A stretch of 63,112 nucleotides of DNA, taken from the NCBI GenBank assembly GCA_022616105.1, contig JAKEFL010000042.1, forward strand, positions 1-63,112, given 5' to 3'. The DNA comes from Anaerolineae bacterium. GTDB lineage: Bacteria > Chloroflexota > Anaerolineae > Anaerolineales > Villigracilaceae. Below the pieces are notes generated by a model. That model saw only the letters and a list, made by a program, of their open reading frames with translations, was not told the origin of the DNA and made no database searches. Each line of letters opens with the position of its first letter. Positions within the stretch are counted from its first letter, which is position 1. Below, in pieces: positions 1 through 63,112 of the stretch. The position numbers were made by a program, and so were the translations under genes.

Positions 1-837
1 GCCACCGGCAACATGAGCATCGCTCGCGCTGGACACGCTGCGGCCCTGCTCAATGACGGCCGGGTGTTGGTCGCCGGGGGCTTGGGTGGCAGCGGGTCAC
101 TCAGCAGCGCCGAGGTCTACGATCCCGCAACCGGCACTTGGTCAGCCACTGCCAGCATGATCAACGCTCGCGACCGCTTCCCGGCGACGCGGCTCGCCGA
201 TGGCCGGGTCCTGGTCGTCGGGGGTGGGTACGACTTGAGCGGCAGTTGTTGCGCCGAGCTATTCGACCTTTTGTCACCCCCGCCCACCCCGACCAATACT
301 CCCGGCTCACCCACAAGCACGGGTTACCTCGCGCCCACCTCGCAAGCGGCAGAGACCTCCAGCGCGGGCGATAATAATGGCTACCAGACCAACCCGGCGA
401 ACGCCCTCAACGACAACAGCGTTTTTGCAGTTGATACCAACAGCGGCACTGGAAGCAGTACCTCCTGTACAAGCAACTCGAAAGATAAACACCACTTCTT
501 CAACTACAACTTCAGCCTGCCGCCAAGCGCTGTAATACAAGGAATTCAAGTGCGCCTGGATGCACGCGTTGACGCCACCGGCGGGAGCCCCAGGATTTGC
601 GTGCAGATGTCCTGGAACGGCGGCTCCTCCTGGACGACCACCCAGCAAACCACTAACCTCGCCACTACAGAAGCCACATATATTCTCGGTGGTACCGCCG
701 ATCCATGGGGCCGCACGTGGAGTGTAGGCGATTTCGGCAACACCAACTTCCGCGTCCGTGTGATCGACCGGGCAAGCAACACCTCACGTGATTTCTCACT
801 TGATTACATCGCAGTCAACGTGACCTATCAGCCATGA
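1..837 (+). CDS. Kelch-repeat protein, C-terminal part (runs off left edge), with Pro/Thr linker and C-terminal beta-rich domain
   Basis: Repeats [15 protein letters not shown]...[13 protein letters not shown]; PPPTPTNTP linker; frame open to window start. Confidence 0.8.
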
Positions 838-1199
838 TCTCGCATAGGTCGAAGGGATGATGCCCTCCGTCCCTCAGTCGAAGCGTTTACAACAAAACCG
901 ATGGATACGCCGACACCACATCCATCTGTTCATTTGACCAAAGCCTGCATCGGACTCGCCTCAACCCGGCTCTGATCCACATACTCAGCATGGCCCAGCC
1001 CAATGTGCAAGATACCAGTGACAGGGTCCTCAGCACTAAACGATAGTTCCATCTCGCGCGGAGCCGCGCTGCCGAGGCGCACAGGCTACAACGGGAGCAC
1101 GATCCTCACCGTGGGCACGCAGCGCAATCAGAACGATGAGCCTGCCCGCTTGGCCGCGGCAGTACAGGGGGCCGGGCGCTGGCGCGCTGAGAGGCAGCG

Positions 1200-3287
1200 A
1201 TGACCCGGCTCTTCCTGTGGACTTGGCGAAAAGTGATCGGGCCACTCTGGGCCGCTGTTTTGTTGGTCGGCGCTGCCCATGGCGCCACCGGCTCAACATC
1301 TGGCTGCGCAACCGAGGCGAGCCTCGCCCGGCTCATCGTCCGGGCCGCACCCGACTCGGCTTGGCAAACCGTTTTCGACGAGCCGAGGCACTGCCTGACG
1401 CTATGGGACAACACTGGCCCTGGCCAGGTCTGGAGAGCGGCCGGACTCGTCGAACCCTGGGGTCTCCAATCTAAAAGCGGGGTCCAGTGGACCTTGGCAA
1501 CGAGCAGCCCTGACAACCTGGCGCTGAGGGTCGTTGCGCAGGTGGTTTCGGAAGGGATCCTATCCGTTCACATCAGCGCTCTACCTGCACGGTCCGTCAC
1601 GGCCATTGAAGCGTGTTTGCCGGCGATGCCAGACGAACACTTCTTCGGGCTGGGCGAGCGCTTCATCCGCCTCGACCTGGCCGGTCAGGTCCTGGAGAAC
1701 TGGGCTGACGATCAGGCACGGCCGCACACCCCAACCGTCAACACCAGTTATTCGCCGATGCCCTTCCTGCTGTCCAGCCGAGGCTACGGCCTGCTGCTGG
1801 ATACGACCGCCCGCGCTACTTTTGACTTGCGAATCCGCCTCCGAAATGGCTATTGTGTGCGTGTGGCATCAAGCCAACTTGACTTCTACCTCATCGCTGG
1901 CCCACACCCGCAAACCGTCCTTGAACGTCAGTCGCAGCTTATCGGCCGGGCACCCTTGCCCCCGGCGTGGGCGTTCGGGGTCTGGAAGAACCTGATCGGT
2001 GGCCAGGCGCGCGTCGAACAGGATGTGCAGCGCTTGGCGAGGGATCGGGTACCGGTTGACGCGATTTGGATCTACGATGCAGTAGACGACCGGGCCAGTT
2101 TCGGTTGGCCCTGGCAGATTTACGGGCCCATCGCCCCGGGGGTATATCCTGATCTGCCAGGAGTGATCCAGCGTCTGCATGAGCAAGGGCTCAAGGTGCT
2201 GGGCTATCTTCACCCTTTTGTATATCCGGGTACACCAAGTTACGCTGAAGCCGCGCGGCAAGGGTATCTGGTGCAAGAGCCAGATGGCCAGCCTTATATC
2301 GAGCCGTGGACGTTCACTGCGCGGAGTTACGTAGATTTCAGCAACCCGGAAGCAGCCAGTTGGTGGCAGGGGCAAGTCAATTATGCTTTGACTGATCTGG
2401 GCTTCGATGGCGCCATGCTGGATTTCGGGGAGGCCGCCCCGGTGACCGCATGCTATGCTAATGATCAACCCGGCGATCTGATGCACAATCATTACCCCAT
2501 GCTATATGGCAAAGCCGCGCATCTGGCGGGACAGGCGGCCAAGCCAGACGATTTCGTCTTCTTTGCCCGCTCCGGCTACAGCGGCAGCCAGGCGTACACC
2601 ACCGGACGGTTCACGTGTGATCAGGTGCGGAGTTGGGATTCCGGTCGCGGGCTGCCCTCCGTCATCCCGGCCATGCTAAATGGCAGCTTGTCTGGTTGGC
2701 CGTACTGGGGACCGGACATAGCCGGATTCTTTGACGGTGCCGCCATTCCAGTGAACGAATCGCCGGAGGCGCGCGCACAACGCATTGACGCGGAGAAAGA
2801 GTTGTGGATTCGGTGGGTGCAGTTGGGTGCATTGTCCCCGACCATGCGTGACATGCTGGGAGCGCAGCGTGACCCCGTCGGATTGTGGACGGATGATGAA
2901 ACGCTGATGGTGTTTCGCGCCTACGCACGTTTGCATACGGCCCTCCAGCCATATCTCTACCACTACGCCGAAATTGCCAGTGAGCGGGGTCTGCCTATCA
3001 TGCGCCCGCTCTTTCTGAACTATCCCAGCGAGACGGTCACATACACTATTGAGGATGAATACCTGATTGGGGACGAGGTGCTGGTCGCGCCAGTCTTGCG
3101 GCCAGGGCAGATCGAACGGCAGCTCTATTTGCCGGCCGACGAATGGCGCAGCTATTGGACGGGCACGGTATATCGCGGGCCGGGCTGGGTCACGGTGGCT
3201 GCACCCCTCCATCACATCCCGGTATTCATCCGAGAGGGGGCCCAGTTGGAGCTGCCCAAGCCGAGCGACCTGCTTGGCTCAAGATAG
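1200..3287 (+). CDS. Glycoside hydrolase family 31 (alpha-glucosidase/xylosidase-like), probably exported
   Basis: FFGLGERF, PPAWAFGVW, nucleophile motif MLDFGE, WGPDIAGF, GLPIMRPLFL, LVAPV; hydrophobic N-terminus. Confidence 0.9.
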   Translation: MTRLFLWTWRKVIGPLWAAVLLVGAAHGATGSTSGCATEASLARLIVRAAPDSAWQTVFDEPRHCLTLWDNTGPGQVWRAAGLVEPWGLQSKSGVQWTLATSSPDNLALRVVAQVVSEGILSVHISALPARSVTAIEACLPAMPDEHFFGLGERFIRLDLAGQVLENWADDQARPHTPTVNTSYSPMPFLLSSRGYGLLLDTTARATFDLRIRLRNGYCVRVASSQLDFYLIAGPHPQTVLERQSQLIGRAPLPPAWAFGVWKNLIGGQARVEQDVQRLARDRVPVDAIWIYDAVDDRASFGWPWQIYGPIAPGVYPDLPGVIQRLHEQGLKVLGYLHPFVYPGTPSYAEAARQGYLVQEPDGQPYIEPWTFTARSYVDFSNPEAASWWQGQVNYALTDLGFDGAMLDFGEAAPVTACYANDQPGDLMHNHYPMLYGKAAHLAGQAAKPDDFVFFARSGYSGSQAYTTGRFTCDQVRSWDSGRGLPSVIPAMLNGSLSGWPYWGPDIAGFFDGAAIPVNESPEARAQRIDAEKELWIRWVQLGALSPTMRDMLGAQRDPVGLWTDDETLMVFRAYARLHTALQPYLYHYAEIASERGLPIMRPLFLNYPSETVTYTIEDEYLIGDEVLVAPVLRPGQIERQLYLPADEWRSYWTGTVYRGPGWVTVAAPLHHIPVFIREGAQLELPKPSDLLGSR

Positions 3288-3475
3288 GCGACGACATTCA
3301 TCTTGATTCTTCCTTTCGTGTCGTGAAACGTGTTTGCCTTTGCCTTATTGAAGGCCGTCGCCGGACATTGTCTCACCAAACTCTTGGAGTCATGCATCGC
3401 GGCTCACCGCAATGAGTCTTCGAATACGCTGATGAAATCCGCCTCCGAAACAGGCCCCAACTACGAAGCCAGGAT

Positions 3476-4114
3476 GTTGCCCTCGCTGGTGCCGAGATCT
3501 TCAATCCTAATATCGGAACTTGGATAGTGACTAGGAGCCTAGGTGTCACCCAAGCTCCCCATGCAGCGACACAGCTTAGTGACTTCCGAGTTCTGGTCGC
3601 GGGAGTCCTTACGAATGGAGTTGCTCTCAAAAGCGCGGAGATCTTTGACCCTGCCACCGGCACTCGGTCAGCAACCGGCAGCATGATCCACGATCGCCGA
3701 AACTTCTGGGCGACGCAGCTCAACGACGGTCGGGTTCTAGTCATCGGCGGCGAGGGGAGCGGAAGCTGCTGTGCCGAACTGTTCACGCTCACTGGTGGTG
3801 GCAAACTGACTCCTACACCAACACCGACTGCCTCCATCACAGTCATCACTCCCAATGGCAGTGAGGTCTGGCAGACCGGCGGCACCCAGACTATCCAATG
3901 GAGCTCGCAAGGCGTCACTGGCAACGTGAAAAATCAAGTCTCCCGTGACGGCGGCACCAGTTACAAGCAGATCGCGAACAACGTGCCCGACACCGGCGCG
4001 TTTCAGTGGACGGTTACCAAGCCGGCCGCGACCCAGGCCCTGATCCGGGTGATCAGCATAAGCCAACCTAACGTGCAGGATACCAGTAACAGCGTCTTCA
4101 GTATTACAAGATAG
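3476..4114 (+). pseudogene. 5'-truncated kelch-repeat gene with C-terminal Ig-like (ITVITPNGSEVW) domain
   Basis: Kelch similarity starts abruptly (AGAEIFNPNIGTW) with no start or signal peptide; degenerate repeats; shares GSCCAELF plus PTPT linker with the 1-837 gene. Confidence 0.65.
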
Positions 4115-4298
4115 CCCTGTCACGTGCTTACGTGCCCGCGTGGATGCGGCGGCGGGTAGCTCATGAGTTGACCCGGCTCTGCTATCTCGTGTCGTTTGCA
4201 TCAATCATTTCTGGTTTTCCTGGGCTATTTTCGAACCTGGGACAAAAATCTATCAGCCTTGATACTTTACGCATTCATCAGCGATAAGATACGACCAA

Positions 4299-4877
4299 AT
4301 GAAATCTCAAGGAAACTCTTTCTCTATGAACACCAATCGCCTGCTTACAATTACGATCTCGATATTGATCCTCGGCGCAGTATGGACGTTTATGTCGCGA
4401 GTGCGCGAACCATCTTCCCAACAACCGGGGCCGCCTCCCAATCCGAAAGCCGGCTTCGCTGCCCCGGATTTCACGCTGGACACATTGGATGGCGGTCAGT
4501 TGACTCTCTCTGAACTGCGAGGACATCCGATAGTGCTGAATCTCTGGGCAAGTTGGTGTCTCCCTTGCAGAAGCGAAATGCCAGCAATTGAAAAGGCGTA
4601 TCAACATTATAAAGACGCGGGATTGATCGTGATCGGGCTGAACACGGCTTCACAGGACTCCGAATCGGATGCTAGGGCATTCGTGCAGGAACTTGGATTG
4701 ACGTTTCCCATCGCTCTTGACCGCGATGGTTCTGTACAGAGTCGCTATCAATTATTAGGATTGCCCTCCACTTATTTCATTGACCGAAAAGGAATTATCC
4801 GTGCGGTCGTTGTCGGAGGTCCCATGAGTGAGGCGACAATTCAATCCAACATCGAAAATTTGCTTCAGGAGAAATGA
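4299..4877 (+). CDS. TlpA/ResA-family thiol-disulfide oxidoreductase
   Basis: N-terminal TM, APDFTL, NLWASWCLPC, GLPSTYFID. Confidence 0.9.
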   Translation: MKSQGNSFSMNTNRLLTITISILILGAVWTFMSRVREPSSQQPGPPPNPKAGFAAPDFTLDTLDGGQLTLSELRGHPIVLNLWASWCLPCRSEMPAIEKAYQHYKDAGLIVIGLNTASQDSESDARAFVQELGLTFPIALDRDGSVQSRYQLLGLPSTYFIDRKGIIRAVVVGGPMSEATIQSNIENLLQEK

Positions 4878-5608
4878 TGTTTCCATTTTTGCGGATTGGT
4901 CCCCTTCTGATTCAAATGCATGGACTTGCACTGTTAACGGGACTATGGGTCGCAACGACCTGGATTGACAAAGAATCACTTCATTTGAAGTTGAACGCAA
5001 CAACGATTCTCAACATGATCTTTTACGGTCTGATTGGCGGTCTCATCGGAGCGAGAGTGATCTTTGCAGCTCAACACCTGAACATCTATTTCTTAAATCC
5101 CCTCAGTTTATTCTCCCTGAACACAGGTACGCTGGATCTTCCCGGAGGAGTAATCATCGGTGTGTTAATTGCACTTCTTATTGGTCGTCGTGAGAAATTG
5201 CCACTCCGCCCAACATTGGATGCTCTCGCACCAGGTTTTGCCGTGATGATGATTGCCATCGGCGTTGCAAATACCTTTAGTGGAAACGCGTTTGGTTCAG
5301 CGACTCGTTTGCCCTGGGCAATTTATCTCTGGGGCGAATTTCGCCATCCAACACAAATCTATGAAACCGTGGCGGCCATAATTGTTTTTATCGTTTGGAA
5401 GATCATACCAATTGAATCACAGCGATCGGGAATTCGCTTTTTGCAAGTGGTCGCCTTCTCGGCAAGCGCGCGCATTTTTTTGGAAGCATTTCATGGAGAT
5501 AGCGTTCTATGGCCAGGTGGTTTCCGCGCCGTGCAGATTATTGGTCTGCTTATTTTGACCGTTGCAATCTATTTAACAAAGCAATGGGGGAAAGCTGAGA
5601 GAGAGTAA
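4874..5608 (+). CDS. Prolipoprotein diacylglyceryl transferase (Lgt)-like membrane protein
   Basis: GLIGARV, LDALAP, G..T.LPWAI, RHPTQIYE motifs; overlaps upstream stop. Confidence 0.8.
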   Translation: MMFPFLRIGPLLIQMHGLALLTGLWVATTWIDKESLHLKLNATTILNMIFYGLIGGLIGARVIFAAQHLNIYFLNPLSLFSLNTGTLDLPGGVIIGVLIALLIGRREKLPLRPTLDALAPGFAVMMIAIGVANTFSGNAFGSATRLPWAIYLWGEFRHPTQIYETVAAIIVFIVWKIIPIESQRSGIRFLQVVAFSASARIFLEAFHGDSVLWPGGFRAVQIIGLLILTVAIYLTKQWGKAERE

Positions 5609-5667
5609 GGCAGGTTCAAAAAATTGCGTCTAACAGGTTGCAAACTCAATTCTAATAATGAAAGGAG

Positions 5668-5883
5668 GTGAGAGCGATGAATGAGATGGAGATGACGAAA
5701 AATGAGGCCCTTAAGGAGCACGTCCGGAGTCATGTGAGCTACCCGGCTACCAAGGCTCAACTACTTCAAGCTTGTGAGGCTGGCGAGTTTCCAGAGGAAG
5801 TGCAGAAGATGGCGGAAATGCACCTCCAAGACAAGACTTACAACTCGGCTGACGAGGTTCTGAAAGACCTCCACATGATGTAG
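5668..5883 (+). CDS. Small DUF2795-like protein
   Basis: VSYPATKAQLL...KTYNSADEV pattern; RBS AAGGAGG. Confidence 0.7.
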   Translation: MRAMNEMEMTKNEALKEHVRSHVSYPATKAQLLQACEAGEFPEEVQKMAEMHLQDKTYNSADEVLKDLHMM

Positions 5884-6002
5884 ATTCTCAGTTGGTAAAT
5901 CCAGCGACAATGCGATGTAAAAGGAGGAACACGAAACTACTCCTCCCTCAGAAGCGACCTCTCCTGAACGTAAGGGGAGGTTTGCTTTCTGAAACTTCCC
6001 TC

Positions 6003-6033
6003 TTGACCTTCCGGTGACTGGAAGGTGTATATT
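6003..6033 (+). promoter_or_regulatory. MerR-family (CueR-type) promoter/operator
   Basis: TTGACC - 19 bp - TATATT, with dyad ACCTTCC-N7-GGAAGGT (6006-6026) in the spacer. Confidence 0.85.
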
Positions 6034-6093
6034 CTCTAATACGGAATATTTATATGTCAAACCCAATATCCAATAATGGTGGAGGTTGTCCAT

Positions 6094-6375
6094 ATGATAG
6101 CCTTATCTCTTAACAACTTGGCCCAAGCTCTTCGGGAAGCTGGTATCCGGCAGGCCTTCACGCCGGATGTATCGCGGTTGACGGTCGAACTCTGGCGGCA
6201 GATCGTTACGGGCAATCCGGTATTGCCTGAGCAGGTCGAGCAGATAGCAGAGGATCACGGAATCTCGCGCGAGGTGGCATACTCTATCATCCAGAAGATG
6301 TGCGAGAGAGATGCTAAGGGCCATATCCTTGGGATTGCAGGATTATCGCAGAAGAAGCACCCTCATCGCGGCTAA
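6094..6375 (+). pseudogene. merB: 3'-truncated organomercurial lyase MerB-like gene
   Basis: ERDAKGHILGIAGLSQKKHPHR resembles the MerB N-terminal half; stops before the catalytic WCA.D motif; MerR-type promoter upstream. Confidence 0.65.
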
Positions 6376-7486
6376 GTAATTGAGAGTAAATCGCCTGCCG
6401 GGTCAACGCATGGCGAAAGAGAAACTAGTCTGCTGATTCTTCAACCACTAATTGTGCCGCAATCAATTCTTTGACTTGCTTTAACAGGCCCTCCTCAGAC
6501 GCTTGAGTGAGACGTTGCAAAAGATCAAAATCAAATCTGCGCCCTGCGACTGCAGCCAGAATGATCAGCTGCTGAGTCTCTAGGCTCAGTGAATCAACGC
6601 GACGTTGGACGGCATCTTGCACCGTGCGCGGAATCTGAAGCTCGTTGATAGGTTTGCGTGTCCAGCCTCCTATTCCATAATAAATATCTCCGGACGTGAG
6701 TAGCGCCTTAAGGGTTTCTTCCACGAAAAATGGATTTCCATCGGTCAATGCCTGAATGGCCTCTGCGAACTCTGGTTTGATCGGCTACTCCTGACCAAAA
6801 ATTGCAGCAATCATTGCCTCAACATCTTCCTGTGCTAATCGATTCAGAGTCATTTCGCTGGCGAGGCGAGCATGATCCAAATCCGCCAGAAAATGGCGGA
6901 GCGAAGGATTCAGTTCATCGTTTCGATATGTGAGTAGAAGCAGGGACGATATTTTTGGAATTCGAGGCGCAAAATGAAGCAGATATTCAAGGGAAGTGTC
7001 ATCACACCAGTGAATGTCTTCGATGATTACCAAAGATCCAAGCGACCCCTCTTCAATGAAGTTGTTGAGCGTTTGAAAATACCGCAGTTTCTCTTGGGCC
7101 GGTTCCAATGGCGATGAGGGTGCGACGTTGGGTAGCGAGATGCCAAGTTCAGGCACGAGTTTGGCAAGGTCCGAGGCAAAAGGCTCAAGCGGTCCAAGAG
7201 AATGCGACCGCATGTACGTTCTCAGTAAATCCAATATTGGTGCGTATGGTAACACCTGGTCTGACTCGAAGCAGTTACCCTGAAAAATCACGAGACCATT
7301 TTGGTTTGCTCATTTTCTGGCCTCAGCCACCAAGCGCGATTTTCCAATCCCAGATTCGCCTGCTAGCAGAAATGTTTGCCCATATCCTCTTTGTGCTTCG
7401 CTGAGACGTTGGTAGAGCTTGTCGAGGTATGGCGCGCGTCCTATAAGAATGGGGCACAGTACCGGGGTATTCAACGATAAGGGCAT
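6365..7486 (-). pseudogene. AAA/STAND ATPase (MalT/LuxR-type regulator) pseudogene, 3'-truncated
   Basis: One frame from ATG 7486: Walker A GESGIGKS, Walker B IIEDIHW, GNPFFVEE, FRHALTRQAIY; in-frame stops TGA 7310, TAG 6785, TAG 6425. Confidence 0.85.
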
Positions 7487-7755
7487 TGGAGAATTATACG
7501 ACAGACGAATTGCTCATTATGTTGCTTGAAAGTTAATTCGATAACCGTGGATTGAAGTTGCAACTTATCTTCTTTTTTTGGGCCTCTTTTCGGCAAAGCA
7601 GAAGTAATAGCTTATGGTAAATTTGCTGGCAGCCCGGAATCCAGTAAGTTTAATAAATGCTTCTGGGCTGTTCATACAGAACCTCCAAAGTAATAAAGAC
7701 AAATTTCCAAGGCTTCGCTTTCACATCATGCTACTGAGGTATTTCTATGTGACTA

Positions 7756-7799
7756 TTGACAGGATATGCCAGTTCTACTATACTAAACCAAATGGTTTA
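7756..7799 (+). promoter_or_regulatory. Sigma70 promoter with overlapping ArsR-type operator, leaderless start
   Basis: TTGACA-17-TATACT (7756-7784); palindrome TAAACCAAATGGTTTA (7784-7799) covering ATG 7792. Confidence 0.8.
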
Positions 7800-8121
7800 C
7801 TATTCTACAAGCCTCGATCATGTATTTTCTGCTCTTTCCGATCCCACCCGTAGAGCAATCATCTCGAAGTTAGCAAAGGGCGAAATCTCCATTATGGAAT
7901 TAGCGTCGCCCTTTAATATGTCATTGCCCGCCGTTTCAAAGCATGTACGCATTTTGGAGGATGCAGGTTTGTTGACTCGTAAAAAGAGAGGCAGGGTTCA
8001 TTACTGTCGTCTGAACGCACACCCATTGCGGGATGCAGCACAATGGCTCGTTTTCTATCAGCAATTTTGGGATACAAAATTGGATGCATTGGCGAATTTC
8101 CTGAAAGAAACTTCTGAATAA
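7792..8121 (+). CDS. ArsR/SmtB-family transcriptional regulator
   Basis: FSALSDPTRRAI...SLPAVSKHVRILEDAGLL...GR. Confidence 0.9.
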   Translation: MVYYSTSLDHVFSALSDPTRRAIISKLAKGEISIMELASPFNMSLPAVSKHVRILEDAGLLTRKKRGRVHYCRLNAHPLRDAAQWLVFYQQFWDTKLDALANFLKETSE

Positions 8122-8134
8122 CGCGGGGCTTTGA

Positions 8135-8596
8135 GTGATGCATCCGAACGTAGGTCCCGCCAGCCTCCTACAATTGCGCCGCAAAATTCCTGCAGCGCGG
8201 CCGCGAGTCTTTCGTGCCTGGACGGATCCAGCGCAACTGAAAAAATGGTTCGCAGTTGCTAATGGTTTTACTACTCCCATAGCCGATGTTGACTTGCGGA
8301 TCGGTGGCAGATATCGGCTTGGAATGCAGCCTCCAGGGAATGAACCTGTACTGATTGTGGGCGGTGTTTATCGGGAAATCATATCGCCAGAAAAATTAGT
8401 GTTCACGTGGCGATGGGAGTCAGCGGGTGAAGATGAACCGGAGACGTTGGTGACCGTGAATTTTTTCAAGCAGGGGTACGTCACTGAAGTGGTTTTGCAG
8501 CACGAACTCTTTACTAGCGCGGCGCTGCGCGACAAGCATCGAGAAGGTTGGATTGGTTGTATGGATCACCTTGAGCGTTTGTTCGCTGCGCACTGA
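8135..8596 (+). CDS. SRPBCC (AHSA1-like) domain protein
   Basis: VFRAWTDP..LKKWF, DLRIGGRYR, PEKLVFTW, HREGW. Confidence 0.9.
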   Translation: MMHPNVGPASLLQLRRKIPAARPRVFRAWTDPAQLKKWFAVANGFTTPIADVDLRIGGRYRLGMQPPGNEPVLIVGGVYREIISPEKLVFTWRWESAGEDEPETLVTVNFFKQGYVTEVVLQHELFTSAALRDKHREGWIGCMDHLERLFAAH

Positions 8597-8628
8597 TCAT
8601 GCAAATAATTAATCGAAGGAGAAAAAGA

Positions 8629-9093
8629 ATGTCTACGAATCATAGTTTTTTCGAACAGTCTATAACGATCAAGAGTCCAGCTAGTGTAGTATTCAAGGCA
8701 TTGACTGATGCAGATGAATTGCGGCGCTGGTTCCCCACCCGCGTAGAATCAGATCCGCGCCCTGGCGGCAAATATAAATTCGCGTGGGAGTTTGCGAATG
8801 CCAGCGAGAATGGATCGCAGGAGGGCGAATATGTAGAAGTTGTCGAGAACGAAAAGCTGACCTATACGTGGTCAGCAGATTCCGGACTTACGTTGGTCAC
8901 CTTTGTGTTGGACGAGACCGACGGTGAAACAACAGTTGTGCTTAAACATTCAACTGCCCAGGATGGCGCGGACGAGAAGAAACTTCATGACGACCATGCC
9001 AATCAGTGGGGATTTTTCCTGAATAATCTCAAAGGTTATCTGGAAGACAGAGTTGATAGGCGAAACGAAATGCTGAAACAAATTACGAATTGA
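8629..9093 (+). CDS. SRPBCC (AHSA1-like) domain protein
   Basis: VFKALTDADELRRWF, DPRPGGKY; RBS AAGGAG. Confidence 0.85.
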   Translation: MSTNHSFFEQSITIKSPASVVFKALTDADELRRWFPTRVESDPRPGGKYKFAWEFANASENGSQEGEYVEVVENEKLTYTWSADSGLTLVTFVLDETDGETTVVLKHSTAQDGADEKKLHDDHANQWGFFLNNLKGYLEDRVDRRNEMLKQITN

Positions 9094-9231
9094 TCGGGGT
9101 CAAGGATCTAGATCTAATCTTTATTTCAATTCTGGGAAGAACAGCGCAATTGACTTTAGCCATGCAAGGGAATCGAAAAAAAGTTGTCTGCCTCAACCAG
9201 CTGTACAAGATCCATTAAATTGAGTCATAAG

Positions 9232-9262
9232 GAGGGATCAGCACGACGGTGATCCCTCTTTT
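9232..9262 (+). terminator. Intrinsic terminator
   Basis: GAGGGATCA-loop-TGATCCCTC followed by TTTT. Confidence 0.7.
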
Positions 9263-9267
9263 GTCTC

Positions 9268-9465
9268 TTACCCGCCGTTCCCAATATCCGTTCAGATCAC
9301 TAGGTCAACCTGTTCAGCGGCGGCCGTTGAACCTTTTACATGCCAGGATAGTATGTCAATAACGCGACCTTCCCCCACCATGGAGTTTCGAGCAGGCGCA
9401 TCTTCAAGTCGAGAAACTAATCCCGGTGGAAGATATCGATCCAAGTTAAATTCCGTTGATTCCAG
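9268..9465 (-). pseudogene. Remnant of class III adenylate/guanylate cyclase gene
   Basis: Minus-strand frame LDRYLPPGLVSRLE...MVGEGRVIDILSWHVKGSTAAAEQVDLVI*TDIGNG resembles GERR.VT.LF.DV.GST..AE.LDPE. Confidence 0.6.
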
Positions 9466-9490
9466 CTTGCAATTATTTCAAACAGCTTTC

Positions 9491-10045
9491 CTATTTTGGG
9501 GAACCAAGTTCACTGAGTGCGGCCTCAATCTCAACCACGGTCAAATGATCTCCGAAATTACGGCCATAATGAGCCTTCACGATTCGACCATTTGGCCCAA
9601 TCAGAAAGTCTGCAGGCATTTTACCCATTTGCCAGTCTACGCCGCCCCAAAAGCCATATCGCATCGAGCGCACCCAATCTACGTAGAAACTGGGTAATGC
9701 CATTGTTAAAAGGAATCTCAGCCACGAAGTCTCCACCCTGTAGCTTCGGTACACCTTGAATTGTGGATCTGGCACAAGATGAAAACGATAGTGCCTCTTG
9801 CCTGCATTTGCAAGAATACTGCGAGCCGATGAATGAAAAAAGGCGACCACTTCGAGACCCCGCTCATGCAGACTCACATAATGCTGTGCAAAGTCACGCA
9901 GACGCAGGTTGCACATCGGGCATGAGCCATAACGAAAGAACATCAATAGCACCGGCTTCCCGGTCAAATCGTTCAGAGATATGGTCTTCCCCTCTATCGT
10001 CTCAACAGAAAAGGGGATCGCCAGGTCACCTGTTTTGAGTCGCAT
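9491..10045 (-). CDS. AhpC/TSA (peroxiredoxin-like) family protein
   Basis: FFRYGSCPMCNL, MPADFLIGPNG. Confidence 0.85.
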   Translation of the reverse strand: MRLKTGDLAIPFSVETIEGKTISLNDLTGKPVLLMFFRYGSCPMCNLRLRDFAQHYVSLHERGLEVVAFFHSSARSILANAGKRHYRFHLVPDPQFKVYRSYRVETSWLRFLLTMALPSFYVDWVRSMRYGFWGGVDWQMGKMPADFLIGPNGRIVKAHYGRNFGDHLTVVEIEAALSELGSPK

Positions 10046-10135
10046 ATGTTTGATTTTATCTTAATCAGGATTGCAATCGTCCGGATCCATTGTATTGGTG
10101 CTTGCCGCCTTATATCCCTGAAAACGAAAAGGTGA

Positions 10136-10746
10136 CTGACGAGCGATCAACTACAGGGAGCGTATGACGGGATTGCCGGCGAATACGAAAAGAGAGTCTG
10201 GGTTGACCAGTATCTCCTTGGGTGGCGCGTCGGCGAAAACAATTGTTGTCCAAAGCGAATGGAAAGATTCTGGATGTGGCTTGTGGCACGGGCCTGAACT
10301 TGCCGTATTTGAAACCTTCAAGCAAGATTACCGCCGTTGACCTAAGTCAGCGATTGCTGGATGAGGCACATTGGAGAGCCACAGACCTGAACCTGAAAAT
10401 CCAAACCCATGTCATGGATGTGGAGAAACTTGAATTCGCGGATGGAAGTTTCGACACGGTGACTTCCACACTGTCCACCTGCACGTTTCCTGATCCCATC
10501 CAAGCACTGCACGAAATGAAACGCGTCTGCCGGACGGGAGGATTGATCCTGCTTCTGGAACATGGTCATAGTACTCTGCCCTGGCTGGCGAACTTTCAAG
10601 ATCGGAACGTGCTTCCCCACTACCAGCAGAGTGCAGGTTGCCGCTGGAATCAAGATCCGTTGGATCTGGTAAAAACTGCCGGATTGATCATCGTGGATCA
10701 CAAACGATTTGGGCTCGGCATGTTCCATGCCATTGTGGCAACATAG
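10136..10746 (+). pseudogene. Class I SAM-dependent methyltransferase, frameshifted near 10220
   Basis: ILDVACGTG motif in 10222-10746; N-terminal AYDGIAGEYE lies in another frame (CTT GG GTG, one base missing). Confidence 0.65.
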
Positions 10747-10794
10747 AAGAAGCAATTCATTTCTCCTCTACATGCTAAACAGGACTGACTGAAA

Positions 10795-11955
10795 CTAATG
10801 GTTGTAGGTCAGCGCCTGGGCGGCAAGTGAAGCAACCTGAGCTTTGTCAACTTCAATGGGCGGGGAGACAAACGCGGTTCCATCGGCAAGGTCTTTTTGG
10901 ATGCGTTGATGTAGTTGTTCTACAAACTTGCCAGTTTGTGGGGCAAAAACGAACTTTTGGAACAGGCTGACTAACATAACGCGGATCGGCGTTCCACGCG
11001 GCTTGCCCCATAAATTAATTAAACGTGTTCCAACCTGGGTGGGCTCCAATTTGTATGTGATTGTAGTGGTTGTCCCGAAAGGGTTGGTGTCATCCGTCGT
11101 AAAATGCTCGAAGGGGCTCCAATCCAATATAAGTTGTTGGGTTTCCATATCGCCGTGGTAGCAGTAGAAAGCCGAATCGACCGCCGTACGTCCCTGTGCC
11201 TGGTTGCGAAGTTCCAGTTTGCTCGCTGCGAGCAGGATGGCGCGATATTCGGGCTTCGTCAGGTATTCCCACAAGATAGACGGAGGGACGGGGAACTCGA
11301 ACTCGAGAATAATGTTCGCATCTTCGGGTCGGACCTCGATCCGCACCGCGTCCTTCAATCGCTCCCACACTTTATGCATATCATGCACGTACATTTGCAC
11401 TTCCCCCACATCCGCGAAAGTCTCACGATGCGGGGTCAGGCTGTTTTGGAAATCTGCAAGCCCTAGGGCATCCATCACCGACTGTGTAAAAGCGGCGTAC
11501 GCTTTGAAGCCCGTTTTCTCTTTGATGTGATTCTTTGCCAAGCGATGCACCAAATTGACATCGTTCCCCACCAGTTCAGTGAAATTTCCCAATTTCTGGG
11601 TCATGTATGAACCGAAATGAACGAAGAACTTCAAGTCGAGATTGGGCAGGTTTCGGCAGGCATTGCAGGTGCAGGTGGTGTTGATCACCATCAGTTCCAA
11701 CGCCTTGCGGAAGGACGCATATGTGGATTCGATCATATCCAGCAGGCTTTGTCCCTGCAAAAAACCGCCTTCCGGGGCATACGAAAAAACAGCGTCGCCC
11801 TCCAGCTTGGAGAGGATCAAAGGGGATTTTGTGTGGTGAATCAACAAACTCAACAACTGGGTCAGGCTGTCGCGTGCGTGTTCAAGTTCCGACTCGTTGA
11901 CATACTTCGAATACCCTGTAATATCAGAAATGATCAAGAAGCCTTGCTGTGCCAT
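10795..11955 (-). CDS. DUF2652 (nucleotide-cyclase-like) domain fused to SRPBCC domain
   Basis: LIISDITGYS, KLEGDAVF, CTCNAC, LKFFVHFG, VNLVHRL.KN; C-terminal LWEYLT.P. Confidence 0.8.
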   Translation of the reverse strand: MAQQGFLIISDITGYSKYVNESELEHARDSLTQLLSLLIHHTKSPLILSKLEGDAVFSYAPEGGFLQGQSLLDMIESTYASFRKALELMVINTTCTCNACRNLPNLDLKFFVHFGSYMTQKLGNFTELVGNDVNLVHRLAKNHIKEKTGFKAYAAFTQSVMDALGLADFQNSLTPHRETFADVGEVQMYVHDMHKVWERLKDAVRIEVRPEDANIILEFEFPVPPSILWEYLTKPEYRAILLAASKLELRNQAQGRTAVDSAFYCYHGDMETQQLILDWSPFEHFTTDDTNPFGTTTTITYKLEPTQVGTRLINLWGKPRGTPIRVMLVSLFQKFVFAPQTGKFVEQLHQRIQKDLADGTAFVSPPIEVDKAQVASLAAQALTYNH

Positions 11956-12108
11956 GCCTCGGTTTATATCACACGTTAATGAAAAACGGTCTCGGACGCA
12001 ATGTCAAACCAATTCATGGGGTAATTAGCAGATTTTGGTTTCTTACCTTTTAATTTGTTAAACACTTGCTATATCTGTGAATGTCCCCGCGTCGTAATCA
12101 TTTTTTTG

Positions 12109-12552
12109 TTAGCCCGCTTCCAGCAATCGTTTTGCGGTCTCAAAATTGCTCCCGTCCCCTTTCTCAGAAAGCTTGCCAAACATGCCCTCGGCAAACTTCA
12201 ATATACCAGCGATTCCAAACTGGCTTTCAAAGGTCAGTTGCGTACCCTTCTCCTGTGGTGCAAGCGTAACTGCCGACTCGATACTTTCAATAGGGAACGC
12301 GAGCCTGACTGACTTATAACTGTAACGATGGGGCGGATCCCATTGGGTGATCTCGAACAGACCTTCTTTTTTGCCCCCAGGCATTTTAGCTAGTACTCTG
12401 TAAGTTGAACCGATACCAGGCACATCGCTGGATGTCCACTCTGCCGATTCGAAAACCGAATTCCATTTCGAAAGGTTGGCAGGATTACTCAAATAATCGA
12501 ATACGTCCCGCTGTGAACGGTTAATAAAAACGCTTAATGTGAACTTGTGCAT
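12109..12552 (-). CDS. SRPBCC (polyketide cyclase-like) family protein
   Basis: SVFINRS..DVFDYLSNPANLSKW; RBS AAAGGAG. Confidence 0.8.
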   Translation of the reverse strand: MHKFTLSVFINRSQRDVFDYLSNPANLSKWNSVFESAEWTSSDVPGIGSTYRVLAKMPGGKKEGLFEITQWDPPHRYSYKSVRLAFPIESIESAVTLAPQEKGTQLTFESQFGIAGILKFAEGMFGKLSEKGDGSNFETAKRLLEAG

Positions 12553-12884
12553 TACATATTCTCCTTTGGCTACCAAGATTGTAATCAAACACCAACGATT
12601 TCATTTGAGATAGTTGTCTGGTACAGGAGCATTGGCTGCTGGTCTCACTTTCCTTTCTCTGATAATCAATTGGTTATCACTTTAATTGTGTAATAGCGGG
12701 CTAGCTATGGCTTAAGCGGACTGTGTCCATATAAGACCCCGATTTGGGAGTGGTATGCATCATGTTTCCGCATAAGTACCTAGTATTACAACGAGATTTC
12801 ATATTACTACGAGACTTCGATTCTTACTACGAGATTTTAAGGTTTACACTCATGAGCGAGCCATCCAACAGAGAGGAGTTCGCC

Positions 12885-13049
12885 ATGAGTCCAAGAACCA
12901 AACACGCCCAGCGCCGGGCCACACGCAGACCCCCTGCCAGTGGACGCAAGCCCGCGGAGCGGATCAGTGCCGGAGATGTGAGTATGACTGTGGATGAATT
13001 GCAGACATTTCATCGTCAATGCCAACCGTTGTTTCAACGACGCGAACAG
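12885..13049 (+). pseudogene. N-terminal fragment of an IS701-like transposase
   Basis: ELQTFHRQCQPLFQRREQ resembles IS701-family N-termini; breaks off at 13049. Confidence 0.45.
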
Positions 13050-13277
13050 GTGGATTATGGTCCTCCCATTGGAAAGATATATATCTATTCACCAGAGGAT
13101 CTCATTCTTTATAAGCTCATGTACTTTGGACTTAGCCAGCAATCCAAACATTCTCGAGATGTCGCCGCGATTCTCAAATCAAAGAAAAACGAGCTTGACA
13201 TGGGCTATATCGAGCAATGGGCATCTCGATTAGAATTGAGTTCGCTTTGGAAAGAAATGCCTGACAACGTTTCTTGA
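13050..13277 (+). pseudogene. C-terminal fragment of a nucleotidyltransferase-like (TA-associated) gene
   Basis: SPEDLILYKL...RDVAAIL...LDMGYIEQWA.RL. Confidence 0.5.
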
Positions 13278-13545
13278 GATCCAGTAAGATACATAACGAA
13301 TGACGAACTTCAAAAAGTGGTATGAATGCCGTACTCGGAAATCAATTTTCGACCCAATAGAGGAGGTTGTAGGAACTGATTAGGTATGCCAAAAGTATGC
13401 CAATCACGTTAGCAGATGTAGGACAGATTGGACAAGATGTAATTTAGAGCCTAAAAAACCGCCAAAATATAGGAAAAAAAGGACAGAAAAGACAATAAAT
13501 ACAGGTTGGACTCAGAGTAAAACAAAAAATCTCATCCTAAGCTTT

Positions 13546-13588
13546 CTTTTAAGCCATTGGTTCAGGGTTCGAATCCCTGCGCGCTCAC
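13546..13588 (+). tRNA. tRNA-Lys(UUU) 3'-half fragment (att site), not a full tRNA
   Basis: CTTTTAA anticodon loop, T-arm CAGGG-TTCGAAT-CCCTG, acceptor 3' strand; no D-arm or 5' strand upstream. Confidence 0.8.
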
Positions 13589-13650
13589 TGATTTGGTTCA
13601 GCGCCTCCTCAGGGGAGATAATATTCGAAACCCTGCGCGCTCACAAAAAG

Positions 13651-13677
13651 AATCCTCATTGTGGAGGATTTTTGTTT
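13651..13677 (+). terminator. Intrinsic terminator after tRNA fragments
   Basis: AATCCTC-loop-GAGGATT followed by TTTGTTT. Confidence 0.65.
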
Positions 13678-13821
13678 GCCATCCTCTAATAAACTTTTTG
13701 CGAAAGTCCTTTCGCCACAGACTGCGCAAGCGCACAGAGAAAATGAGTTTTTCTCAAAGGTCTCAGTGGGCTCTGTGGCTAAGCAATGGCTTACTTATAA
13801 AAGAAGTCTGATTAAACAATA

Positions 13822-13854
13822 AAGTGAATGTCGATGGTGAATCGACATTCACTT
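13822..13854. repeat. Perfect 14-bp inverted repeat upstream of the response regulator
   Basis: AAGTGAATGTCGAT-GGTGA-ATCGACATTCACTT. Confidence 0.8.
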
Positions 13855-14049
13855 CAAAATAACTCCTTCCCCCTTTGCATCCCGCTTCCGAGCTTACGAA
13901 TAAATTCTTATATCATTGTATATTTGCTGGCATCGTTACTCAAGAGGCATTTGATTTTTCCACGTAGACATTTGTACTGATTTTTTGGAAAAGCCTTGAA
14001 ATAATATGTAATTTTTGCTAATCTTGAATTGTCTGGATGAGGAGGCGAA

Positions 14050-14736
14050 ATGGAAAATAAAATTCGCGTGACGATCCTGGATGACCATCAAAGTATTGTG
14101 GATGGATATCTATTCCGTTTGAGCAAAGTCCTCCAGATTGAAGTGATAGACACACTGAAGCATGGCGAAGATCTTGAGCCTGCGCTGAAGAAACAGGTCC
14201 CCGATGTGCTGCTTCTTGATGTGTATGTACCTGTATCAGCAGAAAACCAGAATCCCTACCCAATCCTTCAAATTATCCCTGATCTGCTCCAGCGCTATCC
14301 CGATCTTGTTATTCTGGTGATCAGCATGCATGCGGAGCGCGGCATCATCCGCGCAGTGATGGAGAGTGGCGCCAGTGGCTATATTCTCAAAGATGACCAG
14401 AAAACGATATTGGATTTGGGAAATGTGATTCTCTCAATTGCCAGTGGGGGAATCTACCTCAGCGAAAAGGCACATACGGTATATATGAAGAATCGCAATG
14501 CTGCAAGCGAGGAGCCTTTAACCGGCCGGCAGATGAAGGTGCTTTCATTATGTGCTGCATACCCGGACCATTCGACCAGTGAACTGGCGCGTGAGATGAA
14601 CGTGGCAAATTCAACGGTCCGCAACCTGCTCTCGGAAATGTATCTAAGGCTGGGGGTGCACAGCCGCGCAGCGGCTATTGCGAAGGCGCGTCAGTTGGGG
14701 TTGATCGCCCCGGATTCACCCCCATTGTCAATATAG
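14050..14736 (+). CDS. NarL/LuxR-family response regulator (ComA-like)
   Basis: ILDDH, VLLLDV, SMH, GASGYILKD receiver; C-terminal LT.RQ..VL...LAREMNVANSTVRN HTH; RBS AGGAGG. Confidence 0.9.
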   Translation: MENKIRVTILDDHQSIVDGYLFRLSKVLQIEVIDTLKHGEDLEPALKKQVPDVLLLDVYVPVSAENQNPYPILQIIPDLLQRYPDLVILVISMHAERGIIRAVMESGASGYILKDDQKTILDLGNVILSIASGGIYLSEKAHTVYMKNRNAASEEPLTGRQMKVLSLCAAYPDHSTSELAREMNVANSTVRNLLSEMYLRLGVHSRAAAIAKARQLGLIAPDSPPLSI

Positions 14737-14737
14737 T

Positions 14738-15670
14738 CTAAAGGGAAAGTCCCAGCGTGTCGAAGAGTCTATGCACGGGGGCAATGACGGCTTCGATAAC
14801 GGAATCAACTGCCCCTTTGTTTGGAAGCGGGGTTTTATCCAGAATATTTTGCGCGGCTCGATGCCTGCGAAGAAGTTGATCCACACAATAACTGACCGCA
14901 CCGCATCGTATCAAAATTTCCTGGGCTTCTCGTAAAGCATCTTCAGCAGATACCTTTTGATACAACTCCATAAATCTTTCGCGGTCCGGGTGCTCTACGG
15001 TTTGCGCGAAAAGGATCGGCAGAGGCTTTCGTCCTTGCAGCCAATCGGGGTTGGCGGGCATAGCCATCGTATCATTCAGGTCATCGTGGATCTGGATCAT
15101 CTCACCATACAGTTCTCCGAGTTTTCGTATTTCATTCGCTACATCATCTGTCGCTTCGCCAAATAATGCCCCGAGGTGAAACGCGCACCCATAGAACGGT
15201 GCGCTTTTATTTTCCACAACCTGCCAGTAGGATTTTTCATCAGATGGATTTTGGATATCCAACTCCTGACCAAACGCGGTGATGGACATCAGTTGACTCA
15301 GGCTTTTCACCGCCTCATGTCTGACCTTGGTGCTGGCTCTGTTCCCGAGGAGTGCCTCCACACCCGCAGCCTGGAAAGCGACCGCGAAGTTCGCAGCTCT
15401 GCCACTGCCAATGCGGTGATATTCCCCGCGCGGGTCATCATCCAGCATATCATCCACGAGGATGATGCTGATCTGCGCGCAGGCAAGCGCGGCGGAGGCG
15501 GGAATAGCCTTTTCAGGAGGTTCACCAAGAGCCTGGCAGGCGATGACCGGCAGTTCCCAATCGCGCGGGCGCGTGCACGCAGCGCGTCGTAGGATATTCC
15601 CCATCTCGTGCCACGAGTCAAAAACCGGAAAGGTTATAAGATAATCGACGGTTGATTGATATATATCCAT
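14738..15670 (-). CDS. Isoprenyl-diphosphate-synthase-fold protein, putative ComQ-like peptide Trp prenyltransferase
   Basis: DDMLD and DDLND Asp-rich motifs, GQELD, NKS; lacks GKRxRP and post-FARM RRG; directly downstream of a Trp-tailed peptide ORF. Confidence 0.75.
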   Translation of the reverse strand: MDIYQSTVDYLITFPVFDSWHEMGNILRRAACTRPRDWELPVIACQALGEPPEKAIPASAALACAQISIILVDDMLDDDPRGEYHRIGSGRAANFAVAFQAAGVEALLGNRASTKVRHEAVKSLSQLMSITAFGQELDIQNPSDEKSYWQVVENKSAPFYGCAFHLGALFGEATDDVANEIRKLGELYGEMIQIHDDLNDTMAMPANPDWLQGRKPLPILFAQTVEHPDRERFMELYQKVSAEDALREAQEILIRCGAVSYCVDQLLRRHRAAQNILDKTPLPNKGAVDSVIEAVIAPVHRLFDTLGLSL

Positions 15671-15685
15671 AACTACTCCAATTCA

Positions 15686-15750
15686 GACTGGTCGGGAATT
15701 TTCCCGACCAGTCCATTATTATTGTAATTATGCTGCGCCTGGGGCAGCAT
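15686..15750 (-). terminator. Two hairpins between peptide gene and prenyltransferase
   Basis: GACTGGTCGGGAA-TT-TTCCCGACCAGTC (15686-15713) and ATGCTGC-N7-GCAGCAT (15730-15750). Confidence 0.55.
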
Positions 15751-15761
15751 TTTGATTCTAC

Positions 15762-15908
15762 TCACCAGTCTTGCCAGCCCAGGTTGCTCATCAGAGCATT
15801 AGTTTGCTTGCGGTTGATCCGGGTGATTTTGGCAAGAGCCTCCTGATATGGTCCTTGAAGTTGGGAGGTAGAAGAAATTGAGGCATAGAAACCTTTCATT
15901 GTGTTCAT
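15762..15908 (-). CDS. Unannotated 48-aa ComX-like pheromone precursor MNTMKGFYASISSTSQLQGPYQEALAKITRINRKQTNALMSNLGWQDW
   Basis: Translated by hand; RBS AAGGAG 8 nt upstream; Trp at -4 and -1; lies between prenyltransferase and kinase. Confidence 0.8.
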   Translation of the reverse strand: MNTMKGFYASISSTSQLQGPYQEALAKITRINRKQTNALMSNLGWQDW

Positions 15909-16013
15909 CAGATTTGCTCCTTTTCATTATTGGGTTTTGTTCATTACGTATCTTGAATTGATATTATGGGTTTTCTTTCTTACCACCTCCTTGAATAGTT
16001 GATGAGTTAATGT

Positions 16014-18323
16014 ATGGTCGCGACTGGCAGCATCGAAAATTTGTCAAGTAAAATGAACCTGCGGAGAAACTCATTCTGGTCGGTTATTGAGAATGTATTG
16101 CCATGGTTTATCCTGGCCATCATGCTCTTTTACACATATGCCAAGTTCTTTGGGCATCCGTATGGTTTTCGCTGGCGTTCATCAACGGGCGTAATCGTAC
16201 ATGTGTTTGATGAGCAATCAGAGCCAACGCTGCAGGAGGGTGATCAAATCATTCAGATTGGTCCTTTGCTCTGGGATGAGTTTCGAGCCGACTTGCGAAA
16301 GACGTTCTTTGAGGGGGCCAAGCCCGGCGATGTTGTTCCAATCATCGTTGAGCGTGATGGCGATCTCGTGAATGTTTCCTGGGCCTATCCAGGATTTACC
16401 CGCAGGGAGTTTCTGGAGCAGTTTTATAGTGAATGGTTTATTGCATATTTATTCTGGCTGGCAGGCTTGCTGACCATTCTCCTCGTCCGCCCTAAAGATG
16501 ATCGTCGGCTGTTAATGGCGCTCTTCAATTTTCTAACCGCCATCTGGTTAATCGCTGGAAGCGGTGTTTCTGCATTTCACATTTGGAATAGCGCCTTGGT
16601 GCTACGCATGGCTATCTTACTGTGCGTGCCAGTTTATCTGCATCTGCACTGGGTATTTCCACAGCCTTTGGGTAAGATACCTGACAAAGTTATCTGGGCT
16701 GTTTACACGGTCACACTGTTTCTGGTTATCGCGCAATGGTTTCAACTTTTACCTAATAGTTTATATCTTTTGGGATTTATGGTTGCACTTGGGGGAAGTT
16801 TTATTCTGCTTCTTATTCATATTGTGCGTCAGCCCTTAGCACGACGTGATCTGCGATTTCTTTTTGTAGCAGTATTGTTAGCAATGGCTCTGGCAGTGAT
16901 ATGGCAAATCATCTATAGTCTTAATAAGTTGCCCTTGTGGTTTGGTAGTGGGGGATTGGTAGGCCTGCCGCTTCTTCCTCTTGCATACCTTTACTCTGCT
17001 TTCCGTCGTCGTTTAGGCGATTTGGAGCTACGTGTTAATCGCTTTTTCTCCCTTTACCTTTTTGTGATTTTGCTTGGCATTGTTGGGCTTCCTCTAATTG
17101 TTTTGCTTGAACAGATTATTCAAATTTCTGGCGAAGTTTTGACAATTAGTCTGATATCCGCTGTATTCACAGCCGCGGCGTTCATCGGGGGATATCCGGC
17201 TTTTGAGAATTTTGTTGAACGTCGCATTTTCGGCATCCCGCTGCCCTCCAAACACCTGTTGGAAATTTACTCAAATCGCATCACAACAAGCAATTCATTA
17301 TCAGAACTGGTTCGAGTCATTGAGGATGAGATCATTCCAAGTCTTCTGATCCGCCAGTTTATCTTTCTCCAATCTGATCATGGGTCGTTAAAGGTGCTTT
17401 CCAAAACAGGAGTGGACGAGGAGCAAATCCCCAAAGCGCAGGATGTACCCGACTTAATGACTCAAACCAATGTTTATCTTACCCCCGATCCCTTGAGTAA
17501 GGACTGGCCCTATTCATGGATTCGTCTCATTCTTCCTCTCAAGCTTGGCGCGGAGACGATTGGCTTTTGGCTCTTCGGGCGCCGTGACCCGGATGATATA
17601 TATTCCCAGTTGGAGATCCCAATAATAAAATCCCTGGCAAATCAGACTGCCGTCGCCTTAAGCAATATTCTGCAGACGGAACGTCTCAAGGCAATGTATG
17701 AGGCGAATATCGACCGCGATGAACAGGAAAGACTGCGTCTTTCGCGTGACCTGCATGACAGTATCCTGAACCAGATCGCAACCTTGCTAATGAGCACCGA
17801 TGCACCGGTATTTTCACCATCATTCCAAAAAGGATTTGAGGTCCTTACCGAAAGGTTAAGGGAGATCGTCAGCGATTTAAGATCGCCCATGCTGGATATG
17901 GGCTTGAAGCTGGCTTTTGAAGATATCGCGGACAAACTGACAGAAAGAAATCAGGATACAGTGAAGATCCTGGCCGATATTCAGGCGGATGGCGAATGCA
18001 GGTATCCTAAGAAAGTGGAGAGTCATTTGTATCGCATCATGCAGGAGGCATGTGAGAATACTTTGAAACATGCTCATGCAAAGACAATGAAGATCACTGT
18101 AAGGCTCTACCGTGAAAAAACGGAACTTCAAATTGAAGATGATGGGATTGGTTTCGATTCAGGAGCCAGCCCGAAACTGGACGATATGCTTGTAGGAAAG
18201 CATTTTGGTCTGGCAGGGATACATGAGCGGGCAAGCTTGATCGGCGCGGAAGTCCATATCCATTCAATGCCGGGGCAGGGCACGCGAATACAGGTGATAT
18301 GGGAGTCTAAGGATAATATTTGA
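16014..18323 (+). CDS. ComP-like membrane sensor histidine kinase (TM, PDZ-like, multi-TM, GAF-like, HisKA_3, HATPase)
   Basis: LQEGDQIIQIG...PGDVVPIIVERDG PDZ-like loop; many TM helices; RLSRDLHDS H-box; QEACENTLKHA, DDGIGF, HFGLAGIHERA. Confidence 0.9.
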   Translation: MVATGSIENLSSKMNLRRNSFWSVIENVLPWFILAIMLFYTYAKFFGHPYGFRWRSSTGVIVHVFDEQSEPTLQEGDQIIQIGPLLWDEFRADLRKTFFEGAKPGDVVPIIVERDGDLVNVSWAYPGFTRREFLEQFYSEWFIAYLFWLAGLLTILLVRPKDDRRLLMALFNFLTAIWLIAGSGVSAFHIWNSALVLRMAILLCVPVYLHLHWVFPQPLGKIPDKVIWAVYTVTLFLVIAQWFQLLPNSLYLLGFMVALGGSFILLLIHIVRQPLARRDLRFLFVAVLLAMALAVIWQIIYSLNKLPLWFGSGGLVGLPLLPLAYLYSAFRRRLGDLELRVNRFFSLYLFVILLGIVGLPLIVLLEQIIQISGEVLTISLISAVFTAAAFIGGYPAFENFVERRIFGIPLPSKHLLEIYSNRITTSNSLSELVRVIEDEIIPSLLIRQFIFLQSDHGSLKVLSKTGVDEEQIPKAQDVPDLMTQTNVYLTPDPLSKDWPYSWIRLILPLKLGAETIGFWLFGRRDPDDIYSQLEIPIIKSLANQTAVALSNILQTERLKAMYEANIDRDEQERLRLSRDLHDSILNQIATLLMSTDAPVFSPSFQKGFEVLTERLREIVSDLRSPMLDMGLKLAFEDIADKLTERNQDTVKILADIQADGECRYPKKVESHLYRIMQEACENTLKHAHAKTMKITVRLYREKTELQIEDDGIGFDSGASPKLDDMLVGKHFGLAGIHERASLIGAEVHIHSMPGQGTRIQVIWESKDNI

Positions 18324-18459
18324 TTGTTAAGGTTCTGAATTCAAGAAAATGATTGAGTAAATTGTTTTGCGCATCTAGTTTAAATAGAATTCGTTTACAA
18401 TCCATCAGGAATCACTTGAATTTATTTAAGTGTTGCTTATTTCTTTGACAGGATAAGGT

Positions 18460-19587
18460 ATGACAGAGTTCGGAAGACAACTTCGTAAATTCCGGCAACA
18501 GTGCAATGATCCGCTAAGTCCACATGGAAAACTTACCCAGGAGAAGTTTGGTGAACTTCTAGGCGAAGCGCTAGGGATCAGATATAGCGGTGCAGCAGTC
18601 AGTGATTGGGAACGCGGGGTAAGTAAAATCCATGCAGATCAACGGCAAGTGCTAATTAGTATTCTTAAAGTGTTAGCTCAGCGGGGTGGGATCAAGACAG
18701 TAATGGAAGCCAATCAGTTGTTGGAGGCTGGAAATTACCGCGCCCTTAATACAAAAGAGGTGCAGCAAATCTTTCCAAATGTTTCAAATGATTTGAATAT
18801 TAAACATTCCATTCCCAAACAAAAAATTTCCAAATCTTTTGTCCCCTTCCTTCTGGCCGACCTTTTCCATATGTCCGAGGATGAGCTGCAGGGGTTGCTT
18901 GCAAAGGCTGAAAAAGGACCGCCTCCGGCCTGGCCGCGCATTCTGGCAGCTTTCATGCGAAAAGCATTTGACCACTTGTCGTTTTCCACCGTCATTTGGA
19001 TTTGGCTCTGGCTGATTGCCTGGTGGCTGGTCACACCTTCCTGGCGCAGGTTGTTTGAGAATCGAGATGTGGCTTTAATTGCTATTGGAATGTATGTTGG
19101 CGGGTCATTAGGAATTCCCCTACTTATTGGATTGCTTGTCAACACCAAAGATAATGATTACTGGAAAGGACAAACCGAGGCGAACTCGTTTCTGGTACGT
19201 CTTTATACCTATCAAGGTGCAGGCATTGGATTTAACCTGGGTTATTTTCTTATATTTCCTCTGAGTCTGGCACGTCATTACTTGAATTTGGAGTCAGCAG
19301 CGTGGGTTACTATCCTGGTGGCTACATTAGGATTGATCCTGGGAAATATGTCTGCGCGCGTGGTTCCATACAACCTGTGGGTTGCATACGGACGATTAAG
19401 ATTCTCTGATGGTGCGATATTCTTCGTAGTGGCACTGCTCGGGCCCATGTGGGGATTATTTTTTCTTGAGTATTACTCTATCTTCCAAAGTCCCGTATGG
19501 GGAACATTGGTGATTCTGTTGGCAGTTACGTTGGCTGCGATGATCACTACGCGACAATCCAACAAGAAACTTTATACAGAACAATAA
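18460..19587 (+). CDS. XRE-type HTH protein with C-terminal multi-pass membrane domain
   Basis: FGRQLRKFR...LTQEKFGELL...AAVSDWERG; about six hydrophobic segments. Confidence 0.75.
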   Translation: MTEFGRQLRKFRQQCNDPLSPHGKLTQEKFGELLGEALGIRYSGAAVSDWERGVSKIHADQRQVLISILKVLAQRGGIKTVMEANQLLEAGNYRALNTKEVQQIFPNVSNDLNIKHSIPKQKISKSFVPFLLADLFHMSEDELQGLLAKAEKGPPPAWPRILAAFMRKAFDHLSFSTVIWIWLWLIAWWLVTPSWRRLFENRDVALIAIGMYVGGSLGIPLLIGLLVNTKDNDYWKGQTEANSFLVRLYTYQGAGIGFNLGYFLIFPLSLARHYLNLESAAWVTILVATLGLILGNMSARVVPYNLWVAYGRLRFSDGAIFFVVALLGPMWGLFFLEYYSIFQSPVWGTLVILLAVTLAAMITTRQSNKKLYTEQ

Positions 19588-19672
19588 GAGTTAAGTTAAT
19601 GGCGCGTTGAATATTTTAAGCCTCCCGCCAACTTCATAAATGAACATGCGTGCTATAATCCGTTTTGTCCCA

Positions 19673-19759
19673 TAGTCGCCAGTCGAATAGTCTCGTAGTC
19701 GGCTGAGAGAGTTCCACAAAGCGACTATCTGACCACTGGACTATCGGACTACAAGACTA
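19673..19759. repeat. Inverted 8-nt-period TAGTC/GACTA arrays (empty element)
   Basis: (T/C)AGTC at 19673, 19680, 19688, 19696; GAC(T/C)A at 19723, 19731, 19739, 19747, 19755. Confidence 0.75.
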
Positions 19760-19761
19760 CG

Positions 19762-22700
19762 ATGACCTTTGCCCACCTCCACGTTCACACGGAATACTCT
19801 TTGCTCGATGGCTTCTCGAATATCAAGAAGCTCGTGCGGCGCGTGAAGGAATTGGAAATGCCCGCCGTGGCAATTACCGACCATGGCACGATGTTTGGGG
19901 TGATTGACTTTTACAAAGCGGCTACAACCGAAGGAATCAAGCCGATCATCGGAGTCGAAGCCTATCTTTCCGCACGTGGGATGACAGACCGCGACTCGAA
20001 ACTTGACCGTACATCCTCTCATTTGCTATTACTTGCAGAAAACGAGACCGGCTACAAGAACCTGCTCAAGATTTCTTCCGCTGCACAACTTGAAGGCTTC
20101 TATTATTATCCCCGCATTGATCATGACTTTTTAGCGGCTCACTCCGAAGGGATCATCTGTACTTCTGGATGTATGTCTGCTGAAATTCCGCGCTTTTTGT
20201 TGGATGACAAACCGGAAGAAGCAGTCCAGCGCATGAACTGGTATTACGATGTCTTTGGCAAAGACCGTTTCTTTGTTGAACTCCAGCAGCACAATATTAA
20301 AGAGATCACGGACTTAAATCGTAAACTGGTCGAGATGGGGGCGCGTTACTCAGCAAAATACGTAGCAACGAACGATGTGCACTACATTAACCAGGACGAC
20401 TGGCGCTTGCAGGATATTCTGCTCGCCATCCAAACGCAGACGATCCTCACCGACCCCGACCGCATGCGCATGACAGACGACTCATATTACCTCCGCACGC
20501 CAGCGGAAATGAGTCAACTTTTTACGGAAGTCCCTGAAACATTGAGCAACACCTTGCTTATTGCTGAACGCTGCAATGTGGACTTATCGTTCAAGGGCTA
20601 TCACCTGCCTGATTTCCCTGTCCCTGAGGGATTCACAACCGAAACATACCTCCGTTATCTGTGTGAAGAAGGGGCGAGAAAACGCTATGGGGATCGCGCG
20701 GCCAGTGAAGAAGTCCAGGAAAGAATCGATTATGAGTTGGGCGTGGTCCACAAAATGGGATTCGACGCGTACTTCCTGATCGTATGGGACTTATGTCGTT
20801 ATGCCCGCGAGAATGAGATCTGGTATAACGCGCGCGGTTCAGCCGCGGGTTCAATCGTCGCGTATGTGCTGGAGATCACGATTGTTGATCCGATCCAGCA
20901 CGATCTGTTGTTCGAACGATTCCTGAACCCGGGCCGTATCTCTATGCCCGATATTGACCTTGATTTCCGCGATGACCGCCGCGCCGAAATGCTTGAGTAT
21001 TGCACGCGAAAATACGCAAGTGACAAGGTCGCACAGATTATTACATTTGGCACGATGGGAACGAAAGCGGCCCTGCGCGACGTAGGACGCGTAATGGATA
21101 TCCCATTGCCTGAGGTAGACCGCGTTGCAAAGCTGGTGCCGTTTGTTTCAGGCCGCACAACCACCATGCAGGACGCGCTCGAAGTCCCTGAGTTTAAAAA
21201 GATTTACAACGAAGAATCGCATTTGCGCGAGCTGATCGATATTGCCACCAAAATGGAAGGCACAGTTCGCAATGCAGGGACACATGCCGCGGGCGTGGTG
21301 ATCTCGGACAAGCCGTTGCTTGAATATCTGCCTTTGCATCGCCCCACATCGAATTCAGAAGAGACACCCATCAAAACTGTGACACAGTTCGAAATGGGCA
21401 TTCTCGATTCGCTTGGCATGTTGAAAGTGGATTTCCTTGGCCTCATCACATTGACTGTGATGGCAAAAGCCTGTGAATTGATCGAGAAACGGCACGGCAT
21501 TAAATATGATTTAAGCAATATTCCATTGGATGATCCGAAATCATTTGAATTAATGGGCAACGGGCAGACGGCAGGCGTCTTCCAGGTGGAAGGTGGCGGC
21601 ATGACGCGCTATCTCGTGCAAATGAAGCCCAAGTCGCTGGATAATATCATCGCCATGGTAGCACTCTATCGCCCGGGACCGATGGCTTTCATTCCGGATT
21701 ACATTGCGCGTATGCATGGTGAAGCGGATGTGGAGTTTCGCCATCCGGCATTGGAATCTATCTTCCAGGATACGTTTGGAATTCCTGTATATCAAGAGCA
21801 GTTGATGCGCGCCGCAGTCGAACTCGCTGGATATACCCCTTCAGAATCAGATGAACTTCGCAAGGCAATTTCGAAGAAGAACAAAAAAGATATTGATAAG
21901 CATCGCGAGAAATTCGTGAAAGGGGCTGTAAAGCAAGGCATGGAGAAGGCAACTGCAGAATCGATCTATAGCGACTGGGAGGAGTTCGCGCGATATGGAT
22001 TTAATAAGTGTTTGCCTGGGGATGTGGAGATATTGGATGCTTCAACAGGACTCCTCATAAAAATTGAAGATTTGTATTACGGCCTAAAACAAATCACAAC
22101 CACGCTTTCATGTGATATTCCTACTTTGAAGTTGAAAAATCAGCCAATCACTCAGGTAATAGACAATGGCATCAAGCCCGTTTTCCGACTCACAACAGCA
22201 TCTGGGCGTGTAATCGAAGCAACAGGTAATCATCCATTCTACACTTATCATGGATGGCGCCAGTTAGATGAATTAGAGTCTGATGATTTTATTGCAGTTC
22301 CGAGAGTTATCCGTGTTGAAGGGCAGAGTGAATGGCCTGAGAATGAGGTCATTGCACTGGGGCATTTGTTAGCAGAAGGAAACCTATGCCACCCACATTC
22401 TGTATACTTTTATAGCCAGGATATTGACCAAGTTAATGACTTCGTTCAAGCTGCCAATTCTTTTGAAAATGTGAAATGCACAATCGCTACTCATAAAAGC
22501 ACATACTCCATTTATGCTGCGCGCGCAGATAAAAGATTCCCGCCAAGAATTTTCACCTGGTCGGGTGAACTTGGTTTGCTTGGCAAGAATGCCCGCACTA
22601 AGGAAATCCCTGCTTCGGTATTCGAATTGAACAATCGTCAAATCGGGTTAATGATCAGCCGCATGTGGGAAGGTGATGGCCATATCGATATGCGCGGGCA

Positions 22701-25002
22701 CAGTTTATATTATGCCACCGCGTCACATCGGACGGCGAGTCAACTTCAGCACTTATTATTGCGTTTCGGCATTATTGGCCGCGTCCGTACAGTGGAATTT
22801 CCTTATAAGGAAGGACGCATTGGATATCAAGTCTTTATTACGGGCCACGAGAACTTCGTGAGATTTGCGGAGCACATTGGTTGTTACTTCCTCAGCAAAA
22901 AACGCAGATCTATTATCGAGTATCTCGCTTCTTATATTCCGCCTGAAAAGATTGGCACAAAAGATATTGTTCCAGCTAGTGTCAAGGAATATATTCGTGC
23001 CGCGAAGGATCAATCAGGTCTAACGTGGACAAACCTCTCCCAAATTACGGGTGTGGCGCCTCGCGAGTTCCATCCAACCAATTCGGCTGGCAAGATCGGA
23101 TTCCGACGCAATACATTACAAAGATTAGGCAATTATTTCGATGATCCCAATATCAAACGCTATGCTGAAAGTGACCTTTATTGGGATCGTATTGCCTATA
23201 TTGAATACGTTGGGGAAAAACAAACTTACGATCTTGAAATTGCTGACACACATAACTTTATTGCAAACAATATTCTGGTTCACAACAGTCATGCCGCCGA
23301 CTATGGCGTGATCGCTGTCCAAACAGCGTATCTCAAATCACATTATCCTGCCGAATATATGACTGCATTGCTCTCCGCTTCTGCGGGCATCACGGAAAAA
23401 GTTGCGTTCTACATCTCCGACGCGCGCAGCATGGGTGTGCATGTTCTGCCAATTGAGATCAACGCCTCTGGCTGGGACTTTGCGATTGAAGATGTAGAAG
23501 ATAAGGCACATATTCGCTTTGGATTTGGGGCAGTAAAGAATGTAGGTCAGGGCGCGGTGGAATTAATCCTCGAAGAACGCGATCAAAATGGCGTCTTTAA
23601 AAATCTCAATGACTTTGCCCGCCGCGTCGATTTGCGCGCAGTTGGAAAGCGCGCGCTCGAATGTCTGATCAAGGTCGGCGCAATGGATTCGTTCGGTAAC
23701 CGTGCCGCACTGCTTGCCTCGCTCGACCGCGTTGTATCCATCAGCAGCAATCATTTCCGCGCGGCGGAGGCGGGACAGATGAGTCTCTTCGGCGCGGCGA
23801 CTGGTGTGATAGATGAGATCACTCTTCCAGATGTCAACAATGTGGATAAACGCGAGATGCTCAACTGGGAGCGTGAGCTGATAGGTCTTTACATCTCAGA
23901 CCATCCACTTACGCCGTATCAAAAAACTTTTGCGCAGATCGTCAGTTATTTTTCGGGTCAACTCGGCGAAGCGCAGCATGAAGAGAAAGTCCGTTTGGCG
24001 GGTCTCATCACCGCCGTTCGTCCGTATATGACCAAGACCAACAAGCCGATGGGTTTCGTCACACTCGAAGATATCCAGGGCAATATCGAACTTGTACTGT
24101 TCCCGCGCACATGGGAGAAAACGCGCGTGCAGCTCACAGTCGGTCAGATCGTGATCGTCGAAGGCAAGGTGGATATGAACAGCACTCCACCGAAGGTCCT
24201 TGTGGATACGATTCGGACTGAGATCAAGATTCTTGAATCATTGGACGCTTCGTCTCCGCTCAGCGCGAATGAGCCGCCTCTCACCAAGCCTGCGCCTGCT
24301 CCTGTTCAAAAAGCGACTCCAACGCCCAAACATCCTCCCATCAACACCCCATCGACGCGCGTTCCCGCGCCTCAAATTGCAGAATCCATGCCTGCATACT
24401 CCGCAGGACAGGATGCCATTCCGCCCTACGATGACATTCCACCTCCACCCCCTGATAACTTCCCCGATGGCTGGGATAGTGAATGGCAGCCCTCATTTGA
24501 AAACGCGGAGCTCGCTGCCCGCCCCGAGCCTGTAGGATACACACCGCCGCGTGATTTAGCTGCCCAATCAGTCGAGGAGATAAAAGAGGACACAGCTGAA
24601 TCGACTGCTGATAAACAGGAACAAGTTGAGGCGGTGCATGAAGCGCTGGCAGTCCAGCCGATTGAGTCTCTTCCAAACGAGACTCTTTCCATGCCGCCTT
24701 CGTTATACGTTCCGCTTGCAAAGGAAGAAAAGGACAAGGAACACCGGCCGCAGCAAATCACAGTGACCCTGCGCTCAACGGGTGACAAGGAATGGGATAA
24801 GCGCAGAATAAAATCGATCTATGGCACGCTCATCTCATTCCACGGGCGGGACCGGTTCAGTTTCCAGATCTTTGAGAATGGCTCAGGGCATCTGATCGAT
24901 TTCCCCAACGATACAACGCGCGTCTGCCCCGAAATGCTCGAACGCCTGAAAAAGTTGATGGGGCAGGAGAGCTGGCGCGTGGAAGAAATTACGTTTCAAT
25001 AA
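19762..25002 (+). CDS. dnaE: DNA polymerase III alpha subunit with intein
   Basis: HLHVHTEYSLLDG PHP motif, RGSAAGS, MPDIDLDF, GFNK/SHA, OB fold. Confidence 0.97.
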   Translation: MTFAHLHVHTEYSLLDGFSNIKKLVRRVKELEMPAVAITDHGTMFGVIDFYKAATTEGIKPIIGVEAYLSARGMTDRDSKLDRTSSHLLLLAENETGYKNLLKISSAAQLEGFYYYPRIDHDFLAAHSEGIICTSGCMSAEIPRFLLDDKPEEAVQRMNWYYDVFGKDRFFVELQQHNIKEITDLNRKLVEMGARYSAKYVATNDVHYINQDDWRLQDILLAIQTQTILTDPDRMRMTDDSYYLRTPAEMSQLFTEVPETLSNTLLIAERCNVDLSFKGYHLPDFPVPEGFTTETYLRYLCEEGARKRYGDRAASEEVQERIDYELGVVHKMGFDAYFLIVWDLCRYARENEIWYNARGSAAGSIVAYVLEITIVDPIQHDLLFERFLNPGRISMPDIDLDFRDDRRAEMLEYCTRKYASDKVAQIITFGTMGTKAALRDVGRVMDIPLPEVDRVAKLVPFVSGRTTTMQDALEVPEFKKIYNEESHLRELIDIATKMEGTVRNAGTHAAGVVISDKPLLEYLPLHRPTSNSEETPIKTVTQFEMGILDSLGMLKVDFLGLITLTVMAKACELIEKRHGIKYDLSNIPLDDPKSFELMGNGQTAGVFQVEGGGMTRYLVQMKPKSLDNIIAMVALYRPGPMAFIPDYIARMHGEADVEFRHPALESIFQDTFGIPVYQEQLMRAAVELAGYTPSESDELRKAISKKNKKDIDKHREKFVKGAVKQGMEKATAESIYSDWEEFARYGFNKCLPGDVEILDASTGLLIKIEDLYYGLKQITTTLSCDIPTLKLKNQPITQVIDNGIKPVFRLTTASGRVIEATGNHPFYTYHGWRQLDELESDDFIAVPRVIRVEGQSEWPENEVIALGHLLAEGNLCHPHSVYFYSQDIDQVNDFVQAANSFENVKCTIATHKSTYSIYAARADKRFPPRIFTWSGELGLLGKNARTKEIPASVFELNNRQIGLMISRMWEGDGHIDMRGHSLYYATASHRTASQLQHLLLRFGIIGRVRTVEFPYKEGRIGYQVFITGHENFVRFAEHIGCYFLSKKRRSIIEYLASYIPPEKIGTKDIVPASVKEYIRAAKDQSGLTWTNLSQITGVAPREFHPTNSAGKIGFRRNTLQRLGNYFDDPNIKRYAESDLYWDRIAYIEYVGEKQTYDLEIADTHNFIANNILVHNSHAADYGVIAVQTAYLKSHYPAEYMTALLSASAGITEKVAFYISDARSMGVHVLPIEINASGWDFAIEDVEDKAHIRFGFGAVKNVGQGAVELILEERDQNGVFKNLNDFARRVDLRAVGKRALECLIKVGAMDSFGNRAALLASLDRVVSISSNHFRAAEAGQMSLFGAATGVIDEITLPDVNNVDKREMLNWERELIGLYISDHPLTPYQKTFAQIVSYFSGQLGEAQHEEKVRLAGLITAVRPYMTKTNKPMGFVTLEDIQGNIELVLFPRTWEKTRVQLTVGQIVIVEGKVDMNSTPPKVLVDTIRTEIKILESLDASSPLSANEPPLTKPAPAPVQKATPTPKHPPINTPSTRVPAPQIAESMPAYSAGQDAIPPYDDIPPPPPDNFPDGWDSEWQPSFENAELAARPEPVGYTPPRDLAAQSVEEIKEDTAESTADKQEQVEAVHEALAVQPIESLPNETLSMPPSLYVPLAKEEKDKEHRPQQITVTLRSTGDKEWDKRRIKSIYGTLISFHGRDRFSFQIFENGSGHLIDFPNDTTRVCPEMLERLKKLMGQESWRVEEITFQ
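22009..23286 (+). mobile_element. Intein (426 aa) with LAGLIDADG homing endonuclease
   Basis: GFNK|CLPGD...ATGNHPF...LGHLLAEG...RMWEGDG...TYDLEI..THNFIANNILVHN|SHAADY. Confidence 0.95.
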
Positions 25003-25090
25003 CCCCTCACCGCATTACACCTCTCACAATCTCCCCGCTCGCAAAGTAAGGCGAGCGGGTCTTTTTATCATCTCTTGCACATGGTCGAAT
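24996..25090 (-). pseudogene. Displaced old 3' end of the AAC(3)-family gene
   Basis: Reads DPLALLCERGDCERCNAVRGY* versus DPLALLCERLDCERCNAIKSF* at 26309-26400. Confidence 0.8.
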
Positions 25091-25229
25091 TTGGACTTGA
25101 TGCCATTGAGCATAGCTACACTGGGGATGTGATAAGGAAAGGAGGGAACTTGCAAGCACAAAATACGATGTTGACAATAATAACCTTGATGTTTACAATA
25201 ATGTAAATTATGTTTACAAAAGGTGAGAT

Positions 25230-26273
25230 ATGGCAAAGGCTGGCTTTGAAGAAATCAAGAAATTTATTGTTGAACATGTTTCTGAGCACCCTAGAGATAT
25301 CACAAGATTAACTGCGAATAAGTTTTCAATCACTAGACAGGCTGTTTTAAGGCATTTGAATAAACTGGTGTCTGATGGCACGCTTACAGTTGAAGGAAAG
25401 ACAAAAGATCGTGCCTACTTTCTGTCCCCAATTGTTGAACAAGTCTTCAGATTTCGCATTACGCCAGAACTCAGTGAGGATAAAATTTGGCGAGAAAATG
25501 TGCGTCCATTATTCAAAGACATCGCTCTGAATGTTCTTGGAATTTGCCAATATGGGTTCACAGAGATGATGAATAATGCAATTGATCACTCAGAAGGTGA
25601 TAAAGTAACTGTCTTGGTTACTATATGGCCATCTAACATTATGTTACAAATCGTAGATAATGGTGTTGGTATCTTCAAAAAAATCCAGACCACATTGGGT
25701 TTGGATGATGAGCGTCATGCCATTTTGGAGCTGACGAAGGGCAAACTCACCACAGATCCTGCTCGGCATACCGGTGAGGGAATTTTCTTTACATCACGAA
25801 TGTTTGATACTTTCATTATAAATTCTGATAACCTTGCATTACTTTGTATTAATGGAAAGGATTGGTTATTGGAACAAGATAAGTCTCGTGCCAGAGGAAC
25901 TGCTATTGTGATGCAAATTTCACCATACTCTACCCGCACGAGTCAATCAGTGTTTGATCAGTACACCAATGCAGAAGATGAGTTTGGATTTGCCAAAACC
26001 ACTATACCAGTTAAGTTATCAAGATACGGTGATGAAAATCTGGTCTCTCGTTCTCAGGCTAAACGTCTGCTTGCACGTATTGAGCGCTTTCGAGAAGTAA
26101 TCTTTGACTTTAACGATGTCGAAATGATAGGGCAGGCTTTTGCGGATGAAGTATTTCGAGTCTTTCAAAATCAGAATCCGCACGTTCATTTGATGTGGTC
26201 AAATGCGAACAAGCAAGTAGAGCGGATGATTTTACATGCACGAAATCAGCCGGTGCAAGACTTTAATGAATAA
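25230..26273 (+). CDS. wHTH + HATPase + STAS-like (DUF4325) protein
   Basis: ITRQAVLRHL HTH; TEMMNNAIDHS, DNGVGIF, HTGEGIFFTSRMFD; SRSQAKRLL...FADEVFRVF. Confidence 0.85.
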   Translation: MAKAGFEEIKKFIVEHVSEHPRDITRLTANKFSITRQAVLRHLNKLVSDGTLTVEGKTKDRAYFLSPIVEQVFRFRITPELSEDKIWRENVRPLFKDIALNVLGICQYGFTEMMNNAIDHSEGDKVTVLVTIWPSNIMLQIVDNGVGIFKKIQTTLGLDDERHAILELTKGKLTTDPARHTGEGIFFTSRMFDTFIINSDNLALLCINGKDWLLEQDKSRARGTAIVMQISPYSTRTSQSVFDQYTNAEDEFGFAKTTIPVKLSRYGDENLVSRSQAKRLLARIERFREVIFDFNDVEMIGQAFADEVFRVFQNQNPHVHLMWSNANKQVERMILHARNQPVQDFNE

Positions 26274-26308
26274 GACAAGATGAATGAAGTTAATTTACAA
26301 TGATATCC

Positions 26309-27091
26309 CTAGAAACTTTTAATCGCATTGCACCTCTCACAATCCAGCCGCTCACAAAGTAAGGCGAGCGGATCTTTTTTAATTATCTCCTGCACTGCGT
26401 CGAACAATCTCTTGAGGGGGAGGGCTTCAATAAAAGCATCACCAATCTCTACGCGGCTCGTATCTGGTTTGATATATTCTTCAATAGCTTGAAAGCCGGA
26501 TGAGTCACCCGGGTAGCCCGGGCATTCCACCACGCGGTCACCGACCAATGCCCAGCGGACGAATTGTCTGCGCCCTGCAAGTTTTTCAGCATAGTGAATG
26601 CTTGTGTTAACCGAGTGGTCAACGTTGATAAGCACAATCCATCCATTCTGTTCCGCCAGCGCACCAATGGGAGCCAGTGGCTCGTAAAGAGTTTGGGTTG
26701 CCAATGCAGAATCCATCCCGAATCCGCCAAAAGACAGGATCGGGTGCGCGGTGCGGATCGAAGATTCCTGTTGCAGTAATATCCATGGCAGAATGCCGAT
26801 CATTTTGTCTGGAGGCATCGTGATCTGAAATGGTTCGGCTCTTTTATTGTTATCCCGGTCACTGCCGTATGTTATTCCATTGTTCGGAGGACCGACTTCA
26901 GGCGTGACCATCGTGTTATATGTAAATGTCGGCATGATTAATCCGCTTGAGGAGTCCAGCAGGGCATGCAGCACAGTTGGCGCGCCGCCCTCCACATCAC
27001 CGAATCTTCTAAATGCCGCATGCCCAATCACAGGCTTATCAGCAAGGTTTAAGGCTTCAAATGTAGATCTCAATTCGTGGTAACTAAGCAT
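26309..27091 (-). CDS. AAC(3)-family N-acetyltransferase homolog
   Basis: LIMPTFTY, RTAHPILSF, NTSIHYAE; C-terminal CxxxxCxxC. Confidence 0.8.
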   Translation of the reverse strand: MLSYHELRSTFEALNLADKPVIGHAAFRRFGDVEGGAPTVLHALLDSSSGLIMPTFTYNTMVTPEVGPPNNGITYGSDRDNNKRAEPFQITMPPDKMIGILPWILLQQESSIRTAHPILSFGGFGMDSALATQTLYEPLAPIGALAEQNGWIVLINVDHSVNTSIHYAEKLAGRRQFVRWALVGDRVVECPGYPGDSSGFQAIEEYIKPDTSRVEIGDAFIEALPLKRLFDAVQEIIKKDPLALLCERLDCERCNAIKSF

Positions 27092-27093
27092 AA

Positions 27094-27523
27094 TAGTCTC
27101 TTGGTCATTTAGTCTGGTAGTCGTATAGTCAAGAAGACTTTTTGGAGGTTTACTTCTTCTCAGATAAGCTATGAGTGCATAGATGATCTTTTTCGTTTCT
27201 GTGGCTTTGTCATGGATTTGCTTGAAAACAGTCTTATCAACATAATTTCGATCCAAAGCCAGGTAGATTTCTGATTGTATCTCGCTTGCAGAGCGGCGTG
27301 CATATTTTAGGAATACAACAAACTCATTGTCGAAACCGGCATCGAATCCTTCAGCACAATTGTGCATCACAGAACCTGCTGCGCCTCGAATCTGATCTCG
27401 TAACTTGAAATCTTTGGCAAATTTGCCAGCACACGCACCTGTTGCCATGCCTGCAAGTCTTCAAACTTTTCAATTTTCATTCTTCCTCCTAGATGACCAC
27501 GTGACTATTTGACTAAAAGACTA
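27094..27523. mobile_element. Four-helix-bundle gene cassette bounded by inverted 8-nt-period arrays
   Basis: T(A/G)GTC at 27094, 27102, 27110, 27118, 27126; GAC(T/C)A at 27495, 27503, 27511, 27519. Confidence 0.6.
27131..27480 (-). pseudogene. Four helix bundle (23S rRNA IVP-family) gene, frameshifted by internal deletion
   Basis: ATG 27480 with AGGAGG: MKIEKFEDLQAWQQVRVLAN, then other frame KFAKDFKLRDQIRGAAGSVMHNCAEGF...SASEIQSEIY. Confidence 0.8.
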
Positions 27524-28294
27524 TTTGCCTTTCCATTCGGGCTTACGCTTTTCGATAAATGCCTTCATGCCTTCCTTCTGGTCCTCACTGCCAAACAAAT
27601 TATAGAAGACCTGCTTTTCCTGCGCGAGACCATCACTGAGAAAGCGTTCGTACGCTTGATTGATCATCCTCTTTGCGGCGCGCACAGCTAACGGGGCGCG
27701 TGAAGCGATCTCCTTTGCAAGTTTCAATGCTTCGTTCAAATAATCGCTGACAGGCACTACACGATTTACAAGCCCGTATTGCAAAGCCTCCTGTGCGGAT
27801 AATGTGCGGTTGTTGAGGATCATCTCCATTGCAATGGCTTTGCCCACAGCATAAGTAAGTCGCTGCGTTCCACCAGCACCTGGGATGACGCCAATGGTGA
27901 TCTCAGGCTGGCCAAATTTGGCTGATTCTGATGCGACGATCATGTCGCAGGATAAAGCGATCTCGCATCCGCCGCCCAGGGCAAAGCCTGATACCGCAGC
28001 AATGACAGGCTTCTTAATTGTGCGGATCCTGCCAAACACAGCGACATGATCCGTATCCATCATCTGATGAATGGACTTGTCAGCCATCTCTTTGATATCT
28101 GCACCGGCGGCGAAGGCTTTTTCATTCCCTGCAATGACCATCGCGCCAATCTCATCGTTTTCATCGAAAAACTCGAGCGCGTCCATGAGTTCGCGCATAA
28201 GTTGATTGTTGAGCGCGTTCATCGCTTGCGGGCGATTGAAAGTGATAAGACCAACTCGTCCGTGTGTTTCGGTCAGGATCATTTCGTAGGGCAT
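27521..28294 (-). CDS. Enoyl-CoA hydratase
   Basis: AFAAGADIKEM, ALGGGCE, FGQPE..IG.IPGAGGTQRL; start MPYEMIL with GGAGGAG. Confidence 0.92.
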   Translation of the reverse strand: MPYEMILTETHGRVGLITFNRPQAMNALNNQLMRELMDALEFFDENDEIGAMVIAGNEKAFAAGADIKEMADKSIHQMMDTDHVAVFGRIRTIKKPVIAAVSGFALGGGCEIALSCDMIVASESAKFGQPEITIGVIPGAGGTQRLTYAVGKAIAMEMILNNRTLSAQEALQYGLVNRVVPVSDYLNEALKLAKEIASRAPLAVRAAKRMINQAYERFLSDGLAQEKQVFYNLFGSEDQKEGMKAFIEKRKPEWKGK

Positions 28295-28307
28295 AAATAC
28301 TCCTCCC

Positions 28308-28534
28308 GTCATAGCGAGGAGCTGCTGGTCGAGTAGCCCTGAGCGTTTTGTGCGAAGGGCATACACTTGCACCTGGCGCAAGTGCAGGTGTCGAGACCAA
28401 GGCTGACGAAGCAACACCTGCACTCCCTGGCACCGTGCGGCTTAAGCCGTACCAGGGCAGGTGTGCACCTGGTGCAAGTGTCTCCTCGCGAAGTAGGAGA
28501 TTGCTTCGACCTGCTTCGCAGGTCTCGCAATGAC
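28308..28534. repeat. Nested composite REP-like palindromic element
   Basis: GTCATAGCGAG...CTCGCAATGAC shell containing GGTCGAGTAG...TCGAGACC and CACTTGCACC/GCAAGTG modules. Confidence 0.8.
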
Positions 28535-28603
28535 GATTCACTTCGATTCTACACGAGAAGCAAAATTATGCTACTATTGAATTGATAAAGCAAAGGAGAC
28601 AAA

Positions 28604-28957
28604 ATGATCACTCTAGCGAACATCATGATCGCAATTGTCGCAGTCCTGCATCTTGGGTTTCTCATACTTGAAATGTTCCTGTGGGATCATCCATTTGGAA
28701 GAAAGAGATTCAAGATGACGCCGGAGTATTCACGGGCTTCTGCATCCCTCGCCGCGAATCAGGGTCTTTATAACGGTTTCCTCGCGGCAGGTCTGATCTG
28801 GGGGCTTTGGACCGGCCAGTTTGCGGTGAAAATATTCTTCCTGATCTGTGTCGTTATTGCGGGGATTTATGGCGGTATCACAGCAAGACGCACGATTTTA
28901 TATATTCAGGCATTGCCTGGTTTGCTCGCGCTGCTCCTGTTATATTTTTCCAGATGA
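28604..28957 (+). CDS. DUF1304 family membrane protein
   Basis: H..FLILEMFLW, LAANQGLYNGFLAAG, IQALP. Confidence 0.88.
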   Translation: MITLANIMIAIVAVLHLGFLILEMFLWDHPFGRKRFKMTPEYSRASASLAANQGLYNGFLAAGLIWGLWTGQFAVKIFFLICVVIAGIYGGITARRTILYIQALPGLLALLLLYFSR

Positions 28958-29577
28958 GTTCGACGCGGTGGATGAAGCTCGCGGCACGCGCGGGGATGAT
29001 CGGTCCGTTCCTATTCGGAAGCATCCTTACAACACTCACAATTCTTAAATACGACTTTCTGCTTTCACTTGGATGGCATCCGTTCCGCGCACCGACCTTC
29101 GATTGGCCCAGCGGCCTGGCACTCGGCGGCTATGGATGGATCATGACGGTGACATTCATCCTCAGCGGACTCATGATGACCTTCTTCGCCTCAGGACTAC
29201 GCCTCAGCCTGCCTCCCGTCCGCCCAGCCCGGATCGGCTCCCTGCTCCTTACCCTCGCTGGACTCGCCCTCATGGGTTTAGCCTTTACCACTGACCCAAC
29301 TCTCAGTTCTACAACCTGCACCTGGCACGGACTTTTGCATGACGCATCATTTGTTTTAGTTGGGTTAACTCTCATGCCTGCGATGATCCTTCTTGGATTT
29401 GCATTTCTTAATAATGAGTATTGGAATAATTTATCTTATTACACATGGATCACTGTCGCCCTGGCTCTCCCCACCTTTTGGCTCAAAGGCGCGGCATTTT
29501 ATGTTTTTATGCTTGCGGTGTTGATCTGGTGTGAAGTCATTGCAGTAAAATTGCATGGATGGAATAAAGTTCGTTAG
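28954..29577 (+). CDS. DUF998-like membrane protein
   Basis: SGLALG.YGW, F.TDP, TWHGLLH; ATGA overlap. Confidence 0.7.
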   Translation: MSSTRWMKLAARAGMIGPFLFGSILTTLTILKYDFLLSLGWHPFRAPTFDWPSGLALGGYGWIMTVTFILSGLMMTFFASGLRLSLPPVRPARIGSLLLTLAGLALMGLAFTTDPTLSSTTCTWHGLLHDASFVLVGLTLMPAMILLGFAFLNNEYWNNLSYYTWITVALALPTFWLKGAAFYVFMLAVLIWCEVIAVKLHGWNKVR

Positions 29578-29594
29578 CGCATTGGAATAATAAA

Positions 29595-29978
29595 ATGGAC
29601 ATCCAGCCACATACTCGGTTTTCACTGGCCGCTGTATTCCTTTTGATTTTTTTGCTGCTGGCAAATGCAGCCAATGGTTTGTACGCCGGTCTTCTCATAC
29701 AGTCCTCTCCTGTATTTCAGCTTGCATCCACCCTGGCATTCTTGTGGGTGCTGGGGTGGTGGATTATTGACGACGACAAAATATATGGATTGACGTGGGT
29801 TCAAAGTTACGGGGTTTTTCTCTATATTATTAGCTGGATCATTATTCCCATTTATTTGTTTAGAACGCGGGGGTCAAAAGCATTCCTGTTCCTCTTGTTG
29901 TTCGCAGGCATCTATTTGGCAACTTATATTTTTAGCGTGATGATTGCTGTGATGATCAATGTTTTGAGAAACTTTTAG
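29595..29978 (+). CDS. Hypothetical membrane protein
   Basis: Four hydrophobic segments, PIYLFRTRG. Confidence 0.65.
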   Translation: MDIQPHTRFSLAAVFLLIFLLLANAANGLYAGLLIQSSPVFQLASTLAFLWVLGWWIIDDDKIYGLTWVQSYGVFLYIISWIIIPIYLFRTRGSKAFLFLLLFAGIYLATYIFSVMIAVMINVLRNF

Positions 29979-29992
29979 TCCATTCCATTATT

Positions 29993-31153
29993 ATGTCATT
30001 CCCTGAAAACGAAACCTTTACCCCGCCGCGTGAATCCTACCCGCGGCTGTTTTTGCGCTTCCTCAGGTTTGGTCTGCTGGCATGGGGTGGACCTGTCGCA
30101 CAAATCGCAATGATCCGACAGGAACTTGTTGAAGAAGAACGTTGGATTTCACCCGAACGTTTCAATCGCATACTGGCTGTCTATCAGGTTTTACCGGGAC
30201 CTGAAGCGCATGAGCTATGTGTCTATTTCGGGATGCTGGCGCGCGGACGGATTGGGGCGATCCTGGCTGGGTTGGGGTTTATGCTCCCTGGCTTTCTGTT
30301 GATGTTTGCTTTGTCATGGTTTTATGTTACGTATGGTGTTAACTCTCCAATCTTTGCAGGAATCTTTTATGGTTTTCAAGCCGCGGTCGCCGCATTGATC
30401 GTCCGTGCTGTGCATCGAATTGGTGGTCACGCTCTGAATGATCGCTGGCTGTGGGGAATTGCAATATTTAGCGGCATCGCTCAATGGCTGGGATTGAATT
30501 TCCTGCTTACACTGAGCCTGGCAGGGTTGATATATACGCTTGTCAAAAGACAACTTGAATCGCTTCCGAGTCAGCTGGCAATGTTTCTACCTGTCTCATT
30601 TCTTTCCCAGGCAGCAGCCATACCATCAATGCTTGCCCTCTTTGTTTACGGCCTACGGAGCGGTTTGTTAACATTTGGCGGGGCATACACCGCCATCCCA
30701 TTTTTGCAGCATGATGCGGTTGTTATAGGCGGTTGGATGACAAACCAGCAATTCCTGGATGGGCTTGCCCTCTCGAGCATTTTGCCCGCTCCGCTCATTA
30801 TTTTTTCAACGTTTGTAGGGTATCTTGGCGGGGGACCATTGGGTGCAATTTTGTTGACGGCCGGTATTTTTCTCCCTGCGTTTTCCTTTACACTGATCGG
30901 ACATAATTTCTTCGAAAAGAATTTTATAGAAAACAAGGCCGCCCACGCGTTTCTGGACGGAGTGACGGCAGGTGTTGTCGGCCTGATCGCAGTCACAACG
31001 ATTGGACTATTTCAGGCAGCAGTGACTGATTTGCCCTCGCTGGGAATATTTATTATCGCTTTATTCGCGCTTTACCGCTGGAAAGCCAAAGCTATCATAC
31101 CGGTTGTGATATTGGGTGCCGGTGTTGTGGGATTACTGTTTTATTTTTTGTAA
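29993..31153 (+). CDS. chrA: Chromate efflux transporter
   Basis: Two CHR halves: AWGGP, QVLPGP, TFGGAY, ILPAP. Confidence 0.9.
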   Translation: MSFPENETFTPPRESYPRLFLRFLRFGLLAWGGPVAQIAMIRQELVEEERWISPERFNRILAVYQVLPGPEAHELCVYFGMLARGRIGAILAGLGFMLPGFLLMFALSWFYVTYGVNSPIFAGIFYGFQAAVAALIVRAVHRIGGHALNDRWLWGIAIFSGIAQWLGLNFLLTLSLAGLIYTLVKRQLESLPSQLAMFLPVSFLSQAAAIPSMLALFVYGLRSGLLTFGGAYTAIPFLQHDAVVIGGWMTNQQFLDGLALSSILPAPLIIFSTFVGYLGGGPLGAILLTAGIFLPAFSFTLIGHNFFEKNFIENKAAHAFLDGVTAGVVGLIAVTTIGLFQAAVTDLPSLGIFIIALFALYRWKAKAIIPVVILGAGVVGLLFYFL

Positions 31154-31164
31154 GAGACCATATT

Positions 31165-32187
31165 TTATTTCCCATTCGCATTTTGTTCCCCCAACTCAGC
31201 ACGAATACTATCACTCCACCGAATTCCCTCGCGTGCCAAATAATAAGCGCCTAGCAGTGTGATCGGCAGCCACAATGCGACGTGCAAGACAAGTGTATAT
31301 CCTGCCGCCATGGAATGTTCCACGCCGTAAGCGGTCAACACAGCGATGCCAGGTGCATCGAACGTGCCGATATACCCGGGCGCGGATGGAATGGTCGTCG
31401 CGAGATTGACAATGCCGTTCATGAGCATCAGTGCAAAGAACGAGACATTGAAATCAAAGGCATGCATCACGAGCCAGTATTTCCCTGTTTCCAACAGCCA
31501 GATGATGACAGAAGTAAAGAAGACCATCAGCACATTGAATGGAGAGCGCAGAGATGCAAGCCCATCCAGAAATCTTTTGGTCATGCTGATCAGTCTTTTA
31601 TGCAGCCGTCTGGGCGCGAAATGATCCAAAATCCATAGTGCCACTTTCATCGTTACCTGCGGAAACATGGCTGCTAATAAAAATACAACTAAAGCGCCAA
31701 GAAAGACTCCTGTTCCAATCACCGCTACCTGTTGGATGTTGCCCACAAATCCCGAGCTGCCGGTCATTTTAGCAAGTTCTGGCAGATTGACGAAAACAAA
31801 CGCCAGCATCACCACGCCATCAAAGATACGCTCCACGATAATCGTTGCAAACGAGGCTGAAACTGATACACCCTCCTTGCGTTTGAGGATCACTGCCCGC
31901 AACACTTCACCTGCACGCGCGGGATAGACGTTGTTTCCCATGTATCCGATCGTTACAATGGGAAAGATAATTTTGGTGGGAATATGCTTGATCGGACCAA
32001 GCAAATAATGCCATCTCCATGCCCGCACCCATACACCAATGAAATAAACACCGATACCAGGAATCAACCAGATGTAATTTGCCTGTTTCACCGCGCCCCA
32101 AAATTCGTTCAGGTGTAGTCCACGCAGAGCTAGCCAAACAAATAGAATGCTGATCAATACCCCGAGCCAAAATTGCCATTTTTTCAT
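31165..32187 (-). CDS. Lysylphosphatidylglycerol synthase TM / flippase-like (YbhN family) protein
   Basis: RAWRW, NNVYPARAGEVLR, ERIFD, PSAPGYIGTF. Confidence 0.85.
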   Translation of the reverse strand: MKKWQFWLGVLISILFVWLALRGLHLNEFWGAVKQANYIWLIPGIGVYFIGVWVRAWRWHYLLGPIKHIPTKIIFPIVTIGYMGNNVYPARAGEVLRAVILKRKEGVSVSASFATIIVERIFDGVVMLAFVFVNLPELAKMTGSSGFVGNIQQVAVIGTGVFLGALVVFLLAAMFPQVTMKVALWILDHFAPRRLHKRLISMTKRFLDGLASLRSPFNVLMVFFTSVIIWLLETGKYWLVMHAFDFNVSFFALMLMNGIVNLATTIPSAPGYIGTFDAPGIAVLTAYGVEHSMAAGYTLVLHVALWLPITLLGAYYLAREGIRWSDSIRAELGEQNANGK

Positions 32188-32218
32188 ATGGAGGGATTTT
32201 ATCATGCGGTTTGCGTTC

Positions 32219-32336
32219 GTCATTGCGAGGAGGGCTGGTGGTTGAGACGCAAGCAGTCGAAACCCAGCCCGACGAAGCAATCTCCCAATCAAGTTGAGGA
32301 TTGCTTCGGGCGAAAGATCATCGCCCTCGCAATGAC
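32219..32336. repeat. REP-like palindrome (GTCATTGCGAG family)
   Basis: GTCATTGCGAG...GAAGCAATC...GATTGCTTC...CTCGCAATGAC. Confidence 0.85.
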
Positions 32337-32359
32337 GAATTGAACGATATAATATTTCC

Positions 32360-32863
32360 ATGCAATTAAACCAATCCGCGCCTGATTTTGAACTTCCAGA
32401 TCTAAAAGGAACCTTTCATAAGTTGAGCAATTATCGCGGCAGGATTGTGATTGTCAACTTTTGGTCAGCGGAGTGCCCGCATTCGGAGCGGGCAGACCAT
32501 TACTTGATGACCCGTCTCGAGCAATGGATGGAGAAAGTGATGCTGCTGTCTATCGCGTCGAATCGAAACGAATCCTTTCAAATGGTGGAAGAGGCTGCTA
32601 AAACGCGGCGCCTGCCCAAAGTCCTGATAGATGCGGAGCATATCCTTGCAGATCTCTATGAAGCAGTTACAACTCCGCATGTTTTTGTGGTTGATCGCGA
32701 AGGTGTCCTGCGTTATCGCGGTGCGGTAGATGATGTGAGATTCCGTCAGCCAAAGCCCACTCGTTTTTATCTGGAAGAAACGATCGAAGCGCTGCTTGAT
32801 GGGCGTGAGCCTGCCCTGGAAGAAACACCCGCGTATGGATGCGCAATCGTGCGTGAAATTTGA
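32360..32863 (+). CDS. Redoxin/thioredoxin-fold protein
   Basis: APDFEL, FWSAECP, TTPHVFVVD, YRGAVDD, GCAI; TATAAT just upstream. Confidence 0.85.
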   Translation: MQLNQSAPDFELPDLKGTFHKLSNYRGRIVIVNFWSAECPHSERADHYLMTRLEQWMEKVMLLSIASNRNESFQMVEEAAKTRRLPKVLIDAEHILADLYEAVTTPHVFVVDREGVLRYRGAVDDVRFRQPKPTRFYLEETIEALLDGREPALEETPAYGCAIVREI

Positions 32864-32875
32864 TAGAATCAAATC

Positions 32876-34588
32876 GTGGCAATTGAAACTTCTGCAAGAA
32901 TCGCCTTTCTGAAAAAAATCCATCTCTTCTATGGTTTGGAAGAGGATGACTATGAAAGGATCGCGAACGAACTTGAAGAAATACAAATCCCCAAAGGAGG
33001 TGTGGTTTTCGAACAGGGCGCCAAAGCGGATAGTTTTTATTTGATCTACGGTGGGAGTGTACGCATCGTCCGCAAGCAGAATAACAAAGAGTTCCAGCTT
33101 GCGATTTTGGTGAAGAACGATTACTTCGGCGAAATGGCTCTGGTCGAGCATCGGCTTCGTTCCGGGACTGTCACCGCGCTCACAGATACCTTATTGCTTG
33201 TTTTATCGCGCAAAGACTTCGAAGATCTGTACAAAAGTGATCCGCAGCTTAAGATCAATCTTGAGATTGCAATAAAAAGCCGCCAACTGGCGCGCAGTTT
33301 GCGATACAAATGGCTGAGAGATGATGAGGTTGTTTATTTCCTGGCGCGCAAGCATCGCCTTATCCTATATCAAAAGTTAATTTGGCCCCTGCTTGCGCTC
33401 TTTGTGCCATCGGTTTTTTTCTATGCCTGGTACTTTATTATCGGTTTTGCGATTGTTGGGCTGGCAGCATGGCTTTCGTTAATCGCAATTGTTTTATGGG
33501 CCGTATGGCTCATCATTGATTGGGGCAACGATTACTATATTGTCACCAATCAACGTGTCGTCTGGCTTGAAAAGGTCGTTGGAATTTATGATAGCAGAAT
33601 GGAATCGCCAATCAGCACGGTCCTTTCTGTTGGCGTCGAGGCGAACCAATTTGGCCGCCTCCTGGATTATGGAAATGTCATCGTGCGCACATTTGTAGGG
33701 AAGATCACATTCAGCAATGTAGATCATCCTGAACAAGCTGCGCGTATGATCGAAGAGTACTGGCAGCGTACGCGTGAAGCCGCAGTCGGAATGGAAAAGG
33801 AAGCGATGAAAAACGCGATCCGCAAACGATTGGGAATCCCGGTTCCCACTCCAGCTAAGCCGAAAACCGATTCCGAGAGACCAGCCGCTCCTCCGCTCAA
33901 ACGCGAACGCCTAAGCTTGTTGCGTTTGCTTGGCGCGGACACTCTCAAATTGCGTTATGAGACAGGCGATACTGTAATATACAGGAAACACTGGCTGGTG
34001 TTGATCATGCAGGCATGGATGCCAGTGGCAGGCACACTTGCGGTAATCCTTTTATTGATATCTCGTTTGGTGCAACTGGCATTCAACCCGAACGAAGTAT
34101 TCATCTCCTTCCAGGGCGGGATGGCGGTCGACGCGTGGGCAGGCGCGCTTTTCCTTGCACTGTTCCCATTAGCAGGATGGCTGGCATATGAGGTCGCAGA
34201 CTGGAGCAACGATAAATTCGAAGTCACAGCTGAACAGATCATTGATTTGGATAAAAAGCCTTTCGGCACGGAAACACGCAATGCCGCACAACTGGACAGC
34301 ATTCTGGGGACGGAATACAAACGTATTGGCATTTTAGGGAATCTCTTCAATTATGGAACGGTGTATATCACCGTCGGTGGTTCCAAATTTGCGTTCGAAG
34401 ATGTGATCGACCCTCCTGCAGTTCAATCTGACATTGACCGCCGCCGCATGGCGCGTATGGCAAAAAAGAACGACGCCACAGTAGCCGCAGAACGTGAGCG
34501 CATGGCAGAATGGCTGGCGACTTATCACCACAGTGCAGCGGAATTCCAAAAAGAAGTAGAGAAGAAGAGTGATCAAAAATCAGAGTAA
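32876..34588 (+). CDS. cNMP-binding domain membrane protein with two bacterial PH-like domains
   Basis: YFGEMAL..RSGTV; YIVTNQRVV...LLDYGNV; GNLFNYGTV. Confidence 0.8.
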   Translation: MAIETSARIAFLKKIHLFYGLEEDDYERIANELEEIQIPKGGVVFEQGAKADSFYLIYGGSVRIVRKQNNKEFQLAILVKNDYFGEMALVEHRLRSGTVTALTDTLLLVLSRKDFEDLYKSDPQLKINLEIAIKSRQLARSLRYKWLRDDEVVYFLARKHRLILYQKLIWPLLALFVPSVFFYAWYFIIGFAIVGLAAWLSLIAIVLWAVWLIIDWGNDYYIVTNQRVVWLEKVVGIYDSRMESPISTVLSVGVEANQFGRLLDYGNVIVRTFVGKITFSNVDHPEQAARMIEEYWQRTREAAVGMEKEAMKNAIRKRLGIPVPTPAKPKTDSERPAAPPLKRERLSLLRLLGADTLKLRYETGDTVIYRKHWLVLIMQAWMPVAGTLAVILLLISRLVQLAFNPNEVFISFQGGMAVDAWAGALFLALFPLAGWLAYEVADWSNDKFEVTAEQIIDLDKKPFGTETRNAAQLDSILGTEYKRIGILGNLFNYGTVYITVGGSKFAFEDVIDPPAVQSDIDRRRMARMAKKNDATVAAERERMAEWLATYHHSAAEFQKEVEKKSDQKSE

Positions 34589-34656
34589 AATCACCCTCGT
34601 TATTCCAACAGTTCAACTGCTGGAATAACTACTTCTCATCAAAGGTAAATCCAAGA

Positions 34657-35187
34657 ATGTCTGTTCGCAAGATCGTCACACTCCCTGAACCTGTATTGAA
34701 ACGCAAGGCTCATACTGTAACAAAATTCGACAAGAATCTCCAGGCTCTTATAGACGATATGATCGAAACCATGCGCGCTGCACCTGGGGTTGGTCTTGCC
34801 GCACCTCAGATCGGACTCTCTGAACGTATCATCGTCATCGAATACCTTGAAAATGAAGAAAATGAAGAAGATGAAGACAAGGAAGATGCCCCGAAAAAAG
34901 TCTGGGCGGTTTTGAATCCTGAAATTATCAAGAGATCGGAAGAGACATTGACAGGCGTGGAAGGTTGTCTTTCCATCCCTAATCTGGTCGGTGAAGTGGA
35001 ACGTCATGCCGCAGTACAGGTGAAGGGATTGAACCGCCATGGCAAGCCAATGAAACTTAAGGCAAAGGGATGGCTGGCGCGCATCTTCCAGCATGAGATC
35101 GATCACTTGAATGGTGTCTTATTCACCGAGCGCGCCACGCACGTCTGGAGGCCCTCAGACGAAATTGAACCAGAGCAGGAAGTCTGA
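34657..35187 (+). CDS. def: Peptide deformylase
   Basis: GVGLAAPQIG, EGCLS, QHEIDHLNG. Confidence 0.96.
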   Translation: MSVRKIVTLPEPVLKRKAHTVTKFDKNLQALIDDMIETMRAAPGVGLAAPQIGLSERIIVIEYLENEENEEDEDKEDAPKKVWAVLNPEIIKRSEETLTGVEGCLSIPNLVGEVERHAAVQVKGLNRHGKPMKLKAKGWLARIFQHEIDHLNGVLFTERATHVWRPSDEIEPEQEV

Positions 35188-35228
35188 TGATGTCTGTTCT
35201 CATTGCGTGATGAAATAGAATTAGAGAT

Positions 35229-35345
35229 GTCATTGCGAGGCTGACACTTGTACTAGCACGCAAGTGCAGGTATAAGCCGAAGCCGCGAAGCGTCCCTCAC
35301 AGAATAGGAGATTGCTTCGTCGCAACAAGCGCTCCTCACAATGAC
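35229..35345. repeat. REP-like palindrome (GTCATTGCGAG family) with nested CACTTG/GCAAGTGCAGG module
   Basis: Same shell as 32219-32336. Confidence 0.8.
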
Positions 35346-35354
35346 ATAAACAAT

Positions 35355-36584
35355 ATGTACCTCAAACACATTTCCCTCACCAATTTTCGGAACTTCACCC
35401 GTTTGGATATCGATATTCCGACACGGGTCGTATTGCTTACAGGCGCCAACGCGCAGGGCAAGACCAGCGTGCTTGAAGCCATTTATTTCCTAGCGGCGTT
35501 CACATCCTTTCAAACTCATGCAGACCGCCAGTTGATTAACTTCACTGAAGGCAGGAAGGCTTCACTGGCTGTCACACGTCTGGTTGCAGATTATCAACGC
35601 GGCAAAAGCAAACATCGCCTGGAAGCGCGATTGATCCTTGAACCTATGGGCGTGTTGAACGGTCAACGCCTGCGCAAGGAGATCTTGCTGGATGGCGTAA
35701 AGAAACCTGTCCATGAAGTCATTGGTCATTTCAACGCGGTCATCTTTGTACCGCAAATGTCACAGATCATCGAAGGCGCGCCTGAAGATCGCCGTCGTTA
35801 TCTCAACCTCGCGCTGGCACAGTCCACGCCCGTATATGCGCGCGCCCTGAGCGAATACAACCAGGCGTTGACTCAACGCAACGCGCTCCTCAAATCGCTG
35901 TGGGAACGCGGCGCTGTCCTGAGCCTGTCGAAGGGCGGGAGCAATGACCAGCTCGAAGTCTGGGATGAAGCGTTGACTCGTCTCGGCGCGCAGATCATCT
36001 TGTGGCGCATTGAAGCCGTCCAGCAAATCGAACGACTCGCTGCGCGCGTCCATCACGAGCTGACTCATGGCTTCGAAATCCTCCGTCTCTCATACGAACC
36101 CGCCTTCGATCCGCTGCCGAAACCGGATGGACAGTTGGGTTTGAAGATGGAAACCGTGATCGATCGTTCGGGTCTGAAGTTGAATGAAATTCAAGATGGT
36201 TTTCGTGAGCGGTTACGTGAATTGCGGAGTGAAGAAATCGCGCGCGGCGTGACGACGATCGGTCCGCACCGCGATGAGCTGCGTTTTCTCGCCAACGATA
36301 TTGACCTCGGCCATTATGGCTCGCGTGGACAGATCCGCACTACTTTGCTTGCATTGAAACTTGCTGAAGTAAACTGGATGAAGGAACGCACAGGCGAATG
36401 GCCCGTGATTTTGCTCGATGAAGTGATGGCTGAGTTGGACCTGCAGCGCCGCACTGATTTGTTGAAGTACGTCGGTGAAAGTGAGCAGGTATTATTCACC
36501 ACGACAGATGTGAATCTATTCGCTTCTGATTTTGTGGAGAAGGCTGAAGTGTGGCGCGTGGAAGGTGGGAGAGTGGAGAAGTGA
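35355..36584 (+). CDS. recF: DNA replication/repair protein RecF
   Basis: NFRN, GANAQGKTS, GPHRDE, GSRGQ, LLDEVMAELD. Confidence 0.96.
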   Translation: MYLKHISLTNFRNFTRLDIDIPTRVVLLTGANAQGKTSVLEAIYFLAAFTSFQTHADRQLINFTEGRKASLAVTRLVADYQRGKSKHRLEARLILEPMGVLNGQRLRKEILLDGVKKPVHEVIGHFNAVIFVPQMSQIIEGAPEDRRRYLNLALAQSTPVYARALSEYNQALTQRNALLKSLWERGAVLSLSKGGSNDQLEVWDEALTRLGAQIILWRIEAVQQIERLAARVHHELTHGFEILRLSYEPAFDPLPKPDGQLGLKMETVIDRSGLKLNEIQDGFRERLRELRSEEIARGVTTIGPHRDELRFLANDIDLGHYGSRGQIRTTLLALKLAEVNWMKERTGEWPVILLDEVMAELDLQRRTDLLKYVGESEQVLFTTTDVNLFASDFVEKAEVWRVEGGRVEK

Positions 36585-36587
36585 ATC

Positions 36588-36726
36588 TCGCGCTGAGCGG
36601 AGGGCAGTGGTTGTCTGCCCGTAGACGAAGCGTACATTATTGGAGAAATTAAAATATTCAAAAGGTAATTACCGCACGATGCGCTTCGTCTTTGCTCGCA
36701 ACGAACGCTCACTCCGCTCAGCGCGA
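36588..36726. repeat. REP-like palindrome (CGCGCTGAGCGGA family)
   Basis: TCGCGCTGAGCGGA...GACGAAGCG...CGCTTCGTC...TCCGCTCAGCGCGA; second copy at 50015-50134. Confidence 0.8.
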
Positions 36727-36736
36727 AATATAGTAT

Positions 36737-37516
36737 ATGACCCTATCCGACCCTTTCATTCAATCCATCCTTGATCGCATTGACACATCCGATGCCATCG
36801 GTGTTGGTATTGTGGGTAGTTATGCGCGTGGGCAGGAAAGTAAATACAGTGATGTGGATGTTGATATCTATGTGAACAAAATGCCTGAGAATGAATATGA
36901 TCATTTAACCGCGCATTATTGGGATGGGAAGTTGATTAGTCTGAGTCATACCTTGCTTAATGAGGAACGCGCTGCATTGACGGATCCGAAACGCGCGATC
37001 TGGGCTGTCCCTGGGTTGCAAAGCATGAAGATTTTGCTCGACAAAGATGGCTCATTGAAGGCATTACAGGAAGCTGCCTATGCGTTTGAATGGTCACCTT
37101 TGCAACCTGCGGCGGACGAATACGCGGGAGAACAGGTAGCATTTTGTGCGGAGGAAGTTCATAAAATTCTCAACGGTCTCGCGCGTGGATATGAGTCAAT
37201 GGTTTTATACGCAGTCTGGGGATTGGTCAAGCATATGCTCGAAGCGGTCGCGGTGCAGAGAGGATTGATGATTATCAGTGAGAATCGTTACTTTGACTTA
37301 ATCCAGGATTCGGTGAGGCGTGATTCGGAATGGACGCGCGCCTTCCGCACTGCATGGGGACTCGAGGCGAACGCATCCCAATATCAAACCCGTGGCGCGG
37401 CGGCATTGAGGTTGTATCGTCTCAGCGCGGCGATGTTCGATGAGTTTATCTCCGAAAAATATCGCGATGTGGTGAACAACACATTACGATTGATTAAGGA
37501 AGCCGGTTACTCGTGA
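36737..37516 (+). CDS. Nucleotidyltransferase domain protein (Pol-beta superfamily)
   Basis: GSYARG....SDVDVD motif with helical C-terminus. Confidence 0.8.
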   Translation: MTLSDPFIQSILDRIDTSDAIGVGIVGSYARGQESKYSDVDVDIYVNKMPENEYDHLTAHYWDGKLISLSHTLLNEERAALTDPKRAIWAVPGLQSMKILLDKDGSLKALQEAAYAFEWSPLQPAADEYAGEQVAFCAEEVHKILNGLARGYESMVLYAVWGLVKHMLEAVAVQRGLMIISENRYFDLIQDSVRRDSEWTRAFRTAWGLEANASQYQTRGAAALRLYRLSAAMFDEFISEKYRDVVNNTLRLIKEAGYS

Positions 37517-38229
37517 ACCCTCTTGCAAAACGCGCGATAAAAATCCATGAACGATTGCTTGAATTTTATGGCGAGCCAGTGTGGCGCAATCCTTTGCCTG
37601 CAATTGACGAACTCGTCTCGACCATCCTCTCGCAGAACACGAATGACATCAACCGTGACCGCGCCTTTGAGGCTTTGCGGGCAAAATTCTCAACCTGGGA
37701 AGAAGTTCGCGATGCGAAGACAGAGGATGTGATTGAAGCCATCCGTCCTTCAGGATTGGCGAATCAAAAGGGTCCACGCATTCAACAGGTGTTGCGTTCG
37801 ATCACAGAAGAGCGCGGCAGTTTGGATTTATCGTTCCTTAAAGAACTATCTGTGGAAGATGCGCGCAATTGGCTGACAAAATTCAATGGTGTCGGACCCA
37901 AGACTGCCGCAATCGTATTGTGCTTTTCATTAGATATGCCGGCCTTCCCCGTGGATACTCACGTCTACCGCGTGACGGGCCGCATCGGTCTCCGCCCTGA
38001 AAAGATGACCGTTGAACAAGCACGTCCTCATCTCGAGGGTTTATTCCCACCTGAGACGTATTACGCCGCTCACCTAAATATTATCCGCCTCGGACGCGAA
38101 ATCTGCCAGGCGCGCAGACCGAGATGTGAAGTTTGTCCGATTGTAAAACTGTGTGATTATGGAAGAAGTAATATGTCATTGCGAGCCCGAGCGGAGCGAG
38201 TGGCGAAGCAATCTCCTCGTGAATTATGA
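37513..38229 (+). CDS. nth: Endonuclease III (HhH-GPD glycosylase)
   Basis: ILSQNT, GVGPKTA, FPVDTHV, CxxxxxxCxxCxxxxxC. Confidence 0.9.
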   Translation: MNPLAKRAIKIHERLLEFYGEPVWRNPLPAIDELVSTILSQNTNDINRDRAFEALRAKFSTWEEVRDAKTEDVIEAIRPSGLANQKGPRIQQVLRSITEERGSLDLSFLKELSVEDARNWLTKFNGVGPKTAAIVLCFSLDMPAFPVDTHVYRVTGRIGLRPEKMTVEQARPHLEGLFPPETYYAAHLNIIRLGREICQARRPRCEVCPIVKLCDYGRSNMSLRARAERVAKQSPREL

Positions 38230-38260
38230 GATTGCTTCGGGCTATCGCCCTCGCAATGAC
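38175..38260. repeat. REP-like palindrome (GTCATTGCGAG family) overlapping the nth 3' end
   Basis: Encodes the SLRARAERVAKQS tail of nth. Confidence 0.8.
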
Positions 38261-38266
38261 GGGTGG

Positions 38267-38596
38267 TTATCTGTTATCCCCATCTCCTCTGATCTTTCCC
38301 CTTTCCAACCGATCATATAACTTGGCGATATTTGATTCAGCAATATCATTTAGTGATAAATCCAATTCGGTGGCGATCTGCGCGAGATACCACAACACGT
38401 CGCCGAGTTCGGCTTTGAGCGCCTCACGCGTCTCTTCGTTGATCTGACCGTCCTTATCGCGGAACACCTTCTTGATCTTGCCTGCAACTTCGCCTGCTTC
38501 ATTTACTAACCCAAGAGTCGGATAAATCACCCCATGACCAATAGTGGGATATTTTGCGGTCCTGCGTGATTTGGTTTGGTAGTCGTTGAAGTTCAT
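38267..38596 (-). CDS. MazG-like nucleotide pyrophosphohydrolase
   Basis: LGLVNEAGEVAGKIKK, ELGDVLWY, GDGDNR. Confidence 0.9.
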   Translation of the reverse strand: MNFNDYQTKSRRTAKYPTIGHGVIYPTLGLVNEAGEVAGKIKKVFRDKDGQINEETREALKAELGDVLWYLAQIATELDLSLNDIAESNIAKLYDRLERGKIRGDGDNR

Positions 38597-38620
38597 TTTT
38601 TCTCACTCCAACGCTCGATT

Positions 38621-41188
38621 TTATCTCTTAATTTGACGTGTGATGCTCGGATCGCTAATTTTCTTGTCATCAGCGAGAAGGAATGCCTTCGACAAAATGA
38701 TCGCTAATGTTTGGTCACCCTCAAAAGGGATAAACAACTTATCCTTACCCATCTCTCCGCTTCGGCGCGAGGGGACAATGCACAAATACTGATCGTTCGG
38801 TTCCATGAGAATATTGCCCGAGCCGAGATGTATCTTATATGTCCGAATATCACCGCGCACTACCAGGAACTTGTCGGTGAGTTTGCAGCGCTCGGAAATT
38901 TTCAAACGGGGCAGAAGAGTTTGCAGCACCTGCTTGCGCGTCTTCGAAGACTCGGTCAACTCTCCAAATGAATAACTATGCCAGTAGTCGCGGTAGCGCA
39001 CTTCCGGTCCCCCATCCAGCCAATTGGGGTCATTGCCTATGCTTGCGACTCCGACAAACATATCCACGTCGCGCATGATTTCGGAAAATACCAGCGGCGG
39101 AATTTCTTCGAGGGGCAACGGTTCGGCAATTCCCTGACCGCCCCAACGTCGAGCGGCATATCCTCCCCCGTAACCATGAGCTTGATTCTCGTTCGCGTCA
39201 ATTCGATAAAAGCGGACCTGGTCGGTGGTCAGATAAAGAAACGTCCCCGTTTCATTTGTGTCTCCGCCATAATTGTCGCCAATCCCCTCAATCCAATACT
39301 CGGCGCGCAAGCCCCACTGCGGCAACGTCTTTCTCGCGGGCGGGAATTCAGCGTCCACCAATAATCGGAGGGCGTTCTTCCATCCCTTCGCCGCGCATAG
39401 TGAATTGAACTGATGCTGACGCAGGATATGCGCGGCGTAACGATTCGAATAAACACGCGTGTTCCGCTCGGCGTCGGTAAGCAGATAGACTTCACGATAT
39501 GCCTGTTTGAACGGCTGACGAATTTCATGCTCCATCAACCAACCGCGCCATTCCAAAACCACATCCGACTCGACGTTGATGGGATGCCACAACTCCACCG
39601 TCGTTGAATCGTCAATCCAGTCAATGGGTTGATTATCCCTTCCTACCATTCGCCCATCAGACCAGATCCCCGAGGCAGCTTTATCGGCTTTGATGAACTT
39701 CCAAATGAGGCGCCGCGCGACTGTTCCAACGAGCGGATGATTCAAATAGCGCGCCTGCCAGGATGCAAACGTCCACTTTTTTTGCATGAGATACAAATTA
39801 TCTATGCGGTCACGCTGGGCAGGCAGCATTTTTCGGATGTCTTTTACTGCCTGATTAATCTCCTTGAGTTCTTCAGGATATTTCTCCTTGATCGCTTTCG
39901 GTGCGGATGAAAGTCGTTTCGCGTCGTTCCTGACCCAAACCTGCTCTACCTCGCTTCCATCTACCCTCAACTCCGAAACGACCTCGCCAAAATCGTCGCG
40001 GCGCAAGCCAATTTCTTCCAAACCATACATTGGCACTGACATCTCTTCGATGTCTTCGGCGGTCATCCCTAAACGTCTGGCGGCGGTTTCGAGTGCGCTG
40101 GCAATTAACTTTTGCGCGGTGTTGGTCTTGATTTTGATCTTCAAAATACTTAACTGTGCCACGCCTTCGCTGCCAGGCATATTCCCCAACGTCCAGAAAC
40201 AGGCATTCCCCACTTTTCCCGCCCGGGGTCCAGAGCCTGGAATCTTTTTATAGGCTGAAACAGCCAAGCCTGCGAGCGCGCGTGCGCTTTCAGGATTGTC
40301 AGATTTACTGCACAACCAAGCCAATCCTTTGAGAATATCGGCATTGACTGGCAATGGAGTCTGAAGATGATCATAACGGTAGGCAGGTGTTGCGCGAGGT
40401 TTATCCACCAAAGGAAACCAACGTAAAAGGCTGGTGAAAAAGTTTGAGATTCCAATAATGTCCAGATACTTATCCATCCCCTTTAGCCATTTACTTCTTG
40501 GCGCGGAGCCTGTCACGCGCAAACAATGGAGCAGTAACTCAGCCCACGCGGTTTGTGACTTTGAATCCAGGGCGCGCAGTTCGCTTAGAGCGGCGTCTGC
40601 CCAAATGTCTCCAGCCATGAGAGGCAAATTGACTTCAGTATCTCCTCTCAATTCCTTGAGACGCAGAACCCATTTGCGATTCTCAACGCTCATATGTTCC
40701 GATTCGATGGATCGGATTAATCTTTCGATGACTTTATATATCTCATCACTGATCGGATGGTCTTTGAGATAGTCACCCAGGACCTTGATTATCTGCGGCA
40801 CACCGCGCAGATACATATGAAGCGGTCCGCTTGAATGACCCGCAGACCAGTTCAGCATCGCAATGATATCCTGCTCATCAAAAGGTAGTTTGCGTTTGAG
40901 CATCTGAAGGAATGCCTCGAGCATCTGCCATCCCACCTGCCAGGCTTTTTGATCGTGTTGATTTTGAGGATACGTTTTGAACGGATACTTTTCAAGCCAT
41001 GCCAACATCGCCAGAACGATGGTACGCTGCGTCTCTGGATCAGCGTTTAGAAACTTAACCCCCGCGGTGAAATTTTTCAGATCAAACGGATATTGCCGCA
41101 CATTTTGGCGGGCAAGTTCTTCGACCAGCGCTTCGGCTTCTGAGCCCGCGGCAGTGTGCGAAAAAGCAGATTTGATAAAGTTGAACAT
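38621..41188 (-). CDS. DUF4132 domain protein
   Basis: HPLVGTVARRLIW, LWHP, QPFKQAYRE.Y, FSEIMRDVD.FV, YKIHLGSGNILM. Confidence 0.85.
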   Translation of the reverse strand: MFNFIKSAFSHTAAGSEAEALVEELARQNVRQYPFDLKNFTAGVKFLNADPETQRTIVLAMLAWLEKYPFKTYPQNQHDQKAWQVGWQMLEAFLQMLKRKLPFDEQDIIAMLNWSAGHSSGPLHMYLRGVPQIIKVLGDYLKDHPISDEIYKVIERLIRSIESEHMSVENRKWVLRLKELRGDTEVNLPLMAGDIWADAALSELRALDSKSQTAWAELLLHCLRVTGSAPRSKWLKGMDKYLDIIGISNFFTSLLRWFPLVDKPRATPAYRYDHLQTPLPVNADILKGLAWLCSKSDNPESARALAGLAVSAYKKIPGSGPRAGKVGNACFWTLGNMPGSEGVAQLSILKIKIKTNTAQKLIASALETAARRLGMTAEDIEEMSVPMYGLEEIGLRRDDFGEVVSELRVDGSEVEQVWVRNDAKRLSSAPKAIKEKYPEELKEINQAVKDIRKMLPAQRDRIDNLYLMQKKWTFASWQARYLNHPLVGTVARRLIWKFIKADKAASGIWSDGRMVGRDNQPIDWIDDSTTVELWHPINVESDVVLEWRGWLMEHEIRQPFKQAYREVYLLTDAERNTRVYSNRYAAHILRQHQFNSLCAAKGWKNALRLLVDAEFPPARKTLPQWGLRAEYWIEGIGDNYGGDTNETGTFLYLTTDQVRFYRIDANENQAHGYGGGYAARRWGGQGIAEPLPLEEIPPLVFSEIMRDVDMFVGVASIGNDPNWLDGGPEVRYRDYWHSYSFGELTESSKTRKQVLQTLLPRLKISERCKLTDKFLVVRGDIRTYKIHLGSGNILMEPNDQYLCIVPSRRSGEMGKDKLFIPFEGDQTLAIILSKAFLLADDKKISDPSITRQIKR

Positions 41189-41207
41189 CGAAGAAGCCTC
41201 TCATTTC

Positions 41208-41609
41208 TTATCCACCTACAAGAGGCACCAACTTGAGGAATGTTACCGACGTTTCTGGGTGAAGGGCGATTTCGTCGTCCAGGCGTTCGATTTGTCTGTC
41301 ATCCACCAGGACGATGAAGCCGTTTCCCTCGAAGGCTTCGATTGCCTTTTCATATTGTGTAATTGGATTAACAAGCCGCGGCTTATGGAATTTGAACCCG
41401 TTCAATGTTCGTTCGGTGTCGTTGGGCTGAATCAACATCCGAAAGACCGCGGGCTGGCGGCTGTTGAATTCCTCCACTTCCTGAGTGACGCGCAGACGGA
41501 TGAGTTCACGTATGCTGATCTTTTCCCCCGAAACGCGAACGGTAAATGTGTGTTCTGTTTTACCCAGGCTGGCAGTCGTTTCATCACGGATTAAGAGTTC
41601 AGTAAGCAT
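41208..41609 (-). CDS. Hypothetical protein with ubiquitin/ThiS-like C-terminal Gly-Gly
   Basis: Ends ...VLVDDRQIERLDDEIALHPETSVTFLKLVPLVGG. Confidence 0.7.
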   Translation of the reverse strand: MLTELLIRDETTASLGKTEHTFTVRVSGEKISIRELIRLRVTQEVEEFNSRQPAVFRMLIQPNDTERTLNGFKFHKPRLVNPITQYEKAIEAFEGNGFIVLVDDRQIERLDDEIALHPETSVTFLKLVPLVGG

Positions 41610-41639
41610 GGGTGCCTCCTATCGAGAATATTGGGTTAT

Positions 41640-41682
41640 AGAACAGTTGTACTAATTATAGAACCTTTTATAAGCGTGTCAA
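41640..41682 (-). promoter_or_regulatory. Sigma70 promoter with LexA-like box
   Basis: TTGACA-16-TATAAT on minus strand; AGTAC-AACT-GTTCT over the predicted start site. Confidence 0.55.
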
Positions 41683-41711
41683 GAGATTTGTAACTTTTTA
41701 GTCCAAATGGG

Positions 41712-42095
41712 TCACTCAGCGTATTGGGCAACGCCATTTCCGAACGACCAGTTCTCCTTCTTCACTTCGACGAGGCTGATAAACACATCCTCCATGCGGA
41801 TGCCAAGCTCACTGTGCAGGCGCTCTGCCAGCCGCTTATAGAACGCTTTCTTGAGTTCGACGGTTCTGCCTTCGTTCAGGGTGATCTGAATGATAACGAT
41901 TTCGTCCGTGCGCTGAATGTTGAGATACTCAGGATCATAGATCAGGCTGTTTTCGTCATGTTCGCTGATGATCTGAAAGCTATCCTTCGGCGGGACGTTG
42001 ATCGTGTCCACCATGGTCTGGTAGACGATCTCCCCCACTTTGCGGCGCAATTTCGCAGTCTTTCCTTGCAACAGGTGAATTTGTACCAGTGGCAT
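41712..42095 (-). CDS. Tautomerase family protein
   Basis: N-terminal Pro (MPLVQI), ENWSFGNG. Confidence 0.88.
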   Translation of the reverse strand: MPLVQIHLLQGKTAKLRRKVGEIVYQTMVDTINVPPKDSFQIISEHDENSLIYDPEYLNIQRTDEIVIIQITLNEGRTVELKKAFYKRLAERLHSELGIRMEDVFISLVEVKKENWSFGNGVAQYAE

Positions 42096-42145
42096 AAGGG
42101 ATTCTCCTCAGTTGTTGTGGACTTTAGTTTGGTAGTCGTTGAAGT

Positions 42146-42577
42146 TCATTTGGTTGCTTTCAGTTTTTGAAATGCTTCGGCGGGAGTCAAAATGGATGCC
42201 TTGATATAAGTTTCGAGTTCAGGGTGGTTGAGGATGTGTTTTCTGTCCAACGAAACGAGCATATCCACCCTGGCGATTTTCGCGGCGGCAATGATCGGAG
42301 CATCTTTCAATACGATCAATTTTGCCGCAGCCAAAACTGCCTGCTTGTTGACTTTAACCACTTCCATGCCTGCATGAACAAGAATATTCTCTAGTTCGTC
42401 CAGTAACGGTTGTTTCAAGTGCGACAGGTTGCGCCGTGTTTCTTCCAAAACGTAATCGCTGAGGATAATCATAATTTCCCCGTTCGCACCCATTATCATG
42501 AGGTCACGCGAATGCCCTTTGACTGAATTGGCGGCAGAAAACAGGACGCTCGAGTCAGTGAAGATACGATGTGTCAT
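42146..42577 (-). CDS. PIN-domain toxin (VapC-like)
   Basis: IFTDSSVLFSA, EE..RN, KDAPII, LVSLDRKH. Confidence 0.85.
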   Translation of the reverse strand: MTHRIFTDSSVLFSAANSVKGHSRDLMIMGANGEIMIILSDYVLEETRRNLSHLKQPLLDELENILVHAGMEVVKVNKQAVLAAAKLIVLKDAPIIAAAKIARVDMLVSLDRKHILNHPELETYIKASILTPAEAFQKLKATK

Positions 42578-42852
42578 GACTGGTCTACAAGACCATACAT
42601 TTCTTCAAGCAATTGCTTGCGGATGTCGCGGCTTCGCTTCATCCATTTCTCCTGTGTGATCCCATCTGCTTTCAAGGCTTCCCCGATTTTGTCGAAGGCT
42701 TCTGAAACGATGAGCTCTGCGGGCTTGATCAGCACCCCTGCCTCTGTTTCGACGAACATGACTACGTCCCCTTTTCGCAGATTCAACTTCTTGCGGATCT
42801 TGGTGGGAATGGTCACCTGACCCTTTTCCTGAATACGGACATATGTGTTCAT
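42574..42852 (-). CDS. AbrB/MazE-family antitoxin
   Basis: KGQVTIPTKIRKKLNL..GD; upstream palindrome ACTTTCATGAAAGT (42873-42886). Confidence 0.88.
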   Translation of the reverse strand: MNTYVRIQEKGQVTIPTKIRKKLNLRKGDVVMFVETEAGVLIKPAELIVSEAFDKIGEALKADGITQEKWMKRSRDIRKQLLEEMYGLVDQS

Positions 42853-42985
42853 AGTGTTTCTCCGAAAGTCATACTTTCATGAAAGTCGTGTATTCGGAGT
42901 ATACCATGTCTCTGGATGGCTAATGGTGAGATGGTCTGCGCTCTTACGTGATTTGATTTGGTAGTCTTTGAAGTTCATAAAGATT

Positions 42986-43414
42986 TTACTTTTCCATTTC
43001 ATATTTAATTTGAGTTGCGATCGCATCTAATTCAGATCTTTCGGGCAAATTACTATAATTTGGTCCAAATCTGAATCCAAAACCATCCCCTTCATATCTC
43101 GGAATAACGTGAAGATGAACGTGAAATACATCCTGCCCGGCTGCCTCACCATGTGCCAGAAAAAGGTCTACGCCTTCACTTTTCACTCCTGTGTTAGGCA
43201 AACTCAAAGTAATTCGTTGTGCAACCTGAAATAAGTGTGAGCCAATGTGCGCAGGCAAATCAGTCAGATCTGTGAAATGTGCCTTCGGCACTACAAGCAC
43301 ATGCCCAGGATTGACAGGTTGAATATCCATGAAAGCCAGGCATAAATCATCTTCATATACTTTACTCGCTGGTGAGTCTCCATTAACAATTTTACAAAAA
43401 ATGCATGACTTCAT
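42986..43414 (-). CDS. HIT family protein
   Basis: CIFCKI, PGHVLVVPK.H, HVHLHVIPR. Confidence 0.92.
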   Translation of the reverse strand: MKSCIFCKIVNGDSPASKVYEDDLCLAFMDIQPVNPGHVLVVPKAHFTDLTDLPAHIGSHLFQVAQRITLSLPNTGVKSEGVDLFLAHGEAAGQDVFHVHLHVIPRYEGDGFGFRFGPNYSNLPERSELDAIATQIKYEMEK

Positions 43415-43475
43415 CGGTTGAATCCTCCTGTTAACTTCTTCCACCACGCATCCCTCTCCCCAGGCACAAGGGGAA

Positions 43476-43874
43476 TTACACAAATGCCGCGGGCGAAACC
43501 TTGAATCGTTTTGCCAGCGCGCGAATCTGACGAACATTCAATTCACGTTTGCCATGCAATATTTCTGAAACCACTCCTTGCGAGCCTACTTCAGGTAAAT
43601 CGGACTGGGTCAATTGATGCTCTTCCATGAGGAAGTTTAATATCTCCGCGCCTGTAGATTCAGGAATAGGAAAATGCTCTTCTTCATAAACATGGATAAG
43701 CGTGCCAAGCGTATCTAGCAAACTATAGAGTGGATGCTTTTCATTTGTGCCTAATTCATCCAGCAATTCATTCAACCGTTTTACAGCCGCGTTGTATTCG
43801 CGTTCGTTGCGAATCGTGAGCAGGGGAGCGATATTTGTCCAGTGGGTCTGGATCTGGTCATTTACGAGAGTCAT
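43476..43874 (-). CDS. higA: HigA-family antitoxin
   Basis: YEEEHFPI...LTQSDL.EVGSQGVVSEILHGKRELN. Confidence 0.88.
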   Translation of the reverse strand: MTLVNDQIQTHWTNIAPLLTIRNEREYNAAVKRLNELLDELGTNEKHPLYSLLDTLGTLIHVYEEEHFPIPESTGAEILNFLMEEHQLTQSDLPEVGSQGVVSEILHGKRELNVRQIRALAKRFKVSPAAFV

Positions 43875-44158
43875 CTCTTCCAATCTCCTCGATCATATTC
43901 TTTATGGGTAAGAACATACCGAATATAAACTTTGCCGCGATTGAAGTGGATTGATGTGATTAGACGATATTTGTTTCCAGCAATATTGAAAACAAACAAG
44001 TCGTCCACTTTATCTGCTGAGGGAAAAACACTACGCAACTCAGAGAGACTATGGAACTCGGTTTTATCTACAACTTTGAACCATCGCGCAAGGGACGTTT
44101 CGCTGTCAGGGTACTTTTCCCAGAACTGCATCAATGCTTTGCGGGAGATGATGTGCAT
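43871..44158 (-). CDS. higB: HigB-family toxin
   Basis: MHIISRKAL..FW, FPSAD, VFNIAGNKYRLI, LTHKEYD; operator palindrome TATCTCAATTTGAGATA (44169-44185). Confidence 0.9.
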   Translation of the reverse strand: MHIISRKALMQFWEKYPDSETSLARWFKVVDKTEFHSLSELRSVFPSADKVDDLFVFNIAGNKYRLITSIHFNRGKVYIRYVLTHKEYDRGDWKR

Positions 44159-44213
44159 ATCGATAGTTTATCTCAATTTGAGATATTTTACAAGCCCAAT
44201 TTATTGACAATCT

Positions 44214-45242
44214 TTAGTGAAAATTCTCTGCCAACTCTCTCCACCACTCATCCCTTTCCCCAGGCACAAAGGGAGTGTATAACGTCAAGCGATCAGCAAT
44301 GTCATCATATCGTTTCTTCAATTCGTCAGCCAATTTGCTTTCTTCTGTCACCACAGCAAATTCATTTAACATCTCATCTGTGATGAGCATCGGCATCTCA
44401 GCCCATTCGCCACGCGCCGCGTGAGCGGATAACTTCTCCGCGACACCGCTCCAGCCGTGCAAGTCCATGACCGGACGATATGAAGGCGTGGAAGCGTAGA
44501 ACGAAACTTGTGCGCGGGCAAAGTTCATCTCTTCGGAAGTCGTTGCTATAAAAGCAGTTACAGAAACCGACACATCTTTCGGCTTTCTTCTTTCCTTTGT
44601 TGCTCCCTCCTCAATCGCTGGAAGAATCACTTCGCTCAAATATCTCACACTATGAAACGGATGCACATGAAATCCATCACACAATTCGCCAGCCAGTTTT
44701 GCCAAACCCGTATTCACGCCGGCGATGTAGATTGGAATTATTCCCTCACCCCCATCCCCTCTCCCACTGGGAGAGGGGCGCAGGGGTGAGGGCTGAAAAA
44801 ACGGAGACATCAAAGTAATCTTGTAATATTCCCCTCGATAATTCAACTTCGTTCCGTTCTGCCAGCAATCCCAAAACGCGCGGATGACTTGAATCTGCTC
44901 ATGCAGTTTTTTCACAGGTGACTCGGGCCAGGGCTGACCGAATCTTCTCTCGATATGCGCCTTTACTTGTGTGCCGAGTCCCAGGATGAATCGTCCGTTT
45001 GACTGCGCGGCTAAGTCCCAGGCGGTGTAGGCAATGCTCGCTGGGGAACGCGCGAAGGAAACAGCAATCGCCGTCCCGAAGTTAAGACGCGTTGTATGTT
45101 CGGCGATCAACGCGCAGGGCAGGAAGGGGTCATGTTGAGTCTCCTGAGTCCAAAGCGCGTCGAATCCAATCGCCTGCGCGGCTTTCGCAATCGCGGGGAC
45201 GTCTTTCAATCCAAGAGGTGGAAGCGCGGCATCGAGTTTCAT
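44214..45242 (-). CDS. LLM-class (probably F420-dependent) oxidoreductase
   Basis: ETQHDPF, AFARSP-like, GRFILGLGTQVKAHIERRFG, FYASTPSY. Confidence 0.9.
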   Translation of the reverse strand: MKLDAALPPLGLKDVPAIAKAAQAIGFDALWTQETQHDPFLPCALIAEHTTRLNFGTAIAVSFARSPASIAYTAWDLAAQSNGRFILGLGTQVKAHIERRFGQPWPESPVKKLHEQIQVIRAFWDCWQNGTKLNYRGEYYKITLMSPFFQPSPLRPSPSGRGDGGEGIIPIYIAGVNTGLAKLAGELCDGFHVHPFHSVRYLSEVILPAIEEGATKERRKPKDVSVSVTAFIATTSEEMNFARAQVSFYASTPSYRPVMDLHGWSGVAEKLSAHAARGEWAEMPMLITDEMLNEFAVVTEESKLADELKKRYDDIADRLTLYTPFVPGERDEWWRELAENFH

Positions 45243-45251
45243 AAGTCCCTC

Positions 45252-45402
45252 GGTGGTCGAGTAGTGCTGGTGGTTGAGTAGCGAGCGCACTTTGCAAGCG
45301 TATCGAAACCAAGCACGTATCGAGACCACCAATTTCAAGTTCACATGTAATTTGATGGTCTCGATACGTCCCGCTAAAATCACGCGGGACTACTCGACCA
45401 TC
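45252..45402. repeat. REP-like palindrome (GGTCGAGTAG/GTATCGAGACC family)
   Basis: Related copies at 46499-46631, 60792-60953 and nested in 28308-28534 and 49763-49915. Confidence 0.8.
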
Positions 45403-45412
45403 GGTAGTTCAA

Positions 45413-46462
45413 TTAATCAAGCAAATAAGCCATGATCCAATTCGTTGTCGCGTTCAGTCCATCCATATGTGCGCGTTCGTAATTGTGCGACGCGTCGATA
45501 CCGGGACCGATCAACGCCAGCGCCACATCGCCGCCCGCGCGCCAGAACGCTTCGCCATCCGAACCATAAAACGGATAGACATCGGTCTTGTATGGGATAT
45601 TGTGTTTGTCTGCCAGTGCGCGCAGCTTTTTATTCAAACCCTCATGATATACACCTCCGCTATCTTTGATACACAATGTCGCGCTGAACTCATCCGACGC
45701 CTGACCATTTCCCACCACCGCCATATCTACTGTGACCAACTCCGTGACCTCAGACGGGATTCCCGCCGATGCGCCATGACCGACCTCTTCGTAATTGGAG
45801 ATGTGGAAATACACGCTTCGTGCGGGACTTTGATCTGCTTCCGCCATCGACTTGATCGCAGCGACGATATTCGCCACACAGGCCTTGTCATCAAGAAACC
45901 GCGAGCGGATGAATCTATTCGTCACTTCGACGCGCGGATCAAACGCGACACAATCGCCAATGCTGATTCCCAACGCCCGCGTTTCTTTTTCTGATGTTGT
46001 CCGTACATCCAAACGGACTTCCATATGATCGTCATTGCGCGGGGTTTCACCGCCTGACCCGCTGTAAATATGACCAGAAGCTGTATCTATTAATACGGAG
46101 CCGCGTATCTTTTCACCTTTTGATGTAAAGACCCATACACCTTCAGTTTCGACAGAGGGCCACTGAATTCCACCAATACGACTCAATTTGAGCCGTCCGT
46201 TCGACTTGATCTCCTTTACAACGGCGCCAAGTGTATCCACGTGTGCAGTCAGTGCAACAGGTGCTTCATCACTTTCTCCTTTCCATTTTGCCACTAATGC
46301 ACCCTTACGAGTTCTTGATAATTCCAATTGCTTGAACTGTGATAACTCGTTTTCAACAAAGTCGATCGCAGGTTCTGAAAAACCTGTGGGTGAGGGGATG
46401 TTCAATAACTTTACAAGAAAGTCAACGAAATAATCACTATCAATCTTTGGAAGGTTTGTCAT
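45413..46462 (-). CDS. M42 family metallopeptidase
   Basis: PSPTG, AHVDTLG, LDDK, YEEVGHG, DASH.YER. Confidence 0.9.
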   Translation of the reverse strand: MTNLPKIDSDYFVDFLVKLLNIPSPTGFSEPAIDFVENELSQFKQLELSRTRKGALVAKWKGESDEAPVALTAHVDTLGAVVKEIKSNGRLKLSRIGGIQWPSVETEGVWVFTSKGEKIRGSVLIDTASGHIYSGSGGETPRNDDHMEVRLDVRTTSEKETRALGISIGDCVAFDPRVEVTNRFIRSRFLDDKACVANIVAAIKSMAEADQSPARSVYFHISNYEEVGHGASAGIPSEVTELVTVDMAVVGNGQASDEFSATLCIKDSGGVYHEGLNKKLRALADKHNIPYKTDVYPFYGSDGEAFWRAGGDVALALIGPGIDASHNYERAHMDGLNATTNWIMAYLLD

Positions 46463-46618
46463 TTATTTTCTCCAATTATCTAATTCAAAAATACATCGTT
46501 GGTCGAGTAGGCGGTGTTCGTCCGCCGTATCGAGACCACCAGGTAACAAAGGTGATCTTGTAATAAAAATCTTCTTGCTTACTGGTGGTTTCGATACGTT
46601 CCTCACTAACGTTCGGAA

Positions 46619-47047
46619 CTACTCAACCACCGAGGTTTCAAACTGTGTGATCTTCTCCCTCCACTCCTGTGGAATGGGAATTGTCTTTTCTGCGCGATAA
46701 TCATAAGTCACCATGATCACCTCCCCTTTGGCGATTTCCTTGCCTGATTCAACATCCAGAATATTCTGCTCCCATGTCATGGATTTGTTTCTCAACTCCG
46801 CGATGTGGACTCCGACCTTGATATTCTGCCCGAAATAGACTGGCTCAAGATATGTGATATGCACATCCGCCAGGATCACGCCAATCTCCATGAAGGATTG
46901 GTCTTTGGTAAATAATCTTAACTCGAGCAAGTATGCAATGCGTGCCTGTTCAAAATAGGTAAGATGTTTTGCGTTGTTGACGTGCCCCTGTGGATCCAAG
47001 TCCCCGTAACGGACTTCGATGGGATGATAAAAGCGGAATTGTGACAT
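46619..47047 (-). CDS. Acyl-CoA thioesterase (4HBT/YbgC hotdog fold)
   Basis: VRYGDLDPQGHVNNA..LTYFEQAR. Confidence 0.9.
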   Translation of the reverse strand: MSQFRFYHPIEVRYGDLDPQGHVNNAKHLTYFEQARIAYLLELRLFTKDQSFMEIGVILADVHITYLEPVYFGQNIKVGVHIAELRNKSMTWEQNILDVESGKEIAKGEVIMVTYDYRAEKTIPIPQEWREKITQFETSVVE

Positions 47048-47213
47048 TCCGCGATTATACCTATCTTCATGTTTTGTAGAACAAAATATAAGTAACTCAC
47101 CTTACGCAGTTACGCTCAAAGGCCGTCTACCCTCAAGGGTATGATGTGAGACCGCCGCATTTCACAGGGAAATCGCAGGGTCAGAGACCCTGCGGGAGCA
47201 TAAAGTACGTAAA

Positions 47214-47978
47214 CTATTTCTCTGGCAAAAAGCTGGTCGAGCCTGCCAGCACAAGGGATTGTGCAGCAGCGAGGATCATCCTCGCGCCGCGCGCGATCTG
47301 ATTTTCGGCGTCAGTCCGCGTTCCTGCTGTGATACCAGCGATGATGCCCTTATTATTTATGATGCCAATGGCATTGTCAATGACAGATTGCACTTCGGGA
47401 TGATCCGGTCCATCGGCGAAGCCCATATTGTTGGAAAGATCGCGCGGACCAACGACGCATGCATCCAAACCCTCGACGGAGCATAACTCAGGCAATATTT
47501 TGAGAAGTTTTTCACCCTCAAATTGGATAATGACCATCGTCTGTTCATTCGAAAAATTAATATATTCAGGCGCACTGCTCGTGTATGCCATATGACCTGA
47601 GGCTCGCGAGAATCCAAGTCCGCGTTTGCCAAGCGGTGTATATTTCACTGCATCAACAAGCATTTTCACTTCTTCCACAGTTTCCAGCCCTGGCATCATG
47701 ATTCCCATCATGCCTGCATCGAGATATTGCAAAACAAGTTTCGGGTCTTTTGATCCGATGCGAATCATCGGTGTCATGTTTGTTAATTCACATACACGGA
47801 TCACATTTGCAACCTGCACAGGATCAAGCAGTCCGTGTTCGGCATCCAGCATGTAATAGTCGAAGCCGGCAATGCCAAAGAGTTCCGCAAGTTGTGAGTC
47901 ATCTGATGTAGAAATCACGCCGAAGGCGGGCTGCCCGGCTTTAAGTTTTGCTTTGGTTTTGTTTGGTTGAATGAACAT
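47214..47978 (-). CDS. HpcH/HpaI aldolase family protein
   Basis: LDAEHG, LDAG..GIM.P, PLGKRG, VGPRDLS. Confidence 0.9.
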   Translation of the reverse strand: MFIQPNKTKAKLKAGQPAFGVISTSDDSQLAELFGIAGFDYYMLDAEHGLLDPVQVANVIRVCELTNMTPMIRIGSKDPKLVLQYLDAGMMGIMMPGLETVEEVKMLVDAVKYTPLGKRGLGFSRASGHMAYTSSAPEYINFSNEQTMVIIQFEGEKLLKILPELCSVEGLDACVVGPRDLSNNMGFADGPDHPEVQSVIDNAIGIINNKGIIAGITAGTRTDAENQIARGARMILAAAQSLVLAGSTSFLPEK

Positions 47979-48009
47979 GAAACCTTTACCTAACCCTTTC
48001 TCTTTGAGT

Positions 48010-48717
48010 TCAATTACAATATCTTGCCAACCCTTTACTATCTTTTATTGAAATTCTTCCTTCAGCATCTGTATCGATCAAGCCTTGCTCTTTGAAGGAT
48101 ACCATTGTTTGATTGACTCTCTTGCGCGATGCTCCAACTAAATCTGCAATATCGCCTTGTGTCAGCACAATGCTGATCTGTGTCGCACCATCTTTCTCCT
48201 GACCATACTTCTCCGCGAATGCCAGCAATTGACGCGCGACACGTCCGTTCACATCCAATGTTGCCAGCGCTTGAATTAATTGATCAGAGAGTCGCACGCG
48301 TGCGGACATGATCTTAACCAGATTGCGCGCCACAGGCGGGAAGTTATCGAGGATATAGTTGAATGTGACCTTGTCCATCCACAACATCAAACTGCTTTCC
48401 AATGTCACCGCGCTGGCGGATCGTCCCACACTATCAATCAGACTCATTTCGCCGAGCATATCACCACTTCCCAAGATCGCGAGAATGACATCCCGCTCAC
48501 CCTGCTCGATGTGAATCTTCACCGTCCCATGCAAAATGATATACACCGCTTCGCCGGGTTGTTCGATGGTCATCACGTTTCGTCCAGCCTCGAATATTTT
48601 ACGATGCGCGCGTTGTGCAACCCAATCCAATTGCGTGGGCGTTAAGCCTTCGAACAACTGAATATATGAAAGCCAGTTGCGAGTATCGTCCTTTTTGAAA
48701 TCAACCATTCTCAGCAT
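48010..48717 (-). CDS. Crp/Fnr-family regulator
   Basis: GEMSLID...RSASA; LTQGDIADLVGASRKRVNQ. Confidence 0.92.
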   Translation of the reverse strand: MLRMVDFKKDDTRNWLSYIQLFEGLTPTQLDWVAQRAHRKIFEAGRNVMTIEQPGEAVYIILHGTVKIHIEQGERDVILAILGSGDMLGEMSLIDSVGRSASAVTLESSLMLWMDKVTFNYILDNFPPVARNLVKIMSARVRLSDQLIQALATLDVNGRVARQLLAFAEKYGQEKDGATQISIVLTQGDIADLVGASRKRVNQTMVSFKEQGLIDTDAEGRISIKDSKGLARYCN

Positions 48718-48720
48718 ATT

Positions 48721-49737
48721 TTACTTCCATTGTCCCCTCTCCCTTTGAGAGAGGGGTAGGGTCGAGGGCTTTTGTAACAACACTGACACATTCCCTCCTG
48801 TTTCTTTCGCGCTGAGCGGAGCGTTAGCGGAGACGAAGCGCGGGGTGAGGGTAAATTCCAATCCTTCATACGCAGCAACCGAATCAGCGAACAGACTCTT
48901 TGCTGTCGCTTCCATGCCCGCGACCATTTCGTCAGAGTAGGAAGGGTCATGATGGAACAGGACCAATCGTCTCGCCGCTGATGCGAGAGCCACCTCACAT
49001 GCCATCGTCACGGTCGAATGTCCAAATCCCTGCGTGGATGGAAATCCCACAAGTTGCCCGCGATAGTGTTCCTCCAGATATTGCGCGTCGTGGATCAACA
49101 CATCCGCATCTTTTGCAAATTGCACCAGCTTTCGATCTGTACCCACATAACCCTCTGTATCCGTTGCGTATACAACGGATTTGCCGCGCCAGGCGATTCG
49201 ATAGATATAGACTCCGCCGGGATGTGCATACGATTTATGAATGCGGATGACAACCGCTTCGTCGCTTAAGCCGACGCTTGATTCCGCTAAACGGATTCCA
49301 TTCTCATCCCAAACAATGACTTGCGACTCGCGCACCGATTGAATGTCCTTCGATGACGACATGTCGCGCAAGCCAAGTGGAAACGTCTCCGTCGATTGAT
49401 TGCGTTCCAACACGGAACTCAACGTTTCAGGCGTTCCACCTGGACCAAAAATATGCAGCCGCGCATTCGGCATATACGCGGGGACGAAGAAGGGAAATCC
49501 CTGTGTGTGATCGTGATGCAGATGACTGAACAACAGCATGATTTCATTTGCACGTTTGGTTCGTGCCAATTCGCGCCCCAATGGAATAATGCCCGTGCCG
49601 GCATCAAGAATAATTGTGCGTTCACCTGCGCGCACTTCAAGGCTGGCAGTGTTACCCCCATACTTGATCGTCCCCGCGCCCGGTGTGGGGTAACTCCCGC
49701 GCACACCCCAGAATTTGACTTTCAACTCATTTGACAT
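48721..49737 (-). CDS. MBL-fold metallo-hydrolase
   Basis: FWGVRGS, YGGNT, SHLHHDHTQG, YATDTE, LFHHDP; REP-derived C-terminal tail. Confidence 0.9.
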   Translation of the reverse strand: MSNELKVKFWGVRGSYPTPGAGTIKYGGNTASLEVRAGERTIILDAGTGIIPLGRELARTKRANEIMLLFSHLHHDHTQGFPFFVPAYMPNARLHIFGPGGTPETLSSVLERNQSTETFPLGLRDMSSSKDIQSVRESQVIVWDENGIRLAESSVGLSDEAVVIRIHKSYAHPGGVYIYRIAWRGKSVVYATDTEGYVGTDRKLVQFAKDADVLIHDAQYLEEHYRGQLVGFPSTQGFGHSTVTMACEVALASAARRLVLFHHDPSYSDEMVAGMEATAKSLFADSVAAYEGLEFTLTPRFVSANAPLSAKETGGNVSVLLQKPSTLPLSQRERGQWK

Positions 49738-49762
49738 CACAGCACCTCTGTATTCTTTGTAA

Positions 49763-49915
49763 TGTCACTCTGAGGGAGCCGTTGGTCGAGTAGTCTTGAG
49801 CGTTCGTTGCGAAAGACGTATCGAGACCAGGCGACCGACACTTGCACCTGTATGCAAGTGCAGGTGAGAGTCTCTTTCATTACGTAGGAGATGCTTCGCT
49901 CCGCTCAGCATGACA
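49763..49915. repeat. Nested REP-like palindrome (TGTCACTCTGAG family)
   Basis: TGTCACTCTGAG...CTCAGCATGACA shell with nested modules; simple copy at 62746-62815. Confidence 0.75.
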
Positions 49916-50175
49916 TAATCATCAATATGCTTTTATTATCCTCACTAGATGTTTTTTCTCAAGGAAAGTTTTCGCACGGAAGCTGGGAAGTTTTTCACAA
50001 GGAAGGTTACACTCTTCGCGCTGAGCGGAAGACCGAGCGTAGCGAGGTCTGTAGACGAAGCGCGGGTTTCAAAGCAAGCTAAAGTTTTCAGTTATACGCG
50101 CTTCGTCTTCGCCTACGGCTCCGCTCAGCGCGAAAACAATGGGTAAAATTAGAAAATTTGTGCTATACTTTGTCT

Positions 50176-50412
50176 GTGGCTGTGATTCGCTCATCTGATA
50201 TCGGGAATTACCTCTACTGTCGCCGCGCCTGGTGGTACAAAAAGCAGGGCCTGGTCTCTGAAAATCAGGCTGAACTTGCCAGTGGATCTGAACTCCACCG
50301 CAAACATGGACGTCAAGTCCTCTCATCTAACCTTACCCGTACAGTTGGGTTAATTTTGCTGATGATCGCGTTAGTCTTATTTGCAGCGTATTGCACCGCG
50401 CAAATTTTGTAA
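50176..50412 (+). CDS. Cas4-like N-terminal half with C-terminal TM helix
   Basis: SDIGNYLYCRRAWW...GSELH, then hydrophobic tail; TATACT just upstream. Confidence 0.7.
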   Translation: MAVIRSSDIGNYLYCRRAWWYKKQGLVSENQAELASGSELHRKHGRQVLSSNLTRTVGLILLMIALVLFAAYCTAQIL

Positions 50413-50421
50413 CTTGAAACC

Positions 50422-50517
50422 AGACCTGACATGTCTTATGCGCGTCTCTATTAACCATCCCGATTGCGTGGACATAGATGATGATTAATCAGCTTATCGC
50501 GGAGACATGTCAGGTCT
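50422..50517. repeat. MITE/REP-like element with 15-bp perfect inverted ends
   Basis: AGACCTGACATGTCT ... AGACATGTCAGGTCT. Confidence 0.7.
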
Positions 50518-50532
50518 CATGATGGAGAGATT

Positions 50533-51165
50533 ATGTCTGTCCTCAACCGCCTTGCTCATTCTCTAGGTCGCCGTGACGAAGTCCCTAACCAGGAACTGGC
50601 GCGCGATCTTGCCGCGAAGAAGGATAAAAAAGGGATTCGAGAAATCGCGGAAAACCTGTGGAATAAAGACAAGAACATCCAGGCAGATTGCATCAAAGTT
50701 TTGTATGAGGTTGGAGTTATCGAACCCAAATTAATCACGGACTACACTGAAGATTTTGTGAAATGTCTCAGGAGCAAGAACAACCGTCTTGCCTGGGGTG
50801 GGATGACTGCCCTGGCTGAAGTGGCAAAGGCAGATCCGGACTCAGTTTTCAAACATTTGGATGCGATCAAGAAAGCGAAAGAAACTGGCTCTGTCATTAC
50901 AGTCGACAATGCCATTTCCACGTTGGCATATACAGCCGCTGCAAATGGCAAATATAACGAAGTCATTTTCCCATATTTACTCAAGCATCTTTCATTCTGT
51001 CGCCCAAAGGAAGTCCCGCAACATTCAGAGAAAACTTTACCTGCTGTGAATACCTCCAACAGAGCCGAGTTCATTAAAGTCCTTGATAAAAGAATGGAAG
51101 ATTTATCTGGTGGAGGCTTGGCACGCGCCAAAAGAGTCATCAAAAAAGCGATATTTATAGACTAG
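50533..51165 (+). CDS. Hypothetical HEAT/ARM-like helical protein
   Basis: RBS GGAG; DCIKVLYE, KNNRLAWGGM; helical pattern. Confidence 0.7.
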   Translation: MSVLNRLAHSLGRRDEVPNQELARDLAAKKDKKGIREIAENLWNKDKNIQADCIKVLYEVGVIEPKLITDYTEDFVKCLRSKNNRLAWGGMTALAEVAKADPDSVFKHLDAIKKAKETGSVITVDNAISTLAYTAAANGKYNEVIFPYLLKHLSFCRPKEVPQHSEKTLPAVNTSNRAEFIKVLDKRMEDLSGGGLARAKRVIKKAIFID

Positions 51166-51192
51166 TTACAGATTACTGATCACTGTTGACTA

Positions 51193-51705
51193 ATGCTTTA
51201 TATTTCCCTCTTTCTCCTCTTCCTCGCCTTTATCTTTTTCTGGCAATCCAACCGCCAGCGCCAAGCCGCGGGTCTCCCTGGTGGACGCGTCATTTATACC
51301 GATACGCGCGGCTGGGGCAAACTGGAGAAGCCTCTTTTCTACGCTCCACTTGAATTAACTGGAAAGCCTGATTATCTTGTCCAACAGAATGGACAGATCA
51401 TCCCTGTCGAAGTGAAGTCTGGTCGCGCACCCGAAGCGCCATATGACTCACACATCTATCAACTGGCATCTTATTGTTTGCTTGTTGAAAAAACATATGG
51501 CAAACGCCCGCCTTACGGAATTATCCATTACGAGACCCGCGATTTCGCAGTGGATTACACTCAGGAATTGGAGTCATCTCTGCTTGATTTGCTTGCCGAA
51601 ATGAAACGCGATCAGCATAAAAAGGATGTTCCACGCTCACATGAGCAGGCTTCCCGTTGTGCGCGCTGCGGGTTCAGGAAGGTTTGTGATCAGAGATTAT
51701 TGTAG
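51193..51705 (+). CDS. Cas4-like PD-(D/E)XK nuclease, C-terminal half, with N-terminal TM anchor
   Basis: LTGKPDY, PVEVKS, QLASYCLL, CARCGFRKVC. Confidence 0.8.
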   Translation: MLYISLFLLFLAFIFFWQSNRQRQAAGLPGGRVIYTDTRGWGKLEKPLFYAPLELTGKPDYLVQQNGQIIPVEVKSGRAPEAPYDSHIYQLASYCLLVEKTYGKRPPYGIIHYETRDFAVDYTQELESSLLDLLAEMKRDQHKKDVPRSHEQASRCARCGFRKVCDQRLL

Positions 51706-51763
51706 GGGCACAGCGACGCGACTACCTGTCAATATTTTTTTCTGGTTTTGCTGTGCCCCTACA
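51701..51763. repeat. GTAG-type REP pair
   Basis: TGTAGGGGCACAGC ... GCTGTGCCCCTACA. Confidence 0.75.
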
Positions 51764-51783
51764 AAAGGTATAATTTATATACC

Positions 51784-52647
51784 ATGCCCGAAGCCTTCAT
51801 TCCAAAGCGACCAGTTGTCACTGCACACCAGAAGATGCCTGAAGCCTTCGTGGAAGCGGAAGCAATGTCAGCTTATTTCAAAGAAAGAGGCATGGAAGCG
51901 CCTTATGGCTCGATCTATGATGAAGACCTGCGTAAACGCATCCGGCATGGCGAATTTGATATGCTCATTGTCGCTGGCGGAGATGGCAGTGTCCTGCGGG
52001 CAGGACATTTATGTGCGCCCGGCGGCGTACCAATCTTGGGTGTGAACCTTGGAAGGATAGGCTTTCTCATTCAAGTTGAACGCCAGGAATGGCGCGAGTA
52101 CTTTGATAAATTATTCAATGGCGAGGCATGGATCGAGAGCCGCATGATGCTGCATGTTGAGCACATCCGTGCAGGTGAGATCTTGGGAAGTTGGAATGCG
52201 TTGAATGAAGTTGTGGTTGCGCGCGGGCAACTGCTGCGGCCCGTCCGGTTGACCGCTTCGGTGGACGGACGTCAATTGATCAGCTATCTTACGGATGGGT
52301 TGATCGCCTCGACTCCTACCGGTTCGACGGCTTATGCGCTTGCCGCAGGTGGACCCATTCTCCCACCTGAATTGCGGAATATTTTGCTCGTACCGATCGC
52401 GCCGCATCTTTCTGTGGATCGAGCGATTGTTTTATCTGAAGGCGCTAACGTAAGCATCAGCAATCGCGGAGAAAACGCAGTGCTGAGTGTGGATGGACAA
52501 CCGCCCATTACATTGCTTGAAGAGGACCATGTGGATGTATGCGCGGCAGATGTCACCACAAGGTTTGTCCGCTTTGGAGACCCCGGATATTTTTATCGCA
52601 ACCTGACTGCTCACATGAATGAAAACTCTTTAGGATTTTCCAGATGA
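51784..52647 (+). CDS. nadK: NAD kinase
   Basis: GGDGS, GVNLGRIGFL, LNE, DGLIASTPTGSTAY. Confidence 0.95.
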   Translation: MPEAFIPKRPVVTAHQKMPEAFVEAEAMSAYFKERGMEAPYGSIYDEDLRKRIRHGEFDMLIVAGGDGSVLRAGHLCAPGGVPILGVNLGRIGFLIQVERQEWREYFDKLFNGEAWIESRMMLHVEHIRAGEILGSWNALNEVVVARGQLLRPVRLTASVDGRQLISYLTDGLIASTPTGSTAYALAAGGPILPPELRNILLVPIAPHLSVDRAIVLSEGANVSISNRGENAVLSVDGQPPITLLEEDHVDVCAADVTTRFVRFGDPGYFYRNLTAHMNENSLGFSR

Positions 52648-52656
52648 AAAGAACTT

Positions 52657-52780
52657 AACCACTAAGGACACGAAGGGTACTAAGGTTGGGAGATTGATGA
52701 GCGAATAGCCCTTCCTTAGATTTTCTTTGTGTACTCACCTGCACTTGCGCCAGGTGCAAGTGTTGTGTCCTTCGTGGTAA
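52657..52780. repeat. ACCAC..AGGACACGAAG-type inverted repeat with nested CACCTGCACTTGCGCCAGGTGCAAGTG module
   Basis: AACCACTAAGGACAC ... GTGTCCTTCGTGGT; related element near 13713-13780. Confidence 0.65.
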
Positions 52781-52799
52781 AAGAATAAGGACTACATTG

Positions 52800-53315
52800 A
52801 TGACTGAAACACTTTATTGTTATGTTCATCCAAACCGCGAAACATCCTTGCGATGCAATAACTGCAATCGTCCTATATGCGCGTCCTGTGCAGTGCGCAC
52901 ACCGACGGGTTATCGCTGCAGGGAATGTGTCCGTGAACGGCAAAAGACATTCGAAACATCAGAATGGTATGACTATGTTTTGGGCTTTATCGTCGCGGCG
53001 TTGCTTTCTGGCATTGCAGCCTTTCTGGTCACTTTGATCGGCGGGATCGGATTCTTTGGATGGTTCCTCATCGCCGCGGGCGCGCCGACTGCTGCTGTGG
53101 CAATTGCTGAAGGTGTGCGAGCAGTTACGAAACGCCGTCGTTCACGTCAATTATTTATCACTATCGCTGCAGGTGTTGTGCTTGGCGCGTTACCTGTTAT
53201 TCTATTCCAAGTCATCACGCAAAACTTTTTCGGCATCCTCTTTCAAGTGATCTATCTGATCATTGCCACTCCCATTGTTTACACCCGACTTTCTGGAATC
53301 CAATTGTTCAGATAA
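52800..53315 (+). CDS. B-box-like zinc finger membrane protein
   Basis: CYVHP.RET.LRCNNCNRPICASC...CREC plus four TM. Confidence 0.8.
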   Translation: MTETLYCYVHPNRETSLRCNNCNRPICASCAVRTPTGYRCRECVRERQKTFETSEWYDYVLGFIVAALLSGIAAFLVTLIGGIGFFGWFLIAAGAPTAAVAIAEGVRAVTKRRRSRQLFITIAAGVVLGALPVILFQVITQNFFGILFQVIYLIIATPIVYTRLSGIQLFR

Positions 53316-53400
53316 TTTTTGCTCAGAGCGCCGTCCACCTTCGGCTTTTCAAGGCGGCGCTCGTTGGTCGCCGGGGACGGCGACCAGAGCAAGGTGATAT

Positions 53401-55131
53401 ATGCTTACCGAACTCCACATACAAAATTTTGCGATCATAGATAAACTCGATTTACGATTTGGTCCCGGCCTCATCATCCTTACCGGTGAAACAGGCGCGG
53501 GCAAGTCCATTATTCTCGATGCTGTTGTCATGCTCATCGGCGGGCGCGCAGACACGACTCTCATCCGCGCGGAATCAGATGCCGCGTTCGTTGAGGGTGT
53601 GTTCCACCTCAAGGGTCCAGAAAGAGAGGCGGTGCACGCCATCCTGCAGCGCGAAGAATTGATGGACGATCCCAATTATGTCGTGCTCATGCGCGAAGTC
53701 CGCAAGGAGGGGCGGAGTGTGGCGCGCATCAATGGGCGGACTGTCAGTGTTTCGCTGTTGAAAGAACTTGGAGCGATCCTGGTAGATATCCATGGGCAGG
53801 CAGAACATCTTTCGCTTCTCGATTCTCGCGCCCATTTGGGCCTGCTTGACCGTTATGCAGAAGTGGCTCAACCCTTGAGCGATTACCGCCAAACCTATCA
53901 TGCCTTGTTGAACCTGCGACACGAGTTGAATGATTTGCGAAAGGCTCAGGCAGATGCCGAACGCCGCGTGGAGATGCTTACTTACCAGGCAGAGGAAATT
54001 GAAGCCGCGCATTTGAAGCCTGGTGAAGATGAAGAGTTGCGCAAGGAGCGTGATAGATTGGCGAACGCGGAGTCACTCGCACAGAATGCGCAGGAAGCCA
54101 TTGCAGTATTAGAGGAGGGTTCACCAGAGACTCCTGCCGCGACGGATCTGGTAGGGCAGGCTGCTCAGGCATTGGCAGCGCTTGCAAAGCTTGACCCTGC
54201 TCAAAATGAGCTGGCAGGTCAGGCAGATCTTTTGCTCGATACCATGTCTGACGTGATTCACAATCTGCGAAATTATCTGGAAGAGATCGAATTCAACCCC
54301 AAGCGACTCGATGAAGTGGAGGAACGACTTGACCTGATCCATTCGCTCATACGAAAATATGGCGGCAGTATTCCTGCGGTCATCGCCTATGGAACTGAAG
54401 CGCGTAAGCAGCTTGAAACGATTACGGGCGCAGCAGAACGCATCAACGAACTTGAGCTGCAGGAAGCAAAACTGTTGGACAAACTTGCCAAGCAGGGGAA
54501 TCTATTGACAGATAAACGCAAGTCTGCTGCGACCTCGATGGGCAAGGGAATTGAGTCTGAGCTTAATGATTTGAGGATGTCTGCCGCGAAATTTAATGTA
54601 GACTTTCAGACAAAAACCGACCCGAACGGAGCGCCCATACATAATGGCACGCGTATCGCGTTTGATCAGAACGGATTTGATAGAGTTGAATTCCTGATCG
54701 CCCCCAACCCTGGCGAGGGACTCAAGCCATTGGTGAAGATCGCCTCAGGTGGTGAAACCTCGCGTTTGATGCTGGGTCTGAAAAATGTGCTGGCGCGTGC
54801 AGATGAAATCCCATCCCTGATATTCGACGAAATCGATCAGGGCATCGGTGGGCGCGTGGGTATGACGGTTGGACAAAAGTTATGGAATCTCTCGCGTACG
54901 CATCAGGTCTTTTGCGTAACGCATCTTCCTCAGCTCGCGGCGTTTGGCGATGAGCATTATCAGGTGCAAAAGCTCATTCAAGGCAATCGCACATTGACGC
55001 GTGTCGAACGCCTCGATGGCGAACCGCGCCTGCTCGAGCTCTCGCAAATGCTCGGTGAGGTGGGCGAGGGGACTCTACGTTCTGCGCATGAATTGATGCA
55101 GGTCGCGAGGGGGATGATCAAAGGGAAGTAA
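53401..55131 (+). CDS. recN: DNA repair protein RecN
   Basis: TGETGAGKS, DIHGQ, ASGGETSR, FDEIDQGIGG, VTHLPQLAA. Confidence 0.96.
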   Translation: MLTELHIQNFAIIDKLDLRFGPGLIILTGETGAGKSIILDAVVMLIGGRADTTLIRAESDAAFVEGVFHLKGPEREAVHAILQREELMDDPNYVVLMREVRKEGRSVARINGRTVSVSLLKELGAILVDIHGQAEHLSLLDSRAHLGLLDRYAEVAQPLSDYRQTYHALLNLRHELNDLRKAQADAERRVEMLTYQAEEIEAAHLKPGEDEELRKERDRLANAESLAQNAQEAIAVLEEGSPETPAATDLVGQAAQALAALAKLDPAQNELAGQADLLLDTMSDVIHNLRNYLEEIEFNPKRLDEVEERLDLIHSLIRKYGGSIPAVIAYGTEARKQLETITGAAERINELELQEAKLLDKLAKQGNLLTDKRKSAATSMGKGIESELNDLRMSAAKFNVDFQTKTDPNGAPIHNGTRIAFDQNGFDRVEFLIAPNPGEGLKPLVKIASGGETSRLMLGLKNVLARADEIPSLIFDEIDQGIGGRVGMTVGQKLWNLSRTHQVFCVTHLPQLAAFGDEHYQVQKLIQGNRTLTRVERLDGEPRLLELSQMLGEVGEGTLRSAHELMQVARGMIKGK

Positions 55132-55158
55132 ATGTAAGGAAATAAGCTTCCTTTATAT

Positions 55159-55728
55159 ATGGATTTAATTCGACCAACAATTATTATCGTAACAGGTAGA
55201 CCTGCAGCGGGGAAATCTACTCTCGCGAAATGGCTGGCGCAGGAACTGAAATTGTCACTTGTTAGTAAAGATAGCATAAGAGAAGTATTGTTTGATCGAC
55301 TGGGCTGGAAAGATCGAGAGTGGGCACAAGTCCTTGGAAAAGCCAGTATTGACATAATGTTTTATTTTGCCCAAGCCGAACTTGCGGTGGGTCATTCCAT
55401 TATTATGGATAATTCTTTTCACCCACCCATTTCAACACCAAGATTTAAAACTCTAAAAGAACAATACAAGGCGCAAAGCATTCAAATCGTTTGCAATTCA
55501 GATCGTGAGACTCTTTTTCAAAGATTCAAAGCCCGAGCAGAATCAGGGAATCGTCATCTTGGTCATGGAGATAAAGATGTCCTTAAAGAACTTTACGCAA
55601 ACCTGGCTGATAATTCTTCACTGGTTCTAGAGATTGGTAGCTCCATTATCGAAGTGGATACAACTGACTTTGCTAAAGTTGATTATCAGGAAATTATGAA
55701 ATCTGTGAAACCATTATTGGCAAAATAG
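55159..55728 (+). CDS. P-loop kinase (AAA_33-like)
   Basis: GRPAAGKST, SKDSIRE, R..SG.RH.GH. Confidence 0.8.
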   Translation: MDLIRPTIIIVTGRPAAGKSTLAKWLAQELKLSLVSKDSIREVLFDRLGWKDREWAQVLGKASIDIMFYFAQAELAVGHSIIMDNSFHPPISTPRFKTLKEQYKAQSIQIVCNSDRETLFQRFKARAESGNRHLGHGDKDVLKELYANLADNSSLVLEIGSSIIEVDTTDFAKVDYQEIMKSVKPLLAK

Positions 55729-55817
55729 GTAAGAGTCTCGCAGTTCCACATATTGGTGTATGAAGGCAACGCGCCGAATGATAAAAGCAGCAGACCCTAC
55801 TCTCACAGCAGTGTCTG

Positions 55818-56537
55818 TTAGTTTCGGCTTGATTTCCCGTACGCTATTTTCAACGGCGGGAGTTTGTTGCCTTCGCCGCGCTTTGTTACTTCCACCCAAA
55901 GCGAAGCGGCAAGTTCATAGCCGATGATATGATCCTGCGGTTTCATTTGCAGGCGCAAGGGACCTTTAAAAGGCGCACAACTCAACAAGTGAAAAGGTGT
56001 TCCAGGCACGAGGCCAAGCTCACCAATATAGTGCAATTTTTCCATGTCATGCGTACGCACGCGGCTGACAATGCAATCGGAACCTGAAGGCACATCCAAA
56101 AGTGGAACATCATCCACTTTTGGCATCACGCCATCCCTGTTCGGAATTGGCTCTCCATGTGGGCAGCGCGTGGGATACCCAGCGAGTTCATCCATGCGGG
56201 CTTCGAGCTCATCGTTGACACCGCGCTCGAAAACGTCGGATAGTTCGTGCGCAGCTGCCCAGTCATATTTCATGACGCGCACGAGGAAAACCTCCGTGAG
56301 ACGATGACGGCGCAAGGAAGGCAAGGCGATCTTTTCGCCATCAGAGGTAAGACGAACGCCGCGGTACGGCTCATGCACTAAATATCCGTTTGTATTCAAG
56401 CGTTTCACCATCGTGGAAATGGCCTGTGCTGAGGCTTCCACGTGTGAACTTAAAAGGGAAAGGGACACCTGCTGGTGATCCTGTTGCAGCCGGTAGATCT
56501 CAGCAGCATAGCGTCGCATGGCGGGACTAATGGTCAT
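55818..56537 (-). CDS. DtxR/IdeR/MntR-family metal-dependent repressor with FeoA domain
   Basis: PYRGVRLT, RRHRLTEVFL, CPHGEPIP, GLVPG. Confidence 0.9.
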   Translation of the reverse strand: MTISPAMRRYAAEIYRLQQDHQQVSLSLLSSHVEASAQAISTMVKRLNTNGYLVHEPYRGVRLTSDGEKIALPSLRRHRLTEVFLVRVMKYDWAAAHELSDVFERGVNDELEARMDELAGYPTRCPHGEPIPNRDGVMPKVDDVPLLDVPSGSDCIVSRVRTHDMEKLHYIGELGLVPGTPFHLLSCAPFKGPLRLQMKPQDHIIGYELAASLWVEVTKRGEGNKLPPLKIAYGKSSRN

Positions 56538-56717
56538 AAATCTTGTTGAAACTCCAGAAAATTATCAACCAGGTTGAAAACTGGTTGCAATTGGATATAG
56601 GGTAAATTTAATACAAATATCTAGATTATTCCGATTGTGAAAATTATACTACGTGCCGCAATCAGCAGATAAATACTGTCTGATTTCTGAGAGTGTCTAA
56701 ATTCCAAGACATAACTC

Positions 56718-56843
56718 GTCACACTTGCACCTGCGTGTGATTTGCTTAGCAAATCATGCAGGTGTTGCGAGCCCGATAGGGCGAAGCAATCCCCTCACTG
56801 TGTTGGAGATTGCTTCGTCGGGCTACGCCCTCCTCGCAATGAC
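56718..56843. repeat. GTCATTGCGAG-family palindrome interrupted by a 43-bp CACTTGCACC module
   Basis: GTCA|CACTTGCACCTGC...GCAGGTG|TTGCGAG. Confidence 0.8.
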
Positions 56844-56863
56844 GGTCATTTTTGTTTTCGATG

Positions 56864-56877
56864 TTAGGCACGCCAAA
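56864..56877 (+). promoter_or_regulatory. Possible DtxR/MntR-type box
   Basis: TTAGGCACGCCAAA upstream of the iron ABC operon, divergent from a DtxR-family gene. Confidence 0.45.
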
Positions 56878-56907
56878 TATTCTAATCTCTCAAGGAGAAC
56901 CTTTATA

Positions 56908-57945
56908 GTGAGTAAGACAAAAATCTCTTTTATTATCATCCTGATGATGATCATGGTAAGCGCGTGCGGCGCGGCGCCAGCCGTTACTGAGGCACCTTTA
57001 GTTGAAGTTTCAGGTGACTTAGTCATTTATTCCGGGCGCACTGAGCCACTCCTCCAGCCGGTCATTGATGTGTTCAAGGCAAAATATCCCAACGTGGAAG
57101 TACTACTTAAGGCAGGGAGTAACAGCGAACTGGCGAACGCGTTGCTCGAAGAGCAAGCCAACCCACAGGCAGATGTGTTCATCACGACCGAGTTGTTCAC
57201 GGTGCAGTCGCTGGCGCAGGATGGCATTTTTCAATCGTATCCGCCCGTTGGCGCGGACCAACTGCCAGCTGAGTTTCTTGGCACGGATAACCTGTGGACC
57301 GGACTCACACGCCGGGCGCGCGTGATCATCTATAACGCCGACCTCGTTTCACAGGACGAACTGCCAACCTCTATTTTTGACCTGACTGATCAGAAGTGGA
57401 AGGGTCAGATCGCCGCCGCGGGTTCGACGAATGGCTCCATGCAGGCGCAGATCGCCGCCATGTGGCAATTGATCGGCGAGGCAGAGACCGAAGCCTGGTT
57501 GAATGGATTAATCGTCAATGACGTCACGTTCTTTGGCGGTCACACGGATGTTCGCAAGGCAGTGGGTTCCGGTGAATTCAAACTGGGTCTCGTCAATCAT
57601 TATTACTATTACCTGCAAAAAGCGGAAGGAAGCAATGTCGGCATCATTTTCCCAGACCAGGGTGAAGGGCAGATCGGGCTGATCACCAACGCCACTGCTG
57701 CGGCAGTGGTCAATGGCGCACCTCATCTCAGCGCGGCGCAAGCCTTCCTGGATTTCCTTGTCTCGCCAGAAGGACAGAAATTGTTCGCTGAACAGAATTA
57801 CGAATATCCGCTTCTGCCTGGTGTGGAAGTTCACGGAGATGTTCAGCGGCTGGAAGGTTTCCGTTTTGCGGACGTGGATGTCGTGGAAGCCGCACAGGAT
57901 TTCGAAGTGACATTTGACCTAATGGAAAAAGTTGCGTTGCCATAG
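56908..57945 (+). CDS. Fe3+ ABC transporter substrate-binding lipoprotein (FbpA/FutA-like)
   Basis: Lipobox VSAC, IYSGR, RARVIIYN, LVNHYYY, NYEYP. Confidence 0.9.
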   Translation: MSKTKISFIIILMMIMVSACGAAPAVTEAPLVEVSGDLVIYSGRTEPLLQPVIDVFKAKYPNVEVLLKAGSNSELANALLEEQANPQADVFITTELFTVQSLAQDGIFQSYPPVGADQLPAEFLGTDNLWTGLTRRARVIIYNADLVSQDELPTSIFDLTDQKWKGQIAAAGSTNGSMQAQIAAMWQLIGEAETEAWLNGLIVNDVTFFGGHTDVRKAVGSGEFKLGLVNHYYYYLQKAEGSNVGIIFPDQGEGQIGLITNATAAAVVNGAPHLSAAQAFLDFLVSPEGQKLFAEQNYEYPLLPGVEVHGDVQRLEGFRFADVDVVEAAQDFEVTFDLMEKVALP

Positions 57946-57986
57946 TACACACGTCACGCTCTAAGCGTGACCTACAATTCGTTGAA

Positions 57987-59627
57987 TTGGAAACAACACA
58001 CACCCATCGTCTCAACCTTCTTTGGTTGAAATCTAATCCCATCAGCCCGCGGCTTGCCATTGCCGCCGGGCTGGTGGCGCTTTTTGTTGCCGTCCCGCTC
58101 ATATACATTTTCATCCGTGCACTCGGAGCGGAGCCCGAAGCATGGCAACGACTGTTTCAAACCCGCATCTGGAAATTGCTGGGCAACACACTTGTTCTTG
58201 TCATTGCAGTGACGAGCGGTACACTACTGACAGGCGTGAGCATGGCATGGTTCACCGAGCGCACTGACATGCCAGGCAGAAAATTTTTCCGCTGGATGCT
58301 TGCCCTGCCGCTCGCCGTTCCCGCTTATATCGGTGGGATTGTTCATCTTGCGCTTCTGCGTCCACGCGGTGGATACATCCCACAGGTACTTGAAAGTATT
58401 TTTGGCCAGCCTGTGCCCACACCCAGCCCGATTGGATTTTGGGGCGCGGCTTTTATTCTCACATTGTTTACCTATCCTTATGTCTACCTGTTGAGTGCCG
58501 CTGCGTTCCGCTCTTTACATGCCTCACTCGAGGAAGCCGCCCGCACTTTTGGACGTTCTCCATTCCAGACTCTTTTCCAGGTGACTCTGCCCGCGTTACG
58601 TCCCGGGCTCGCAGCAGGCGCGTTACTGGTTGCTTTGGATATTTTGGCGGAGTATGGGACCGTGGCTTTGCTCCGTTATGAGACGTTTTCATCAGCGATC
58701 TTTGTCCAACTCTCGGGTCGCTATGACCGGTCAGCGGCTTCCATTCTGAGCGGCATTCTCGTTGCGTTGGCGATTCTCATCCTGTGGAGCGAACTGCGGC
58801 TACAGGGGCAGGCGCGCTATACACAAATGGAAAGCAACTGGCGTCCTGCGCCTCCCGTCATGTTGGGGAAATGGCATATACCTGCACTTTTGCTGGTAAC
58901 ATGTGTTGTTTCTGCCAGTCTGCTTCTTCCGGTGATCGTGCTCACAGTATGGAGCCTCCAAGCCTTCCTGGACCCAAAGACTCTGACAACTGTGTTTCAC
59001 ATAGGCTCGCAGGGCTTTGGCAGCTATGTGTGGAACAGTCTGTGGAGCTCAGGGCTCGCGGCATTAATGGCTGTCATCTTTTCCCTGCCTGTGGCATTAT
59101 TGTCTGTGCGCTATCCAAATTGGTTCACTCGATTCATTTCCCGCTTTTGTCAGGTGGGATATGCCATCCCGGGCGTCGTCATCGCGCTCAGCCTGGTGTT
59201 ACTTGTCAACCGCCTGCTTCCATTTCTTTACGCGACGCCGTTCGTCGTTGTCATTGCTTATGTACTGCGTCATATGCCGCAGGCTGTGCGTGCCAGCGAG
59301 TCGGCGTTAAATCAACTTTCGCCTTCCCTCGAGGAAGCCGCGCGCACACTGGGGCGCACATCGTTTCAAACGTTCGCTCAAGTGACTCTGCCGCTCATCC
59401 TGCCTGGATTAATGGCAGGTGGATCACTGGTCTTTCTTACATCGCTCAAGGAATTGCCAGCCACGTTATTGCTGCGTCCTGCGGGCTTTGACACGCTCGC
59501 GGTCCGTGTGTGGATGTGGGCGACGGAAGGCTTTTATTCGCAAGCCGCGCCTGTCGCGCTGTTACTTGTCCTTGCGTCGGCGTTCCCGTTATACTTCCTC
59601 CTGCGCAGAGAGCAGATCTTCAAATGA
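57987..59627 (+). CDS. Fe3+ ABC transporter permease (FbpB-like)
   Basis: Two EEAART motifs, YPYVYL, KELPATLLLRP. Confidence 0.9.
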   Translation: METTHTHRLNLLWLKSNPISPRLAIAAGLVALFVAVPLIYIFIRALGAEPEAWQRLFQTRIWKLLGNTLVLVIAVTSGTLLTGVSMAWFTERTDMPGRKFFRWMLALPLAVPAYIGGIVHLALLRPRGGYIPQVLESIFGQPVPTPSPIGFWGAAFILTLFTYPYVYLLSAAAFRSLHASLEEAARTFGRSPFQTLFQVTLPALRPGLAAGALLVALDILAEYGTVALLRYETFSSAIFVQLSGRYDRSAASILSGILVALAILILWSELRLQGQARYTQMESNWRPAPPVMLGKWHIPALLLVTCVVSASLLLPVIVLTVWSLQAFLDPKTLTTVFHIGSQGFGSYVWNSLWSSGLAALMAVIFSLPVALLSVRYPNWFTRFISRFCQVGYAIPGVVIALSLVLLVNRLLPFLYATPFVVVIAYVLRHMPQAVRASESALNQLSPSLEEAARTLGRTSFQTFAQVTLPLILPGLMAGGSLVFLTSLKELPATLLLRPAGFDTLAVRVWMWATEGFYSQAAPVALLLVLASAFPLYFLLRREQIFK

Positions 59628-60667
59628 CAGCATTGGAAGTACGAAATCTCGTCAAACATTTTCATGGCACCCAGCAATCGGCTGTCAATAATATTTCATT
59701 TGAGTTGAGCAACGGCGAAATCCTGGCGCTTGTGGGACCAAGTGGATGCGGAAAAACAACCACCCTGCGCATGATCGCTGGACTCGAACGTCCAGACTCT
59801 GGAATCGTCTGCTTGAACGATCGCGTGGTGGCATCTGAGTCGGTTTTTGTCCCACCCGAAAAACGCGGTGTCGGTATGGTCTTTCAGGATCATGCCTTAT
59901 TCCCGCACCTGACTGTTTCAGAGAATATCGCCTTTGGCTTGCGCGGACAATCTCCCGCGCAGATCAGGCAAACCGTTGGAGAAATGCTGCACCTCGTCGG
60001 GTTGCTTCCGCTGTCGAAACGGTATCCGCACGCGTTGTCCGGTGGGGAACGGCAGCGAGTCGCGTTGGCGCGCGCGCTGGCTCCACGTCCTGTGCTCGTG
60101 TTGATGGATGAACCGTTTAGCAGCCTCGATGCGGACCTGCGGATGGAAATGCGCGAGCATGTGCGCAGGATTTTGAAATCCATGCAGGCCACGGTGATAT
60201 TTGTCACGCATGATCAGGAGGAAGCGCTTTATATGGGGGATCGTCTCGCTGTCCTGCAAAATGGACACATCGAACAGATCGGCACGCCTGAGGAAATTTT
60301 CCACGAATCGAATACACGCTTTGTGTCTGAGTTTATGGGAGATAGTGACTTCCTCATGGGAAAAGTCACGAGTGGGGGAATTCTGACCGAAATTGGTTTA
60401 TTGAAACAAGTGGTTGACTTGCCTGTTTCCACACCTGTTGAGATCGCACTCCGCGCCGACGACATTGATTTCCTCGTGGATGGCAGCGGCAACAGCGTGA
60501 TCGTGGAGCGATTCTTCCGCGGGGCATTCAATATTTATCGTTTGCGTCTGGACTCTGGTCAAACCCTGCATGCATCCACAAGCCATACACAGATTCTGCC
60601 TGTGGGCATGCGCGTGCGCGCTTTCATTAGTGCTGAACATCCGCTGACGATCTTTTCAGAAGCTTAA
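59624..60667 (+). CDS. Fe3+ ABC transporter ATPase (FbpC-like)
   Basis: GPSGCGKTT, LSGGERQR, MDEPFS, VTHDQEEA. Confidence 0.92.
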   Translation: MTALEVRNLVKHFHGTQQSAVNNISFELSNGEILALVGPSGCGKTTTLRMIAGLERPDSGIVCLNDRVVASESVFVPPEKRGVGMVFQDHALFPHLTVSENIAFGLRGQSPAQIRQTVGEMLHLVGLLPLSKRYPHALSGGERQRVALARALAPRPVLVLMDEPFSSLDADLRMEMREHVRRILKSMQATVIFVTHDQEEALYMGDRLAVLQNGHIEQIGTPEEIFHESNTRFVSEFMGDSDFLMGKVTSGGILTEIGLLKQVVDLPVSTPVEIALRADDIDFLVDGSGNSVIVERFFRGAFNIYRLRLDSGQTLHASTSHTQILPVGMRVRAFISAEHPLTIFSEA

Positions 60668-60972
60668 GCTCATCAACTTCCAATAAAATTCTAAATAAAT
60701 CTACATTGTGTTTTTGGCATTTACGCCTAAAATACTACTGTCAACGTGAGGGCGTGCCAAAACGCCCTTCGTGTATTTAAGAATTGCTCGCTGGTTGAGT
60801 AGTGCTGAGCCGCTTTGCAGCGAAGCACGTATCGAAACCAGCAATAACAAGTAAACATGAAATTGGTGGTTTCGACACCTGCACTTGTGTGCGATTTGCC
60901 TGGCAAATCATGCAAGTATATGTCCTCGCTATCGCTCGAACTACTCAACCACCGAACTACCAAACTAAAACC

Positions 60973-62274
60973 ATGCGCCTCAAACGTTTTCAACTCGGAC
61001 TCATCCACGTCGCGGTCGCGATGACTCTTGTTCCTATCAACAGCACACTCAACCGTGTGATGATCAAGGAACTCTCCATCTCTGCGACCCTTGTTGCGAT
61101 TCTTGCCTCACTGCCATATCTCTTCGCCCCCATCCAGGTTGCGATTGGCTCCTATTCGGATCGTCATCCTATTTTTGGCTTTCGACGCACGCCATATATT
61201 CTCGCAGGTCTACTCCTGTGTGTGCTTGGAGTGGTTGTCTCACCACAGGTTGCGTTCCTGATTTCAGATAACTTTTCATTGGGTCTGCTTGTGGGTATCC
61301 TCGCGTTTGGCGCGTGGGGTATGGGATATAACCTCTCCGCAGTTTCCTATCTCTCTCTCGCATCCGAACTCTCAGGCGAAAATGGACGCGGCAAGACCAT
61401 CGCCACCATGTGGTTCATGATGATCGTTTCCATCATTGTGACTGCGATTGGGCTCAGCCGCATGGTGGACCCGTATACACCTGAAGCCTTAATTCGCGCA
61501 TTTGGAGTTGTAGCCGCCTCAGCCTTGACGTTAGGCCTGCTCGGCCTCATCAAATTGGAACCACACTCAAGCGTTTCTTCCTCAGCTGCATCTGAAGCCT
61601 ATACTGTTAAACAAATGACATCCGCGATTACTGCGAACCCTGTCGCGCGAGTGTTCTTTATTTATCTGCTTTTACTCCTGGCTGCCATTCTCGGTCAGGA
61701 TGTATTGCTTGAACCCTTCGGTGCAGAAGCCTTCGGCATGACTGTGACCCAAACCACGCGCATCACCTCCATTTGGGGAACGTTCGTTTTGATTGCGATC
61801 CTTATTGCAGGCTTTCTCGAAGGACGCGTCTCCAAGCGTCGCATTGCACAGTTTGGCAATACAGGTGCGTTGCTTGGTTTTATCGTGATCGTGATTAGTG
61901 GCATCATGATCAACACGAACGTTTTTTACACAGGTGTGACATTGCTTGGCTTGGGCACAGGGCTCTCCACTGTTGCAAATCTTTCCTTGATGTTTGATCT
62001 CACTGTCCCTGAACATGTTGGGCTTTATATCGGCGCATGGGGATTCTCCAACGCGCTCTCGCGGTTAACAGGATCGGTTCTCGGCGGCGTTTTGCGTGAT
62101 GTGGTCACGCAGGTCACAGGCATCGCGTTGAGCGGATATCTTGTCGTGTTCAGCATCGAAGCGTTGATGTTATTTGTTGCTACATATATGCTCTATCGCA
62201 TTGATATCAATGCATTCAAAAGAAAAGCCCACAAACCCGCCTTCGTCGATAAGGTTGCGCTCGCCGCGGAATAA
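60973..62274 (+). CDS. BCD/PucC-family MFS transporter
   Basis: TLNRVMIKEL, G..SD, RRTPYI, QDVLLEPFG, GLYIGAWG. Confidence 0.85.
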   Translation: MRLKRFQLGLIHVAVAMTLVPINSTLNRVMIKELSISATLVAILASLPYLFAPIQVAIGSYSDRHPIFGFRRTPYILAGLLLCVLGVVVSPQVAFLISDNFSLGLLVGILAFGAWGMGYNLSAVSYLSLASELSGENGRGKTIATMWFMMIVSIIVTAIGLSRMVDPYTPEALIRAFGVVAASALTLGLLGLIKLEPHSSVSSSAASEAYTVKQMTSAITANPVARVFFIYLLLLLAAILGQDVLLEPFGAEAFGMTVTQTTRITSIWGTFVLIAILIAGFLEGRVSKRRIAQFGNTGALLGFIVIVISGIMINTNVFYTGVTLLGLGTGLSTVANLSLMFDLTVPEHVGLYIGAWGFSNALSRLTGSVLGGVLRDVVTQVTGIALSGYLVVFSIEALMLFVATYMLYRIDINAFKRKAHKPAFVDKVALAAE

Positions 62275-62278
62275 AACA

Positions 62279-62713
62279 ATGCTGGCCAAAGAAGTAATTT
62301 ATTTTGCTGGATCAGATTTCAATCCTTCTTCACACGAAGATGAAGAGGGCGGTCAGGTCTGTATCCCCAATATCAGCCCGAAGGAGCGGAAGAAGCGTGT
62401 GCAGTTTGCCATCCGATATTTCCTCTTCACGCTTGTCGTGCTGGGCGCGCTCCTCGCTTTCGATGTGAATCCGCTGTGGCGTCTGCCGCTCTTTTTCATG
62501 TTCAGTGCGGCAACCACGAGTTACATTCAGGCGCTCGACAAGACCTGAGTGTCCCTTGCGTCGCGCGGTCTGCGCAACATCTCCGACAGAAACGAAAGAA
62601 TCAAAGACCCAGCCGAATTGAAGCAGGTTCGCCGTCAGGCGCGGCGGGTGATACTCAAAGGGTTTCTCGTTGCTCTTCCATTAACACTGGTCGCGTTTAT
62701 ACTCCCTCAATAA
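62279..62713 (+). CDS. Putative membrane selenoprotein (144 aa, UGA at codon 90)
   Basis: Frame continues past TGA 62546 for 54 codons to a TM tail; SECIS-like GCGC-GGTCT-GCGC hairpin just downstream. Confidence 0.65.
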
Positions 62714-62837
62714 GTGATCCTAAAAGCTTTAACATTCTTTAGGTATGTCACTCTGAGCGATAGCGAAGAGTCTCTGAAACAATCATAGAGATTCTTCGCT
62801 CCGCTCAGAATGACATTGCACAAGGTGAGACAAAATA

Positions 62838-63112
62838 ATGACAGATGAATGGCTTTCCTTGAAAGGCGCGGCGGAGTTGCTGGGTGTGCATCCAAGCACA
62901 GTCAGGTTGTGGTCGGATAAGGGAATCCTTCCAACGCATCGTACCTCAGGCGGGCATCGCCGTTATCGCCGTGATGATGTGCTATTATGGGCAAAGACCG
63001 CGCGTGAAGTGCGTGTTGAGCCTGAGGGGATCATGCGCCTGGCGATGAAAAATGTCCGCGTGCAGATCGGGGAAGCAAATCTCGAGTCTGAGAGTTGGTA
63101 TCAAAAGCTGAA
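62838..63112 (+). CDS. MerR/excisionase-type HTH protein (partial, runs off right edge)
   Basis: MTDEWLSLKGAAELLGVHPSTVRLWSDKG...TSGGHRRY. Confidence 0.8.
   Translation, partial: MTDEWLSLKGAAELLGVHPSTVRLWSDKGILPTHRTSGGHRRYRRDDVLLWAKTAREVRVEPEGIMRLAMKNVRVQIGEANLESESWYQKL

Follow-up and report, generated by a model that had tools for sequence, protein, structure and literature searches.

An Anaerolineae gene cassette with a predicted peptide prenyltransferase, a WxxW peptide and a membrane sensor kinase, similar to but distinct from ComQXPA

The window, the whole 63,112-nucleotide stretch of DNA analyzed here, carries five genes in the order A> <Q <x P> H>, where the spacer between the peptide and kinase genes is divergent (Table 1). 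An earlier note on this DNA had described four adjacent genes from the regulator to the kinase; their places and orientations matched our annotation, but the fifth gene, H, had been overlooked. The nearest named relatives belong to Anaerolinea/Anaerolineales, in agreement with the proposed Chloroflexota origin, and the NarL-type regulator and isoprenyl-synthase-fold enzyme named there were both recovered above the Pfam cut-offs. An Rfam search of positions 13200-19800 gave no matches.

Table 1. Genes and DNA elements of the cassette and its left edge
Feature	Position	Strand	Description
tRNA-Lys(TTT) 3' remnant, attachment-site-like (context, outside the circuit)	13546-13588	+	43 nt at left cassette edge; 43/43 identity to positions 31-73 of intact tRNA-Lys of locus L001
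Bipartite motif AGRCA-N16-AGRCAKWTGTACTG upstream of A gene	13945-13980	+	Core in 37/44 upstream regions
Response regulator A, NarL/ComA-type	14050-14736	+	228 aa; PF00072 (Response_reg) and PF00196 (GerE) above Pfam cut-offs
Enzyme Q, trans-isoprenyl-synthase fold, predicted peptide Trp prenyltransferase	14738-15670	-	310 aa; PF00348 67.8 bits, cut-off 27
Strong hairpin in the x/Q spacer, lacking a U-tract	15685-15714	-	z -6.0 for 91-nt region
Precursor peptide x	15762-15908	-	48 aa; C-terminus LGWQDW; W45/W48 invariant
Element AAGGAGGTG (peptide strand) / CACCTCCT (kinase strand), divergent spacer	15984-15991		51/63 spacers vs 7.5 expected
Sensor histidine kinase P	16014-18323	+	769 aa; HATPase_c above cut-off, HisKA_3 E 4e-4, below cut-off
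CTTGAA/CTTAAG repeats before H gene	18415-18440	+	CTTGAA in 22/24 upstream regions vs 1.1 expected
Fifth gene H	18460-19587	+	375 aa; HTH_31 E 9e-5 (below cut-off) and membrane helices

In Q, residues D73/D74/D77, Q193, D196/D197/D200 and D209/W210 are conserved in 80/80 relatives. All 80 have the first DDxxD, and the second motif is a true DDxxD, where Asp stands at D196 in every relative and in 151/151 aligned stretches; the pseudo-SARM NDxxx/GDxxx that defines ComQ is absent from Q and from all 80 relatives. The Gln three residues ahead of the second motif is not diagnostic, since ordinary synthases carry it too. GKRxR is the IPP-binding motif of chain-elongating trans-isoprenyl diphosphate synthases and was present in all five control synthases compared. 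This motif was missing from the Q family (0/150 representatives), in which PxxWxxP stands instead, and a loose GKRxR-type pattern was found in one of 80 relatives. The RRG loop after the first DDxxD is lost in Q, with a shortened DxPRG loop in 66/80 relatives, and one IPP-site His is retained in 29/75. As judged from its sequence, Q has lost the IPP-binding motifs typical of chain-building synthases. The Q family forms its own clade in a tree (support 0.91) and comprises 288 clusters at 50% identity and E ≤ 1e-30, with tandem copies in loci L059 and L060; viral contigs gave 101 pattern matches and no relatives of Q. Databases label relatives of Q with names such as 'geranylgeranyl pyrophosphate synthase'. 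A peptide-enzyme fusion was seen in a single record (P0156) and in none of the longer proteins searched, and is possibly an artefact. Locus L090 has an ND motif, but neither a peptide nor a sensor was seen beside it, and it did not serve as a stand-in for ComQ.

The peptide family follows the consensus MxxMQxFYxxL...L..LT...WxxW[tail], where W45 and W48 are unchanged in 55/55 aligned peptides, and x is estimated to evolve under purifying selection (dN/dS = 0.12; 21 pairs from 7 close sequences). After WxxW, a tail is present in 52/62 relatives, Trp is terminal in nine and a frameshift occurs in one. The tail is mostly 1-16 residues long (range 0-16) and the relatives mostly have 43-64 residues. 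In the window peptide, the two Trp residues are at -1 and -4, and the tail was removed by a 2-nt deletion, so that the ending LGWQDW, correctly read in the earlier note, is exceptional among relatives. An assembly error behind the short form was ruled out, as contigs of three runs from one study had no indel and a second 48-residue form (P0130) counted against it. The ComX model PF05952 matched none of 55 peptides at E ≤ 10, though it stayed under its cut-off even in a genome search of the B. subtilis control, and it was silent in 21 related genomes as well as in the control. NHLP-type Pfam profiles did not match any of the 55 peptides. In Thermoanaerobaculia, there are two peptides per locus.

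P is arranged as TM1, a PDZ-like loop (residues ~48-138), a membrane bundle (140-410), GAF (409-556), HisKA_3 with His581, and HATPase, and its structure model had a pLDDT of 83. The earlier description of a 769-residue kinase with a PDZ-like loop, many membrane helices and HisKA_3 was confirmed by nine hydropathy segments, by His581 in 39/39 aligned kinases and by the loop profile, which retrieved PDZ domains from the PDB (best E 2.5e-4). PDZ_2 of Pfam detected 20/39 loop sequences at E ≤ 0.1, none above cut-off (0.087 for the window's own). The extracytoplasmic loop is retained in all 39 kinases and is their most variable part. The GAF fold was matched by structure with Z 13.6 while its Pfam score is below cut-off (E 0.02). 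Published domain lists of ComP could miss a GAF in the same way, so the reading of the earlier note, in which GAF is an extra domain relative to ComP, is unproven. In A, Asp57 and Lys114 are found in 36/36 aligned regulators. H has an N-terminal XRE-like HTH and 5-6 predicted membrane helices (model pLDDT 84); a Foldseek search with this model returned nothing at E ≤ 0.001, and a profile comparison of H with P showed no similarity. H was seen in 32/80 loci, and among 41 genomes of the genus it was present in 7/7 genomes with Q and 1/34 others. H belongs to the cassette and is a candidate second receptor or feedback regulator.

To relate the genes to each other, we compared their neighborhoods. 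A W-x(1-2)-W peptide ORF lies just upstream of the enzyme in 76/80 loci versus 94/2014 control windows (4.7%), and the PDZ-membrane-GAF sensor accompanies it in 55/58 well-flanked loci, with none seen within reach in L010, L014 and L040. The earlier note had taken homologous loci without the small ORF and the kinase/regulator linkage as evidence against its circuit; at these counts it was not refuted, and the linkage among the enzyme, the Trp peptide, the kinase and the regulator is conserved. Q, P and H occur in the same seven of the 41 genus genomes, and the cassette is patchy at the level of the class (11/201 genomes). An intact tRNA-Lys adjoins the cassette in L001 and none was found in the window, and tRNA-Lys lies 0.2-1.6 kb from dnaE in 4/5 cassette-free genomes examined. 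The cassette occupies the interval from tRNA-Lys to dnaE as an accessory islet. In a single case, the 64% complete genome G608, Q has been deleted and x has decayed, with kinase and regulator still open. In Thermoanaerobaculia the outputs are PAS-HisKA-HATPase-receiver hybrids, and L059 and L065 have multi-GAF kinases; by domain content, the sensor remains beside the peptide and enzyme in Acidobacteriota and the output domains are swapped. Across 32 loci, peptide divergence showed partial correlations of 0.50 with the membrane bundle, 0.39 with the PDZ loop, 0.49 with the enzyme and 0.05 with the cytoplasmic GAF, although physical linkage and kinship alone could explain this co-variation, as Q and x lie side by side with the 5' part of P.

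The bipartite motif before the A gene was the sole site scoring >18 in this genome, with 0 in shuffles, and is likely a binding site of regulator A, which would thereby regulate its own gene. With one mismatch allowed, the pattern gave no regulon above chance in five genomes, at 19 sites compared with 20 when it was reversed. Some genus genomes also carry exact copies of the core outside the cassette, and other factors may therefore read the motif. A consensus promoter scan called no promoter for the regulator gene. Peptide/enzyme spacers of 30-130 nt had z < -2 in 52/53 cases, and the hairpin likely sets a high peptide:enzyme mRNA ratio. The element in the divergent spacer was found in 47/51 loci with a divergent kinase versus 3/11 without. 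The repeats upstream of H take a paired CTTGAA/CTTAAG form in 19/24 regions and are likely the operator for its HTH domain.

The cassette resembles ComQXPA in that a PF00348-fold enzyme, a short Trp peptide, a multi-TM HisKA_3/HATPase kinase and a REC-GerE regulator are adjacent, the peptide is the most variable part and a dedicated exporter is absent. P, with its nine segments and both domains, is in line with the 8-10 TM, HisKA_3 and HATPase expected of ComP. However, comQ-X-P-A is co-directional (PMC4008528), whereas the divergent order A> <Q <x P> is retained in 50/80 loci here, which bears out the new gene order claimed earlier, and H has no place in ComQXPA. The ComX precursor has 52-73 residues with Trp within the last 5-10 (PMC4008528), and the peptide here is of a WxxW type. 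Considering that the enzyme lacks the NDxxx of ComQ (Asp in 80/80) and the peptide has no ComX match (0/55), the parts are ComQ/ComX-like but not members; the adjacency in the Bacillus ComA/ComQ/ComX/ComP parts list of the earlier note was retained, and the identity of Q and x was not. The hosts are Chloroflexota and Acidobacteriota, whereas a 2014 census of ComQXPA found none outside Firmicutes (Dogsa 2014, PMC4008528).

A Chloroflexota enzyme-peptide pair is already known, as StheQ/StheX of Sphaerobacter thermophilus was reported to perform farnesylation in vitro (bioRxiv 10.64898/2026.08.29.745113). For this ComQ-type enzyme, Trp has been proven as the substrate. As far as the preprint describes it, StheQ also has the isoprenyl-synthase fold, and the short peptide encoded beside it carries two Trp toward the end. 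In contrast to Q, from which we set it apart by motif and published description, it has an NDxxD pseudo-SARM; the peptide gene stheX follows stheQ, its product has adjacent Trp residues at the end, unlike x, and neither a sensor nor a regulator is described in the main text. A complete isoprenylated-Trp circuit outside Firmicutes was supported in its conserved linkage, but the peptide and enzyme form their own families and a pair from the phylum had been published. PalP-PalX-PalQ of Paenibacillus alvei (PMC10853753), compared in the same manner, likewise has a histidine kinase, a precursor and a prenyltransferase with a Q-x-x-D..D second motif, but consists of three genes only and is described without a signaling function. 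PalQ, whose second DDxxD is a true one (Q197, D200/D204; PMC10853753), prenylates Trp in a peptide, and the Q family has the corresponding Gln and DDxxD (Q193, D196, D200 in 80/80). PalX shares its C-terminal Trp with the window peptide; PalQ requires a terminal Trp, whereas most relatives here carry tails, which might be trimmed; PalX also carries an NHLP leader, unlike the peptides here. Ord1 (Q216/D219, as cited in the preprint) is a further precedent for Trp prenylation in the presence of a true second DDxxD. Ord1 and the P domain of ChrPC are trans-IDS-like Trp/indole prenyltransferases of the same superfamily (PMC13290415; bioRxiv 10.64898/2026.08.29.745113), but ChrPC is a cyclase fusion, Ord1 uses a free indole acceptor, and the descriptions in these sources include no receptor for either.

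Based on these comparisons, the enzyme probably prenylates a Trp of the peptide, and the trimmed and exported peptide would be sensed by the kinase as a ComQXPA-like cell-density signal, without ComQ/ComX membership. The x and Q genes are co-oriented with the conserved hairpin between them. Q would bind the helical leader of x, ionize GPP/FPP at the first DDxxD and alkylate an indole of WxxW, most likely that of W48. Since the cassette encodes no exporter or protease, general host machinery is proposed for leader removal and export. P may then bind the lipopeptide through its PDZ loop and membrane bundle, and His581, conserved together with the ATPase domain, would autophosphorylate and pass the phosphate to Asp57 of A, which may bind the motif upstream of its own gene for positive feedback. 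H, with its own operator, could speculatively read the signal in the membrane as a second receptor, or repress the circuit by feedback. A broader reading, rather doubtful at present, is a separate, phylum-crossing pheromone family in which WxxW is prenylated on both Trp. It would be read by a swappable PDZ-membrane-GAF receptor and by a new one-component receptor of HTH-membrane type, and the uncultured Anaerolineae would include sequence dialects as well as genomes that eavesdrop without a signal of their own. Prenylation of both Trp leans on the tandem enzymes of L059/L060 and the paired peptides of Thermoanaerobaculia.

A role of Q as an ordinary polyprenyl diphosphate synthase, with incidental neighbors, is hardly credible: the database names and PF00348 match would fit this, yet GKRxR and RRG are both lost, NCBIfam synthase models scored far under cut-off, two canonical synthases are encoded elsewhere in the genome, and the five genes come and go jointly. 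It is very unlikely that the peptide is an unmodified partner or signal, with Q producing a small terpenoid or, like Ord1, prenylating a small aromatic molecule. Such a role would suit the two intact DDxxD motifs and a PDB sequence search in which chain-building synthases were the best matches and Ord1 (9v4g) ranked 12. Against the Trp prenylation favored above, ComQ was also reported to require NDxxx or GDxxx, with DDxx(D) unsuitable for Trp isoprenylation (Okada 2017, PMC5331326), and Asp at this position inactivates both ComQ (PMC5331326) and, in the results given by the preprint, StheQ (98% activity loss in N215D; bioRxiv 10.64898/2026.08.29.745113). However, PalQ prenylates a peptide Trp despite its true second motif (PMC10853753), WxxW is invariant, and enzyme and peptide are hardly ever apart and decayed jointly in G608.

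Two further alternatives accept the prenylated peptide and differ in its use. The product could be an effector lipopeptide, antimicrobial or surface-active, whose synthesis the two-component pair regulates upon another cue. We regard this as quite improbable, given that in both phyla it is the sensor half, not the output half, that remains linked to peptide and enzyme, that neither a transporter nor an immunity gene is evident, and that peptide divergence follows the sensor parts; the patchy accessory islet, the reported increase of antimicrobial activity that prenylation can bring to peptides (PMC13290415), and a conserved motif ahead of the regulator gene, with none found ahead of the peptide gene, would speak for it. 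It is also unlikely that the peptide stays in the producer membrane or passes only between touching cells, in which case P and H would respond to a private or contact signal rather than to density. The lack of an exporter or protease would agree with this, but ComX also has no known exporter (PMC4008528); two invariant Trp with tandem enzymes could yield a very hydrophobic product, and the peptide co-varies most strongly with the membrane bundle, whereas a PDZ loop kept in every kinase and most variable among its parts is what an outside ligand would predict.

With regard to the density signal we favor, our literature search found no full enzyme-peptide-kinase-regulator circuit of this kind in Chloroflexota and no peptide signaling circuit described for Anaerolineae. 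These bacteria are widespread and mostly uncultured in sediment and reactor communities. The predicted signal-receptor pair is open to testing and could be reconstructed in E. coli, as was done for ComQ/ComX (PMC4008528). The Q family, which databases list under ordinary synthases, offers a test of the reported unsuitability of a second DDxxD for Trp prenylation (PMC5331326). It may act on terminal as well as internal Trp, and this is of relevance for peptide lipidation tools.

The four ORFs that an earlier note had described, a NarL/ComA-type response regulator (A), an isoprenyl-synthase-fold enzyme (Q), a 48-aa precursor peptide (x) and a sensor histidine kinase (P), were all found where it had placed them by ORF and domain analysis of the window. 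No NCBIfam model reached its cut-off in a scan of the cassette proteins, and the closest named relatives of Q come from Anaerolinea/Anaerolineales. While the cassette likely works like the Bacillus quorum-sensing system ComQXPA, as that note had proposed, it does not belong to the ComQ/ComX families, with Asp at the Asn position of NDxxx in the enzyme and no ComX matches for the peptide.

Features of the window and of related loci
Feature	Position	Strand	Remarks
tRNA-Lys(TTT), 3' half	window 13546-13588
Second, degenerate tRNA-Lys copy	window 13624-13644
Regulator A	window 14050-14736	+	receiver and GerE domains
Enzyme Q	window 14738-15670	-	PF00348 match
Peptide x	window 15762-15908	-	small ORF between Q and P
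AAGGAGGTG	window 15984-15991		x/P spacer; perfect Shine-Dalgarno-like; also in L001-L066 spacers
Kinase P	window 16014-18323	+	HATPase_c; HisKA_3 and GAF scores weak
Fifth gene H	window 18460-19587	+	375 aa
dnaE	window 19762-25002		1746 aa
Tandem enzyme copies	L059 5926-7903
Tandem enzyme copies	L060 995-2952
Sensor-free locus	L040 8616-12929
Co-directional cassette	L096 (G567:C18) 558-4223
Locus with Q deleted	L110 (G608:C21) 345-3729

The small Trp ORF and the linkage expected in relatives were borne out in 80 loci, the best among 99 that carry a Q relative. An ORF of 38-90 aa, carrying W-x(1-2)-W close to its end and lying at most 420 nt upstream of Q, was present in 76 of these 80 loci versus 94 of 2014 control windows, and a sensor lay within 2.6 kb in 71. 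Among the four loci missed by the peptide rule, L026 carries a frameshifted copy, and the peptide is visible on inspection in L044, L060 and L080; an iterated profile found x in 64/80. The sensor was present in 55 of the 58 loci having 1.5 kb on both sides, and none was found in L010, L014 and L040 despite such flanks. The window's gene order recurs in 50 of the 80 loci and H, with an HTH and 5-6 membrane helices, in 32. In L040, the ORF after the peptide, enzyme and regulator looks polyketide-synthase-like on inspection of its start by eye.

In an alignment of 80 Q rows (the window and 79 loci, excluding the frameshifted L032), both DDxxD motifs, K155 and Q193 are kept, and D209-W210 forms a family-specific conserved pair. 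PxxWxxP stands where GKRxR would be and a shorter DxPRG takes the place of the RRG loop, whereas five control synthases retain GKRxR and RRG; GKRxR occurred in 0 of 150 further Q-family representatives. The 75 full-length rows (five short rows dropped) form a single clade apart from the control synthases with a support of 0.91. ComQ requires NDxxx or GDxxx, according to PMC5331326, and in StheQ of Sphaerobacter thermophilus N215D lowered activity by 98% (bioRxiv 10.64898/2026.08.29.745113). In contrast to both, Asp invariably occupies the ComQ-NDxxx position in the Q family, so a ComQ assignment is disfavoured. Asp is likewise found there in PalQ of Paenibacillus alvei (D200/D204; PMC10853753) and in Ord1 (Q216/D219, as cited in 10.64898/2026.08.29.745113), where it is compatible with Trp or indole prenylation. 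Therefore, Q is best read as a putative Trp prenyltransferase, trans-IDS-like and on a branch of its own. Two tandem enzyme copies precede the sensor in L059 and L060, with motifs intact in both; those of L059 are 76% identical.

The peptide alignment comprised 55 rows, the window and 54 of 64 profile matches, after exclusion of frameshifted, duplicate, mis-started and insertion-bearing sequences. W45 and W48 are invariant, M4, F7 and L25 almost so, and the dN/dS of x is 0.12, while ComX and NHLP-type Pfam models gave no match to the 55 peptides. The tail beyond WxxW spans 0-16 residues, Trp being the last residue in 9/62. The window's x lost its tail via a 2-nt deletion, and no indel was seen at this site in contigs from three runs of one study, one of which may be the assembly's source. 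A strong hairpin is present in 52 of 53 x/Q spacers. In a single record, P0156, peptide and enzyme are joined in one continuous reading frame, which may be an artefact.

The PDZ-like loop proposed for the kinase holds at the level of profiles: the loop after TM1 matched PDZ_2 at E<=0.1 in 20 of 39 members, and PDZ domains headed the PDB list from the profile search. Atlas look-alikes of P were GAF/PDZ clusters, and its AlphaFold model has a GAF fold at 409-556 (pLDDT 83; Z 13.6, rmsd 3.3, 146 aligned). ComP of B. subtilis has roughly the length of P, and its linker in the cytoplasm is long, which gives reason to doubt that this GAF is an addition relative to ComP. His581 is kept in 39/39 aligned kinases, and Asp57 and Lys114 in 36/36 regulators. 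Among 10 proteins chosen by hand, the PDZ-membrane-GAF module remains beside x and Q where the output differs, as in the multi-GAF kinases of L059 and L065 and the PAS-HisKA-HATPase-receiver hybrids of L067, L068 and L074, all three Thermoanaerobaculia/Holophagales proteins scanned. The Acidobacteriota version (L067-L075, L077, L078, L080), from these same groups, has the order x Q x' P and a hybrid kinase output, and most of the Thermoanaerobaculia/Holophagales loci carry two related peptides.

Across the 32 loci with all parts, A was the least divergent (0.44), followed by Q (0.50), the kinase core (0.52) and GAF (0.55), with higher values for the membrane bundle (0.59), PDZ (0.65) and x (0.66). 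With A and kinase core controlled, x distance correlated with membrane bundle, Q and PDZ and did not track GAF. The anticipated co-variation of Q, x and the sensor region is seen, but in loci selected by Q similarity, and linkage and kinship could be sufficient to produce it.

Beside the genes, motifs, linkage and selection, which are plain at these loci, we regard peptide signalling as the most likely mechanism and as probable overall. Its biochemical steps, each of which we infer, would be prenylation of the WxxW of x by Q, trimming and then release of the prenylated peptide, sensing of released x by P with phosphorylation of A, and reinforcement by A of its own gene. A private or contact signal is a minor possibility and an effector lipopeptide is unlikely. 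That the cassette serves a small-molecule product of Q, an enzyme accompanied by a peptide with two invariant Trp residues, seems quite improbable. One IPP-site His is retained in 29/75 Q-family rows. GKRxR is replaced, and two canonical synthases lie elsewhere in the window's genome; it is very improbable that Q is an ordinary synthase. In the literature searched, which covered few subscription papers and to which StheQ Fig. S1 and PalQ Table S1 may add, the full signalling circuit was not described in Chloroflexota or Acidobacteriota; chloroflexi are said to contain the ComP-ComA pair in the discussion of PMC8895600.

A bipartite motif lies upstream of A in 37/44 loci, and the window's genome, 88% complete, has no second strong site for it. 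The motif occurs in 7/7 Q-bearing versus 5/34 other genus genomes, two of these five retaining cassette remnants, and no regulon of the motif was found above chance. Full motifs apart from the cassette in L105, L108 and L109 (G619, G608) are possible targets. H has repeats of its own. In the x/P spacer, AAGGAGGTG stands 80-100 nt before x in 51/63 loci, followed in 30/50, often 7 nt on, by ATTATA (TATAAT on the kinase strand), which is absent in the window. No normal start codon is in range of AAGGAGGTG in the window or the L001-L066 spacers; the element may mark where the kinase mRNA begins, an anti-SD copy being at its head, or it may be a ribosome site that serves a mini-ORF or an ATT start.

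The distribution is patchy, with the cassette in 11/201 class genomes and, at a looser cut-off, in 9/401 phylum genomes, three of which have other enzyme types. The samples of loci and genomes surveyed here were drawn from a single collection, share members and are related by descent, which makes their counts non-independent. Among 41 genus genomes, Q, P and H occur together in the same seven, P additionally in G608 and G614, and H additionally in G003. G608 has lost Q by deletion and its x has decayed, yet its P and A remain open, and it is possibly a signal-null listener; in G614 (L114, G614:C53), Q has a frameshift and P a stop. Both loci are decay intermediates of the cassette. L096, in the same family, holds a different co-directional cassette, with a peptide, a prenyltransferase-like enzyme whose first motif is degenerate and a PDZ-membrane sensor. 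The cassette lies between tRNA-Lys and dnaE, which are 0.2-1.6 kb apart in four of five cassette-free genus genomes examined, the contig of the fifth ending too early. No intact tRNA-Lys(TTT) was found in the assembly, and the 3' half with its degenerate copy resembles what remains of an attachment site, from an element that was inserted on the left-hand side. The dnaE translation, read by eye, has an apparent intein insert.

What the first reader, a model, noticed from the sequence alone, without database searches (positions are those of the whole stretch)
15762..15908. Hidden 48-aa ComX-like precursor with two C-terminal tryptophans
Seen: an ORF below the 60-aa track cutoff, with RBS AAGGAG 8 nt upstream: MNTMKGFYASISSTSQLQGPYQEALAKITRINRKQTNALMSNLGWQDW. 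Known: ComX precursors are short and modified on a Trp 3-4 residues from the C-terminus. Inference: W45 (-4) is the likely site. The extra terminal W48 could be an alternative or second prenylation site, giving a new RiPP pherotype with a mature peptide such as SNLGWQDW.
Basis: partly seen in the sequence, partly recalled or inferred. Interest (0 to 1): 0.88.

Follow-up and report, generated by a model that had tools for sequence, protein, structure and literature searches.

The report
Tail-less twin-tryptophan pheromone precursor
This small gene is real and conserved, sits in a four-gene cassette with an enzyme, a sensor kinase and a regulator, and likely encodes the precursor of a lipid-tagged (tryptophan-prenylated) signalling peptide; both tryptophans are a family-wide motif, and this copy has lost the tail that most relatives carry behind it.

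Summary
Observation confirmed, on the minus strand: a 48-aa ORF with AAGGAG 8 nt upstream. It lies before an isoprenyl-synthase-fold enzyme (Q), between a ComP-like PDZ kinase and a LuxR regulator. All 80 loci fetched by Q (Anaerolineae, Thermoanaerobaculia) hold a related ORF, and 78 of 80 keep W-x-x-W. So W48 is not an 'extra' Trp: both Trps are the family core. In 61 of 79 precursors a 3-16 aa tail follows. Here a 2-nt deletion put a stop right after W48; the dead tail is still readable. Ending at the second Trp arose at least 4 times. Q lacks the chain-elongation motifs (0 of 82, against 16 of 17 housekeeping synthases) and has PalQ-like Q-x-x-DD-x-x-D. Best reading (0.8): a ComQXPA/PalPXQ-like prenyl-Trp signal. 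The modified Trp, cleavage, export and expression are untested, and no complex could be folded. It is not a Pfam ComX member. I found no paper on this family; the nearest are PalQ and StheQ. The scan already noted what is probably this family on other DNA (e1-2099334). New here: recurrent tail loss, pherotype-like pairing of peptide and PDZ, and two-core precursors.

The parts
15762..15908 (-). X: 48-aa precursor. Predicted helical leader (helices 4-12, 20-29, 33-42) and core ending in the invariant W45-x-x-W48
   Evidence: mean pLDDT 77.7
15917..15922 (-). Shine-Dalgarno AAGGAG of X, 8 nt before the ATG
   Evidence: SD-like word in 79 of 81 precursors
15728..15761 (-). Relic of the lost C-terminal tail: out of frame after a 2-nt deletion, also carries a TAG where close relatives have CAG, and ends at the TAA that aligns with the relatives' stop
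   Evidence: DNA alignment with six close loci
15686..15713 (-). 12-bp perfect hairpin between X and the Q ribosome-binding site; likely a 3' stabiliser or partial terminator that raises X over Q (inferred)
   Evidence: (z -7.65); stems of 10 bp or more in 63 of 71 spacers against 1.5% of shuffles
14738..15670 (-). Q: 310-aa trans-isoprenyl-diphosphate-synthase-fold protein; FARM D73-D77, Q193 with D196/D197/D200, no RRG or GKxxR; predicted Trp prenyltransferase
16014..18323 (+). ComP-like sensor kinase, 769 aa: TM1, PDZ-like domain (about residues 45-135), 8 further hydrophobic segments, GAF-like region, HisKA_3, HATPase_c; divergent from X
14050..14736 (+). NarL/LuxR-type response regulator (receiver + GerE), convergent with Q
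   Evidence: homologue in 62 of 80 loci
15984..15992 (-). Perfect SD-like word AAGGAGGTG upstream of X with no start codon behind it; possible 5' mRNA stabiliser, or part of the kinase promoter or leader on the other strand (inferred)
   Evidence: AGGAGGTG in 43 of 61 upstream regions, 77-119 nt before the X start; 33 of 43 without a start codon
18460..19587 (+). HTH + about 5-TM membrane protein behind the kinase; accessory cassette member of unknown role
   Evidence: homologue in 33 of 81 loci; no Atlas hit

Best explanation
The ORF encodes a 48-residue peptide ending in a family-wide Trp-x-x-Trp motif that is likely prenylated on tryptophan by the adjacent enzyme Q, likely cut from its leader and exported, and would then be sensed by the neighbouring PDZ-bearing kinase and its regulator as a quorum-type signal. 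Shown: the gene, its conservation, the cassette, the enzyme's motifs, the tail loss. Inferred, step by step: (1) Q binds the helical leader and transfers geranyl or farnesyl to indole C3 with ring closure, as ComQ, PalQ and StheQ do. (2) Site: W45 only about 0.4, W48 only about 0.25, both about 0.2, other about 0.15; these are my estimates, not computed. (3) In most relatives the tail is likely a dispensable follower trimmed back to near the second Trp, so this allele would be a pre-trimmed form. (4) Unlinked general proteases and transport likely release the core, as in Bacillus. (5) The kinase phosphorylates the LuxR regulator; its targets are unknown.
For: Linkage: a precursor ORF upstream of Q in 80 of 80 Q loci (64 by profile, 16 by eye); a kinase hit in 71 of 80 and the regulator in 62 of 80. 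Motif: W-x-x-W in 78 of 80 loci and in 118 of the 120 listed database homologues (that search used a profile holding the motif). Enzyme: 0 of 82 Q proteins have RRG or GKxxR against 16 of 17 housekeeping synthases; 82 of 82 have Q-x-x-DD-x-x-D, the spacing of PalQ Q197/D200/D204 (PMC10853753). The genome keeps a separate housekeeping synthase. Receptor: PDZ between TM1 and TM2 with a conserved P-Y-x-G-F loop, the layout predicted for ComP (PMC9620489). Pherotype-like pairs: L006/L008 have regulator 96%, PDZ 32%, X 31%; L046/L053 have X 98%, PDZ 97%, kinase core 81%. Tail: 11 of 79 precursors end at the second Trp; at least 4 changes of that state are forced by starred branches. Precedent for an internal Trp with C-terminal trimming: ComX natto (PMC5331326).
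Against: No biochemistry and no translation evidence. Q's best sequence and fold matches are chain-elongating synthases; Ord1 ranks lower (E 7e-5), and I could not compare Q directly with ComQ, PalQ or StheQ. The Gln before the second motif is also in 17 of 17 housekeeping synthases, so it does not discriminate. Q has D, not the N, of the ComQ/StheQ pseudo-SARM (0 of 82 NDxxD), and N-to-D costs ComQ RO-E-2 about 90% of its activity. Over 34 loci X tracks Q (partial rho 0.35) as well as the kinase sensor (0.31), and X and the kinase 5' end are adjacent, so joint transfer alone could give the pair pattern. No peptidase or transporter was recognised among the conserved neighbours within 4 kb. Two database homologues break the motif: P0012 lacks the first Trp and P0036 ends just before the second.
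Confidence: 0.8

Rival explanations
1. The family makes a prenyl-peptide signal, but this tail-less allele is broken or silent: the tail is part of the mature ligand or is needed for export, so this strain listens without signalling.
For: The allele is derived: it is nested in a starred clade with 9 tailed of 10 rows and shows two lesions in the old tail. Tails often end in Ala (24 of 60 locus precursors, 92 of 116 database ones), which hints at a selected C-terminus that a PDZ could read. Decayed cassettes exist (L026, L032, G025).
Against: Truncations cluster at 0-1 residues after the second Trp (18 of 79; none at 2 or 4) and recur at least 4 times. None of the 78 intact locus precursors stops before the second Trp. 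All four genes here are intact. P0008 (81% identical) also ends at W48.
Confidence: 0.1
2. X is a cis-acting, Trp-sensing leader peptide (attenuator type) that controls Q through the hairpin in front of Q's ribosome-binding site, and Q prenylates a small molecule such as free Trp or indole.
For: Two Trp codons, then a conserved hairpin directly before Q's SD. Q has a weak match to Ord1, which farnesylates free Trp (PMC13290415).
Against: The X-Q gap ranges from 3 to 385 nt. The peptide is 43-72 aa with a conserved helical leader. 11 of 12 Acidobacteriota loci have a second X gene, mostly downstream of Q. X divergence tracks the receptor PDZ in close pairs.
Confidence: 0.05
3. Q is a second chain-elongating prenyl diphosphate synthase, as databases name it, and X is a small activating subunit or unrelated.
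For: Pfam PF00348, NCBIfam, PDB and Foldseek hits are all polyprenyl synthases; source names read 'geranylgeranyl pyrophosphate synthase'; both Asp-rich motifs are intact.
Against: RRG and GKxxR, which bind the diphosphates in chain elongation (recalled), are missing in 82 of 82. All NCBIfam scores are far below their cut-offs. A housekeeping synthase lies elsewhere in the genome. Q is patchy (7 of 36 same-genus genomes) and tied to a two-component system.
Confidence: 0.05

Closest known systems
Bacillus subtilis ComQXPA (ComQ, ComX, ComP, ComA)
   Same: Four parts: IDS-fold enzyme, short Trp-bearing precursor, roughly 765-aa multi-TM kinase with a PDZ-like loop and HisKA_3, LuxR regulator. 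Signal and sensor vary together among close relatives. No linked protease. ComX natto shows an internal Trp with C-terminal trimming (PMC4008528, PMC5331326, PMC9620489: passages seen).
   Different: No Pfam ComX match (0 of 67). Two invariant Trps instead of one, usually with a tail behind them. Gene order is kinase(<-) X Q regulator(<-) instead of four genes on one strand. DDxxD instead of the NDxxD pseudo-SARM. The 2014 census found no comQXPA outside Firmicutes.
PalP/PalX/PalQ of Paenibacillus alvei (PMC10853753, parts 1-3 of 4 read; supplement not readable)
   Same: Kinase + precursor + IDS-fold enzyme first annotated as a terpene synthase; Q-x-x-D-x-x-x-D second motif; a structured leader; the window's peptide ends in Trp like PalX.
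   Different: PalX has an NHLP leader and one conserved terminal Trp, and C-terminal extensions abolish PalQ activity. Here 61 of 79 precursors have tails, so Q must take an internal Trp or act after trimming. No NHLP match.
StheQ/StheX of Sphaerobacter thermophilus (bioRxiv 10.64898/2026.08.29.745113; part 1 of 5 and passages seen)
   Same: Same phylum (Chloroflexota); IDS-fold Trp prenyltransferase next to a short precursor with two C-terminal Trps, of which one was found modified.
   Different: StheX is 69 aa, lies downstream of stheQ and has adjacent Trps at -3/-2; StheQ has the N-type pseudo-SARM. Sequence relationship to Q was not testable here.
ChrPC P domain (via review PMC13290415, passages seen)
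   Same: A trans-IDS-like prenyltransferase that modifies an internal Trp of a RiPP precursor.
   Different: It is fused to a terpene cyclase; no such protein was recognised among the conserved neighbours here.

Membership tests
ComX pheromone family (PF05952) | Match to the ComX profile | tested here: not met
   0 of 67 family members match at E up to 0.1; none for the window peptide at E up to 1
ComX pheromone family (PF05952) | One invariant Trp, 3rd-4th from the C-terminus (5-10 in the census; internal in natto) | tested here: inconclusive
   W45 is 4th from the end here, but two Trps are invariant and lie up to 20 residues from the end in relatives
ComQXPA-like systems | Adjacent IDS-fold enzyme with FARM DDxxD | tested here: met
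   FARM in 81 of 82 Q proteins; all-helical IDS fold, pLDDT 96.8
ComQXPA-like systems | Pseudo-SARM NDxxx of ComQ/StheQ | tested here: not met
   0 of 82 have QxxNDxxD; 82 of 82 have QxxDDxxD
ComQXPA-like systems | ComP-type multi-TM kinase with PDZ-like loop, HisKA_3 and HATPase_c | tested here: met
   best PDZ hit E 3.5e-4; PDZ_2 in 10 of 39 members, not in the window's copy alone
ComQXPA-like systems | ComA-type receiver + LuxR regulator | tested here: met
   62 of 80 loci
ComQXPA-like systems | Order comQ-comX-comP-comA on one strand | tested here: not met
   X precedes Q; kinase divergent, regulator convergent
ComQXPA-like systems | C3-prenylated, cyclised Trp in a secreted peptide that activates the kinase | not testable with these tools
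   needs LC-MS/MS, NMR and a reporter assay
PalQ-type C-terminal Trp prenyltransferase systems | Gln three residues before an intact Asp-rich second motif (Q-x-x-D-x-x-x-D) | tested here: met
   Q193/D196/D200, 82 of 82; PalQ numbering
PalQ-type C-terminal Trp prenyltransferase systems | Conserved C-terminal Trp and NHLP leader in the precursor | tested here: not met
   terminal in only 11 of 79 by the motif's second Trp; no NHLP match
Chain-elongating trans-IDS (PF00348) | RRG after FARM and N-terminal GKxxR (motifs recalled; checked against housekeeping synthases of relatives) | tested here: not met
   0 of 82 against 16 of 17

The most novel reading that the evidence does not exclude
The W-x-x-W unit is a new RiPP core that is prenylated on both tryptophans, or on an internal one, and cut out on both sides (leader and follower). 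That would give Anaerolineae and Acidobacteriota a bis-prenylated peptide pheromone. The window's allele would be a naturally pre-trimmed form, loci with two Q paralogues (L059, L060) would split the two transfers, and two-core precursors (L077) would release two signals from one gene.
Probability: 0.2. Interest if true: 0.8.

Novelty: new variant of a known kind. Interest (0 to 1): 0.55.

Why it matters
Peptide Trp prenylation by IDS-fold enzymes is characterised in few systems (ComQ, PalQ, ChrPC, StheQ in the papers I could see), and none of my ten searches found a cassette with a twin-Trp core in Anaerolineae or Acidobacteriota. The enzyme is filed in databases as a geranylgeranyl or polyprenyl synthase. 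If right, this is peptide signalling with pherotype-like diversity in two mostly uncultured groups. It also gives ready-made natural pairs, the tail-less window peptide against the tailed L001 peptide (Q 83% identical), to ask which step comes first, prenylation or C-terminal trimming. That order is stated as open for ComX natto (PMC5331326). An enzyme that prenylates internal or paired Trps would also be useful for peptide lipidation.

Tried and rejected
Run search: no RNA holder listed. Run X5 covers only pieces of the stretch and not the stop. ComX family search in the own genome found nothing, but its control rang nowhere, so it is uninformative. C39 peptidase: not found in the own genome, 88% complete (control rang in 7 of 14). 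Homopolymer artefact at the stop: rejected as unlikely, because three assemblies agree and a second, independent stop lies two codons into the old tail. Q residues that mark tail-less systems: nothing clean (best: position 141 N in 9 of 11 against 19 of 61). Global co-variation of X with the sensor against Q: no preference. The sigma-70 promoter scan was at chance level (4 against 3.8). The Atlas gave only 'polyprenyl synthetase' for Q and nothing for the HTH-membrane protein. The overlapping 42-aa minus-strand ORF 15799-15927 was set aside as a shadow frame and not tested further. The one 'WxxW' paper hit concerns C-mannosylation. The PalQ supplement could not be read; its similarity-network tables might list Chloroflexota homologues. 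The StheQ preprint's supplements were not seen. Hubrich's 2024 and 2026 papers were seen only as citations.

Full report
1. Observation. The quoted peptide is the minus-strand translation of 15762-15908, with AAGGAG 8 nt upstream. It has no Pfam or NCBIfam match. Against six close homologues the mismatches fall 64/35/137 on codon positions 1/2/3, the pattern of a coding gene. It is single-copy in the genome.

2. Surroundings. Downstream on the same strand lies Q (15670-14738, PF00348). Divergent from X is a 769-aa kinase (HisKA_3, HATPase_c); convergent with Q is a receiver + LuxR regulator. The kinase has 9 hydrophobic segments by a simple scan. Between the first two lies a domain whose 39-row profile hits PDZ domains (best E 3.5e-4; Pfam PDZ_2 in 10 of 39 rows) and keeps a P-Y-x-G-F loop, which resembles the PDZ carboxylate-binding loop (recalled). 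ComP is predicted to have the same layout (PMC9620489, passages).

3. The family. A scan with Q found 99 relatives, of which the best 80 were kept; their records are mostly Anaerolineae or other Chloroflexota, with 12 Acidobacteriota. A profile grown from X hit an ORF just upstream of Q in 64 of 80. The other 16 carry a diverged member that I picked by eye. A kinase homologue is in 71 of 80 and the regulator in 62 of 80; several misses are short contigs, and the Acidobacteriota loci have another regulator. W-x-x-W is present in 78 of 80; the exceptions, L026 and L032, look frameshifted. In a 67-row alignment W45 and W48 are the only invariant columns. The protein database gave 129 homologues; 118 of the 120 listed have the motif, P0012 lacks the first Trp and P0036 ends just before the second. 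The cassette is patchy: strong Q hits in 7 of 36 same-genus genomes and X in 5 of 400 phylum genomes, a lower bound.

4. Why W48 is terminal here. Of 79 precursors with the motif (window included; L046 and L047 are identical), 11 end at the second Trp, 7 have one more residue and 61 have 3-16. The DNA alignment shows a 2-nt deletion right after the W48 codon, creating TGA; the old tail follows out of frame, carries a further TAG, and ends at the stop shared with relatives. Contigs of three runs of one study agree without indels. On the Q tree the window pairs with tailed L001 (99) inside a starred clade of 10 with 9 tailed (quick tree). The state 'ends at the second Trp' needs 8 changes on 80 rows, and 6 after dropping 7 long rows, of which at least 4 are forced by starred branches (FastTree). 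Direction is shown only for the window.

5. What Q is. It has the all-helical synthase fold and databases call it a polyprenyl synthase. But 0 of 82 Q proteins (L032 dropped as too short) have RRG after the first Asp motif or GKxxR, against 16 of 17 housekeeping synthases from relatives, and the genome has its own housekeeping copy. All 82 have Q-x-x-DD-x-x-D. This matches PalQ's Q197/D200/D204 (PMC10853753) and not the NDxxx pseudo-SARM of ComQ and StheQ. The Gln is also in housekeeping enzymes, so the argument rests on the lost motifs and the gene context. No direct comparison with ComQ, PalQ or StheQ was possible.

6. Ligand and receptor. Among the 15 pairs with regulators at least 82% identical, X and the PDZ move together where both could be scored: L006/L008 31% and 32%, L007/L008 40% and 34%, L006/L007 67% and 60%, L016/L027 83% and 74%, L046/L053 98% and 97% (kinase core 81%). 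This looks like pherotype diversification, but the two genes are adjacent, and over 34 loci X tracks Q as well as the sensor.

7. Regulation (inferred). A perfect stem of 10 bp or more sits between X and Q in 63 of 71 spacers (10 loci with gaps outside 20-160 nt left out) against 1.5% of shuffles; in the window z is -7.65. An SD-like word lies 77-119 nt before the X start in 43 of 61 loci, in 33 of them with no start codon behind it. Both would fit an X message protected at each end, giving more substrate than enzyme. The word also occurs 43 times in the genome, 36 of them without a gene start, so it is not specific to this cassette.

8. Mechanism. Most likely Q prenylates a core Trp at C3, the leader and usually a follower are removed, and the lipopeptide activates the kinase. 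For W45: the residue before it is small, acidic or Asn/Pro in 72 of 79, and Gly before the acceptor helps PalQ (PMC13290415); it is 4th from the end here, which ComQ RO-E-2 accepts. For W48: PalQ-like motif, repeated endings exactly there, and P0012 keeps only this Trp. For both: double invariance, tandem Q paralogues in L059 and L060, and second precursor genes in 11 of 12 Acidobacteriota loci, one with two W-x-x-W cores (L077). None of this decides the site. No processing enzyme or exporter was recognised among the conserved neighbours.

9. Literature. Ten searches found no description of this family. The 2014 census reports no comQXPA outside Firmicutes (PMC4008528, passages). StheQ/StheX extends ComQ-like chemistry to Chloroflexota with a different precursor. 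PMC12715784 (part 1 of 3) and PMC13731918 (passages) added context only. Subscription papers and unread supplements could hold the family. Earlier notes of this scan describe what is probably the same family on other genomes; I read them after forming my reading.

10. Verdict. A real gene in a ComQXPA/PalPXQ-like cassette; it works like ComX but is not a ComX family member. New variant of a known kind; interest 0.55.

Noticed in passing
L067-L075, L077, L078 (e.g. L074:5212-5400, L077:4625-5267): 11 of 12 Acidobacteriota loci carry a second precursor gene, mostly between Q and a hybrid kinase; the L077 copy has two W-x-x-W cores in one peptide.
   Followed up: partly
L059:3926-5903; L060:995-2952: Two tandem Q paralogues behind one precursor, with the kinase on the same strand.
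   Followed up: partly
window 15984-15992 (-) and 42 other places in G000: Perfect SD word AAGGAGGTG, in 36 of 43 places without a gene start behind it; possibly a genome-wide 5' mRNA stabiliser (STAB-SD-like, recalled). In 25 of 61 loci it is accompanied by ATTATAGC, a -10 box on the kinase strand.
   Followed up: partly
window 18460-19587 (+): HTH + membrane protein of unknown function behind the kinase in 33 of 81 loci; no Atlas hit for its membrane part. It could be a second receptor or an export/processing factor.
   Followed up: partly
window 19762-25002 (+): DNA polymerase III alpha gene (1746 aa) with what reads as an intein (Cys start, HN end) of homing-endonuclease size; judged by eye.
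   Followed up: no
window 14736-14738: Q here is 310 aa against 312-343 in close relatives, so its variable C-terminal extension is also shortened and it no longer overlaps the regulator's 3' end.
   Followed up: no
window about 5673-5880 (+): 68-aa ORF with a perfect SD and a look-alike start elsewhere in the genome (C40); not identified.
   Followed up: no
L026, L032, G025:C53:101580-102492: Cassettes with a frameshifted-looking precursor or broken Q; possible signal-null strains or assembly errors.
   Followed up: no
window 13820-13856: 16-bp inverted repeat upstream of the regulator gene, terminator-like on the minus strand.
   Followed up: no

Follow-up and report, generated by a model that had tools for sequence, protein, structure and literature searches.

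The gene at positions 62279 to 62713 (plus strand) of the window, the whole 63,112-nt stretch of DNA analysed here, very likely encodes a selenoprotein, a predicted three-helix membrane protein of 144 amino acids in which the TGA at 62546-62548 would be recoded as selenocysteine (Sec). This reading rests on two features: the TGA occupies a column that is Cys in relatives, and a conserved RNA hairpin lies behind it. The reading frame starts with ATG 62279 and ends with TAA 62711-62713; the TGA is codon 90, stands in frame, and translation across it gives QALDKT*VSLASRGLRN...AFILPQ*. The claim of the initial annotation that the frame continues past TGA 62546 to TAA 62711 was thus borne out on ORF reading. 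The gene is annotated as 'hypothetical', its database entries stop at 89 aa, and the hosts are sediment bacteria.

Homologs were reduced to representatives at 50% identity, which gave 461 clusters, truncated pieces included, and the best 150 of the 461 were aligned. Among these 150, 123 spanned column 90, 22 ended just before it, three were C-terminal pieces and two other fragments. Column 90 was Cys in 118 of the 123 full-length representatives; the others had three gaps, one Trp (P0131) and one Ser (P0232). Among the 120 closest proteins listed, 114 end exactly at residue 89, and the six longer ones carry Cys in four cases, Trp in one (P0037) and Arg in one (P0039). At the DNA level 100 loci, duplicates and the window included, comprised 64 with TGA, 29 with TGC and one with TGT. 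The rest consisted of L099, which is also Cys, one locus without a match and four that were unparsed, three of them with TGA. Counted as distinct loci there were 51 with TGA (window included) and 28 with a Cys codon (TGC/TGT); the latter exclude L099, and G394 (E 9.9e-4, two TGA, no selA) stands outside the counts. The Cys homologs are single ORFs. An in-frame UGA aligned to a conserved Cys, as expected of a selenoprotein gene, was thus found, with conservation of the frame counted over the 51 distinct TGA loci.

All 51 of these loci stay open for 52 to 56 further codons past the TGA. In comparison with the window, 36 pairs gave a dN/dS of 0.108 for the upstream part and 37 pairs one of 0.110 for the part downstream of the hairpin, i.e. 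the frame beyond the TGA is under the same purifying selection as the frame before it. Positions 62200-62814 were identical in contigs of three runs, which belong to one study and possibly to the source sample. Because these contigs match and the same TGA is kept in independent loci from many genomes, the TGA is not a sequencing or assembly error. The codon following the TGA is GTG in 26/51 loci and GTA in 20/51. Thus there is no conserved restart, and a split gene starting again at GTG 62549 was ruled out. TGA ends 511 of 1,656 long ORFs in the source genome (G000), so it is a normal stop there and has not been reassigned, which rules out a code with TGA as Trp. Neither TAA nor TAG occurred at column 90 in the 95 loci parsed, and the true gene ends were TAA in 28, TGA in 15 and TAG in 8. 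Gene callers list pieces of 89 aa and of 49-54 aa.

The distribution of the gene is patchy; it was present in 36 of 401 genomes of the phylum and in 20 of 401 genomes of the class. Every TGA form with a readable origin came from Chloroflexota, one Cys form was labelled Zixibacteria, and the close relatives were labelled Anaerolineales or Chloroflexota. In a quick tree, built on few columns, Sec and Cys forms were mixed with at least five changes forced by the starred branches. P0037 (Trp) and P0039 (Arg) were entered as Cys there, which left the counts of Sec versus non-Sec unaffected, and the labelling pattern may have masked Cys28 rather than column 90 in some protein rows.

In bacteria SelB carrying Sec-tRNA binds the SECIS hairpin, and UGA is read as Sec. 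Behind the TGA a SECIS-like hairpin is found at 62563-62575 (plus strand; +18 to +30 with the T of TGA counted as 1), which has the loop GGTCT at 62567-62571 and a weak extension to 62558-62579. In GCGC-GGTCT-GCGC positions +18 to +21 pair with +27 to +30, and GGTCTGC takes bases 22-28. When the bases were counted in E. coli K-12 fdhF (sequence L148), the same seven were found at 22-28 after the Sec codon, exactly as the initial annotation had it. The candidate thus shares the in-frame UGA, GGUCUGC at +22 to +28 and G23/U24 in the apical loop with the SECIS of E. coli formate dehydrogenase H. Yet its stem has 4-5 bp and is devoid of the long lower stem and the bulged U of fdhF, and the FdhF protein itself is unrelated to the 144-aa protein.

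The consensus bacterial SECIS described in PMC13188914 has a loop of 3-9 nt, a stem of 4-16 bp, a G at loop position 1-2, a distance of 16-37 nt from the UGA and an MFE of -7.5 or below. With a 5-nt loop GGUCU, 18 nt past the UGA, and a 4-bp stem the hairpin fits this model, and with -7.5 kcal/mol for +13 to +34 its energy is at the limit. The proposed fdhF-like SECIS thus agrees with the consensus model. A search of Rfam returned no SECIS family at E<=10 for the hairpin. Because the 60-nt stretch after the TGA folds no better than shuffles (z +0.89) and Rfam gave no match, the hairpin by itself is weak evidence for recoding. A strict motif, defined post hoc from this protein family, follows 15 of 165,654 TGA triplets in the source genome at the same offset, and the TGA studied here is the only one preceded by more than 32 open codons.

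Among the TGA loci, which are kin so that counts are not independent and numbers are inflated, pairs 19-29 and 20-28 were held in 51/51, 18-30 in 50 and 21-27 in 45. C21-G27 was replaced by U-A in three loci, a compensatory change of both sides, and G23 was invariant (51/51). In contrast, just 12 of the 28 Cys loci held pair 19-29. Synonymous codons of the TGA loci were frozen at the hairpin with TCG for S95 in 33/33, CTG for L98 in 33/33 and CGC for R99 in 49/51, while TCG makes up 16% of the Ser codons genome-wide in the source genome. Elsewhere in these genes, at columns 66-71, the top codon shares for Leu and Arg were 0.30-0.40. Freezing is thus limited to the hairpin, and this within-gene comparison serves as a partial control for the kinship of the loci. 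Overall 96.8% of the hairpin cells were paired and the covariation score was reached by 0/500 shuffles; a register slid by 2 still paired 82.8% of the cells because the stem is self-complementary. From the aligned loci we take the hairpin to be under selection at the nucleotide level.

Recoding of the fdhF type needs SelA, SelB, SelC and SelD. All of them are present here: the source genome, which is 88% complete, contains a tRNA-Sec (selC) above the cut-off, selA, selB and a selD that carries an in-frame TGA of its own. Two selA matches were seen (G000:C195 and G000:C60), one of them cut by a contig end. selB was detected in 18/18 other TGA-form genomes versus 6/10 Cys-form genomes, and selA in 12/12 TGA-form genomes tested versus a full-length selA in 7/22 Cys-form genomes. 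Hence the points by which the initial annotation had proposed to judge its candidate, the residue in homologs, the reliability of the reads and the Sec machinery, all came out in its favor.

Other genes of the source genome drew attention as well. A class I SAM methyltransferase gene (G000:C25, about 4618-5379, plus strand; L183:319-1080) has an in-frame TGA directly after a Cys codon, followed at about 18 nt by a hairpin with a GGU loop. It scored below all NCBIfam cut-offs, those of known selenoprotein methyltransferases included, and is a possible further selenoprotein. Likely selenoprotein genes, as far as their sequences tell, are those of a UxxC protein without an NCBIfam match (G000:C255; L184:1-567, minus strand), which may be DUF3179-like, and of a DsbA-like UxxC protein (G000:C316). 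A loose genome-wide SECIS scan yielded 181 candidates and was too noisy to count the selenoproteome.

AlphaFold2 modelling on 111 rows resulted in a pLDDT of 90.6 with helices at residues 34-60, 70-87 and 111-141, a short helix at 91-95 and a beta hairpin at 98-107; residues 21-30 had a pLDDT of 74. Helix 34-60 (62378-62458, plus strand) has a basic N-terminal part followed by the first predicted membrane segment. Helix 70-87 (62486-62539, plus strand) is the second, moderately hydrophobic one and ends just before codon 90. Helix 111-141 (62609-62701, plus strand) contains the third and would be made only on readthrough of the TGA. On average, Lys and Arg together number 4.3 ahead of helix 1 and 7.2 in the Sec loop, as against 1.5 in the short loop. 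These charges favor an N-in topology with the Sec loop inside, which we infer rather than assert because helix 2 is only moderately hydrophobic (window mean of 1.1 in the query and 1.5 in the family). In an alignment of full-length Cys rows, i.e. with fragments and non-Cys rows left out, Asn31 and residue 90 were invariant and Ile32, Arg40, Gln84 and Ala94 nearly so; no His was conserved in the family alignment. MI-APC contacts from the 111 rows were noisy and were used as a hint only.

Family searches with Pfam and NCBIfam gave no match over the cut-off for the query or its close homologs. When 111 members were scanned with the Pfam and NCBIfam 20.0 models, the best E-values among the first 25 families listed were 1.9e-4 (NCBIfam) and 2.6e-5 (Pfam), each from a single row and an unrelated family. 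The best PDB match by sequence had an E of 0.24, Foldseek had no match at E<=0.001, and VIA-align returned generic helical bundles with a best Z of 7.0. Absent fold matches do not demonstrate a new fold. The ESM Atlas, queried with the Cys homolog P0122, contained only 'hypothetical protein' clusters. Longer or fused forms were not seen among 7,996 candidates, which is weak evidence, and the length of P0277 (290 aa) seems to stem from a start called too far upstream. A thioredoxin fold with UxxC or CxxU was not found either; the model consists of three helices and a hairpin, and no Cys lies within 4 residues of codon 90.

Catalogued bacterial selenoproteins are mostly soluble thioredoxin-like enzymes, and membrane proteins are few among them. 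The predicted small membrane selenoproteins catalogued in PMC13188914 comprise the MerT-like mercuric transport protein (PF02411), YeeE/YedE (PF04143), SaoP (NF040733) and SO_0444 (NF033936). Like these, the protein studied here would be an integral membrane protein with Sec in place of a conserved Cys, and metal or sulfur ligands have been proposed for such residues (PMC13188914). On the other hand, it has no CxxU or UxxC, its partner Cys being 62 residues away, and the four profiles neither matched the query nor occurred in the list of 25 families obtained with the 111 members. The MerT profile (PF02411) found nothing in five genomes that carry the gene (G000, G019, G043, G067 and G121). When Pfam and NCBIfam profiles are used, the 119 families in Table 1 of PMC13188914 (2026) include no match, whether by profile or by motif. 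Further surveys of selenoproteins are PMC13326102 (BSepDB), PMC12013277 (deep-Sep) and the preprint of Haft and Gwadz (10.1101/2022.07.06.499078). Literature searches for 'selenoprotein' with 'DUF2892' and for selenocysteine with Anaerolineales and UGA returned no paper. The families of Haft and Tolstoy 2025 reportedly appear in the Table 1 mentioned above and are largely in NCBIfam, while Deng et al. 2026 are said to give unvalidated selenoprotein candidates from groundwater genomes, which could include this family. The view that the protein belongs to none of the classic selenoprotein families thus held in the Pfam, NCBIfam and catalogue comparisons, and we consider it likely that the family is undescribed as a selenoprotein. 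In all likelihood a known recoding mechanism is combined here with a new protein family, whose function is a predicted one.

The initial annotation had suggested Cys28 as the partner of Sec90. Cys28 (TGT, 62360-62362, plus strand) precedes the invariant Asn31 by three residues. Of the 110 rows of Cys form, 78 had a Cys 1-3 residues before Asn31 and 15 had one at column 99, within the beta hairpin; none had both and 17 had neither. This either-or distribution had a Fisher p of 5e-10, calculated from rows that are not independent. A single Cys was seen in 7/110 Cys forms, and 181 of 203 proteins truncated at column 90 keep the Cys at -3. On the tree the Cys at column 99 required 13 changes versus 14.3 when shuffled, with the trait columns left in, and being scattered in this way it does not mark one clade. 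The either-or pattern suggests that the protein in most cases requires another thiol close to residue 90, which may be supplied by either of two neighboring elements. The pattern thus lends support to Cys28 as a putative partner thiol of Sec90. A resolving Cys of a redox cycle and a two-ligand metal site fit the pattern equally.

The mechanism we consider best is a redox pair of Sec90 and Cys28 at the cytoplasmic face, to which we assign about an even chance. The N-in three-helix topology would place Cys28, Sec90 and column 99 of this 144-residue inner-membrane selenoprotein on the cytoplasmic side. The selenolate of Sec90 might then attack a substrate at the membrane, be it oxidised sulfur or a peroxide, the second Cys would resolve the intermediate as a selenenylsulfide, and a cytoplasmic thiol system would reduce the latter. 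No reductase or substrate gene was found among the conserved neighbors at the loci examined.

The genes around the window locus provide a modest clue to function. A gap of 4 nt separates the end of a PucC-family MFS transporter gene (60973-62274, plus strand) from the start codon. Downstream, the gene of a MerR/BldC-type HTH regulator (62838-63112, plus strand) is cut by the contig end. The region 55818-60667 upstream of pucC encodes, on the minus strand, a DtxR/MntR-type repressor and, on the plus strand, an ABC transporter that probably transports iron. Full-length relatives of the regulator have a C-terminal sensor domain that adopts a globin fold, with a Z of 13.2 against RsbR-type non-heme globins and of 9.9 against a heme globin-coupled sensor. 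Among the close clade's loci the order is PucC-family transporter, gene, HTH regulator, then DUF6391 and holA, preceded by hutX, an EfeO/FTR1-like pair or an ABC transporter with a DtxR-type repressor. Of the 44 distinct TGA loci whose upstream flank is 300 nt or longer, 28 have pucC and 25 have the HTH gene next to the gene. This context is restricted to close relatives: neither neighbor was present at the 15 most distant TGA loci (<=54% identity), and pucC was not beside the gene in the Cys-form loci examined. Moreover, none of 12 pucC loci fetched carries the gene, while nine have the HTH gene next to pucC and four have hutX. Because the same cluster occurs without the gene and adjacency is confined to close relatives, the gene has probably entered, in a single lineage, an iron/heme cluster that was already there.

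These neighbors bear on a different function of the selenoprotein, in which Sec90 would join with the second Cys to bind a metal or heme iron, for iron or tetrapyrrole handling together with the PucC-family transporter and the globin-fold regulator. The positions of pucC and the HTH gene in loci near the window, the iron- and heme-related genes upstream and the globin fold of the regulator agree with this proposal. So does a remark in PMC13188914 that predicted transporters may use their Sec as a ligand of metal ions, and the either-or Cys suits a two-ligand site just as well. Yet the pucC cluster does without the gene, the distant TGA forms and the Cys forms do without pucC, His is conserved nowhere in the family, and the best globin matches of the regulator are non-heme types. 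We therefore regard a metal or heme-iron site as possible, albeit rather unlikely.

Several observations were made along the same stretch. The cluster of hutX, pucC, HTH/globin-fold regulator, DUF6391 and holA recurs in the Anaerolineales family (60973-63112; loci L186-L197), where 19 of 24 genomes have pucC. Neither photosynthetic reaction centre genes nor hutX were found in the 88% complete source genome. The recurring cluster suggests that PucC-family proteins may have a role in heme or porphyrin transport outside phototrophs. Between the gene and the HTH gene a near-perfect palindrome of about 75 nt (62744-62829, -44 kcal/mol) resembles a REP-like repeat with about 83 similar sites in the source genome; in the relatives listed the gap is mostly 1-14 nt, and three have a different palindromic insert. 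At 52797-53315 a B-box zinc-finger membrane protein is encoded between the NAD kinase and recN genes, an arrangement kept in relatives.

Another function that we weighed against the Sec90-Cys28 redox pair is that of a membrane sulfur relay derived from YgaP/DUF2892, in which residue 90 would carry a persulfide (sulfane sulfur) for transfer or export. YgaP-like_TM (DUF2892, PF11127) was the Pfam family with the largest number of matching members (14/111 at E<=0.1, best 0.0011). In both families a helical hairpin in the membrane starts with Asn..Arg..Arg and closes, on the same side, with a conserved Cys. The N-x-x-x-x-R..R motifs at the start can be aligned, and hhalign, when forced, placed the Cys of PF11127 on column 90; in E. 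coli YgaP C159 is at the end of the second helix (PMC4730233). However, every PF11127 match was below the curated cut-off of 25.3 bits, PF11127 found nothing in the source genome, and hhalign reached a probability of 54% over 23 columns (3.8% in global mode) against a 19-row alignment. About ten more residues separate Asn and Cys in the family studied here, which has a beta hairpin, a third helix and a second Cys in addition, the hairpin and third helix being absent from the YgaP domain. No YgaP structure was among the fold matches listed, no rhodanese fusion was found, and no rhodanese neighbor was seen at the loci examined. We thus treat the kinship to YgaP as a lead, not as membership, and consider such a relay unlikely.

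The weakest alternative, that the TGA is a true stop of a truncated gene or of a split one with a second 54-aa gene from GTG 62549, or that it is read as Trp, could draw on the GTG directly after the TGA, the pieces given by gene callers and the few records with Trp at the column (P0037, P0131), yet is highly improbable given the variable codon after the TGA, the uninterrupted Cys homologs, the column free of TAA and TAG and the normal use of TGA as a stop, and it leaves the constraint on the hairpin and the link to selA and selB unexplained.

Taken together, the data may describe an uncatalogued three-helix membrane selenoprotein family without a solved structural relative. Its partner Cys would have changed place repeatedly, from the N-terminal arm to the beta hairpin or back, and Sec and Cys would have been swapped several times within Chloroflexota. 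One Anaerolineales clade would have recruited the gene into a hutX/pucC/globin-sensor operon, where its product, a redox or metal switch based on selenium, would serve the traffic of heme or iron at the membrane. With all its parts combined this picture is speculative and rather unlikely. The selenoprotein reading implies that the gene has been systematically mis-annotated as an 89-aa fragment, as in 114 of the 120 closest records listed. It would extend a known recoding mechanism rather than reveal a new one, and the minimal 13-nt SECIS, apparently under clear selection at synonymous sites, is open to direct reporter testing. For the biology of the abundant uncultured Anaerolineae the finding would add a family to their selenoproteome, and it would show which residue is the functional one in a larger Cys family that lacks annotation and comprises the 461 clusters at 50% identity with truncated pieces included.
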